In this document: positions 1 through 64,000 of the stretch, one piece after another | Layout of the letters: each line of letters opens with the position of its first letter | Position numbering within the stretch: the stretch's first letter is position 1 | Assembly (NCBI GenBank): GCA_951406725.2 | Contig: OX597835.1 | Coordinates: forward strand, 46,686,001-46,750,000 | DNA length: 64,000 bases | Reading direction: 5' to 3' | Source of the DNA: Octopus vulgaris | Taxonomy: Eukaryota | Notes under the pieces: model-generated | Seen by the model: only the letters and a program-made list of their open reading frames with translations | The model's database searches: none | Told to the model about the DNA's origin: nothing | Translations under genes and position numbers: made by a program

Positions 1-900
1 CACTCACACAGAATTATCTTCGGCATACTTATCTGCTTGGACAAATTTTTCCGTCTCCCACCATTTTTTTTCGTTTTTCTCTTCCCACATACATCCACAC
101 ACATATACATATACATACACATACACACATATATACATACCTGCATACTACATACAGGCATACATACACGCATACATACATACATACATACATAAGCACA
201 TTCATAGATATATATACTACAACCACACACATATTCACGCGCACACACTACACACACATATGTACAATCACATATACATAAGCTATACCGTCACACACAC
301 ACACACGCTACACACACATATGTACAATGACATATACATAAAATATACCGTCACACACACACACACATATGCGCTCGCGCACATGCATTCTTATCTCGAG
401 CATGTTCGTTTTGTTGATGTTTCTCAGATCGTTAATAAGTGAGATCGGATTTCACAAGATGCTGACACCGATAAACGTGCAAGGCTGAAGGGAAGTGGGA
501 AAGAAGTGAAGGGGAGCAAGGTAGAGTGTCTGACGGCCGAACTCACTTCGTAGTTCAGAAACTAGAATAAAACTTCGTGTAAACAATGAAGTCCAAGGAC
601 GTTTACACAGCGACAGTTAAGGGCCTTTATTTACAAAGTTTTGTTTTCAATGACGATGCGTTAGTCTCGAATAAAATTTTACCAGGGTGGCTGTGTGGTT
701 GAGAGGCTAGCTTACCAACTTCGTGGTCTTCGGTTCAATCCCACTGAGCGGCAACTTCGGCAAAGTCTGTCTTCCTCTATTAGCCACGGGCCGCTCAAAG
801 TAGACAGATACTGAAAGAAGCCCTTCCTATATATACATATACATACTTACATACATACATACATACATATATATACGACGGGCTTCTTTCAGTTTGCGCC

Positions 901-1050
901 TATGTATGTATGTATGTATGTATGTATGTATGTATGTATGTATGTATGTATGTATGTATGTATGTGTGTATGTATGTATGTATGTATGTGTGTGTGTATG
1001 TATGTATGTATGTATGTATGTATGTATGTATGTGTGTATGTATGTATGTG

Positions 1051-1082
<32 letters not shown>

Positions 1083-1560
1083 TGTATGTATGTATGTATG
1101 TATGTATGTATGTATGTATGTATGTATGTATGTATGTATGTATGTATGTGTGTATGTATGTATGTATGTATGTATGTATGTGTGTATGTATGTATGTATG
1201 TATGTATGTATGTATGTATGTGTATGTATGTATGTATGTATGTATGTATGTATGTATGTATGTATGTATGTATGTATGTATGTATGTATGTGTGTATGTA
1301 TGTATGTGTGTATGTATGTATGTATATGTATGTGTGTGTATGTATGTATGTATGTATGTATGTATGTATGTGTGTATGTATGTATGTATGTATGAATGTA
1401 TGTGTGTATGTATGTATGTATGTATGTATGAATGTATGTGTGTATGTATGTATGTGTGTATGTATGTATGTATGTATGTATGTATATGTATGTGTGTGTA
1501 TGTATGTATGTATGTATGTATGTGTGTGTGTATGTATGTATGTATGAATGTATGTGTGTG
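901..1560. repeat. (TATG)n/(TGTA)n compound microsatellite
   Basis: Directly visible ~660 bp tetranucleotide array; source of the MYVC/HTYI ORFs. Confidence 0.98.
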
Positions 1561-1574
1561 TATTCATGTATGTC

Positions 1575-1960
1575 ATTATTCGGGTTTATTTCAAGATTTC
1601 TTGCCAATAGAGAAAGAACCGGTTTCTAACCTAGATCCAAGTCTCTTTCATTGGAATTTCAACATCAACAACGGGTTATTTTTGTTTGTATGTTTGTATA
1701 AGTGCCGATTTGTATGTTGTGTTTTATGTATGTATTCTCATGCATATAATCACATAACTAGACATGCTCATATATGCTTTAAATGATAATCTTCTGGAAA
1801 GTTTTACAGATTTTTACAGTTCCAGTGTTGGATTGGATCTGCAAGTCTTCGAATCAGTTTTCTCCTTCCTGGTGTTGAGAACCCTAATTTCTCAAGATTG
1901 GTATTTAGGCGGAGTGTTACATATCCCAGGGCCCCAGTAAATACAGGTACAAACCTGAAC
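1575..1960 (-). mobile_element. 3' end remnant of an R4/Dong-like (RLE-type) non-LTR retrotransposon
   Basis: Minus strand encodes FRFVPVFTGALGYVTLRLNTNLEKLGF...RKLIRRL then, after a frameshift, QIQSNTGTVKICKTFQKIII*. This resembles the P-h-h-h-GALG...L..LG...GT.KI C-terminus of R4/Dong elements. The 3' UTR ends in ...CAAGAAATCTTGAAATAAACCCGAATAAT and recurs at 59265-59364. Confidence 0.55.
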
Positions 1961-2005
1961 ATATGCATGTAGGTATGTATGTCTACATAAGATATACATA
2001 CATAT

Positions 2006-2036
<31 letters not shown>

Positions 2037-2057
2037 CATACATACACACACACATAC

Positions 2058-2088
<31 letters not shown>

Positions 2089-2102
2089 CATACATACATA
2101 CA

Positions 2103-2134
<32 letters not shown>

Positions 2135-2622
2135 CACAGACAGATCTCATACACACACATATATACATAAATAAATATATGTACACACACACACACGATC
2201 GTATGTACATGTTACAGACAACACCTAGATGAAGGTGCTACTTTTCCACCCGCAAAAGTGATATAACTTTGACCGGGAGGAACTGATGTCTCATTAATCG
2301 TTATCCAACGATTATCAGGTGTTTCGACCCTGAGCCCTAATTCCCTTACGTTGGTAGATCAGTAGAAAGGAGCCAAATCACTGCTCATCACCTCTTGTCT
2401 CTTGCTCTACAACCAGCGAGAGAATCCTTTGGGTTGCTTCTCCCATCCCGCGCACAACTACCCGTCGCTCTTCCCCCCCCCCCCTCATACCAATTCCTGT
2501 AAGCATCCTTCGCACCGACTGGATACGTAATCTCCAAACCCTAAAGCCAACCTCGGCTAGGTTTACAAGCTATGACCGCCATCCCTTTTCTCTGGTTGTG
2601 ATTACAAAAATATTACTGGGGT

Positions 2623-2782
2623 GCGCAGGAGTGGCTGTGTGGCATGTAGCTTGCTTACCAAACACACGGTTCCGGGTTCAGTCCCACTGCGTGGCATCTT
2701 GGGCAAGTGTCTTCTGCTATAGCCCCGGGCCGACCAATGCCTTGTGAGTGGATTTGGTAGACGGAAACTGAAAAAGCCTGTC

Positions 2783-2825
<43 letters not shown>

Positions 2826-3052
2826 TGTGTGTGTATATGTTTGTGTGTCTGTGTTTGTCCCCCTAGCATTGCTTGACAACCGATGCTGGTGTGTTTACGT
2901 CCCCGTCACTTAGCGGTTCGACAAAAGAGACCGATAGAATAAGTACTGGGCTTACAAAGAATAAGTCCCGGGGTCGATTTGCTCGACTAAAGGCGGTGCT
3001 CCAGCATGGCCGCAGTCAAATGACTGAAACAAGTAAAAGAGTAAAAGAGTAA
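2623..3052 (+). mobile_element. tRNA-derived SINE, family A (full length)
   Basis: Head GCGCAGGAGTGGCTGTGTGG...CCGGGTTCAGTCCC (A/B-box-like), internal (TA)n/(TG)n, body ...AATAAGTAC...GGGGTCGAT..., tail (GTAAAAGA)n. Many near-identical copies in the window. Confidence 0.85.
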
Positions 3053-3536
3053 GACAATGATAAACACTTTTGCAGACTAAATAACTAAACATACATCGAT
3101 TAGGGTGTCACTCATTTAATAATGCGAAATGAAAAACCTTTAAACAACGGAGATTGTTAGACGAAAACGACAGACAGAATCTAGCAGCAGACAGGTTTAA
3201 AATCCGAAAAATACGATTGTTTATCTAACAGCACATCAGCAAAATAACCGGTTGTCAATCAAGTGAACGGTGAAAGTAAAAACAAGCACAAACAACAATG
3301 GCAACAACAGCAACGAAAGAAAAACAAATTTTTTCTTTCCTTCTGACATTTTTTTGAACAAACATTGCATCATCTGCCAATGCCGTAACCAGGACATTTG
3401 CTGTTGCATCATTCATTTGTGTTTGTGTGGGGGGACACGGTGTGGTGGTGTCCCTTCCTATTTTTCTAAATCAAATTCATTTTTATATAAATGAATTGCT
3501 CCAGTTGTTCAGAACGCAGATTTTTGACTGCTCTTA

Positions 3537-3612
<76 letters not shown>

Positions 3613-3779
3613 CCCTACTTTTAGGTCACTCTAAATAAAACCCTTGATTCAATAGCACTGTGTACAAGCTCTATACTTGGAATGACCAATTCTAAATACT
3701 ATTAGATTTTACTCACAAGGCAGTCGATTAGATCGACCTCGGTAAGCAACCGGTACTTAATTTATCGATCTTGAAAATT

Positions 3780-3811
<32 letters not shown>

Positions 3812-4180
3812 GTAGTGGAGGAGGAGGAGTAATTGCTTCAAATGTTGGTAAGAGGGCAGCATTTTTGAGGGGAAGGAGAGTAGCCGATACCATTGATCTC
3901 AGTATATGTCTGGTAAACCAATTTGTTGACCCCGGAGGGGTTGAAAGACAAAAAAGAAGATCAAAGGTATACCAACCATGACCATCCTTTCTTCTATACA
4001 CACACTTTACACGTGGTTTATTTTATATTGCATCAACTGAGGTAACTCTACGTGGTCCTTTCGTGTGCAAGAACGAGCAACCGAATTTCCTCAAATCAAA
4101 TCCCGACGTCTTTGTAAAGACACATAACATCGGCCGAGATATACTAAACGGGATAGTCTCAAGTGGATTGTCTTTTATTA

Positions 4181-4401
4181 TTGGGTAGGTGCATAATTAT
4201 TGTGGCTTTTTTTCAACGGATTTTATCCAACAAAAACAATAGCAGCACGTCACAAAAACATCTTTAAATGATTATTCCGGAGCATTTGCTTGGCAGACGG
4301 TCAGACCGTCATTTAAAGATGTTTTTGTTAAATATTGTTATTGTTTTTGTTGAATAAAATTTGCTGACAAAAAAGCCGCAATAATTTATGCAGCAACCCA
4401 A
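4181..4401. mobile_element. mariner-derived MITE
   Basis: ~90 bp imperfect terminal inverted repeats beginning TTGGGTAGGTGCATAATTATTGTGGC and ending GCCGCAATAATTTATGCAGCAACCCAA; TA on both flanks. Confidence 0.8.
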
Positions 4402-5244
4402 TAGTTTGAATATTTGACAGGAGAAAACAGAAATAACATCAATGCTACATTATTTAACATGTCCTTGTTTTTCAAGAGATCGTATAATATGATATTAGGG
4501 TGATTTGACTGTTATTTTTAACAGATCGAAAGGTAACTTTAGAGTTTATGAGGTTTGAGCAGTTGTTTGCTGCTAATAAAAATCAATTGAGACTGTTGTT
4601 GACATGGGTGTGTTGGTTTCAAGCAATTGATATCAGGTTCAATACCTAGGCACAGCACATGGGGTAAGCGACTTCTCTTAATCTTGTAGACCCTTTGAAA
4701 AAAAAAAGAGTCAAGAAAACGGAACCCTACGTTCGCCACGAAGTCATCTAAAAAATATTAAAACAAAAATAAAGCCGACAGCCATTTTATTTCATGTCAA
4801 TGGCTTTTGTCGTCTTTGAGGTTCATCATGTCTTCAGAATTTGGTAGGGGAAACGATTGAACATCACGACATTACATTGATAACGGAGCACCTGAGAAAC
4901 GAGAAGCCGACCTAGTTTTCAACAGAGAACAAATCGATGTACGGTGGCGGCGGGGGCGGTGTTGATTGTGATGATAATAGCTGTAGTGGTGGTGGTGTTA
5001 ACAGTAGTAGTAGCAATGGTAATGGTGTTGGCGGTAGTGGTGGTAGTGATGGTGATGGTAACAGTTGTATTTTTATGGTTGGTTGGTTGGCAGTGTGGCG
5101 TTAGCAGTATCCGTAGGTAAGGCAGTATTATGGTAATGGTAACGGTGATGATGATGGGGGATTGTGGTAATGTCGTGTGATGGTGACAGTTGTAACTATG
5201 GCGACGGTGGGGCAGTGTGTGAAGGTGGCGCTGGTGGTAATTGG

Positions 5245-5377
5245 TGTGGTGGTGGTGGTGGTAGTGGTGGTGGTGGTGGTGGTAGTGGTAGTGGTGGTGG
5301 TGGTGGTGGTGGTGGTGGTGGTGGTGGTGGTGGTGGTGGTAGTGGTGGTGGTAGTGGTGGTGGTGGTGGTGGTGGTG
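5245..5377. repeat. (GGT)n microsatellite
   Basis: Directly visible trinucleotide array; source of the poly-T/G/V ORFs. Confidence 0.97.
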
Positions 5378-6410
5378 TTGAACAAATTCACTTGGTCACA
5401 GCTGGATCTTGTTGCTATCGTTGATTTTGTAGTGGTTGTTGTTGTTGTTGCTGTTGTTCTTGTGGTTGTTATAGCGATAATTATGCGTTACTGCTTTATT
5501 GACAACGCTGCTGTTGTTATAAGTAGTAGTAGTAGTAGCAGCAGCAGCAGCTAGACAAAATGTTATGTAACATTCTGTCCGTCTTTAGGTTCCCAGTTCA
5601 AATTCCGATGAGGTCGACTGCTTTCCATCCTTTCGGGTTCGATGAAATAATTGTGTGTGTGTGTGTGTGTGTGTGTCTGTGTGTGTGTGTAACATTACAA
5701 CTTAATAAAATCTCTTTGGTCTGAATACCTCTACCTGCCCTCACCACGCCCATACCTACTACCTCCTCTTTTCGGGTTACCTTTATCTCTTCCCTACCTC
5801 AAATTTCAATACCTTGTCTCTTTAAATGTAGGTTATATATATATTTCTTATCATTTTCTACAAATTCTTATTATTTTGTCTTCTCACTTTGATATCCTTA
5901 CCTATTAACCTCTTATCCCATATAAGTTGTTACTGTTCCTAAATAGAGTTTTTTCAGCTACTAAGGTTTATGCGAGATGGCTATACTATGTCCATATAAA
6001 CGTATATATATATATAGAAGTTAAATATAAAATACAAAGTGGGACAAGAACGCAAAAACACACAAAGAGACGACACAAAAAAAAAAAAACAGACGGGTCA
6101 CTCGAAGCCTCTAATCTTCAGTCGGGAACCGGATCATCTTAGTAATTTCGGCTGTTTAATCTCGATATTACTCCGATCCGGCCAGCCCCAAGGAAAAACC
6201 AAGCCACAGGCATTGAATTTCTTGGCAGTGTGTGTATATGCATATATGTGCATAACCTATTAACTTTTTATCCCTTATAAATTGTTATCTTTCTTGTTTG
6301 TAAATAGATACCTTTTAGTTACTTAAGTCTATGCGAGATAGACATACTATATCCATATAAACGTATAAATATTTGTGTATGTGTACATGTGTACGCATAT
6401 ATGAATATCT

Positions 6411-6809
6411 TTACTCTCTTTACTCTTTTACTTGTTTCAGTCATTTGACTGCGGCCATGCTGGAGCACCGCCTTTAGTCGAACAAATCGACCCCGGGACT
6501 TATTCTTTGTAAGCCCAGTACTTATTCTATCGGTCTCTTTTGCCGAACTGCTAAGTGAAGGCGACGTAAACACACCAGCATCGGTTGTCAAGCAATGCTA
6601 GGGGGACAAACACATACACACATATATATATATATATACAAATATACGATGGGCTTCTTTCAGTTTCCGTCTACCAAATCCACTCACAAGGCTTTGGTCG
6701 GCCCGAGGCTATAGTAGAAGACACTTGCCCAAGGTGCCACGCAGTGGGACTGAACCCGGAACCATGTGGTTGGTAAGCAAGCTACTTACCACACAGCCAC
6801 TCCTGCGCC
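6411..6809 (-). mobile_element. tRNA-derived SINE, family A (full length)
   Basis: Reverse complement of the 2623-3052 element. Confidence 0.85.
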
Positions 6810-7601
6810 TATGTGTGTGTATCTGTGTACATCTTTATTTTTTCTGATTCATGGCTTATAATTAATATATTGGTAGCATGTTTATCTTTCCAGTATTCCA
6901 TAAGTAAATGCACTGAGCAATCTTTATGGAACCCACCTAATAAGTAAACAATTAAGTACATGAATGAACATTAAACTGATTCTATGTAACCTTTCCTTTT
7001 TAATATTGATAATTGATATATACACACAATTTACTTATTTGGGTCATGATATCATTTTTGATAATCTTAAATTTTATTTTATACAACATAAAACTATTGT
7101 TTATAGACAATCACCCATAGTACCCCAAGATAAAATGTCCTCTATATTAACATCCTTGGTTTTATTAACTTCCTGCCCCTTTAACTAGTAATTAACACCA
7201 TGATTTAGAGTCTTCCCGTACCCAGCCTCCTTTCATAGGCAGTTACTTTACATCCAATTTACTACTTCTAATGTCTTCTTCCCTCCCCGAAGAAAAGGGA
7301 TACACATGACAATATTTATGACCATACCCAGCCATGAGGTGTCAACTCACCCTTGCCCTTCACTCCAAACAGACACAGTCCCCTAGTCTTAGATTTAGTA
7401 GTTGATAAAAAGACAAGTAAATTAGAAATGAACCACAATCCTTTACAAGCTATGACCCCAATGGGCTGCATGCCATGCTTAGAAGTGTAGTCTTTTCTTA
7501 GCTACAGTAGCGACATGAATTTCTTACATCTTCTTGCTCTGTTAAAGTATTCGAGAAAAATTATATTAATGTGTCCAACTGGTAAAAATTCTATTTATTT
7601 G

Positions 7602-7687
7602 TGCAGCTGATGATAGCCCTGCATTTAAATTGATTTAATGATTGCATTATTCAATTAAATGGAGCCACTTGAAACGGTCGTATTGCA
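7602..7687 (+). ncRNA. minimal type I hammerhead ribozyme motif
   Basis: TGCAG-CTGATGA-(long imperfect stem II)-GAAAC-GGTC-GTA-TTGCA; stem I TGCAG/TTGCA. A homolog lies on the minus strand at 34537-34623. Confidence 0.7.
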
Positions 7688-7754
7688 TCCTATTGCTTAT
7701 TTATATAGTTGTTGCCCCGATATGGAGAGCATCACTACTCGCAAACACCATCAA

Positions 7755-7980
7755 GATCCCACTCCCACTTGTAACTGTCGAGAACTTGGAGATTGTCCTC
7801 TCGACCATAGGTGCATGATAAACTCCATCGTATATGAGGCAGCAGTTACAGCAACGTTACATGATAACCTAAAACCAATTAGATCGCGTTATGCGAAGGC
7901 AGCTTCAAAAAGTGCTTTTCTAACCACCGAATCTCCTTTCCGGCACACATGGACAAAAGTAAGGCAACTAATTTTGGTAT
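7755..7980 (+). pseudogene. degenerate Penelope-like GIY-YIG endonuclease fragment
   Basis: TPTCNCRELGDCPLDHRCMINSIVYEAAVT aligns by eye with PPVCKCRIKSKCPAPGLCGENNVIYKCTIS of the 32187-32744 ORF. Confidence 0.7.
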
Positions 7981-8705
7981 ATATATATATAATCTTCTTA
8001 AATTAGAATTTATTAATTGTATATATATATATATATATATATATACATCCATCCATCCATCCATACATACATACATACATACATACATAGACAAATCTAT
8101 CCATCCATCCATCCATCTATCCACCCATACATAAATACATACATACACACACCCATCTATCCATCCATCCATACATACATACATACATACACCCATCCAT
8201 CCATCCATCCATCCATCCATCCATACATACATACATACATACATACATACATACATGCATACATGCATACATACATACATACATACATACATACATACCT
8301 ACATACATACATACATACATACATACATACATACATACATACATACATACACACATAGCCTCGAATAAAACCTACAAACATATTTTAAAGTATAGAATAA
8401 CAATAAAACGAATGACTACTACCTCACCGGTAGATATTAAAAATACCTCGAATGCCAGACGGTAAACACTACCACAAAAGAATATTCAATTGATTTGGGA
8501 ATTTCAATTATTTTTCAGGAAGAGAAAGAAAAATCTTTATTGCCTAAGAACGGTGTATTTATACATCTCTTTAGCTTTAATCTGGACTTTATTGAAGAGA
8601 GCCTATTATACGCAGAGGTTTATATATATCCAGAATCTCACAGTACCTCTCTCACTCTCCTTTCTTTCTCTCTCTCCTCTCTCTCTCTTACTCTCTCTAT
8701 CTGTC

Positions 8706-8740
<35 letters not shown>

Positions 8741-8760
8741 ATCTATCTAATGCATGTAGG

Positions 8761-8794
<34 letters not shown>

Positions 8795-8931
8795 CCTACA
8801 TACATTAGATAGATAGATAGAGGGAGAGAGAGAGAGAGAGACAGAGAGAGAGAGACAGACAGACAGACAGAGACAGATAGAGAGAGAGAGAGAGATAGAT
8901 GTATGTATGTATGTATGTATGTATATGCATA

Positions 8932-8985
<54 letters not shown>

Positions 8986-9287
8986 CATACATACATACAC
9001 ACACACACGCGGCGACATAGACCACTACCCACCCGACCACCAACTCGCACCGGTTGCACCCAGAGAAGGATAAGGGTGGTTGATATGCGCTTTCCAGTTA
9101 GCAGCAGCAGCAACAACAACGGTCGGGGTGTTGTTTACTTTGTTACAGTTTAGTCGCATGAAGAGGTATAACCGAGTGGTTAGGAGGCCGGGGATTGCAT
9201 TCTGGAGCATAAGGTTGCAGTTTCGATCCCTGGACGGGACGGTGCGTCGTGTTCTTGAGCAAAACACTCGATCTCACATTGCTCCAG

Positions 9288-9337
<50 letters not shown>

Positions 9338-10264
9338 CATGTATTCTGTACGCTTATAAAACATTCTTTTCTCCACTAGGCCAGAAATTTTTGGGGAGGT
9401 GGCCAGTCGATTAGATCGACACCAGTACGCAACTGGTACTTAATTTATCATCCCCGAAAGGGTGAGAGGCAAAGTTGACCTCAGAAGAGCTTATAAAATA
9501 TCATTTACATAACTGGAACTCAGCACCGTTTATCAAGTTATCGCAGAAAACACACACACACACACAGGTTAATTTTTTTAGTCAGGAAGGTAAGCAGTGC
9601 TCATGACTCATCGCAGATCTCAGAATTTGATTTGATTTGCGAGAGATTTGGCTGCTATCACTGGCATAACGAGCGACCTTGTAGAGACTTCCTCGTAGGC
9701 TCGTTATTGTTATTGTGGTGTGGTTGTTATTTTATTGTTGCTGCTGCTGCTGTTGTTTTGCTGGTGGTGGGGTAGCTGTTGTTGTCGGCGAAGTTGGTGT
9801 TAGGGGTGGTGGTGGTGCTGGTGACATAGTTGCTCTGGCGGTTGAAGGGGGAGGGGACGTGGAGTTGGAATTGCCGTTGTTTGTCATTGTTGTTGCTGGG
9901 GGTGGAGGTGGGGTGTTGTAGGTGTTGGTATTAGTAGTGATGTGTCTTCTTCTTCTTCTTCTTCTTCTTCTTCTTCTTCTTCTTCTTCTTCTTCTTCTTC
10001 TTCTTCTTCTTCTTCAAATCAGGACACTCATTAGCCAAAAAGAATAATCCCTAATCCAAACCTTACTCTAAGCTACTAAGAATACGTGTGGCAACTTGAA
10101 GGTCCACCCACCACACGCGAAAGCTACGTTGTTATCCTCATTCCGTAAACGGTGGCTTTTAACGGGTGGAGAGCTGAACCACCCTGGAATACAGAGGAAT
10201 CGCAATCTAGACTAGGGTCTGAACGTTTACCACACCAAAGTGGGTTACACCATGGTTCCTCTGC

Positions 10265-10470
10265 TTTGTGTCAGAAGTAGGAAGAAAGAGTGAGAGAAAG
10301 TTGTGGTGAAAGAGTACAGCGGGGTTCACCCGCCACCCGTACCTGTCGGAACCTCGTGGAACTTAGGTGTTATTGCTCAATAAACACTCACAATGCCCGG
10401 TCTGGGAATCGAAACCACGTTCTTACGATCGCGAGTCCGCTGCCCTAACCACTGGGCCATTGCGCTTTCA
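10265..10470 (-). mobile_element. tRNA-derived SINE, family C (5' part)
   Basis: Reverse complement of GCGCAATGGCCCAGTGGTTAGGGCAGCGGACTCGCG...GGTTTCGATTCCCAGACCGGGC; homologous to 50892-51277. Confidence 0.8.
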
Positions 10471-10749
10471 CATGCGCGGTTGTTGCTGAGTTGGTGGTGG
10501 TCGTAATTGGAAGTGTGGTTCTTATGGTTGTTGTTGATATATAGTCGCTGCCTCGAGTGTTGTTTTTATATGTTTGTTGTTGATGTTGTGGTGTAGATGC
10601 CGTTGCTCAAGTTGATTTTAGTGTAAACTATCAAAATGTGTGTGTGTGTGTCTGTGTGTGTGTGTGTCTGTGTGTGTCATATTTCAAGGTATTAGATTAT
10701 AGGAGTGTAACTAGATATAAGGGAGAGAAGTCGAGATAAAAGAAAAGGA

Positions 10750-11290
<541 letters not shown>

Positions 11291-11401
11291 CTTACAGATA
11301 CACATATATCAATATATTCATCGATAAATCGATGGCTTGATTGTTAGAATATTGGTTAGGCTGATAGGTACATTAATAGATATATAGGGGAATAGAAAGA
11401 G

Positions 11402-11432
<31 letters not shown>

Positions 11433-13621
11433 AGAAATAGATAGAGAGAGACAGAGGTGGGGGTGGGGACATTCGTGCGAGATAAAAGCAACAGTTATAA
11501 GTTTTGAGGGGCTGCTCAAAGGTCTTCTCAATCTTGTTAAAGAACAAGAAAAGCCCGTCAGCATCAGCATCACCACCACCATCACCAACAGCAACAACAA
11601 CATGTTACACACACACACACACACATACACACACACACTTTCACATACGCATACACACACACAAGCACAAACATATATATACATATATAGACACATACCG
11701 TTTTACTAATCTCTCATAAAGGGAATAACACAAAGAAAAGTAAGGCCCAGTGCATGATTTTCCCGGGGGGCCTGTAATGCTATATCCCCGGCCCATCCCG
11801 GGGTCGACCAAAACTTTGTGGATTTGGAAGACGGAAACTGAAAGAAGGGCAGAATTCTGGTTTAAGCATCCTCGTAACTTCTCTATTTTGGGGAATTTTC
11901 AGAAAGATTTTTGCAAATTTGTGTTCTACATGATGTTTAAAAAAAAATTTTAACCCCCACCCCATAAATCCTAAAAGCTTCACTTTATTTCCGAATATTT
12001 TTTAAAAATCTGAATGCGGACAGTCCGAAATTTGTCGCTTAAATATGTATGTGTGTGTATGTATGTATGTATGTATGTATGTATGTATGTATGTATGTAT
12101 GTATGTATGTATGTATTGTATGCGACGGGTTTCTTTCAGTTTTCTACTATATCCACACGCTAGGTTTCAGTCCGTGTGTGTGTGTGTGTGTGTATTGGGT
12201 TTGTGTCTGTTACGCCACCACTGCTTGCCGACCGGTGTTGGTGTGTTTACGTCCCTAACTTTGCTGTCAGGTAATTTGGACGATAGAGTAAATAACGAGC
12301 TTAAAAGTACTTGGATCCATTCAATCGACTAAAAGTTTTCAAGGCGGTGCCCCAGCGTGGCCGCAGTCTAATGACTGTAACAAGTAAAAGATAACACACA
12401 TACACAGAGTACCTGAGTATTGTACACAACAACCAATTCATCGTTATTATAATAAAACTCACAAAAACAAGAACATCAAAATAAAAAAATTATACAAAAA
12501 CAACATCAAAATAAAAAATTATACAAAAACAAGAACATCAAAATAAAAAATTATACAAAAACAATAGTAAAAGAAGTAAGCGAAGTATAAAAAGGAAAAA
12601 TCAAAAAAAAAAAAGAGAGAGAGAGAGAAAATAAGATTTAGAGTGAAACTGACCAGAAATGGATTTAAGGTTTCTTGGTGGTTTGTGAGAAGTTTTAGCG
12701 ACTGAACCGTCTTCCCGAATGACTGTCGTTGGAATAAGAGAAAGTGGTGTGAGTCGTTTAACAAGAATGACAGCCACATGTGATTTAGTGGAGGAGGAGG
12801 AGGAAGAGGAGGGATGTGGTGGGAGTGCTGGTGGTGGTGGTGGTGGTTGTGGTGGTGGTGTATGAGTTGAGCGATGGGCGCGACGGGTACCTGTTGTTTA
12901 CTACCAATCGGTTAAGTATTGTGTGTCCACGCATGCATGAAGCCTTACACTCTCGTCTCAAAAGCATATACACGATATATAGATACGCACACACGCACAC
13001 ACACACATACGCAGAGAGAGGGAGAGAGAGAGAGAGAGAGGAGGAGAGATTGTGAGAGCGAAAGGAGGAGGTGTGGATGTGTGTGAGTGATTGCCGACAC
13101 GTGAATGAGAGTGAGTGAATTAGATATAAAACTTTTTATACACCTACAAATAGCTTCACCCAATACACACGCATATAACACACACACACACACACACACA
13201 CGCGCACACATATCTATATATATACATATATATGTTTGTGTGTGTGTGTGTTTGAAAAGATAAACAAGAATGTTTGTAAGTTTGTTTTTATTCAGGACAC
13301 ACACACACAAAAAGGAATAAAAACACGGAGAGGTGTGTCAGGATCTGAGTGTTTTCATTGGTGCATCCGGATTGACGTGTCCCTCTATTGTGCGCCTCTT
13401 TATATGTATGTAGGTGTGTCAATGCAATGTGTGTGTGGGTGCGTGTGCGTAAACGTGTGTCATAACTGTTGTTTTGGTTTGTGTGAAAGATGTTTTCAAC
13501 AACTTTTTTTACTTCCAGGTCAGAACAGAACAGAATCTGCCTATAAATCGAACAGGTTTTCCTAAAACTGATAGCCTGATCTGTATTACACACACGCACG
13601 CAGACACAGACACGCGCGCGC

Positions 13622-14372
<751 letters not shown>

Positions 14373-14749
14373 ACACACACACACACATATACTAAGCTGA
14401 AATGCTCCATACATTTAACATATAACAATATAAAAATGTAAGGGTATATCTTTTTACCACCGCCGACGAGATTCAGTTTTATAATGATTTAATTATTTTA
14501 ATTAATCTTAAAAATCTGAATCCAAACAGCTGTCAGAGATTGTCTATTTTTGTAATTAATAAATATAATTATTAATTGATTTATCTCTATTTTCTTATTT
14601 TTCTTAAATATATACCTCGGTTTATTTAATAACCTATTTTTTAATATTAAATCTAATATTCAAAATAAATAATGGGTAAGAAACCAGTAAATTCATTGGA
14701 TATTATTATCCCTTAATGAGGTTTACTTAACCTCATAGTGAACTTTATA

Positions 14750-16321
14750 TCTCTATATATATAAAACTGAGAATGTGTGTCTGTCTGTCTGTGTGTTTCC
14801 CTAAAACCTGAGAACTACACAACCAATTTCATTCAAATTTTACACATGCCTTACTTAGGGTCCATGTAGTTTCATGGGCAAAAAAAAAATGTTCAACTTC
14901 TTGTCTAGAGCGAGCCCATAACAATATCATATCTTCTCCACTATTTCAGTATTACGTGTTAAAAGTGAAACAAAAACATTTCTCTATTTTATGTAAGATA
15001 CTTTCACTTTAACAATAAAAATAATAACAACAATTGAATTATATGTAGTAAGTAATAATTAAAATCAAGCTAAAGTATAATATAATCGTAACATAACAAA
15101 AGTAAAAATAGCAATTGGTATAAAATTGCATCAATGACTTGAACTTGAATAAGTGGTTTCACATGAATGGGAATAAATTTAAAATAAAATTAGCGTGCAG
15201 AAATGGAATAGTCCAGATGGAGCTGTGCTTTAACATTAGATTACCTGCTAATTAGCTAGCATTAAGTATCTATATGAAGTTTGGCTGTATGTAATATCTG
15301 TTTTCTCGAACAGCCGCTCCTACAGAGTACTGCTGTTGGTTTATTTCTTATACATAAAGGACTAAAGCTTCAACTGCTTACTGCTTTCTGATTCATCGTA
15401 AGGTTTGTTGTTATTATTATTACTATTATAACTATTGTTATCACGTTTGTTGGTTCCTCGTAAAGGAAACATTGTTGTATTGCATTTGTTAAATAATTGC
15501 AAACTGTAACCCTCCCCCTTTGGGAGAAGGAGCTTTGGTTATTGTTTAAAAATTGAATTGTGTCCCTGTGTGGGGAAATTGACAATATTTTTACCGTTTA
15601 CACGGAAGCATTTTTGTTAAAATGCCTTCGATAGAAGAAAGTCCAAAAATGAATTTCACTGCAGCCGTCGGTAGGCGCAAACTCATTGAAATTAAAATGG
15701 AAGAAATACGGATTGATCATCGACAAAGACGGTGAATCTAGGATAACACCACCAAGCGAAATAAAAAATTACATTAAAGAAAAGACTATCGTCTATAAAG
15801 TATACAATGTAGAGAAAAAAAAGATTTGAAAACCTGGAGGAAAGCACCATCGAAAAGTGTCTTGGTGCGACTATGAAAGATATCTAACTAGAGGCGGTAC
15901 ATTCGCCAGAATAGAAGCAAGGTTCGAGTCAACGGAGCGTTCAAGGGAGTACTCGACTCGAACCTAGCAAAGTGGAAATATTTTATTTTTACCTTTATAT
16001 CTGGGACGTAGGACGTCCCGGATAAAAGTTTAAAATGTCCCCCCAGAAGTAGAGATAGGCTGGATTGTAGCCACACTTCTATACAAGAGGGAGGACAAGA
16101 TACAATTGATCGAAATTACAAGAGACGGGCTAACAATTCCTGTCTGTTATATATTTAGAGTATTGTTATCACTAGCGATATCAAGATATAACTTTGTATT
16201 TTGTATTTTATGTGTAGATGTATATATATATATATAGATGTACATGTAATATGTACACATATATATACACATATATACATGCACTAGCACTATGACCCGG
16301 CAACGACGGGTCATAATGCTA

Positions 16322-16322
<1 letters not shown>
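14750..16322 (+). mobile_element. candidate non-autonomous Helitron
   Basis: 5' A|TCTCTATATATATAAAACTGAGAATGTGTGTCTGTCTG; 3' hairpin CCCG-GCAACGA-CGGG followed by ...CTAG|T. That both ends belong to one element is inferred. Confidence 0.5.
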
Positions 16323-16373
<51 letters not shown>

Positions 16374-16936
16374 ACTTGGCAATGGACGCGTGGCGTTCAG
16401 TTATTTAGATGATGATATAAATAATATGTGTGTGTGTATGAGTACAGAACATCACCTACAGTAAACAACATGAAATACGAAAACAAATAAGTTCGATACG
16501 CAAACAACGAGAGAAACAAATGGAAAACAGGACAAGTAACGCAAAGCCGACCCTTCATTGGTTGTCGACTATCTACTCCTCAATTCGAGCATTGACAACA
16601 TGAATCTTCCAAGACAGTTGCACCCAAAATACCAGGACCATCGTCCATCTTTCTTTTCCTCACGTGACCACCTTTCTCTTCCTCTGCAACATCCTAAGGA
16701 CTGGACGTCTTCTATCTTTTCTCTTTTCAAAGAAAATATTTCTTTCAGCGTTTGCTATTTCTCACTCGTTCTGGTCTAACGACCCTCCATGTCTGTTTCC
16801 GTTCGGTTCCCTTGTATGCATCCACTGTCCTGTTTTTGGTCCCAACTTTGATCCCCATCCCCATAAATCCAACATTTTGTTTTACTATTTATGGGAGCAA
16901 CTGTCTTCGAAGACTTATATTGTCGTTCATTGCTCG

Positions 16937-17006
<70 letters not shown>

Positions 17007-17017
17007 TATATAGAAGG

Positions 17018-17068
17018 AGCTTCTACAGGACTAGAACTGTTTCATTCAAGAGAAATCTTCAGGAAGCT
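17018..17068 (-). ncRNA. type I hammerhead ribozyme motif
   Basis: Minus strand AGCTTC-CTGAAGA-T-TTC(TCTT)GAA-T-GAAACAG(TTCTAGTC)CTGTA-GAAGCT. Confidence 0.9.
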
Positions 17069-17468
17069 AGTTAACAAGAATTGTATTGGCATTTATACAT
17101 TTAGGCAGGTTTAAAGGGGTGGTGGTGGGGGACTTTTTTGGGGGTAGGCATAGCGCAAAATATCATACTTGGGGGAGTGGTCAAGGAGTCAGTGGTAAAT
17201 TAGATAAAAGAATAAATAAAAGAATAAAAAAATATATAAAATAAAAAAATAAAAAAATAAAAAAATAAAAGAATAAAAAAATATATATAAAAATATATAT
17301 AAAAAAGAATAGAGTTTTAGGTAAATAAGGAGATTCTCACTTATACCTATACACATATGTATACATATATACACACACACACACATATATATATACATAC
17401 ACACATACATACACACACACACATATACATATATATACACATACACATACATACACATATCTACACAT

Positions 17469-17521
<53 letters not shown>

Positions 17522-18795
17522 CACACACACACATGCATACACATATACACACATGTATGTATACACACACGACCACACATACATATACACACAGAAAAAT
17601 ATATATACATACACACACATACACATACACGCATACACACACATATATCCACATACACACATGCACACACAACACACAGGTCCCCATATACACATATATA
17701 CACATACACACATATATACATATATATACATATATATATATATACATATGTGTACCTATACATACCTACACATACACACATATATACATACAAATACAGA
17801 CCCATTCCCTAATTTTAATTTCATTATCTTCATTTATTACTTTTGTTATCTTTGACCGCTGGTCAAAGCATCTTGGCTATGACAGCAAGTCCATTAATCT
17901 GTCTACTTGAAAACAAGCACTCATTCACGCACGCACACTCATTTGCACGCACACTCAGTGTGCGTGCGTGAATGAATGCTTGTTTTCAAGTAGAAAGATT
18001 AATGGACTTGCTGTCATAGCCAAGATGCTTGTGACCAGCGGTCAAAGATAACAAAAGTAATAAATGAAGATAATAAAATTAAAATTAGGAATGGGTCTGT
18101 ATTTGTATGTATATATGTGTGTATGTGTAGGTATGTATAGGTACACATATGTATATATATATATATGTATATATATATATGTATATATATATATGTATAT
18201 ATATGTATATATGTGTGTATGTGTATATATGTGTATATAGGGACCTGTGTGTTGTGTGTGCATGTGTGTATGTGGATATATGTGTGTGTATGCGTGTATG
18301 TGTATGTGTGTGTATGTATATATATTTTTCTGTGTGTATATGTATGTGTGGTCGTGTGTGTATACATACATGTGTGTATATGTGTATGCATGTGTGTGTG
18401 TGTATGTGTGTGTGTATATATATATAGATATATATATATATGTGTATGTGTAGATATGTGTATGTATGTGTATGTGTATATATATGTATATGTGTGTGTG
18501 TGTATGTATGTGTGTATGTATATATATGTGTGTGTGTGTGTGTATATATGTATACATATGTGTATAGGTATAAGTGAGAATCTCCTTATTTACCTAAAAC
18601 TCTATTCTTTTTTATACATTTTTTTATATATATTTTTTTATTCTTTTATTTATTCTTTTATCTAATTTACCACTGACTCCTTGACCACTCCCCAAGTATG
18701 ATATTTTGCGCTATGCCTACCCCCAAAAAAGTCCCCCACCACCACCCCTTTAAACCTGCCTAAATGTATAAATGCCAATACAATTCTTGTTAACT

Positions 18796-18846
18796 AGCTT
18801 CCTGAAGATTTCTCTTGAATGAAACAGTTCTAGTCCTGTAGAAGCT
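18796..18846 (+). ncRNA. type I hammerhead ribozyme motif
   Basis: AGCTTC-CTGAAGA-TTTCTCTTGAAT-GAAACAG-TTCTAGTC-CTGTA-GAAGCT; 6 bp stem I, 4 bp stem III, predicted cleavage after GUA at 18840. Confidence 0.9.
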
Positions 18847-18930
18847 CCTTCTATATAGTAAATTAATTTTACTCTGCTATGTATTGAGTACCTTATTTAC
18901 TGTGGTTAACCCCGAATCAACCCGAGACCT

Positions 18931-18978
<48 letters not shown>

Positions 18979-19197
18979 ATGTATATATATCTTTTAACTT
19001 TTATTAGTTTCAGTCATTTGACAGCGGCCATAATGGAGCACCGCCTTGAAATTTTTGGCGAATGTATCGACCCAAGGACTCATATTTTAAAGCTTGATAC
19101 TTACTCTATCATATTCTTTGGACGAATCGCTAAGTTTCGGGGACGTAAACACGCCAGCACTGGTTGTCAAGTGATGGGGTGAGGGACACACACACAC

Positions 19198-19279
<82 letters not shown>

Positions 19280-19539
19280 ACGGGTAATATAATTCTTTTA
19301 CTTGTTTCAGTTATTTGACCGTGGCCAACATCTCGAGCACGCCTTTAATCGAGCAAATCGACCCCAGGACTTTTTCTTTGTAAGCCTAGAACTTATTCTA
19401 TCAGTCCCTTTTGCCGAACCGCTAGTGTATGGGGACACGACGGGCTTCTTTCCGTTTCGGTCCACCAAATTCACTCACAAGGCTATAATAGAAGACACTT
19501 GTCTTTGCTGGACGGAAACGGAAAAAAGCCCATCAGGAA

Positions 19540-19607
<68 letters not shown>

Positions 19608-20529
19608 TGTACGTGCTTATGTATGCATGTGTGTGTTTCTTCTCTCCGCCATCGCTAAATCGGTGTTGGTTTGTTTACGCCACGTAGCATAACATTTCCG
19701 CAAAAAGAGACCGATGAATTTAGTACCGGACTTTAAAATTTTGGATTAGAAGTAATGGTTTTAGGGATTGTCTACCTAGCTAATTTGCTTATTGGGGTAG
19801 ATTCGTTAGACTAAATACTCTTCAACGCGGTGCCCCAGCATGGCCGCAGTCGAATAATTGAAACAAGTAAAAGATAAAAGAGATAAACAGTTTCATCTGT
19901 ATTCTTTCTACGTGTTTCGGTCCATGCTGGAGCACTGCCTTAAAGGGTGTTAACCGAAGAAATCGACCCCAGGACTTGTTCTATGCAAACCCAGTACTTA
20001 TTCTATCGGTCTCTTTGGCTGAACTGCTAGTTTACGGGGATATAAGCACACTAGCATCGGTTGTCAAGCGATGGCAGGTGAATCATTACTGGCTCTGTCT
20101 ACCTAATTTGAAACCGTTATCATTGGTGTTGGTATATTTTTAGTAATACTACTAACAATATAACAACAAGCAAGTGATTTGACCCGAGACTGCGGTGAAA
20201 AGAAGACTATTACAACGTGAAAGACCAATTTAAACCCTGGCATTTATTTCATAAACATTTATTTGGTGTCAAAATTCTCATCACATCAACTGCGACCAGG
20301 TCATCAACACGGTTCCTCTGACACGGTTCCATGCAGTGGAACCGTGCCAGGGGAACCGGGTCGAACTGTGACCAAGTCGCAGTTGATGCCACGAAAATTT
20401 TGACACTAAATGATAAATATTTAGGTGACGTCAACAGTTTTTGTGTGACTTTTGAATGAATAACACGTGTCTTGCAACCTGTAATTGTGTAATTGTTATG
20501 TATCCATACATACATTCATACATACACAC

Positions 20530-20628
<99 letters not shown>

Positions 20629-20636
20629 AAATTTTA

Positions 20637-20717
20637 TTCACCTGAAGAAAACGATTTTTTCATGATGTAATTGGTTTGTTCACCAACTGAAAACGCGTCT
20701 GAAACAGCTGTTATGAA
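20637..20717 (+). ncRNA. minimal type I hammerhead ribozyme motif (slightly decayed)
   Basis: TTCAC-CTGAAGA-AAACG...CGTCT-GAAAC-AGCT-GTT-ATGAA; palindromic stem-loop III ACAGCTGT. Confidence 0.7.
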
Positions 20718-20926
20718 CTTGAACTCATTTGGTTATTTCAAATTGTTGTAATGTTTGCGTTGATGGATTAAATGGAGATGCTTGAAACGGTCGTAATGCA
20801 CTGATACCTGGACATCATTGTTAGTTATTTGCGTTTTATTCACCTAACTTCGAGTAGTGCAGACAATACTGGACAGGCTTGGTGCCTCAACTTAAATGCC
20901 TAATTCAACTGAATCTTAATTATTTA

Positions 20927-20978
<52 letters not shown>

Positions 20979-21043
20979 TACACACACACATATATATATA
21001 TATATAACTACAAGGGTGAATACTTGATAATTCACCACCAAAT

Positions 21044-21119
<76 letters not shown>

Positions 21120-21876
21120 TGTATGTATGTATGTATGTATATATGTGTACATACACATACACACACACATTTATTCATCTCTCAAGTACGCCATAACCAG
21201 TGCTATATCCAGAGTTGATAAAGATCATCTGTTTCGGGCATGTCCATGATTCTGGCTTCGTATTGAAACAGCAGCTGATGCAAACGAGAGAGTCATTGAA
21301 TAAGTGTGATAAAAGGACTTTGAAAATTACTTCTCCTCTTCGTCCATTACAAGTCGGCTCTCTCCATCAAGGCTAAGACGAAATGGGATCGCCCGTATGT
21401 AACACAGATGCAGAGACAGCGCCAACCGGGACACACATCCTGCACATTTCCTCAAGATACTTAGCCTCACCCTACACGAAAACAAGAGGATTCCCGACTT
21501 TAACGAGGGGACATTTTCTACCATCCGTAAGGCTTAATCGCAGGGAAGCCTTCAACGTCCTGTTAGCCCACTCGGGACCATCCCTGCATAGATATCGATC
21601 AACGAGGATGTTACATGCGTAACGGCAGCCGTGCACAATGGCAAACTATCCTCCACCACCGTTCCCAGTGTGGCCTTTACACCACTAACAAGCACTAATA
21701 TAGAGTCGCTTCCATCCGGCTAACCAGAATTGCAGGATCTACATAGACACACACTTCTTTGATTATCCTCCTTAAGACAGGCCTTTGCGGCTGAAATATA
21801 ATGGCTTTTTTAAGCTTTCTGCATTGTTAGAAGCTTTCCTCATTTCTCATTTATATATATATATATATATATATGT

Positions 21877-22595
21877 CAGTGGCAACTCCGGCACTCGGGA
21901 TGTTCGGGCTTGGCCCGAGTATAAATTTAGTAAAGTGAACGTGTATTATCAATCTGATTTAATTTCTGCCAACACTGACTTCAAGTATGTAATTTCAGCC
22001 AATAATTCGGGCTCCTTGTATTGAACCGGGTCGCAGTTCAATTATTTTCGTTCAACGTCTGGCGGTCATCAAAAAATATCATTCGTAGCAGACGTTCTCT
22101 CCACATCGTTCACACACGCCCGACTCGGGCTCAGAAGTTACAGCCCGAGTTGTTATCTTTACTCGTAGAAATTAAAAGTCATTCGAATTCAATGTCTTCT
22201 TGAAACAATAAACTTCTATAGAGATTAAGATTTAAATTCCAATCTATGAAAAGTTTCCTTTCTACAATATTCTTAAAGGAACGAAAAATTATCCAGCAAC
22301 TCGGGCTAATGCGAACCAGCGTTGCAGGTGTAAAGAACTAACTGGCATCTCTTATCAAAAGTACAGGCAACAGTCAGATCGCTGATGTTTGTTGGGCACT
22401 CGGCTGTCGTTGATTGCTGTTGTTCTGTGCGTCACTCACCTAAAGATCAGTTGTGTCTTGCAGGGTTGCTTTATTTTTACCCTCAACTTTGAAATGGAGA
22501 AAGACATAGTGTTAAATATTAAAAAAATAAGCCATCTGGTGCTAGAAATAAAGACGAAAAAAGTAAAATTTAGGAGATATTTTTTGGGTGGTTTT
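21877..22595 (+). mobile_element. dispersed repeat, probable DNA-transposon end (CAGTGGC start, hAT-like)
   Basis: A diverged inverted copy lies at 44450-45096. Begins CAGTGGCAACTCCGGCA next to (TA)n. Confidence 0.6.
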
Positions 22596-22604
22596 ATATA
22601 TATA

Positions 22605-23000
22605 CTAGCAGTATCGCCCGGCGTTGCTCGGGTTTGTAAGGGAAATAACTATATAAGCATTTTTAGAGAGTTATAGCCAAAAAATAGGAAAAAAATGCAT
22701 TAAAAATGGAAAAAAAATTAAGGTAATTTCTTTTTAAATCGTTGACACATCGTAGATATTTTTAGAGAGTTACTTCCCTTACATAATAGCAAAAAAAATG
22801 CATTAAAATGGAAAAATATGATGGTAAATTTTTTTAAATTGTAGACTCATCGTAGACGCGCGCTAATACCCAGAAGGGCTCGATATGAATCACGACTATA
22901 AGATACCCGGTTTTGGTTACACTGCACCGCAAAATGTGGGAGTCGTTACGAATCTAAATCGTAGGAGACAGACACACAACTTCACTCTTATATATAAAGA
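22605..23000 (-). mobile_element. non-autonomous Helitron, family A
   Basis: Minus strand A|TCTTTATATATAAGAGTGAAGTTGTGTGTCTG ... CCCG-AGCAACGC-CGGG-CGATACTG-CTAG|T: TC start, subterminal hairpin, CTAG end, AT target. Confidence 0.85.
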
Positions 23001-23819
23001 TATAAGTCACGTAGTTATATACACATACTTTGTTATATATACATTCTTAACAGAAAATGTTATTTTGAATACAACATTTATAAAGAATAAAATATTTTTG
23101 GGTTTTTCTTAACCCTTTCGTTACTATATTTCTGACCAAATTACACCCCTTATGTGTTTCAATTAATTTCTAACGTAATCATAAATTTAGTCTGGTTTCA
23201 TTAAACAACTATAACTTTTTTATTTATCAATATATTAATCTGATTTTTGGAAGATAATTTAATGAAATATTCTCAACCAATTCTATGCTATAATTTTTAT
23301 CACAAAGTGACTCTAATTGCAGGTAGATACAGGTAAATTCCACAAAATATAAAATTATTAAAATTTTGTTCAAACATCGCTATAGAAAATGGGTTATTAG
23401 CTAATATTCAATTGGGTATACAACAAAATTTTACGATAGAATTTGTTATTCTGGGTAACTTTCTGATACCCATAATAATATTTATGGCAAAATAGGCCTT
23501 AATTTAATTTAAGGTTGTGGGAAATAACAAACTATCCTTTCTTTCGCTTTGTTTACGTTTAGCGTAATGATTTCAAATAGGCTCATTCGAAAAAGTAAAA
23601 AGAAATAGTTTAAGGCTTTATACTCTTCTGGGAAAGTCTGTGGCTTGGTGCAGTTTCTTCAGAAAAATCACCGAAAGAAACAGTTTTTAAATTTTCACTC
23701 CATTCAGGTACCAATTCATTTTCTTAATCGCTGTCGGATTCACTGTTTTCACTTTAATAGCTGCAAACTTGCAAAGACAAAGGAGGAGAAGGGTGATAGC
23801 GTCAGTGAAACAGTCGCTC

Positions 23820-24068
23820 CCTTTGTGTGTGTGTGCGTTTGCGTGTGGTGTATCCCACATTAAGAAAAACATTTGACATATACACCAGAATGTGAGTTTT
23901 CTCTAAATTTTGCTTAATTGGGGTTGAAATTTTAAAAACCGGACCTGGCATGACCCGATGCATTCTACTCTTAAAAATGCTAGGTAAATTGTAATTGAAG
24001 AAATCCTATATTGTAGATTTCTATAAGTTACAAAGGGAGGCAGATAAAATCTGCCTTTTATAATAAGA
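23820..24068 (-). mobile_element. Helitron-like family B, 5' portion
   Basis: Minus strand starts TCTTATTATAAAAGGCAGATTTTATCTGCCTCCC; homologous to 25790-25981 and 26600-26848. Confidence 0.6.
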
Positions 24069-24463
24069 CTAGCAGTATCGCCCGGCGTTGCTCGGGTTTG
24101 TAAGGGAAATAATTATATAAGCATTTTTAGAGATGTAAAGTATAATAGCCATCTCAATATGGCTAACCACAAAGGGGGAGGGGTGTTACTGTAGCTTTTT
24201 ACGTTCTGAGATTGAATAATAAATTTTAGAGAGTTACTTCCCTTATATATGTGAAAAATGGATTAAAAATGGGAAAAATTGATGGTAAATTTTTTTTTAA
24301 ATCGTAGACTCATCGTAGACGCGCGCTAATACCCAGACGGTCTCGATATGAATCACGACTATAAGATACCCGGTTTTGGTTAAACTGCACCGCAAAATGT
24401 GGGAGTAGTTAGGAATCTAAATCGTAGGAGACAGACACACAACCTCACTTTTATATATAAAGA
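24069..24463 (-). mobile_element. non-autonomous Helitron, family A (second copy)
   Basis: Same TC...hairpin-CTAG termini and body as 22605-23000. Confidence 0.85.
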
Positions 24464-24627
24464 TTTCCTCTATTTACATAATATTGAGGTCTCTTTCTTT
24501 CTTTTGTTATCTTACTGTTTTTACCAATATACATATATATATATATATATAAATATATATATAGTTACAGAGATGTACTTGCATACCAAGTGACTTGATC
24601 TGAGATCGTGTGCTGGAACGAAAACAG

Positions 24628-24886
24628 TTGCAGCGTTGAAGGTGTTTATAAGCCATTTAAGAAACACACAAAAACCGTTAGATTCACTTCAACATTTAAA
24701 TTTAATTTGTCAAAATATTTTCGTCGCTTTGAGACCGCGACCTGTTAGCACGATATTTTTGTCAGTGAACAGGTCGCGGTCTGAAAGCGACGAAAATATT
24801 TTGGCAAATTAAATTTAAATGTTGAAGTGAATGTAACGGTTTTTGTGTGTTTCTTAAATGGCTTACAAACACCTTCCACGCTGCAA
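24628..24886. repeat. ~260 bp palindrome (119 bp arms, 21 nt spacer)
   Basis: 24628-24746 is the reverse complement of 24768-24886 with a few substitutions. Confidence 0.92.
24758..24808 (+). ncRNA. variant hammerhead ribozyme motif (G3-C8 core)
   Basis: TTTGTCA-GTGAACA-G-GTCGC(GGTCTGAAA)GCGAC-GAAA-ATAT-TT-TGGCAAA. Confidence 0.6.
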
Positions 24887-25229
24887 TATATATATACACA
24901 CATATATATATATGTATGTATGTATGTATGTGTGTATATGTGTATGCATGTATGTGTGTGTGTGTGCGTGTCTGTGCTTGTGATTGTCCTCCACCACTGC
25001 TTGACAACGAATGTTAGTTTGTTTACATCCCTGTCACCTAGTGGTTTGACAAAGGAAACAGATAGAATAAGTACAATGCTTACAAAAATAAAACTGGAGT
25101 TGATTCATTAAACTACAATTCTTCAAGGCATTGCCCCAGCATAGCCACAGACCAATGGCTGGAAAAAGCAGAAGAATAAAAGAATACATTCTCTGCTTTG
25201 GTCTTATGTTCAAGGCATGAGAAAGCTTG

Positions 25230-25525
25230 AGTTTACATGAGAAGGCCTAACAGACCTGGTAGAAACAGCAGCCAAATCTCCCTCAAATCACACCTTACTG
25301 TCTTATCTATGTATATATGTATGTATGAGCCTATGAGGGAGACCCCTACATGGCAGCTAGACCTGGTAGAAATAGCAGCCAAATTTCCCCCTAATCACAC
25401 CTTACTGTCTTATCTATGTATATATGTATGTATGAGCCTATGAGGGAGATCCCTACATGGCAGCTAGACATGGTAGAAATAGCAGCCAAATCTCCCTCAA
25501 ATCACACCTTACTGTCTTATCTTTC
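25230..25525 (+). repeat. tandem repeat, ~107 bp unit, ~3 copies
   Basis: CAGCCAAAT...AATCACACCTTACTGTCTTATCT recurs at 25269, 25376 and 25483. Confidence 0.9.
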
Positions 25526-26577
25526 TGCTACTTGGATATAGGTGTTATATTCGTCGTAAAAAACTTTCCTGTCACACACTCACGCACACGCACACACACA
25601 CACACACACACGCACCCTCACACACACACACACGCGCACACCCACACACACCCACTCACACACACGCACGTTAGCTTACAATTTTATTCATATATTTGCG
25701 TGTCTATGTGTGGAAAGAGGAAGTGGGAGTCAGAGTGAAAGAATCACTCACTACAGTAAGTCAATTACTTTCATTTTATTCGTTGCCCACTGTGTGTGTG
25801 CGTTTGCGTGTGGTGTAAACCAGACTAAGAAAAGCATTTGACACACACACCAGAATGTGAGTTTTCTGTAAATTTTGCTTAATTGGAGTTTAAATTTTAA
25901 AAACTGGACCTGGCATGACGCGATGCATTGTACTCTTAAAAATGCTAGGTAAATTGTAATTGAAGAAATCCTATATTGTAGCTTTTGGTTAAACTGCACC
26001 GCAAAATGTGGGAGTAATTACGAATGTAAATCGAAGGGGACAGACACACAACTTCACTCTTATATAAAGATGCTTTTTTTTTTCAGTCATAGAGTTAGAT
26101 TTATGAAGGTCTTCAGTAGAAAATCCTTCGAATTCTGACTCGCTGCTTGATATAATGAAATTCGTATCCATTTTTTGTCAGAATTACAAATTTTGAAAAC
26201 ACAATAGGAACAAATTTCGGAAAAAAATCTCCCATAATTCACGGAATTAAAATTACACTTCGATTTTTGTACAAAACTGTATTTGAAGTGTTTACGAAGT
26301 ATAATACGTGTTTTCACGAATGTACTAAAGAGATTTACTCTGATATTCTCATTTAAATATGAATAGGTAATTCGGGCGGTTTGGTAACGAAAGGGTTTAT
26401 ATAAGTGTCGTCTGTTTATACATAAACACTGTTTCATAGTTTCAGTTTAGTCTTCCTCAAATCACTGTCGCTAATTTACTCTCTTCCAAGAACATTTTCA
26501 CTCACTGTTATCTGTTAGCTTCCCATACATTTTACTCATGTATCTATCAGCGTGATAGACAGAAACAAATATTACAT

Positions 26578-26848
26578 TTACTTTCATTTTATTCGTTGCC
26601 CACTGTGTGTGTGCGTTTGCGTGTGGTGTAAACCAGACTAAGAAAAGCATTTGACACACACACCAGAATGTGAGTTTTCTGTAAATTTTGCTTAATTGGA
26701 GTTTAAATTTTAAAAACTGGACCTGGCATGACGCGATGCATTGTACTCTTAAAACTGCTAGGTAAATTGTAATTGAAGAAATCCTATATTGTAGATTTGT
26801 ATAACTCCCAAAGGGAGGCAGATAAAATCTGCCTTTTATAATAAGAGA
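26578..26848 (-). mobile_element. Helitron-like family B, 5' portion
   Basis: 26578-26794 is nearly identical to 25765-25981 and ends in the same ...GCCTTTTATAATAAGA terminus as 23820-24068. Confidence 0.65.
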
Positions 26849-26998
26849 TTTCTAAAGTCAGATGCTTTCCTATCGGTTACTTTTGCTGAACTGCTATGTT
26901 ACATGGCGCAAACAACCCAACACTGATTGTCGGGAGATTGTGCGTAACAAACACAAAACGCAGACACACGCACATATAAGTATATAATCCTACATACT

Positions 26999-27076
<78 letters not shown>

Positions 27077-28279
27077 AACATGTTTCCGTCTACCAAAGCC
27101 TACCACTTACAAAGCATTGGTCGGCCCGAGTCTCCAGCAGAAGACTCCTGCTCGAGGTGCCACGCAATGGGACTGAACCCGGATGTATGTTGTGTAACTA
27201 TGCCTTCCGCTTTAGTAATCTTGCTTCAACCACCACACCTGCTTGTTTATACTGTGTGCATTCGAACAGAAGATTAAGTTTAGCAGACACAATGCTGATT
27301 TGTGACTTGCCTTATTAAGCGAACCTCCCGACTTTTCTCCCACCTGTCGTCCCTCAACTGATTGCTCTGGTTTCAGTTACTTGCAGCTATGGCAAGAACA
27401 GCAGGGTGAAGGACAAACGTGCACATAGCCAGCTTTCGATCACATCGACCCGCAATACTGAACTGGTACATGTTTTACCGACTCCGAAATGATAAAAAGG
27501 GAAGTCGACGGACGAATGCAGCCAAGTATTTTAGCCCGACGTGCTAACGATTCTGCCAACACGCTGCCTGCAGCTTTTCAAATATTGGAATCGATTTCAT
27601 AAAAGTAATGATTTCAAATTTTAGCACAAGGCCAGCAAGTTCTGGGGTAGGGGGCTGATCGATTACATCGACTACAGTGCTCAACTGGTACTTATTTTAT
27701 CGACTCCGAAACTATGAATGATAAAGTCGATTTCGATGACATTTGAGCTCAGAACATAAAGACAGGCGAATGCGGCTAAGCAATTTTGCCCGACTTGCTA
27801 ACGACTTGTTCGCCGCCTGCAGCTTTTCAAATATTAGAATCGATTTAATATATTGGAAATATATTTCAGAAGTGCGTGATAATTAACAGAACTAAATTAT
27901 TAAATTTATTTTCAAATAGGGACAGAGACATGGGTGTTCGCATACACGCACAAACTGTGATGTTAACCATACATTCGACTAAAGCTTTTTCTAGGCAGTT
28001 AACTAGCATGGCTGCAGTCTAATGAAACAAGTTCAAGATTAAGGATTAAAGATATGTGTGTAGAGATGTTGTCTATGTTCGTTTGCAGTTTTGATTAGTT
28101 CATCACTGGGGTCGATGTATCCGACTTACCCACAACTCCGAAAGTGCTGGCCTCGTGCCAAAAATTCGAAACCAAATTGGGTCAAATAATATTTGCGAGT
28201 TTTATGGAATAGCAACACGGTGCACACCAGTCGTAGCTACGTTTTTAGAACGTGTGTGTTTGTGTGCGAATGTGTGTGT

Positions 28280-28334
<55 letters not shown>

Positions 28335-28553
28335 TACAGGGAGAAATTGATGGACAGATAACTTGTATGTCAACAGAATGTTTTTTAACTATTGAAGAGG
28401 TATAAATACACAAACGCGCATACACATATACATGCAGATTTATTAACAGATGAAGATACATGCATAAATGCGTACATACATACATACATACATACATATA
28501 ATATATATATATACAAATATATATATACAAATATATATACAAATACATATATA

Positions 28554-28596
<43 letters not shown>

Positions 28597-28624
28597 GAGA
28601 ATGAAGCAACAAGAATGGATAGGT

Positions 28625-28715
28625 TTTTAGTACAATCGTTTCATACAAGGACAGGTTTTATTAAAAGTTGCAAAAATTACAGCATATAAACGTGTCCCGT
28701 ACTCATCAGCTAAAA
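28625..28715 (-). ncRNA. minimal type I hammerhead ribozyme (inverted-arm copy)
   Basis: Reverse complement of 34235-34325. Confidence 0.85.
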
Positions 28716-29588
28716 TACATGTGAGTTCTCTAGACATCCTAGTGGTTGAGGCTATACTCATGAAGTAATGTAGATAATTAAGTAACATAAACAGATTTCA
28801 AAAGTTCATTAAAGTTCTTTAAAGATGATGTACAGTCTTATCACAGAATTTTAAAAAAGTCTTAATAGCATCACAGAGAAGGTGACCTAATCCATAGTGC
28901 ACATATGAATTTCCAGAGATATGATGAGGGATTACATACTCACAGAAGACAAATTTATCCATTGTTAATTACAACGAGGTGGGTTTCAATTCCTGCTTAT
29001 TAGCATTACAGAGAGGGTGAATTAATCCTTTGTATAGATGCACAATTTCCAATGGTGTAGGTGTAAATTTCCAAGGAATTTCATATTCACAGGCGATAAA
29101 TTTATCAATGGTTGAACACAATGAGGTAGGTATCAATTCTTGCTATATGATTAGGTATTTGCCACATTAATCACATTACTGCTATTTACAAGAGGCTGTA
29201 GCTATTTAACTTTTAAAGGCTGAAGGGCTTACTAGAGCTGTATAGAATAGAAAAGGGAAGGGCATAGAAGAAAAGAGAGAAAATAAAAGAGAGAAAATAA
29301 AAGAGGAGGGAGCAAAAAGGGGGGGAAAGGGGGACTCAAAGAGAAGAGAAAAGGAAAAAGAGAATAAGAAGAAGAAAAAGAAAAGAGAGAAAAGAGAAAG
29401 AAATAGGGAAGGAAGGGAAAAAAAGAAAAAGGAAGAAAAAAAGAAAAAAGAAGAAAGAAGAAAGAAGAAAGAAAAAGAAAAAAAGAGGGTTCTAGTTATA
29501 CAGAAGAATTAGTAGACGACAAGTCTGGTTTTAATTTACAGGCATCTAGGAATTAGAGGAGGATATTATTCTAGAGAACTCACATGTA

Positions 29589-29679
29589 TTTTAGCTGATG
29601 AGTACGGGACACGTTTATATGCTGTAATTTTTGCAACTTTTAATAAAACCTGTCCTTGTATGAAACGATTGTACTAAAA
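29589..29679 (+). ncRNA. minimal type I hammerhead ribozyme (5' pLTR copy)
   Basis: TTTTAG-CTGATGA-GTACGGGACA...TGTCCTTGTAT-GAAAC-GATT-GTA-CTAAAA; 6 bp stem I, extended stem II, predicted cleavage after 29673. Confidence 0.88.
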
Positions 29680-29881
29680 ACCTATCCATTCTTGTTGCTT
29701 CATTCTCGCTTATAATCACCCCACATTACTGTATTGTTAAATCAGTATAGTTTTTTTGGTGCATCTAAGTTAGGTACCATATTCAAGTAAATTCATTTAA
29801 ATTAACTTGAATCTTTATTGCTTTTTGAATATATTCCCATACAGTCTGTATGTTTTTCTGGTACTTAATTTCTCAGCAAGA

Positions 29882-32212
29882 ATGGAAAAAGTAAACATTG
29901 AGTTCTCCCCTAAAGACATCCCCTTACATAGTATAGATGAATATAATTGGCTTCTCATTCATAGGATTAACGATTTCATCAGAAGAATCAGGTGGAAAAC
30001 GTACCATTTTGATGTCAAACAGAAGAAGAAACCACAGGAAAGGAATACCGAAATGAATTTTAGAAGAATTTTTAAAAGTAGAAAAAGCCCACCTCAGAAC
30101 CCATTCCTGGAGAATTTTGAGAAAGACTTGCTGAATCTTATAGATGATATTAGCTTCAAGGAACACCCGTTAAGGTATAACCCTCACCTTAGACACCTTA
30201 GGAACTTTATTCAGTCAACCCGGTGCAAACATGGAATCCTAGTACCAGCAGATAAAACGGGTAATATGTATAGAGTTGATTACGATATTTATAGCAAATT
30301 AATTAGGAAAGAACTAAACTCCAAATATAAAATTACGACTAGGATTAATTTGAAAAAAGTAAACATGGAAATGAAAGAGATCATGGAAAAGCTAAATTTA
30401 ACGGATAGAACGGAGCCACTTAAACCGTGTGAGCCCAGGATCAACCTTAAAGACCACAAAAAGAACTTCTTGGAAAACCCTTCGGTAAGGCTGATCTGTC
30501 CAACTAGGTCGGACATTGGCCGACTTAGTAAATCTATCTTGGATACTGTTCTACCCCAAATAACCCCTCTTCTCCCCTTAAACCTATGGCTAAGTACCGA
30601 TGAAGTTCTAAAATGGTTTAACTCTCTAACTAATACTAGTAGTCTGTCCTTTATTCAGTTCGATATTAATAGTTATTACTCTAGCATTTCCCCTATCTTA
30701 CTCAACAAATCACTAATATTTGCCATGAATCGCTCCCTCATATCTAGAGAAGAAATCAATATTGTGCTACTAGCTAGGAAGACATTTATAGAATTTGAAG
30801 ATAAATTATGGACTAGAGCAGATACACCAAATTTTTTTGATATACCAATGGGTTCCAGTGATTCGGCTGAGGTAACCAACCTAGTAGGCGCATATCTATT
30901 AAAATGCATAAGCAAGGATATCCCAGAATTACAGGGGGGTCTATATAGGGATGATGCTCTGTTTGTTATCCCTAGTAATAATAAATCTGTTATAGAAAGG
31001 ATTAGAAAGAAAATTAATAAGTTCTTTAGGGATTTCAACCTCAGTATAACGTATGAACCGGGCACTAAAATAGTTAATTTCCTAGATACTACGCTAGACC
31101 TTAACTCCAAACTACATTACCCATTTAGAAAGGAAGGTGAAATCACGAATTACGTAAATAAATTATCAAATCATCCCCCAAATATTATAGAATCTTTAGT
31201 AAGAAATATTTCATTAAGAATTTCAAAATTATCATCCAATAAGGATATTTTTAACTCCCATTCTGAGCATTATAATGCGGCGTTAACTAAGGCTGGATAC
31301 AACCAAAAGATTACATTCGTTGATAAGGGGAACTCACGTATTCCTAATAATGAAGTTATCAATAATCACGTAAGCAGCAATAAAGTCCAAGCCCGAAATA
31401 AAAGTAGAATTAAACTAACGGTAAACGCTAATCTAGCGTACAGGCCCAACAATTCAAATAGAAACATTGACCAGAACATAGGTAACTCGGATAGTATTGA
31501 AGTAGATAAACCTAAGATGCACACAAATAAAAATAAAAATAATGGTAATAAATACAATAACTCCGGTGAGATGAATAGTAATAATTCTACGAACCCTAAA
31601 TTTAATAAAAAAGATATATTATGGCTGAATATTCCTTTCAACTGTGCGATACAATCGGATATACAGAACAAATTCAAAGTGATTCTGGAAAAAAATTTCC
31701 CTATCTCTCATAGATATCATAGAATTATTTCTAGGAAAACAGTTAGGATTTCTTATTCAACCCTCCCAAATATGTCCACTTTAATAGCTAAGATTAATAA
31801 TAACAACATTAAACTAGCCAGGAAAGATAGAAATATAAATAATAATAATAATAATAATAATAATATCAGCATGAATACCAATAGAAATTGTAATAATACT
31901 ACCAACAATAAAAACAGCAATAGTAACTATCAAAACATAGGTGAAATTAGTAACCACAGAATGACTAATAACATTAACATTAATAGTAATAATAGCAATG
32001 CCGATATTAGTAGAAGTAATAATGTTAATAATAGAAATAATAGAAATAGGGAAAATAGAGAAAATAAGGAGAATGAAAATATTAGTGATATCTATAACAA
32101 CAAGATGCAGTCGGATAAAAAGACTAGCAATAATATTAACATTACCAATAATATAAGAAATCATGGTAGGACTTTAGATCTAAATAATGAAACAGAAAGG
32201 ATCAAGAAATAA
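29882..32212 (+). CDS. Penelope-like reverse transcriptase with Asn-rich C-terminal linker
   Basis: The frame is open from 29807; first ATG at 29882 (MEKVNIEF). PLE RT motifs: ADKTG, LKDHK, RLICP, FIQFDINSYYSSI (motif A), PMGSSDSAEVTNL (motif B), YRDD (motif C), FLDTTL, YVNKLSNHPPNI. Confidence 0.93.
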   Translation: MEKVNIEFSPKDIPLHSIDEYNWLLIHRINDFIRRIRWKTYHFDVKQKKKPQERNTEMNFRRIFKSRKSPPQNPFLENFEKDLLNLIDDISFKEHPLRYNPHLRHLRNFIQSTRCKHGILVPADKTGNMYRVDYDIYSKLIRKELNSKYKITTRINLKKVNMEMKEIMEKLNLTDRTEPLKPCEPRINLKDHKKNFLENPSVRLICPTRSDIGRLSKSILDTVLPQITPLLPLNLWLSTDEVLKWFNSLTNTSSLSFIQFDINSYYSSISPILLNKSLIFAMNRSLISREEINIVLLARKTFIEFEDKLWTRADTPNFFDIPMGSSDSAEVTNLVGAYLLKCISKDIPELQGGLYRDDALFVIPSNNKSVIERIRKKINKFFRDFNLSITYEPGTKIVNFLDTTLDLNSKLHYPFRKEGEITNYVNKLSNHPPNIIESLVRNISLRISKLSSNKDIFNSHSEHYNAALTKAGYNQKITFVDKGNSRIPNNEVINNHVSSNKVQARNKSRIKLTVNANLAYRPNNSNRNIDQNIGNSDSIEVDKPKMHTNKNKNNGNKYNNSGEMNSNNSTNPKFNKKDILWLNIPFNCAIQSDIQNKFKVILEKNFPISHRYHRIISRKTVRISYSTLPNMSTLIAKINNNNIKLARKDRNINNNNNNNNNISMNTNRNCNNTTNNKNSNSNYQNIGEISNHRMTNNININSNNSNADISRSNNVNNRNNRNRENRENKENENISDIYNNKMQSDKKTSNNINITNNIRNHGRTLDLNNETERIKK

Positions 32213-32744
32213 TAGCAATACTTTAGATATCAGCACCAACTATAGAAATGATAATCAAAATAATAGGAACCTAAAACATCTACCCAAGAATAATCCAAAG
32301 CCTGAAGGTGTTCCTCCTGTGTGTAAGTGTAGAATAAAATCAAAATGCCCGGCACCTGGTCTATGTGGAGAAAATAATGTAATCTATAAATGTACCATAT
32401 CCACGGAGAATAACAAATATTATTACATTGGATGTACAATTAATTTTTTAGCTAGAGTTAGAAATCACATCTCGACTTTTAAATTACGTCATAAAGCTGG
32501 TACCACCACACTTTCAAACAAAATCTGGGAACTCAAAAATAATAATAAAAATTATAACCTTAATTGGGAAATAGTTAGGAGAGCAATTCCGTATAAAAAT
32601 AGTAGGGTTGGTTGCCAACTATGCTCCATGGAGACATATGAAATTCTAAAGCATAGAAAACATAGAAACCTATTGAATAACCATATCGAACTAGGTCAAG
32701 TTTGTGTCCACGCTAAATTGAAGACTTTAAAATATTTTAAATGA
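32187..32744 (+). CDS. Penelope-like GIY-YIG endonuclease with Cys/His motifs (+1 frame relative to RT)
   Basis: CKC..K.KCP..G.C...NVIYKCTI...YYYIGCT...ARVRNH...F...TTLSNKIWELK...CQLC..E...LLN...CVH. Confidence 0.9.
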   Translation: MKQKGSRNNSNTLDISTNYRNDNQNNRNLKHLPKNNPKPEGVPPVCKCRIKSKCPAPGLCGENNVIYKCTISTENNKYYYIGCTINFLARVRNHISTFKLRHKAGTTTLSNKIWELKNNNKNYNLNWEIVRRAIPYKNSRVGCQLCSMETYEILKHRKHRNLLNNHIELGQVCVHAKLKTLKYFK

Positions 32745-34234
32745 TTAGAATATTCGTAACTAGATAGTTAGATATAACCTGATTTCTACTGGTATAGCAC
32801 TGCTTTAAGTAGATAACTAAGAGTTCTCACACTACAGTTATCTTTTTCCTATATCTGCATCAGTTTTTTGAGAACAGGGAAATGAATAGCACTTATTCGC
32901 TGCTTAATTGAGGCTTTATTTAATTTCAAACTCACAATTTTTAAATTTTTAAATTCTTAATTTTAAATCTTAATTGTAATTTTTAATTTTAGTTCCTAAC
33001 TTAATCTAATTTAATTAGCATAACTCTAATTAATTAAAATGAGTTACTATAGACCCATAATTCTATTTCAAAATTAAATAAATGAGACTATTCCCTCGGT
33101 GATAATATGATTATCTTCATTATGATAGACAATCCCCTAACACCTTTTAAATGATCTTCTAAGATTTGACCTGTAGTCCGTCAATGTATGAATAATAACG
33201 GCAACTCCTTAAGACAATAAAATGAATAAATTAAATAAGTAAATTTTAATGACTTTTTGATAAGATTATACCTAGTTTTCCCTAATGTATTTTCTGGTGA
33301 TTTTAGCATCTGACCCCGAAACCCCTAACTGTGTTATCTCTTTAGATTCTCTTTAAATTCATAGCTGATTTCAACAGCAATAAATTAGCTGTTTTAACTG
33401 GTCAAAGAATAATATCCTCCTCTAATTCCTAGATGCCTGTAAATTAAAACCAGACTTGTCGTCTACTAATTCTTCTGTATAACTAGAACCCTCTTTTTTT
33501 CTTTTTCTTTCTTCTTTTTTCTTTTTTTCTTCCTTTTTCTTTTTTTCCCTTCCTTCCCTATTTCTTTCTCTTTTCTCTCTTTTCTTTTTCTTCTTCTTAT
33601 TCTCTTTTTCCTTTTCTCTTCTCTTTGAGTCCCCCTTTCCCCCCCTTTTTGCTCCCTCCTCTTTTATTTTCTCTCTTTTCTTCTATGCCCTTCCCTTTTC
33701 TATTCTATACAGCTCTAGTAAGCCCTTCAGCCTTTAAAAGTTAAATAGCTACAGCCTCTTGTAAATAGCAGTAATGTGATTAATGTGGCAAATACCTAAT
33801 CATATAGCAAGAATTGATACCTACCTCATTGTGTTCAACCATTGATAAATTTATCGCCTGTGAATATGAAATTCCTTGGAAATTTACACCTACACCATTG
33901 GAAATTGTGCATCTATACAAAGGATTAATTCACCCTCTCTGTAATGCTAATAAGCAGGAATTGAAACCCACCTCGTTGTAATTAACAATGGATAAATTTG
34001 TCTTCTGTGAGTATGTAATCCCTCATCATATCTCTGGAAATTCATATGTGCACTATGGATTAAGTCACCTTCTCTGTGATGCTATTAAGACTTTTTTAAA
34101 ATTCTGTGATAAGACTGTACATCATCTTTAAAGAACTTTAATGAACTTTTGAAATCTGTTTATGTTACTTAATTATCTACATTACTTCATGAGTATAGCC
34201 TCAACCACTAGGATGTCTAGAGAACTCACATGTA

Positions 34235-34325
34235 TTTTAGCTGATGAGTACGGGACACGTTTATATGCTGTAATTTTTGCAACTTTTAATAAAACCTGTC
34301 CTTGTATGAAACGATTGTACTAAAA
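34235..34325 (+). ncRNA. minimal type I hammerhead ribozyme (3' pLTR copy)
   Basis: Same sequence as 29589-29679; predicted cleavage after 34319. Confidence 0.88.
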
Positions 34326-34469
34326 ACCTATCCATTCTTGTTGCTTCATTCTCGCTTATAATCACCCCACATTACTGTATTGTTAAATCAGTATAGTTTT
34401 TTTTGGTGCATCTAAGTTAGGTACCATATTCAAGTAAATTCATTTAAATTAACTTGAATCTTTATTGCT

Positions 34470-34506
<37 letters not shown>

Positions 34507-34536
34507 CAAAATAAATAACAGAATTTCAAGTAGTAA

Positions 34537-34623
34537 TGCAGTACGACCGTTTCAAGTGGCTCCATTTAATTGAACAATGCAATCATTACATCAATTTGAA
34601 TACAAAGCTATCTTCAGCTGTAC
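34537..34623 (-). ncRNA. minimal type I hammerhead ribozyme motif
   Basis: Minus strand TACAG-CTGAAGA-TAGCTTT...GGAGCCACTT-GAAAC-GGTC-GTA-CTGCA; same family as 7602-7687. Confidence 0.7.
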
Positions 34624-35338
34624 AAATATAGATTTTCAACAGACCAGATATATTATTATTATTTTTCGTCAGTATTTAAACAGACCAAGTGGATGGAAGG
34701 AATTCATGTTGCCACTATTACCAAGAACATCTAAGAGAATACGAAACTATAATTCTTAGAGTGGCATAGAACACAGTGGGGGGGGGGTCATAGGTTAGTA
34801 ATACATTTCCAATTTATCGATCTCCTTTGCTAACTTGGTTATGATATCCCTTTCTAGAATTGAAACATTTTTATTAATGTAATTTTATTTTTATACAACA
34901 TAACAATATTTGTTTATAAACGTTCTTCCACTGAGCCCCTAATGTTTTCCAGGTGCTCATTAATGCATCCTAAGTTTTATAGAGTCTCAATGAAGTCGCG
35001 TCTTGTCCTTGCCTTCGAAACTTGGAGTAGATGAAACAGGGTCAACTGAAGAAGGGGAGTATTCTTTAAGCTGTATGTCTTGTTTCGCTTTTTGTTTTTT
35101 TTTTCGTTGTTCGAAAAAAAGTTCGTTTCTATGTTTTTGTTTTTATGTTTTCGTTTCTCATTGTGTTCAACGTTGTTTTGATGTCCTGTACCCATATATG
35201 CAAGTATATATACATATATATGTAGGTATGTGCATATATGTATGTATATATGCATATATTTATATATATATATATTTTATTATATATATATATATATATA
35301 TATATTTATCAAAAGAAAAACAGGATGCAAAGGACTTA

Positions 35339-35425
35339 GCGGTACATATGTTTCTGGCTTTATTGGACAGTTTATATCAATGCATAATTGATGTAACATG
35401 TATGTCAAAAGCCTTCTTCAGCCGC
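35339..35425 (-). ncRNA. minimal type I hammerhead ribozyme motif
   Basis: Minus strand GCGG-CTGAAGA-A-GGCTTT...AAAGCC-A-GAAAC-ATAT-GTA-CCGC. Confidence 0.85.
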
Positions 35426-35555
35426 GCACAATTACCACACCAAAGACATGTATTATATATATATATAAATGTGTGTGTGCATGTTTGTGTGCATTTGTAG
35501 GTGCGTGTGCGTGGTGTGGTGGTGGTGGTGTGTGTATGTGCATGTTCGTGTATGT

Positions 35556-35590
<35 letters not shown>

Positions 35591-36213
35591 GTATAGGTAA
35601 CAATTATATGTAGCACAGTCACATGGCCACAGTTTATTGGTATGATAGGTAATAAAATGAGACTTGAAGTGAGGTACAGACAGTTAGCAAGTAATGGATT
35701 GCTCATAGGAATCAAACGCTCCGGGGCCCAACATGTTCATCCGGTTGGGGTAAGTCCAGCGGTAAAACAGTTGAACAGATGAATGACTGAAACCGAGCGA
35801 ATATAGAAATAGAAAAACAGACGAACGATGACGGATTTAAAGAATCTATTCACATAAAAAGTTGCGGGTGTAGCACAATTTTTGTACTTGGGTGGCAACT
35901 GTTACCCCAACAAAGTATAAGAATACTTCTCTTTAATTTTGATTTTGATACATTTATTCAAACCCCCAAAGATTCCCTTCTCAACACATGGCTATGATGC
36001 TCTTCCGCTACTTCTGCTTTTCATCTGGTATGCACGTATGGTCAGTCACTGAGGGACATGCTCAAGGGGTTAAGGCCAAGCAGCTGAAAAGCAAATCTAT
36101 GATATTGAGCAGAATATTTACAATAATGATATTTTTGCTGGAGCAAATCAGCGCTGAATCTGTTTGAAATATAATACAAAATATGTCACAAAAGCATAGT
36201 GAAATACCAATAA

Positions 36214-36287
<74 letters not shown>

Positions 36288-36744
36288 CACGTTAGTTGCG
36301 TAAAACTTATTGACAAAACCAATCCCATTATAGGATTTCCACAATTAATATCCGAAGCACGTAGGTGGTAAAAATTGCAGAACAAAATATGTTGAAATAT
36401 TGATTTCAAATTTTGGCACAAGGCCAGCAATTTCAAGAGAGGGGCTAAGTCGAGTACATCGACCCCGGTGTTCAATTGCAACTTGTTTTATCCATCCTGT
36501 AAGGAGGAAAGACAAAGTTGACCCAGATAGTATTTTTGCTCGGCGTTTGTTGAAATATTGACCACAAGTTGCACTTCTGCCTAAATTTGAAAACAGTATT
36601 GGTTACACGAGTAAGTGAATAGGTAAATGGTCGCATATTACAGAAAGAAAGAAAGAAAGAAAGAAATTCTAATGAAATACTAATCGCCAACGTAAAGAAG
36701 TATCTGTTTTCATTCACTTACACTTACTTCCATTAGTATTGTAT

Positions 36745-37320
36745 AATCCTTTCTGCTCTAGGTACAAAGCCTGAAATTTTCGGGGAGGGGACTAGTCGAT
36801 TACATCGATCCCAGTGCTCAACTGGTACTTAATTTACCGACCCCGAAAGGATGAACGGTAAAGTCGACCTCGGCGAAATTTGAACTCAGAACGTAGAGAC
36901 ACGAAATACCTATTTCTTTACTGCCCACAAGGGGCTAAACATAGAGGGGACAAACAAAGACAGACATAGGTATTAAGTCGATTACATCGACCCCAGTGCG
37001 TAACTGGTACTTAATTCACCGACCCCGAAAGGATGAACGGTAAAGTCGACCTCGGCGAAATTTGAACTCAGAACGTAGAGACACGAAATACCTATTTCTT
37101 TACTACCCACAAGGGGCTAAACACAGAGAGGACAAACAAGGACAGACATAGGTATTAAGTCGATAACATCGACCCCAGTGCGTAACTGGTACTTAATTTA
37201 TCGACCCCGAAAGGATGAAAGGCAAAGTCGACCTCGGCGGAATTTGAACTCAGAACGCAGCAGCGGACGAAATACCACAAAGCATTTCTCCCGGCGTGCT
37301 AACGTTTCTGCCAGCTCGCC
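36745..37320 (-). mobile_element. tRNA-derived SINE family B (Nin/Deu-like core), tandemly reiterated with 182 bp period
   Basis: Minus-strand head GGCGAGCTGGCAGAAACGTTAGCACGCCGGG...GAGTTCAAATTCC and core GCCTTTCATCCTTTCGGGGTCGATAAATTAAGTACCAG; units start at 36795, 36977 and 37159. Confidence 0.85.
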
Positions 37321-37646
37321 GACTTATTAACATTGTGTGATAAAATGAAAGAGTGATGCGCATTAAAGCACTCCCTGTTCTGCAATATTCCTTTGGTTTA
37401 ATCGGTTTGCTCAGTGGTTCTCAACCGGGGTCCATTTGGCTCTCGGGTGTCCATGTAAGATTTTCCTGTTAAAAATTTATCTGCAAAAAATTGGTTAAAA
37501 CTTCTTCAATACACAAATAATTCTAACAATTTTCTTTTATACAATTGCTAAAAATATTTAACAATTAAAAATATTATAGGAGTCAAGTAGAATAAAATAG
37601 AAATCAAAAGGGTCCATAAATAATCCTTTCGGTTGTGTAGCGAGAC

Positions 37647-37934
37647 CAGTGGTTCCAAAAGTGGGCGATATTGCCCCACTGGGGGAGGTGAAAAGATTCG
37701 TGGGGTGCGCTGAAGAAAAGTGGGAGTGAAAATGAGGTGACCACAAAGGGCGATGGATGTCACGAAACCCAAAATAATGGGTTGACTAGGTTAAGTTTTA
37801 CTTGTGAAATACAGGTGTTTTGAATTTGCTACAGAAAGTGGTCTATGTTTGTAGTGAGGAGCGAAGGAGGGCCCTAGGAATGTGGCCCGGTTGCCAAGGG
37901 GGTACATTAGCCCGAAAAAGTTTGAGAGTCACTG
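37647..37934. mobile_element. hAT-like MITE
   Basis: Termini CAGTGGTTCCAAAA / TTTGAGAGTCACTG; 8 bp flanks AGCGAGAC and AGTCAGAC match at 6 of 8 positions (decayed TSD). Confidence 0.7.
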
Positions 37935-38650
37935 AGTCAGACGAACAAAGGCAGCACAGGTGACATTTTTTAAGATCTCAAAGACTGTTAAGAGGAATTG
38001 ATAAAGTTGTTTCCAAACCGCAGGCGTGGTTGTGTGGTTAAGGAGCTTGGTGGCCAACCACAGGGTTACGGGTTCAGTCACACTGCGTGGCACCTTGGAC
38101 GGGTGTCTTCAACTATAGCCCTGGCCCAACCAAAGCCTTGTGAGTAGATATGAAAGACAGAAACTGAAAAGAAGCCCCGCCATATACATCCATCCATACA
38201 TACATACTCACACATACAGATATATATCACACCACATCACACCACCCCGCACACATTAGCACTGACCACTTCCCAGCACCCACACCATCATCCACACACC
38301 TACACATGCACACACCCACACGTCAAAGTCACCAGCCCTTATCCACATGCACACACACGCTCTCACATACACACGTACGCACACCTTCGTTTTGGGATCA
38401 CCACTAATTTATTATCTCCCCTTCTTCCTAGCTCTCCTGTCTGACCACCTCTATCCGGCCATCACCATGACTGACCGCTAGCCACTAAAACTTTTTTTAT
38501 ATTCTCTGTTTATTTTCTCGTGATCTTTACTGTTGAAGAGCATAGGTTTGAAACGTAAATGATTTTTCTCACCTGCCCGCGCGTTAAACTAATACAGCTG
38601 TTTGTTGTTTACCACACACCAGTCTTCGTTTTTTGTCTTTTGTAAATTCC

Positions 38651-38724
<74 letters not shown>

Positions 38725-39646
38725 GAGTAGGGGCCGATAGTAGACTAAGTACCAGGCTTTAAAAAGTAACAAGCTCTGGAGCCGAACCATTACACAATAA
38801 TTCTTCAAGACGGTACCCCAGCATGGCTGCAGTCGAAGGACTTAATCATGTAAAAGATAAAGGAAACCGGAGGCCTAGCTTATTCGCCTGCAAAAGCGAG
38901 TGTACTCCAGTAGTAGTACCCAGTGACCAGTAAGTGACATGAGACCCTTTGCTTGACCAGTGTATCACTTGTGGTACACTGGACATATTGCACCGGCATC
39001 AATGCATCGTATATGATACACATTCCCAGTTTTTATCAACCAGAACAGTACCTTATAAAAGAAAAGCTTTATGTTACAGAGGAGGTAAGAAACAAAGGAT
39101 AACTGAAAGTTAAAGAACAAACGGGGATGTTTTGGGCAAATAAATGAAAATGCTTTGGACAGTTAAAGGTTTAAAGTTTTCCCGGCTTCAACAAAAAGAA
39201 ATCTGACATTCGTACATAGGGATTTCATCAACCAAATCTTGATAAGAAAACTTACGTTGCGCTGAAATGATAGCTGAAGGCAATTGCTTTGTTGCTTCGC
39301 AAAGGAACGAACCCGAATTTTCGGGCCCGAGATCCAATTTCAACTTCTGGTTCCTTCGATGCAATATTCTATGGTTGCGGTTTCTTGAGTCATATCGGTG
39401 AACAGCAATCAATACGTCGTGTTTCTACGTAGATATCAAACACACAGAGGCCGCATTTTATCTTGCTGTCCATAGTTTCTACGAAGAAATCCAGGAAACT
39501 ATACAGATAACATCTGTGGAAACGAATGAGTAAGCTCCTGACTTAGCTACATCGGGGGATTATGGAATTTTGGAGAATCTGAACATAAACTCTCCAGCTG
39601 ATGAGGTCGAAGTAAATTTAATGGTTTGAAATATATCTGCCTAGGC

Positions 39647-39694
<48 letters not shown>

Positions 39695-39703
39695 GTATGT
39701 ATG

Positions 39704-39734
<31 letters not shown>

Positions 39735-39796
39735 ATACTCACATACATATATACAAATACATACATATAAAAATATACATACACATGTATATATAT

Positions 39797-40003
39797 GCGC
39801 AGGAGTGGCTGTGTGGTAAGTAGATTGCTTACCAGCCACATGGTTCCGGGTTTATTACTACTACGTGATATCTTGGGCAAGTGTCTTCTTCTATAGTCTC
39901 ATGTCGACCAAAGCCATGAGAGTGGATTTGGTAGGCGGAAACTGAAAGAAGCCCGTCGTATATATGTATGTATATGCATATATATATATATATATATATA
40001 TAA

Positions 40004-40035
<32 letters not shown>

Positions 40036-40248
40036 TTGTGTGTCTGTGTCTGACCGCCCCAACATCGCTTGACGACCGATGCTGGTGTGTTTACGTGCCC
40101 CGTAACTTAGCGGTTCGGCCGATAGAATAAGTACTCGACCTATAAAAGAAGTACTAGGCTTACAAAGAATAAGTCCTGGGGTCGATTTGCTCGACTAAAG
40201 GCGGTGCTCCAGCAGGGCCGTAGTCAAATGACTGAAACAAGTAAAAGG
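39797..40248 (+). mobile_element. tRNA-derived SINE, family A
   Basis: Homologous to 2623-3052. Confidence 0.85.
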
Positions 40249-41330
40249 GTACATATTTACATTACATACAAATACACACATACATATATAAATATAAATG
40301 TGTGTGTGTGCCCACGCGCGTGTGTACGTGTGTACGTGCCTCTGTGTGTGTGTGTGTGTGTGTGTGTACTAGCGGGACGTGGATATTTCTCAGAATTAAT
40401 AGTGAACCTATTGGGTTATTTCTGAAAACTTTATCCCACAAAACCTGAAAGCGTAGCCTGTGTTGTGTCTGTATTAAAAGATAATCTCTCATCTGCTAAT
40501 CATTAAAAAAGTAAAGGAAATTGGAATACGATGATTACTTAATGCACTTTATATATACACTTTACATACTTTATGCACAATTTTACGGGTGTTAATACAC
40601 TCTCCGTCTTTCTCTCTCACTTTTCACCTTACTCTCTTTTTCTCACTCCTTTTTCTTTTGCTCTTCCCCTATCCCTTCAGCTAATCATGTGAAAGCGTTA
40701 CAGACGGGCTAAGTAACGGACGAAAAAAACAACTTAATTATAAAGAAAATAACGCAGTTCACTCTCAGCTCCATCAATGAAATGCTGATAATCTCAAGAA
40801 CCATGAGTTCACCAAAGTTGACTTACCATCAAGGAAAAAGACAGGTCTACTGTTTTTGGGGGAGATAAAGGAACAATCGTGGACACGAGTGTGTTAGTGT
40901 GATTGTTGAAAGAAGTAAACAGCGACGACCTACACGGCCACAAATGATTTGTTAACGTCCTTAGGCTTTTCTTCGTCTTTTTGTGATTTCATTCAAGCAT
41001 AATAAACTGATTGACACAAAAACTTTTACGCTTGGATAGATATAGCCTCTATTCTTTATCATATGACGATATATATGAGAGGGGGGGGGGTTAATAGATT
41101 ACTAACGCATACTAAACAGTTAATGGAGTTGCCACATCAAAATGGCTGGCGAATGTTAGACTGCCAGCAGGGGGAGCGAAAGGAGTTCGCTCCCCCTGCT
41201 AGCAGTGTATTATATATAAAGGATGCCGAAAGTTGCATCGAAAACCAGATGGCGGAGAATCTGCCTGGGGTTAAACTAGTAGTAACATTCACCTGCCACT
41301 TGGACGTGTCAACTAGATTTACTATACATG

Positions 41331-41408
<78 letters not shown>

Positions 41409-41628
41409 ACAATAATAAATCCCTGAACAAGATATAAACAGTAACTGCTCTATAACGTAAAGGGGATCAGCCATCTGAATGTGGCTAGGGACAGGGCGGG
41501 GTGGTGGGGGTGTTACTGATGCTTTTAGCCCCAGGCGATCATCGACGTCACCAGAAGGACCGATACCATATCGGTGTCCTTGTTTGCCTGTAAAGGGAGA
41601 TCATCCTCCCTCGAAGATACGAATACTA

Positions 41629-41671
41629 CATACGGACTGGTTTCGAGGTCATTGCCTCTTATCAACGCATG
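41629..41671 (-). ncRNA. variant hammerhead ribozyme motif (U3-A8 core), inverted-arm copy
   Basis: Minus strand CATGCG-TTGATAA-GAGG(CAATGA)CCTC-GAAA-CCAG-TC-CGTATG. Confidence 0.75.
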
Positions 41672-41776
41672 GTAAGCACCGTTCCTCGATGAAGGATTCC
41701 CTCTACAGGCAACATATATAAGGTTTTTCACAGTAACCACCGTCACTGATGTAGAAAAACCGTCAACGGTGCTTAC

Positions 41777-41819
41777 CATGCGTTGATAAGAGGCAATGAC
41801 CTCGAAACCGGTCCGTATG
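41777..41819 (+). ncRNA. variant hammerhead ribozyme motif (U3-A8 core)
   Basis: CATGCG-TTGATAA-GAGG(CAATGA)CCTC-GAAA-CCGG-TC-CGTATG; palindromic tetraloop CCGG; predicted cleavage after 41813. Confidence 0.82.
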
Positions 41820-41992
41820 TAGTATTCGTATCTTCGAGGGAGGATGATCTCCCTTTACATGCAAACAAGGACACCGATATGGTGTCGGTCCTTCTGGTGA
41901 CGTCGATGATCGCCTGGAGCTAAAAGCATCAGTAACACCCCCACCACCCCGCCCTGTCCCTAGCCACATTCAGATGGCTGATCCCTCTTACG

Positions 41993-42129
<137 letters not shown>

Positions 42130-42230
42130 GGCAAGTGTCTTCTGCTATAGCCCCGGCGCGACCAATGCCTTGTGAGTGGGTTTGATAGACGGAAACTGAA
42201 AGAAGGTCGTCGTATATATACATAAATACA

Positions 42231-42733
<503 letters not shown>

Positions 42734-42821
42734 AATATATGTATATATATATCAAGTTGATGGACATATAACAACGTCAGCCGACACTAAAAATCTATAG
42801 GGAGACATATCTTTATTGATA

Positions 42822-42864
42822 TACCTGATTAGACTTAGACTGTTAAGTCGAAACATATGTTGTA
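42822..42864 (+). ncRNA. hammerhead-like motif with U at core position 8
   Basis: TAC-CTGATTA-GACTTA(GACTGT)TAAGTC-GAAAC-ATAT-GTT-GTA. Confidence 0.65.
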
Positions 42865-42929
42865 CCAAATAAAGATCTAATACCGAATCCATCTCTTGAT
42901 ATCTTGGTATTTAATACATACATACATAG

Positions 42930-43007
<78 letters not shown>

Positions 43008-43059
43008 GTATAGGAAAGAATGGAGCTGAACGAAGATTTAACAAAATTCCTTTATTTTA

Positions 43060-43143
43060 TTTTCGACATATGTTTCGAAGTCTGCAAAGTCCCTAATTCC
43101 GAGTGAATAAGGAGTCCATTATGCAGCTTTCTATTCAGGAAAA
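43060..43143 (-). ncRNA. hammerhead-like motif with U at core position 8
   Basis: Minus strand TTTTC-CTGAATA-GAAAGCTGCA...TGCAGACTTC-GAAAC-ATAT-GTC-GAAAA. Confidence 0.7.
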
Positions 43144-43716
43144 TCCAGGAACTTAATTCTCCAACAAAATGCACAACAAGCTTTTCGACGATTGCTCACG
43201 AGGAGCCCATAAAAATAATGGTAAATAATGTCTATTTATAGGTGGTGATGCCAGATTGGATGAAAGCAGGAGAAATTTCCGTTGACATAGTTCAAGTGCA
43301 GAATCAAGGTAGGAGAAGGAAGGTATAGGAAAATAAAGAGAGTGAATGTATTCTGTATGACTGGTGTTTATATTTGATTTATTTTATGAATGAGTGCTCG
43401 AATGTATGAGTGTGTAAAATTGCCTTAAAGTGTGTGTGTGTGCGTCTTTGAATGCGTGAAAGTGTGTGTGGAAGGTAGAGAGAGAGAGAGAGATAGCAAG
43501 AATTAACGGTCAAGAACTGAAAAGACTGTGTCTGTGTGTTCGAATGTGTCAACTTAATAGGGAGAGGGGGGCCACAATAGCAATGACAAGATACAAGGTT
43601 ACTGTTAGGATTGGTAGTAGTTCTTGGCAACTATAAGAAAGTCTTTTATACTAAAAGGGATGAGATATCACCTTTCAAATTTTTTTAGGAAATCCAGGTG
43701 TTATCTATATTAGACT

Positions 43717-44046
43717 TCATTGGTATGAGAGAAAGGTATGCTTTTTCCAGTGTAGGCATCTGAAAGAACTCTCAACAATCGAGTTTATTAGTCGGCCTCG
43801 GGCAAACAGAATATGAAAGAGTTCGGAATTACATAAGGCACATATTTTTTTGCTCTTATCAAACGGTAAAGACACCGATAATATTGACCATTCCAGCCTA
43901 AAAGTTGAATTTGCGTTCTTCAAACGCCAGACTAATTTGCTTAGCCCAGTGGAGTGTTGTTTCCTTTTATCCCTAAACGTGGAAAAATGATTTGATATTC
44001 TTGTGGCTAATTTAGATGAGGTAGCGCCGATATAGATTTTATGCCC
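43717..44046 (-). pseudogene. GIY-YIG endonuclease fragment of a second PLE family
   Basis: My translation upstream of the listed ORF gives GHKIYIGATSSKLATRISNHFSTFRDKRKQHSTGLSKLVWRLKNANSTFRLEWSIL...ICALCNSELFHIL...LINS...CLHWKK, colinear with 32187-32744. Confidence 0.88.
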
Positions 44047-44145
44047 TATGGTCGTAACTTCAACCGTGCCGTTTCTGTTGTGAATTTGCTACCCAGGTAT
44101 CGGTTATATTTCGAATTATCCGTAATAAGATAATTCATTTGTCTA

Positions 44146-44193
<48 letters not shown>

Positions 44194-44449
44194 TATATAT
44201 ACTGTTGTGTCTGGGGAGAGTCATTCTCTTTTGGTGCCTTATAATTTAACACACTCACCGGTAAAATTCCCACTTATTTCTTTTTTATTTTTCTAAAAGG
44301 CACTAAAAGAGGCACTCTCTCCAGACATAACAGAATATGCTTCAACACTCGAACTCACAAAGAATCTTGCAAACCAAATGCAAAAGCGATTCGGGCTCTT
44401 CATAGATTTCGCATAAGACACGTGCCTGCTTGAAAAATCCTCGCTTTTC

Positions 44450-45096
44450 TGCAATATCTCTAGCCCTAGATGGCTTATTTTTTTTATACCTAGCACTATG
44501 TCTTTCTCCATTTCTAAGTTGAGGGTTAAAATAAAGCAACCCTTCAAAACACAACTGATCTTTACACACAGACGCACAGAATAACATCAATCAACGACAG
44601 CCGAGTGTCCAACAAACATCAGCGATCTGACTGTTGCCTGTACTTTGGACAAGAGATGCCAGTTAGTCTTTTACACCAGCAACGCTGGTTCGCATTAGCC
44701 CGAGTTGCTGGATAAGTTTTCGTTCCTTTAAGAATATTGCAGAACGGAAACTTTTCATAGATTTGAATTTAAATCTTAATCTATACAGAGATTTATTGCT
44801 TCAAGAAAACATTGAATTTGAATGACTTTTAATTTCTACGAGTAAAGATAACAACTCGGGCTGTAGCTTCTGAGCCCGAGTCGGGCGTGTGTGAACGATG
44901 TGAATGATGTCAAGAGAACGTCTGCTACGAATGATATCTTTTGACACAGGGAGCCTCTAAGACGATCGCCAGACGTTGAACGAAAATAGATAAACTGTAA
45001 CGAGGCTCAATAAAAGGAGCCCAAGTTATTGGCTGCAGTTACATACTTGGATTCAGTGTTGGCAGAAATTAAATCATCTTGCCGGAGTCACCACAG
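44450..45096 (-). mobile_element. second copy of the 21877-22595 repeat
   Basis: Reverse-complement homology over ~600 bp. Confidence 0.75.
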
Positions 45097-45100
45097 ATAT

Positions 45101-45131
<31 letters not shown>

Positions 45132-46258
45132 GGGAGGGTTTACGAAAAAAACAAAAGACGAAGACAGGTGGTGTACAAAACAAACTGATGTATTAGTATA
45201 ACGCTCAGGAATAGAAAAAGTCTTTTACGTTTCGAGCCTACGCTCTTCTACAGAAAGGGACACAGAAAAAAAACAAGGAGAGAAACAAGGCTATATATAT
45301 ATATATACACACACACGAACAAACACACACACATATATGCACATATTTGTACATGTATATACAGTAATATTTATGTTTACATATATGCATACATTCATAC
45401 AGTTGTTATGAAGCAGCCTTCTTGTTTTCGACAGGTCTTCGAAAGACATTCATCATTAATCGGGTCACAGTGCAAACAATAATGAGTTAGCAAACATCAA
45501 CAAACACCACACACACCACATGTTGCATAAAGTCAGGCATAAAATATTCATAGAGAGGACATGTGAATAGGTGCGTGTGATTGAAGCATACATTATTTAA
45601 CCGACTTAATGTGTTCTATAGAAAATAGACGACACATTAAGCCAGGCTTAAACGTTTGATACAAAAAGTGAAAGTAAATAAGTAAAGAGGAGCGGGAGCG
45701 GAGAAAGAGGGTAGAGAGACAAATTCAATTTAGCAGATGACCTAAATATTCGTTATTGCTGACTGCTTCTCAGATAACTCTGTCAATCCTACTATCTTTG
45801 CCACCTTCATTTGGTTGCACCAGATCGGGTTTTTTGGTGGCAAAAAGGTGGAAGTGAATTTTATCATCAATGCCTGTAGAGATCTCCATAGTCCATTAAC
45901 GCTTAGGAGCATTCTTCTTCCTTGGAGTAGCTGGCTTCCAGCGTACACTTACCCTGCAAACTTTCATCATCCCGTCGTCTACAGTTTTTTGGTCTTTCAT
46001 CGTTTTAAATTCATCAGCAAATATTTTTAAGTACTTGGTTGCTTTGCCATGTGCATTTGTGTGTACTCAATACCAGCGGCTAATTAAAGACTATGTGCTT
46101 CATCATACCGACCTACACGCGCGTGCGCACACACAGTATTTGTTTCCCAATCACATTATACCGGGTTCAGTCGTCCCACAGCGTGGCACGTTGGGCATGT
46201 GTCTTCTACTACAGCCTCGGGCTGACCAAAGCTTTGTGAATGGATTTGGTAGAAGCTC

Positions 46259-46311
<53 letters not shown>

Positions 46312-46516
46312 GGTGGGGTGTATGCGTGTAAACACACACACACACACATATTGTTTGTGTGTGTCGGCCCGAGGCTATAGTAGAAGACACTTGCCCGAGG
46401 TGCCACGCAATGGGACTGAACCCGGAACCATGTAGTTGGGAAAGAAGCTTTTTACTATACAATATAATAAAACAATCTATGTTTGTGTGTGTGTGTGTTT
46501 TGCATTTATAATAAAA

Positions 46517-47509
46517 CTAGCTTAAGGTGACCCGCTCTACGCGCGGGTGAGGGTGTGGTTGTTACACTCTGTTGCTTCCTTTCTGTTTCTTATCCCCACA
46601 TTCTCCCTCTTTGTTTCTCTCTCCTTTCTCTGTCACTTTCCCACTCGCTTACTCTTCCTTTCTCTCGGACTCTCCCTCGTTTTCTCTTACTCTCTATCTT
46701 GCTCTATCTATCTCTTTCCCATTTATAAAAAAACAAAACAAAAGATCTTGAGTAAGTTGAGAAAGAAATATTTTGAAATATCAATCATAAACATCAATCA
46801 GTGACAACGGAAAGCACACTTGCCTTTTGTACGCGCCACTATTCGAGCGATTAAAAATAAGGAGAGAAAGGATTTCTTTGTTAAATTTAGCACTTATTTT
46901 GGGAATTTCTCGACGATTGACCATGCAAATGAAAGCTCTAAACACGGGCTACATGCAGCCGTAAATTTCTTTCAGAAAAAATGAAAACTGTAAACAGTAA
47001 AGATTAAAAGGCAAAAATACGTAAAAATAAGAAATTTTTTCAACTTCAAAAATCTTGCCTTAATTTTCAAAATTTCGAACCCATTATTTTCCGCGCTTAA
47101 ATTACAAATCCGCTTCCACTTTATCATGTTGATTGAAATCTCTCTATAGATACAGACAGACGGACAGTGAGAGAGGTGGTGGGAGAAAGAGTGACAGAGA
47201 CGGCGAAGCTGTCAAACGTCGTTATAAAGAGAAATTGGAGGGAAAGAAGGAAAGAGAGAGATGGAGGAAAACAGGCTGATATGCGAAAGAGAGAAACGAC
47301 AAACATTTGTCAAAGTGTGGGTTTTGTTGCCCTATTAACCACAACTTTTGAGATAGGGGTGTCTAAAGTAGTCCATTCACTTTCCCGCCTCTTTTTACAT
47401 GTCCCCGTAAATTTTGGAGCCAATCCGACCCCATCTGGTGCCCCTTAACCCGTTCCAATCCCCAAATGAGACAAACAAACTTTTCGCATTTCAGCTTTAT
47501 AGATATTGA
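46517..47509 (-). mobile_element. non-autonomous Helitron, family C
   Basis: Minus strand A|TCAATATCTATAAAGCTGAAATGCGAAAAGTTTGTTTGTC ... CCCGC-GCGTAGA-GCGGG ... CTAG|T. Confidence 0.75.
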
Positions 47510-47554
47510 TAAATATATGCAAATTACAAAAATAATATTAAGAAATATACGGTA

Positions 47555-47637
47555 CAGTACTGTTTCTACTTCGCAGATTTTCACCTACCACGGTGGGGTT
47601 TTAGAACGTAACACCCGCGATAGTCGAGGGATTACTG
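47555..47637. mobile_element. short Tigger/pogo-like MITE remnant
   Basis: TA-CAGTA...CGAGGGATTACTG-TA termini. Confidence 0.5.
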
Positions 47638-49512
47638 TACACATACGTCAATATATATATATATATATATATATGCATATACACATACACATGTAGATGT
47701 GTGTGTGTGTGTGTGCGTGCGTGTGTGTGTGTAAATATATATTCATATTTTACATAGTTTGTGGGGATCACTTACATTGATATTGGTTCTGCAAAGGGTA
47801 CTATTCTGAGCCAAAATGCACCCCTCTTGCCAGTTGGCAACCATCTCTGTCAGGTCTTCCGAGGAGGGGCCAGTCGATTAGTTTGACCCCAGTACACAAC
47901 TGGTACTTAATTTATCGACCCCGAAAGGATGAAGGACAAAGTCGACCGCAGTAGAATTTGAACTCAGAACGTAAAGATAGACGAAATACTGCTAAGCATT
48001 ACGCTTTTATGCCTTTCTTCATGGAATATATTTTGCCAAACTAAATATTGTTTTCTAATTAGCTTTAGGTTATCATCACTGTGTACAATTTTGTTCCGGT
48101 TGATTTCAAATTTGGTGTATGGATTAAGTTTTGTATACTAATTATGAAAATGAAATTCATTTTCCCTATAAATTCATAATTAAAAGTTTATTGAACATCT
48201 GTAACATTTTTGCAAAATTTTTCTGGAATAAATAAATTGCAAATTCGGATTCAGTGTCAAAATTTACACCTATATGATACATTAATGAATTTTTTTGAAC
48301 ATTTCGACATGCAATAACGATAACCACAAAGATCCAATTTAACCTGATTATTTTTATTTAAGAATAACACAGAAAAAAGTATAGATTTTTTTAGAAGTGG
48401 GATGGTATTCAATGCAAAGTCTTTCGGGGTACCTGGCTCAGGTACGAAGAGTGGAACTTTAAGAAATACTGTGTTACGCGATGTTTCTTCTTGGGTTGGG
48501 AGCCCCGAAAAATATTTCCAGATTATTTAAAGCTAAGTATTTAGTTTCGTAACCAAGTGAGATTTAGAAACATAATATTAATTGATAATCCTTTGTGTTG
48601 CAGGTATTAGGCCTGAAGTTCTGGAGGTGTGTGTGTGTGTGTGTGTGGGGGGGGATTTATCGATTAAATCGACTCTAGTGCTCATCTGGTACTTAATTTA
48701 TCGACTCCGAAAGGATAAAATGTAAAGTCGATTTATATTTTAGCGGAATTTAAACTTGGAACGTCATATTAATTCATAACCAAGATAAAAAGTAAATTTT
48801 ATGTCTGATGTTTGGTATTTTAATGTTGACATCAATAATCTTTATCGTTTTCTTTCTCTTTTTTTTTTATTAAATTCGATCCAGTGAAACATTGACAGCT
48901 GCTGGACAGTTGACATACAAAATTCACATAAATTTCTGTCCCAGATTACTGTGTCATTGTTGCTGTTGTTATTGTTGTTTAGTCGCACGACAAGCCTTTC
49001 CGCGGGCCGACCGTCTGGTCACCTCATTGCCAGATTATAGAATCGTCAGAGCGTCAGACAAAATGCTTAGCGGCATACGAACCGATTCTTTATGATCTCA
49101 GTTCAAAACCTTGCAAAGGTCAGATTTGCTTTTCATCTTCCTAGGGTTCGATAAAATTATGTCCCACACAAGTACTGGGGTCGATATAATAGACTCCCCA
49201 CTGTCCTTAAAATCACTGGCCTTGTACCAAAAATGAGGAGGAAATATTTTAAAGGTGGCGAACTGGCAGAATCATTAGAGCATCGGGAAAAAAAAAAAAA
49301 AACCCTGGCGGCATATCTTCCGGCTGCTTTGTTCTGAGTTCAAATGCCACCGAGGTCGACTTTGTTTTTTTTTTTTTTTATCCTTTTCGGGGTGGAATAC
49401 TGGCGAGGATGTAATCGATTTTCCCTTGTCTCAAAATTGTTAGCCTTATACCAAAAAATAGAAAGAACCACCACCACCACCACCACCACCACCACCACCA
49501 CTACCACTACTG

Positions 49513-49557
<45 letters not shown>

Positions 49558-50142
49558 GCTAATTATACATCTGTTACTTTGCTCGATCTCCTAACAAGTG
49601 CAAGAACACTACCTACAAATACTCCCTACCGCTCGAAGGAAAAGGGAAGGACATTAGATAGCGTAGTCCTAGATACACAGTGTCTTATCAATATCATAAG
49701 CGAAATGCTCTCGTTCCTAAGTCCGCTCGATTAGGACATTAACCAGGTGGCATGTATAGATGAGTGTACAGAGTCAACAGATGGGATCCAGAGATTCTCA
49801 CTATGGAAAAGAGTAGCGATCAAATTATTTGAATTTAGACTCGGAAACCTTTACCGAGGACCAGTTCTGCTGGGTAATGTGTGGCTATTAGAGGAATCGA
49901 AGTGAGCAGATATGGGGACAATGGTCAAATAAACAAATAAAACTGCTTAGGTTTGATATACAAAATATATAAAACATATATATATATACATCAAGCGGTT
50001 CGCTTGACTTTTAGAGGCCCTTTGCAACGTTTTGTTGCAGTTCGGTAAAAGAATCCGATAAAATAGCAAAAAAGTTAACAAAGGAAGAAGTACCGTGTTA
50101 ATTGTTCGACCCTACATATCGATCCAGTACTTCTTATATACA

Positions 50143-50272
<130 letters not shown>

Positions 50273-50891
50273 CTCTCTTTTATTTCTTTTTGTCAGTCAT
50301 TGGATTGCGGCCTTCTCACAGACCCACTTTGAATGGTGAATCGAACAAATTCACCCAATACTTCTATTTTTTAAATAATCCAGTGCTTATTCTTTTCCAA
50401 TTTTTTGTCAACCTGCTAAGTTAGGGAATGTAAACAAACCAACACCGGCTGTCAAACGGTATGGGAACAACACACACACCCACATATATAATATTTATGT
50501 ATGTATGTGTATGTGTGAATGTGTGTTTATATATGTGTGTGTGTATGTATGCATGCATGTATGTATGTATACGTGTGTGTACGTATGTAGCCTTTTCTTA
50601 TATGAGACGGCGGGATGTAATTCGAAAAATATGGGTACTATTTTAAGCATATCGCACGACCACCTAGTGGCAGCTCTCCGTCTCTCGACCTCCCTTATCT
50701 CAGTGACGGTTGTCTGTGTTTGTTTTGAAGTTGTAGAGTGAATGAAGTGTGAGCTAAATGAGAAACCAGAGGTTACGGTGCGTCAGGTCAAAGTTCAACA
50801 AGTGACGTCCTTATCAAAACCACTTACATCTAAAACCAATATTGTTATTTATGTAACGCCAAGACATAGATACGGTAATACTGAGTTGAGT

Positions 50892-51277
50892 GGAGGCGCA
50901 ATGGCCCAGTGGTTAGGGCAGCGGACTCGCGGTCATAGGATCGCGGTTTCGATTCCCAGACCGGGCGTTGTGAGTGTTTATTGAGCGAAAAGACCTAAAG
51001 CTCCACGAGGCCCCGGCAGGGGATGGTGGTGATCCCTGCTGTACTCTTTCACCACAACTTTCTCTCACTCTTACTTCCTGTTTCTGTTGTACCTGTATTT
51101 CAAGGGGCCGGCCTTGTCACTCTCTGTGTCACGCTGAATATCCCCGAGAACTACGTTAAGGGTACACGTGTCTGTGGAGTGCTCAGCCACTTACACGTTA
51201 ATTTCACGAGCAGGCTGTTCCGTTGATTCGGATCAACCGGAATCCTCGTCGTCGTAACCGACGGAGTGCTTCCATCC
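50892..51277 (+). mobile_element. tRNA-derived SINE, family C (full length)
   Basis: A box TGGCCCAGTGG, B box GGTTTCGATTCCC, long non-tRNA body; relatives at 10265-10470, 9170-9290 and 63302-63570. Confidence 0.85.
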
Positions 51278-51497
51278 AATACAGAGTTGACTGAAATCAC
51301 GTGATATGGCAGTTCCGGCGCTGACGATTAACAATTCTCGTCTGCAACGATTTGTGTTCGTGCTTTTATAGGAAGGATTTCTCAAGGCCAATAACGCAGT
51401 GTTGCGTGTTTTAACGAGGCATCCACGTTAAGTTGTACGTAAAGATTAACTTTTGGTGTTAATAATGTTTCCATCACTAATAATTATAAATGCTATA

Positions 51498-51840
51498 TAA
51501 TAATAATAATAATGAAATTATTGTATACAGTGCTCAGGTGCACCACAACTTGTCAGAAAGTGCGTATAAAGCATATGCAGTAATGTACAAATGTCTGGAA
51601 AACGAACAATGTATGAGTCAGATACATGCTTGTGTGTGTATGGAGGGGAGAAAATCAGGTGTAGTGTTGGCGAATCTCAGAAAGCATGGAAGTTTTGAAG
51701 GATGCAGTGCTCCGGCAACTAACAACTGATGCCGGCAGTTTGTTCCATGCTTCAGCAACTCTCAGCGTGAAAAAAAAGTTTCCTAAAGTCATGGGAGCTG
51801 TGTTGTTTTCTGACTTTGTAAATATGTTCACGGGTGTATA
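51498..51840 (-). mobile_element. 3' end of a CR1/L2-like LINE
   Basis: FFFTLRVAEAWNKLPASVVSCRSTASFKTSML (F..RV...WN.LP..V...FK..L motif), 3' UTR and (ATT)n tail. Confidence 0.8.
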
Positions 51841-51949
51841 AAGGAAAGTGTGTGTGCATATCACCGAAAGGCTCTGAAATTGTGCATCCGAGAGAAAAAC
51901 GGGTTTGATTTTTGTAATCTGCGTCCCGAAGACAAAGTATTCCATTAAT

Positions 51950-52135
51950 ATTTATCAATTTCCAGTGAGTTTTAGTTTTGCCATGGCCATCAGTAACTCG
52001 CAAGGCAAGCATCTTAGGTTGACGGTTGACATCTTGAAGTGCCCTGCATCACCCATTGTCAGCTTTATGTTGGGGTGTTCAAGGAAAGAAAGCAAGGGTA
52101 ATCTTTACAAGTATGCACCTTTTGGAAGAACAAAA
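51950..52135 (+). pseudogene. decayed PIF1-like helicase C-terminus (probably Helitron RepHel)
   Basis: YQFPVSFSFAMAISNSQGKHL resembles QFPVRLAFAMTINKSQGQTL; frameshifted HCQLYVG/CSR resembles HGQLYVA.SR. Confidence 0.75.
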
Positions 52136-52306
52136 GATCTTCGTTTATCGAGACATTATAAATTTGCCCAAATAATGCGGAAATCCGTCCTGACCAAGAG
52201 GCTTATCCGCCAGGGAAGACATGAAGTGACATGGAATAAATAAAAAAACAAACAGTTGAAATAAAGGCATTCTATTGTGAAAATCCGGAAACGATGGCCT
52301 ATTCAG

Positions 52307-52340
<34 letters not shown>

Positions 52341-52353
52341 TGTGTGTGTGTAT

Positions 52354-52397
<44 letters not shown>

Positions 52398-52552
52398 AGT
52401 GCTTAACGCCACCTAAACATGGATGTTCTTTAGGAACCACCGACACTGCTATTTTAACCCCAGGAGGACGCCTCCTACACCTAGTTTTTCAGTGCTCACT
52501 GCACTCGATATATTTTGTACGTATGTATGCATGTATGTGTATGTATGTATTA

Positions 52553-53380
52553 AGTGTTCAGTTTAAACTTGACAGTTTGCTTAAAAGGGAAAAGAAAGCA
52601 CAATATTTCATGCAAAAATAGATGTAATAAAAAAAAATGATTACATTATGACTGGGAGATAATAGTTTACTGAAAACATCCCCCTTCAGATTCAAGCACG
52701 GCTCCTGAGCCTGGTGTGCGCGTTCTTCACTTTGTTCTTGTAAAGAACAGCTCCTTGATCTTGGACACCGGCTCGGTTTTGTAGCTGCAGGCAGGGTGGT
52801 TGTTGACTTTTCCAATTACGCCCCACACATGGTAATCTTTAGGATTACAATCAAAGGAAATGCGAAGTAGGAAATTGGGGCATGTGATGTAGAAATTCAC
52901 TAAGAACCACTTCTGGCTTTTTCCGAATCCTGCTGCCACACATGTGGCCTTCCAGTAAAATCACTCCCTAGCCAAACTTTAACCACATTCTCCAGCGGCT
53001 TAAAATAACCGTCTGAATTGAGCCTAAGGCCCTGTTCACAGACGTGGGGCCGCATGACGTCATCCTCGTTTGGGGGCACACCCAAAGACAATCGCATATT
53101 GGGTGAACTTGGTTTCATGACGTCCACGTCATGTGTCACAGCCTTTACAGCGTGCACGGAGGATTGAGCATCAGCCATGATGTCAGCATTTTGGTACTTG
53201 GCACCGAATCATCATTCTGGTACTTGGCACTGATACAGGATACTCTTTTCCAATATCCGGGTGGCTTCCCGTCGTCAGTTAGCTTGTTTTCAACTTCAAC
53301 TCTTATACTTTCCAACGCCGTTGACTGTTCGCCAAGATACATCTAGCTCTTCCTGAAATAAAGAAAACAAAACTTTTTAA
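52553..53380 (-). pseudogene. decayed Tc1/mariner-superfamily transposase (maT/DD37D-like) with right end
   Basis: Fragments GLRLNSDGY..LENVVKVW...HVWQQDS and SFDCNPKDYHVWG (WQQD.A and SPD.NP.DY.VWG motifs). Confidence 0.8.
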
Positions 53381-55514
53381 AGCCAAAATTCAGTTTCTCT
53401 CTACTAAATCCATTCACAAGGATTTGGCCGGTCCGAGGCTGTAGTAAAAAACAATTGCCCAAGGTGCCACGCAGTGGGACTGAACCTGGAACCATGTGGT
53501 GGGGAAGCAAGCTTCTTACTACTACACAGCCATGCCTGTGCATAACAACTCTGGCAGTTCGCCGTCTTATGTCGAGTTGCAATAAAAACAATTTAACAGT
53601 GAACTGAAGAAGTACTCAATACTTTTCGTAGAGTGCTTATTTAATACGTATTTAGAAGAAGAGGAGCGACGGTGCTTTTGTGTTTTTGCCTGGCTGTGGT
53701 ATGTGTTTATGTGTATATGAGTATAAAGTGAGGGAGAGAGAGGGGGAGAAAGAGAGGGAGAGAGATGGGAGAGGGGGGAAGGGAGAAGTGGAGAAAGAAA
53801 GAGAAAGATGAAATGTCGTCGAGAAAAATAGATGAGGTAGGGAAAGAAAAAGAAAGAGGACAGATTCTTATGACGTCAATGTATTGTGAAAGAACAACAG
53901 CAACAACAACAACAACAACAACGATGACGTCGATGTCGACGACGATGACAACAACAACAACAAAACAACATCATCAGCAGAGAACAAGAATGTGTGCGTT
54001 CGTCTAAGTCATGTGGCTGGTGATGTGTTGATGACGGATGCTGTGTAGAAGTTGAGGAGTAAACAGATAGATGCCAATGATGCTGTTGTTGTTGTTGTTG
54101 TTGTTGTTTTTGCTGTTGTTGTTGTTGTTTTTGCTGTTGCAGATTTCATCATCGAGATGAAGAAAATGCTATTTTTTTTTCTTTTCTGATACACATGCGT
54201 ACAGAGGCAGATACCTAAGCGCGCGAGCGCACTTTAGCATCCCGACTTCCTCACAGCATCTCTGCCATGTACCGATGGAATCTGGGGCGAAGACCGAGAT
54301 ATCATGCTAGTACCACTGACATCACCATTACTGCTCCCACCCCCCACCGCCGCCGCCGCCGCCGCCGCCGCCACCGCTGTGATTACAACCGCCACCACCA
54401 TCACAGCCAACCCACACCACCACAACTGTGTCACCATCATCAAAACCATCACTACCATCTTCACTCCCACCACCACCACAACCACAACCATCGTCATTAT
54501 TGTCCTCATTACCATCCTCGTCACCACCACCACCACCACCATTATCAGCCGCATCAACAACAATAGCTACATCATATCCACGAGCTACTGAGAAAGCACG
54601 TGGCAAATGAGGAACACATAAGTGGTCGTCCAACCAGCAAGAAATAACAGCCAAATTGCCTCTAAAATGGACACTTTGGCTTATATAGTCCTAGATACAT
54701 GAAGAAAAACTGACGGGGTGGTCACAGGAAGAATAATTCGATCTGACGATACGTTCGCTCATTCAGAACTCACCTTGGATAAAGAAACACCATGACCATC
54801 GCACCAACACCACTACCACCATCACCACATCTACTATCACCATGATTATCATCATCATTATCATTATACCATCGCTACTGCTGTCAAGATTGATATCATT
54901 AGCATCACCACCATCATCAAAACTAATTCTATCATCACAACCATCACCACCATCAACAACACCACCGCCATCAAGACCTCCGTTAGCAACACAACCATCG
55001 AGTTCCCCTCCAAACACCGTCAACGCCACCACTACCACCAACAAGAACCATCAAGACCGTCTTGAAGGATACAGCCATCACCCCCACCATCAACACCATC
55101 AGTAATACCACACCAACACCAAAACCACCACCACCACCACCACTATTATCAGTTCCCACATTAACTGTCGGTTACCAACAAAATTCTTCTTCAGGACAAA
55201 TACCATTTAGACCACCATCAACAGCCCCACCAACAACAACGCCACCATCGAAATCGATTCCATAAGCGCCACCATCAGCAAACAATATCATCTTCAAGAC
55301 CAATACCATCACCCCCACCCCCACCGCCATCAAGACCAATGTCATCAGCACCACCACCACCACCACCAATCTAGTCCTTCCTTTTCTACCCCATCGTCAT
55401 TAGGGATCGACAATCGACATTTGGTGACCTTTTTGATAAACATTGAGTGCCAGAATTTTTGTGGCTGATACAAAGTGTTTTTTTATACTCGCACACATAC
55501 ATATGTATATACGA

Positions 55515-55550
<36 letters not shown>

Positions 55551-55571
55551 ACATATTGTATATGGCTCTTC

Positions 55572-55803
55572 CTCTTTTACTTGTTTCAGTCATTTGACTG
55601 CGGCCATGCTGGAGCACCGCCTTTAATCGAGCAAATCAATCCCAGGACTTATTCCTTGTAAGCCTAGTACTTATTCTATCGGTCTCTTTTACCGAACCGC
55701 TAAGTTACGGGGGCGTAAACACACCAGCATCGGTTGTTAAGCGATGCTGGGGGACAAACACAGACACACAAACATATACAGACACATACATACATATATA
55801 TAC

Positions 55804-55855
<52 letters not shown>

Positions 55856-56017
55856 GACGGCTTTCTTTCAGTTTCCGTCTACCAAATCCACTCACAAGGC
55901 ATTGGTCGGCCCGAGGCTATAGCAGAAGACACTTGCCCAAGGTGCCACGCAGTGGGACTGAACCCGGAACCATGTGGTTGGTAAGCAAGCTACTTACCAC
56001 ACAGCCACTCCTACGCC
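55572..56017 (-). mobile_element. tRNA-derived SINE, family A (full length)
   Basis: Reverse complement of 2623-3052. Confidence 0.85.
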
Positions 56018-56079
56018 TATATATATATTTTATTTACATGACACCATTTAGTCAGCTAAATAGGTATAATTTTTTTCTT

Positions 56080-56250
56080 TCTTGCTTCTTGCTTGCTTCA
56101 AGCTCTTCAAGCTCTTGCCTGATAGGGTTAAACCCAGGTTAAAATCCTCAGAGACGTCATCATGCGTAGAGCCGACCAGGTTCACCTGTGCCCTCCACTG
56201 CGGGCGGCTCCGTACCAGCTCCGGCGCGTCCTCCAATTCTATGCCCCCAC
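56080..56250 (-). mobile_element. possible RTE-like LINE 3' end
   Basis: GIELEDAPELVRSRPQWRAQV resembles the A.DR..WR..V C-terminus of RTE RTs; (CAAG)-like tail. Confidence 0.4.
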
Positions 56251-57183
56251 CTAATCAGCAGATCGGTGAAGAGCTGAATCAAGTAAGGTAAAGATCTGCA
56301 AATCCACAGCCACTGAAATGGTGCCTTATTTTAACGACCCAGGTAAAATTGAAAAGAAAAACCCCCAAAACAGATTTGTACCTCAGTGAGAGTTGAACTC
56401 ACAACGTCCAATGCTGGTAAAAATATCACAAAAATATTTTACCCAACGCTGCCCTCCACTTCCATCAACCCACAGCCATTGAAACCTTATCTTAGGATGA
56501 TAAAAAGCAATTTGACAACCGAGATATTTGAACTCAGAACGCAAAATACTGAAGCGAATACTGCCAAAATTCTTTGCCCAACGCTCTAGCAATTTCACGA
56601 AGTGACCGGCCCTAGACTGGACACTAAGTCACCGGCACAAGGATGAAAGGACAGGTTGACGTCAGAGGGGATTGAACTCACAAACGCAAAGGGCCAGAAC
56701 AAATATCGCAAAAGTACTTTGTTTAATGCTCTAATGACTGTTAATTCACCGTCTGGAATGTGTTCTTAGATGAAAAAACGCGATGGTCACGGTTGGACTA
56801 CTTCTGCACGTAAGTCTGTTAGATCAGCAACAACAACGAAAACAACGAACATATCACAGTATTGTATCCCGCCTTAAGAATATATTATGTAATTCATTCG
56901 ATTCGAACGCCATATCTGCCAGTCGTTTTCTCTCTCTCTCTTTCTCTCTCTCACACACACACACACACATACACATACATACACACACACATATATATAT
57001 ATATATATATGCATGTATACATATATACGCATATATATACATACATGCACACACAGACACATACACACACATATACATTACATATAGAGATATACATACA
57101 CACACATATATATATATATATACATACAAATAAGAAAATGGAGGAACAGATTCCTTTCAATCATCGACTTACAGATATTACCA

Positions 57184-57257
<74 letters not shown>

Positions 57258-57271
57258 TGTATGTATGTATG

Positions 57272-57319
<48 letters not shown>

Positions 57320-58574
57320 AATGAGAATCTGTATGTGTGTATGTATGTTGCTATTGTTTAGCCTGGGTTAATGTCTCATCAAACAGATTATTGTTGTTCC
57401 CACTTGTATTGGAAGAAGCAGTGCTAGGAAGGATTAGTGGGGCTGTGATGTGAACTAATTTTTTAAGCCTTTTCACGTAGCCAATTCCAAGAGAGAGAGA
57501 GAGGGGGAGGGAGGGAGGGAAGGAGGGATGAGGGAGAGAGAAGAATCGCTACTAAAACAAAAGACTTGTATTTTATTTATCGAACACGAAAAGGTGAACA
57601 GTAAAGTTGACGTCGGTGTGGTTTGAACACGGAATCCAAACGACCGGAAGGAACATTTCATCCGACAATTCTAACGAGTCTGCTAATTCATTACCTAAAA
57701 CAGGGACATGTAATCGAACACAATTCAGGTACAAACTCTCGGGAATACACTGGTTAAAAACAAGCAAAAAACCAAAAAAAAAAACATCTTGTACAGTAAA
57801 ATAGTTGAAAATCACCCCAAACCATCCGGGTTGCTTTAGATTCCTTTTCCTTTCCAAAGAGTAATTTTTTTTTTTCATTTCACAAAATTACAAGCGAGTT
57901 TCCCAAAGCATCCAATTTACTCGGAACGTCGTGTTAGTTCGAACGGATGACAAAATTGACTCCTGGCTGGATTTGAACCCAAAACGCAAAACGTCGGAAC
58001 AAATGTATGGAACAGCTTAGCCGTCACTCGCGAGCGAGAATGGCCTGACGCCATGTGTCACGCTCTTGTTGCTTATTTCGATTGGCGCCTGTCTGGTCGC
58101 GTACGTACTGACAGAGACACACATTCGGCCCTTTCGACCTTCACCCTACGACACATCCAGGGTGTCACACCTCGACGGAAGCGGGTGGTTGCGGGTTCAT
58201 TAGTACTTCGGGTGGGATTTATTTACAATTGAAGCAAAGCTCAAGGATCTAATGCGCTACCCGTTTCAGGAATGGTACTAACGTTATTATGACCTTGAAA
58301 CAAATACCCTGCCCACCCCACCACGCACCCAGGAGCCTTCATCGGTGCAAATGATGGAACTGGAATCTGTTTGTTTGTTTTATTTTATTTTTATTCTTTT
58401 CTTTACAGACAATTCATCGGGAGTACAAAAACATGAAAAACGAACATTGCATCAGCATCACTATCATCATTGCCATCATCGAAACAACAACCGCGGTCAC
58501 CACCATCACCACCATCACCACCGCAATCACAACAGCATCATCATCACTCAACGACCGCCACAACCATCACCACC

Positions 58575-58608
<34 letters not shown>

Positions 58609-58610
58609 TC

Positions 58611-58642
<32 letters not shown>

Positions 58643-58758
58643 AAGAAGAAGAAGAAGAACAACAACAACAACCATTGTATGATTGCCGTCACAGCAACAA
58701 TACCCACCACCACCACCATATCGGCAGTATATTAACATCAGCAGCAGCAACAACAACA

Positions 58759-58794
<36 letters not shown>

Positions 58795-59162
58795 GGTAAA
58801 CCATGGGAAAAACATGCACTTTCTTTCCATGCAACACAGAAACTAACGAATGAGAACAGTCAGTCAGTCAGTCAGTGAGAAGATAAGCAAGGCAGGTAGG
58901 CAGGCAGGCAGAAAGGCAGGCAGGCAGACAGGCAAGGTAGGCAGACAGGCAGGCAGGCCAGGTAGACATACTGCACAGACGGACGGACGGAGAGACAGGC
59001 AGACGGACAGCCGGTTTTCACGCCCAAGCAGACGCGCAGGCGCGCGTGCACACACTCAAACAAACATCATTTAGGACGTCAGAAAGTATAAGAGAGACAA
59101 ACAAGTGTAGAGCGATACGTTAATATCGAAGACACAAACAAATGCTTACGTATACACACACA

Positions 59163-59228
<66 letters not shown>

Positions 59229-59374
59229 TACATACATACGCATATACATACATACATACATATCGTGTTGATGTTGTTGAAATTCCAATGAAGGAACCTT
59301 AGATCTAGGTTAGAAACCGGCTCTTTCTCTTTTGGCAAGAAATCTTGAAATGCACCGAATAATGATATAAATAG

Positions 59375-59650
59375 CTCGCTTCCCAACCGCATGGTTCCGG
59401 GTTCAGTTCCACTGCGTGGCACCTTCGGCAAGTGTCTTCTACTATAACCTCGGGCTGACCAAAGCCTTGCGAGTGGATTTGGTAAACGGAAATTGAAAGA
59501 AGCTTGTCGTATATATATGTGTGCGTGTGTGTGTACATACTTGTGTGTTTGTGTCTGTGTCCCTCAACCATCGTTTGACAACCGATGTTGGTGTGTTTAT
59601 GCCCCCGTAACTTAACGGTTCGGCAAAAGAGACCCGATAGAATAAGTACT
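59375..59650 (+). mobile_element. SINE family A (partial)
   Basis: Homology to 2623-3052. Confidence 0.8.
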
Positions 59651-59652
59651 AG

Positions 59653-60038
59653 TCTTTTACTTGTTTCAGTCATTTGACTGCGGCCATGCTAGAGCACCGC
59701 CTTTAGTCGAGCAAATAGACCCAAGGACTTATTCTTTGGATGCCTAGTACTTATTCTATCGATCTCTTTTGCCGACCCGCTAAGTTACGGGGACGTAAAC
59801 ACACCACCATCGGTTGTCAAGCGATGTTGGAGGGACAAACACAGACACACAAACATATACACGCATACATATATATACATATATACGACGGGCTTCTTTC
59901 AGTTTCCGTCTACCAAATCCACTCACAAGGCTTTTGTCGGCCCGAGTCTATAGTAGAAGACACTTGCCCAAGGTGCCACGCAATGGGATTGAACTCGGAA
60001 CCATGTGATTTGTAAGCAAGCTACTTACCACACAGCCA
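59653..60038 (-). mobile_element. SINE family A
   Basis: Reverse-complement homology; abuts the previous copy tail-to-tail. Confidence 0.8.
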
Positions 60039-60136
60039 AAAGAACAAGTGCTGAGGTCGATTCGTTCGACTAAAGGCGGTGCTCCAGCATGGCCGCATTC
60101 AAATGATTGAAACAAGGAATAAAATACATACATGCA

Positions 60137-60170
<34 letters not shown>

Positions 60171-60389
60171 TGTTATCGTCAAACAGATGAGATCGAGAGA
60201 ATGCCAATACAGAAAGCATTTCGTAGCGCTCAGATGATTTGAACTTAGACTCCGATATCTTCACCGAGGACCAAGTCAGCAGAGTAAAGAGTAGCTCTAA
60301 GGGGAATCCCAGTGAGGAGATATGGAAACAAAGACCCAAATAACCAGATTAAGACCGAGGGTTTAAATGTACACAAAATACATTCATGT

Positions 60390-61088
60390 CTGCTGCTGGA
60401 GAGGACCGATCAGGTAAAGGACCTAGGTATCTTGGTGGATTCCTCCTTTTCGCCTTCGGCCCAGTGCGTCCATACTGCCAACAAAGCACGCGGAATTCTG
60501 TTCTTGATTCGACGGTCATTCGGAATGCTCACAGCAGCCATATTCCTACCACTCTATGTCACGCTGGTGAGACCCATATTGGAGTACGGGATTCAAGCCA
60601 CTTCTCCTTATCTCCTCAAAGACATACAGCATCTCGAAAGAGTCCAGAAGCTGGCTACCCGCATGGTTCATGGTCTCAAAAATTTTTCCTATGAAGAAAG
60701 GCTGAGGACGCTCGACCTTTATTCTCTAGAAAAACGCCGCCGCCGATCTCATTCTCGCACACAACATCATAAGCGGAAAGTGTAACCTCTCGAAAGAGCT
60801 GTTCTTCACTCCTGCTCTAGAGCGTCGGCTGCGGGGTCATTCCGAAAAGCTCTACCTGCGACGATTTCATCTCAAACGAAGGAGAGGAGCTTTCTCCGTC
60901 CGGGTTGCGGATCCGTGGAACAAGCTGCCAGACGAGATGGTGAAGATGCCGACGACCGCTTTGTTCAAAGCCTCCCTTGACTTCAAGTGGCCTGAACTCT
61001 TTACATGAACACCACCCTGTACTTAACTCCATGTCCCCCTACATGGCCTTGCTATTTGCTTTTAAGCCAAATTAACTAACTAACTAAC
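60390..61088 (+). mobile_element. 5'-truncated CR1-like LINE (RT C-terminal region, 3' UTR, (AACT)n tail)
   Basis: VKDLGILVD...ANKARGIL..IRRSF...LYVTLVRPILEYG...LERVQKLATRMV.GL...YEERL..LDLYSLEKRR; after a frameshift RGH...FSVRVADPWNKLP...FKASLD; stop at 61006-61008; tail AACTAACTAACTAAC. Confidence 0.92.
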
Positions 61089-61154
61089 ATGTAAAAAAAA
61101 AAGGCAGACTCGAAATTTTCAAATGGTTAACTATCAATTGTATAATCTGTGATT

Positions 61155-61527
61155 CTTTTACTTGTTTCAGTCAATTGACTGCGGCCATACCGGAGCACCA
61201 CCTTTAGTCGAGCAAATCGACCCCAAGACTTATTCTTTGTAAGCGTAGTACTTATTCCATCGGTCTTATTTGCCCAACCGCAATGTTACGGGGACGTAAA
61301 CACACCATCATCGGTTGTCAAGCGAAGTTTGGGGGACAAGCACACATGCCCCCCGCGCCACACACACATACAAATATGTACGACGGGCTTCTTTCCGTTT
61401 CCGTCTACCAAATCCACTCACAAGGCTTTGGTCGCCCTGAGGATATAGTAGGAGACATTTGCCCAAGGTGTCACGCAGTGGAACTGAACCCGGAGCCATA
61501 CGGTTGGTAAGCAAGCTACTTACCACA
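61155..61527 (-). mobile_element. SINE family A
   Basis: Reverse-complement homology to 2623-3052. Confidence 0.8.
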
Positions 61528-61708
61528 CTACACTACATATTTATATATATATATATATATTACTCTTTTACTCTTTTAGTTGTATCAGTCATTTGACTGC
61601 GGCCATGCTGGAGCACCGCCCGTTTAGTCGTGCAAATCGACCCCAGGACTTATTCTTTGGAAGCCTAGTACTTATTCTATCGGTCTCTCTCTCTCTCTCG
61701 CTCTCTCG

Positions 61709-61751
<43 letters not shown>

Positions 61752-61829
61752 CAAAATAAGAAAATGGAGAAATACATCTATGCACCCACACCCATGTGGG
61801 TATATATGTAGACTGATTTATATTACATA

Positions 61830-61956
61830 ATCTCCGAAGAGGCCTTATGATATGTTTGTAAATGTCTCATTTATATCTATATATTGACCTACCATAAAGG
61901 GCTAATATTGGTAAAATGAGACATACTTATCTACATGGCCGAAACAGCTGTAAGAT
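61830..61956 (+). ncRNA. hammerhead-like motif with C at core position 4 and very long stem II
   Basis: ATCT-CCGAAGA-GGCC...ATGTCTCATTT...AAATGAGACAT...GGCC-GAAAC-AGCT-GTA-AGAT. Confidence 0.7.
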
Positions 61957-62404
61957 CTAATTTATACTTATAATTATATTTACTTATATTTATATTCTCT
62001 TTTATATATATTCTACTTATTATACAACATTACTTTTTTATGTACACTTTTTTATGTACATTCCTTTATGTACACTGATTTGTTCTGCTTTTTTATGTTT
62101 AACCCTACAGTCTCTTATGTGGTGGTTTAATAAAGTATGTGATTGAGTATTATCTGGTAATTGATATTTGATTTAGATGTATTTCTCCATTTTCTTATCT
62201 TGTATTAGTAATTTGTGGTAAATCATTTTACTTTTGCCCATATAATACAGTAAATGAAATAATTGCATCGCAATCCTTAACATTTATGTATTAACTTTGT
62301 TGGGTACTTCACTAGCAGTATATTGGATATATGTTATCCCATGGAGGGTTGCATTTACAACCCCTATCTCAATTTGTATATACATATATATATATATATA
62401 CAAT

Positions 62405-62440
<36 letters not shown>

Positions 62441-62705
62441 GAGTGAGGGAAGGAACACTGAAATCAACAAACCTTCGTAGAAAGATCACAATGAACACAA
62501 CAAACGAGTTGGACGACGACCACAATCATTCCTAAATTTTTTTTTCTCTTGCGTAGGGAAAAAAACAACAACAACAAATTGTAATATGAAACCCATAAGC
62601 AACAACAACAACAACAACAACAGTAACAATAATAACTGAAGTAGTAAACAAAAATTATCTTTGTCTATGTATGTTGTGTATTAATGCATGTTGCATGTGT
62701 ATGTA

Positions 62706-62852
<147 letters not shown>

Positions 62853-63081
62853 TTAGACACAAAACCACTATTTTGCAAAACAAACAAGGAAAGACTTAAT
62901 CAATACATAAAATTTTAATAAAAAGTAAAAAAAAGTAAAAAAAAGTAAAAAAAATAAAAAATAAAAAATAAAAAGTAAAAAAAGTATATATATAGCCTGT
63001 GTTCAGGTATTATGTGCTTGCGTGGATGCCGAAGTGTGTGGAGGAATTCCAGAAGTAACCGGAAACGTTCTCTGTGGAACA

Positions 63082-63123
<42 letters not shown>

Positions 63124-63301
63124 AACAGCAGAATCAAAATGTTTCACCAAAAAGGAGAATTCTAATTATCACTAAATGTGAGTAGGATCTTAAGAAAGAC
63201 CTACACTGCTAGAAATAAGAGCTAAATGCTCTTATGCTGTGGAGTGTTTCTTAACACACTAGTCACACACATGTGTGTGTATGTGTGTGTGTGTTTGTGT
63301 G

Positions 63302-63570
63302 AAGGCGCATGGCTCAGTGGTTAAAACGTTGAGCTTACGATCGTGAGGTTGTAAGTTCGATTACCGGACCGGGGCTGCGTGTTGTGTTCTTGAGCAAGAC
63401 ACTTTATTTCACGTTGCTCCAGTTCACTCATCTGTAGAAATGAGATGCGACGTCAGTGGTGCGAACCCTAGGCTGTGCGTCCGCCGTTGAGGCGACTTTC
63501 CGCCCAGACTTGTACCCTGGATGGGAACCGGAACCTCTTAGGTGCACCCATGGTCATTCGTGACCGACGG
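63302..63570 (+). mobile_element. tRNA-derived SINE related to family C
   Basis: GGCGCATGGCTCAGTGGTT...GTTCGATTACC head followed by GTGTTCTTGAGCAAGACAC body. Confidence 0.75.
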
Positions 63571-64000
63571 AGTCGAGTTTTGAATTAATATGTGCGTGTG
63601 TGCATGTGTGTGTGTGCGTGTGTGTGTGTACTTATATATAAGTATATCTGTATGTAATATATATATTGCAATATAATTTATGTATGTATGTGTGTGTGTG
63701 TATGTATGTTACTAATACAACTCTGGTTGTCGGAGAAAAGCTGACAAAAAGCACCCGGCGAAAGGGAAACGGAAGTATCGCTTCTATCCCCGATAGACAC
63801 GTTTCATAGTTTGGCCCTAAAACAAAAAAAGCAAACAAGATCCCCATTGAATCAGACGACCTATGAGTCAAGATATTTTGCTGTTGATCACAATATCTAT
63901 AATAATGATAGTAATTAGCACCTAGTAATTATGAAATAATTATCCGAAGTCTGCTTCTTACTAGCTACAATGACAATGTCTCGGTAAGTGTGTATATGAC

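Follow-up and report, generated by a model that had tools for sequence, protein, structure and literature searches.

The palindrome at positions 24628-24886 of the window (the whole stretch of 64,000 nucleotides that was analysed, a piece of microsatellite-rich animal DNA) consists of a head-to-head pair of copies of one high-copy repeat: a near-complete right copy and an inverted left copy that is truncated at its 5' end. On balance, a short high-copy repeat probably inserted here head-to-head. This repeat is likely a Penelope-like retroelement of the non-autonomous type and carries a predicted slow-cleaving hammerhead ribozyme with G3-C8 as its core pair. Its arms (24628-24746 and 24768-24886) are 119 nt each and 96% complementary, with 5 mismatches and 21 nt between them, and the layout from left to right is (TA)n, a tail of 40-64 nt, the inverted arm, the other arm and (TA)n. 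The first-pass annotation had given 24628 as the left limit; the insertion runs 40-64 nt further to the left. The parts of the locus are as follows:

24527-24563, unstranded: (TA)n-rich run forming the left boundary, the putative insertion target as judged from sequence
24564-24627, minus strand: extra 3' tail (40-64 nt) of the left copy, missing from the right copy
24628-24746, minus strand: inverted, 5'-truncated left copy, beginning at core position A6
24747-24757, plus strand: 5' part of the right-hand copy, altered compared to the family
24758-24764, plus strand: stem I, 5' strand
24765-24772, plus strand: core G3-U4-G5-A6-A7-C8-A9 and one extra G before stem II
24773-24791, plus strand: stem II (5 bp, with G10.1-C11.1) and the 9-nt loop II
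24792-24801, plus strand: GAAA, the self-complementary 6-nt A15.1-U16.1 segment (dimer-type stem III) and U17
24802-24808, plus strand: stem I, 3' strand
24809-24886, plus strand: AU-rich downstream part, terminating in a short 3' end
24887-24912, unstranded: (TA)n-rich run forming the right boundary (sequence)

Within the tail, 24588-24627 resembles the outer left end (about 20172-20205) of a diverged relative of the palindrome in the same window, referred to below as relative B, while 24564-24587, which adjoins the (TA)n run, is counted as tail by position alone. The tail is found on the left end only and has the same polarity in relative B, a comparison of two loci; its 40-64 nt compare with 30-40 bp for published Penelope tails. 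A short hairpin can be read in its sequence near 24588-24598. Any target duplication would be unreadable within the (TA)n flanks. Directly after the microsatellite on the right lies a copy (24934-25186) of a very frequent dispersed repeat of about 400 bp, which we take to be SINE-like. This repeat is also present at about 15 other places in the window (e.g., 2623-3052, 55566-56028 and 59650-60038), and two palindromes (59368-60027 and 41994-42366) partly coincide with copies of it.

A type I hammerhead pattern occupies 24758-24808 on the plus strand. All the pieces that had been named in the first-pass annotation (stems I and II, GTGAACA, G, GAAA, ATAT and TT) are present on this strand: a stem I of 7 bp with one G-U (24758-24764/24802-24808), the core GTGAACA at 24765-24771 followed by the extra G at 24772, a stem II of 5 bp with G10.1-C11.1 (24773-24777/24787-24791), and GAAA at 24792-24795, after which come ATAT and TT; the bond predicted to be cut follows 24801. 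The perfect stem I partner that it had located in the left arm is there as well, with an A in the place of G24804 of the right arm. Since the left copy begins at A6, it has neither G3-U4-G5 nor the 5' strand of stem I, and the locus holds one complete motif, as had been stated. The core letters U4, G5, A6, A9, G12, A13, A14, A15.1-U16.1, H17 and G10.1-C11.1 are all present, whereas the consensus C3 and G8 are replaced by G3 and C8. Positions 3 and 8 are thus Watson-Crick complementary in the sequence and would be expected to pair as G-C. An extra base after A9 and a palindromic segment between positions 15 and 16 (here a 6-nt palindrome) are shared with the minimal hammerheads of Penelope elements.

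When the segment 24755-24812 (58 nt) was folded in isolation, stem I and stem II were predicted with probabilities of 0.93 and 0.98, respectively (z = -1.9). The 5' bases of this particular copy lower the predicted probability of stem I from 0.93 to 0.04-0.12, and in the full palindrome it is predicted to be 0. According to the predictions, 24747-24757 together with 24758-24762 are able to pair with 24789-24800, rivalling the hammerhead fold, and the minimum-energy structure of the locus is a long hairpin of -191.8 kcal/mol. Since the ribozyme fold is predicted to lose out to the pairing of the arms and of the altered 5' part, this genomic copy is most likely a silent fossil. The motif itself is filed as a predicted variant of the Penelope minimal hammerhead and not as a proven member, because it departs from the C3/G8 consensus, has no Rfam hammerhead match and no partner ORF was found for it.

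The chance level of such a pattern was estimated with a permissive descriptor that accepts any Watson-Crick 3-8 pair and 0-1 extra base, using 60 block-wise dinucleotide shuffles of the 64-kb window as null set. In the 60 shuffled windows there were 3 matches in total (0.05 per window), none of which was as strict as the palindrome motif. The real window contained 5 matches, all of them in Penelope-like architecture:

Descriptor matches: the palindrome motif (G3-C8); C3-G8 hammerheads at 28709 (minus strand), 29595 and 34241; a U3-A8 hammerhead at 41783

Against the Rfam hammerhead models the palindrome motif gave no match at E<=10, and hammerhead controls from the window scored 23.7 and 18.4 bits, both below gathering. 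No match at all was obtained for the whole window at the Rfam gathering scores, and the best Rfam matches over the palindrome were miRNA hairpins, all below these scores. Patterns describing the family retrieved one unrelated chance match in metagenome contigs and none in prokaryote genomes or viral contigs. A shorter pattern of its 5' part gave 103 viral matches, none continuing into stem II and GAAA. For one stem II class in viral contigs, a fold test was passed by 138 of the 145 C3-G8 matches listed (at least 145 in all) and by only 2 of all 12 G3-C8 matches, which looks like chance. Within the window, neither a partner ORF for the palindrome family nor homology of the family to the pLTR of an RT/GIY-YIG ORF was found. 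Two further candidates gained no support: a 31-aa frame in the 3' part of the family, considered as the N-terminus of a partner ORF, was rejected, having an unrelated repeat protein (41%) as its sole match, and strings of the family, considered as the end of a cephalopod Naiad element, had no related match in the available part of the supplement of Craig et al. (PMC8557442), a file in which 70-letter line breaks can hide matches.

Contigs of four sequencing runs with four organism labels were aligned on 24735-24886. Between 5,063 and 12,903 contigs per run were placed on this segment, numbers that are not copy counts and that come from runs of which three are possible sources of the window itself. 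The first-pass annotation missed this high-copy Penelope-type repeat. Sixteen variants at 14 places reached 3%, none of which was located in 24757-24780 or 24792-24803, and across thousands of contigs no core variant reached this level. Loop II varied at 3 of 9 positions. Position 24804, G in this copy, is A in 52-77% of the depth in all four runs; both letters pair with U24762, and the majority A gives a perfect stem I. Three of the four stem variants preserve pairing. Among the three CpG-type variants of stem II, two yield G-U and one (24789 G>A, 3.6-5.7%) breaks the pair. The proposal that the core is fixed across copies was borne out in so far as none of 11 core positions vary; as a check on the ribozyme it carries little weight, given that 7 of 78 downstream positions do (P=0.59). 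The comparison with loop II (0/11 versus 3/9) gave P=0.07, and depth over the core was only 19-45% of its peak. Conservation of the core within the family is therefore not significantly above that of the flanks.

The same alignments delimit the repeat unit. In all four runs, the loose ends found before 24757 lead into one and the same 14-letter motif, with an agreement of only 0.50-0.54 over the 30 letters shown; many family copies begin about 14 nt upstream of stem I. The stretch between the arms, described in the first-pass annotation as a spacer holding part of the core, is therefore mostly the 5' part of the right-hand copy and thus of the repeat unit, which would span roughly 190-210 nt and is non-coding. 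Among the 15 joints listed out of 34, eight connect the 5' part with an inverted copy whose truncation lies at 24789-24813; head-to-head junctions of this kind thus recur with variable breakpoints. In six of these eight, the inverted copy breaks off at 24805-24813, immediately 3' of the predicted cut; because stem I complementarity alone could place truncations there, they were not used as evidence for cleavage. One deep joint from 24878 to 24753 (depth 1587, in one of the four runs, X4) is best read as putative head-to-tail copies. Loose ends were also seen at 24803 and 24805 in several of the runs X2, X4, X5 and X6; they suggest that a subfamily has two bases inserted into the 3' strand of stem I, a state similar to that of relative B in this place.

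Relative B offers a view of the family at a greater distance:

20172-20490, unstranded: older, decayed head-to-head pair, with a G3-C8 core at 20368 on the plus strand and a tail on the left arm

Its arms are 84% complementary, and downstream of the motif it is identical to the palindrome at 51 of 76 positions (67%). All 13 core letters, G3 and C8 among them, are preserved in the right arm; the chance probability of this is about 0.004-0.01 at 65-70% identity, not counting the bias that comes from relative B having been found by BLAST over the same region. Changes in this arm affect N7, the extra base and loop II, and the palindromic segment is 4 nt long (6 in the palindrome) and still self-complementary. 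In stem I of the left arm, a U-A pair has been exchanged for G-C, one compensatory pair relative to the palindrome. Relative B is not an intact ribozyme, since its left arm preserves only 9 of 13 core letters and its right arm has 4 extra bases between stem I and G3. In its centre (20304-20364) a 14-nt unit is tandemly duplicated in each arm, and a shared palindromic TGCA, with which both arms start, is found where the two copies meet.

Hammerheads are also present in two further inverted elements of the window:

28590-34481: Penelope-like element that is almost intact, bounded by (TA)n on both sides
41409-41997: second palindromic repeat (palindrome 41451-41997), with a U3-A8 hammerhead in both arms

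The first of these contains a two-frame ORF (29801-32744) with a GIY-YIG match below the cut-off, direct repeats at 29570-29834 and 34216-34481, and an inverted 5'-truncated copy (28590-29572) adjoining the upstream repeat, with ends that differ by 120 nt. Craig et al. (PMC8557442) describe this layout for Penelope elements. Its three type I hammerheads are of the C3-G8 kind and have a long stem II extension (about 46-54 nt). The RT part of the ORF had no match in Pfam or PDB, and the ORF belongs to a family of about 700-aa homologues, of which the closest named ones are Octopus sinensis proteins (86% and 69% identity over parts of the query), so that the host is probably an octopus. Based on this architecture, on the homologue family and on a likeness of motifs to Hydra alignments judged by eye, the element is classified as Penelope-like and, by eye, appears to be Hydra-like. 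The second repeat gave a weak Rfam HH9 match on its plus arm (23.7 bits, E 2e-4), carries a 42-nt tail on one arm and has (TA)n on both sides; it has no similarity to the family of the palindrome. The inverted layout is common to all three loci. Other remnants were also observed in the window. Between (TA)n runs, 42753-42915 holds a decayed hammerhead-like motif at 42825, with C3 and a T at position 8, a 7-bp stem II and a palindromic CATATG. An isolated fragment at 43732-44034 (minus strand) shares 39% identity with the GIY-YIG portion of the ORF in the Penelope-like element, and a short open frame at 60288-60785 resembles, by eye, a piece from the C-terminus of a LINE reverse transcriptase.

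According to Cervera & de la Pena (2014; PMC4209133), the minimal type I hammerheads of Penelope elements have a palindromic helix III, G10.1-C11.1 and an additional base following A9, are flanked by U-rich sequence on the 5' side and AU-rich sequence on the 3' side, and cleave poorly, slowly via dimer pairing. The palindrome motif resembles them in the extra base, in G10.1-C11.1, in the palindromic helix III and in the flanks, and also in its genomic arrangement, as they occur mostly as dispersed single motifs with pairs on opposite strands. A 2-nt palindromic insert in helix III is shared with the form from D. virilis (PMC4209133). The viroid that had been called upon as a precedent for the base inserted after A9 (G24772 here) is not needed, since an extra base at this place is the published norm in Penelope hammerheads. 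The differences concern the core, as the described motifs have the consensus CUGANGA and U3-A8 as the one core covariation reported in the part of PMC4209133 at hand, as opposed to G3-C8 here; the stem I of 7 bp; and the extra base itself, which is G here compared to H in their consensus. Motifs of the Hydra clade can have G at this place, among them one from Octopus bimaculoides.

Natural U3-A8 hammerheads have been reported by Perreault et al. (2011; PMC3088659) and in the Cercyon family of S. mansoni (PMC4209133). As in those (PMC3088659), the 3-8 tertiary pair in the palindrome motif would be preserved by a compensatory change. U3-A8 can be reached by transitions through a U-G wobble, whereas G3-C8 would need two transversions through a mismatch. 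Natural G3-C8 is not among the variants listed in the accessible parts of PMC3088659 and PMC4209133. The identical core pair has been engineered: C3G/G8C, also treated in PMC3884650, is partly active, with protein help, in a Poseidon-clade Penelope hammerhead, and the single changes between C3-G8 and G3-C8 abolish activity (Frangieh et al. 2024; PMC11167929). The statement in the first-pass annotation that the swap can retain activity is thus supported in a Penelope hammerhead. Unlike these laboratory mutants, the alleles described here are natural, fixed and present in high copy.

The form of the insertion has parallels, too. Penelope insertions come with inverted 5'-truncated copies and a one-sided tail, and the Hydra clade prefers (TA)n (Craig et al. 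2021; PMC8557442). The palindrome is similar to Hydra-clade elements and MRC1 in its (TA)n target, its inverted 5'-truncated copy and its one-sided tail, as well as in the position of the hammerhead (about 100-200 nt from the 3' end) and in belonging to a short non-autonomous family (PMC8557442). It differs in its core: all 34 hammerhead rows of File S2 of that study begin with ctga, and the core search behind them required cuganga. With the non-LTR retrozymes (PMC7229834; bioRxiv 10.64898/2026.07.22.740005), the family shares a small size, the lack of coding capacity, a type I hammerhead and a proposed dependence on Penelope. Retrozymes are defined by tandem arrays, canonical hammerheads and circular RNA, in contrast to the head-to-head pair observed here in the DNA.

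These elements can be combined into a mechanism. A master copy would be transcribed, at times as head-to-tail repeats, after which two motifs would pair via the self-complementary segment A15.1-U16.1; slow cleavage after 24801 would follow, which likely requires the dimer state or assistance by a Penelope protein. The protein of an autonomous Penelope element would then nick (TA)n DNA and reverse-transcribe from one of two internal start sites, which would yield the short end and the tailed end, respectively, and a template switch would leave an inverted 5'-truncated copy beside the first copy. The hammerhead reading of the first-pass annotation held up in the sequence-level tests run and counts as partly supported: it gains from the low chance rate, the absence of core variants at 3% or more, the Penelope-like context and the partial activity of C3G/G8C, and loses from core fixation that does not discriminate (P=0.59) and from the predicted misfolding of this copy in its own context.

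It may also be that the repeat is indeed derived from Penelope and that its hammerhead is a dead or merely structural relic, in which drift would have fixed G3-C8 in one or two master copies, and any role left to the motif would be that of a fold bound by protein. We regard this as unlikely, though of all the alternatives it deserves the most attention. In the part of PMC11167929 available, in vitro insertion by Penelope did not need hammerhead cleavage, and the poor cleavage of minimal Penelope hammerheads (PMC4209133) fits as well. The family is homogeneous almost everywhere, so that a fixed core would be expected without selection, and the lineage would have passed through a dead state, since the single steps from C3-G8 to G3-C8 abolish activity. 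On the other hand, when both C3 and G8 are lost, few of the possible combinations at positions 3 and 8 restore a Watson-Crick pair, and G3-C8 is among those that do. The other core letters, G10.1-C11.1 and the palindrome are also preserved both in the palindrome locus and in the right arm of relative B, despite a downstream divergence of about 33%.

Two other classes of explanation do not involve Penelope. MITEs have terminal inverted repeats, and Helitron2/Helentron elements have asymmetric inverted repeats and a 3' hairpin. The locus has features reminiscent of both: the 5' end of the family is complementary at 10 of 12 positions to 24873-24884, forming imperfect terminal inverted repeats of about 12 bp, both ends adjoin TA, the two arms of relative B share their palindromic TGCA start, and the tail contains the hairpin near 24588-24598. 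That the palindrome is such a non-autonomous DNA element, with an incidental or captured hammerhead-like fold, nevertheless seems improbable to us, because the long palindrome does not consist of terminal repeats but of inverted copies truncated at various points (24768 here, 24789-24813 in the family), a homologous tail is found at one end in both the palindrome and relative B, and hammerheads are present in the two further inverted elements of the window that were examined, one of which also has a Penelope-like ORF. In addition, the full descriptor is improbable by chance (0.05 per window). The same chance rate makes it very improbable that the locus is a plain genomic fold-back, serving as a dsRNA source or miRNA-like hairpin, with a coincidental hammerhead pattern. 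While the long minimum-energy hairpin (-191.8 kcal/mol) and the miRNA hairpins among the top Rfam matches, all below gathering scores, would suit a fold-back, the miRNA scores reflect only the perfect stem, and the motif is part of the repeat unit and is found again in relative B.

Returning to the Penelope-like reading, the novelty of its hammerhead lies in the G3-C8 core. What was already known comprises natural U3-A8 and the extra base, with G3-C8 found in the literature as an engineered mutant only. A full-text literature search, which covered work on small Penelope hammerhead variants in part, returned no natural G3-C8 hammerhead, and a full-text search likewise returned no cephalopod report of the family of the palindrome. 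In the available portions of the text and supplement of a paper on Octopus vulgaris repeats (PMC13282606), hammerheads and ribozymes are mentioned zero times. As the first-pass annotation had rightly remarked, standard CTGANGA searches miss the motif: published searches requiring CUGANGA cannot see the family of the palindrome, and the counts of Penelope hammerheads and the "no hammerhead" calls may therefore be incomplete.

It is quite possible, though somewhat less likely than not, that octopus genomes carry a high-copy Penelope-dependent family whose hammerhead has crossed the fitness valley from C3-G8 to G3-C8 and still cleaves. Should this tentative reading hold, the family would be the first with a natural G3-C8 hammerhead. 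C-G, U-A and G-C versions of the catalytic 3-8 pair would then stand side by side in one 64-kb window, and flipped cores of a similar kind may be concealed in Penelope families scored as hammerhead-free. The way to a natural G3-C8 core leads only through a mismatched state, which was inactive in mutant tests. Fixation of G3-C8 in a successful family with the rest of the core intact would show that the element survived without cleavage and that the pair was then restored. The role of the hammerhead in Penelope elements has been described as unknown in the available parts of PMC7761336 and PMC11167929, and a G3-C8 family would provide a ready natural experiment on what is selected.
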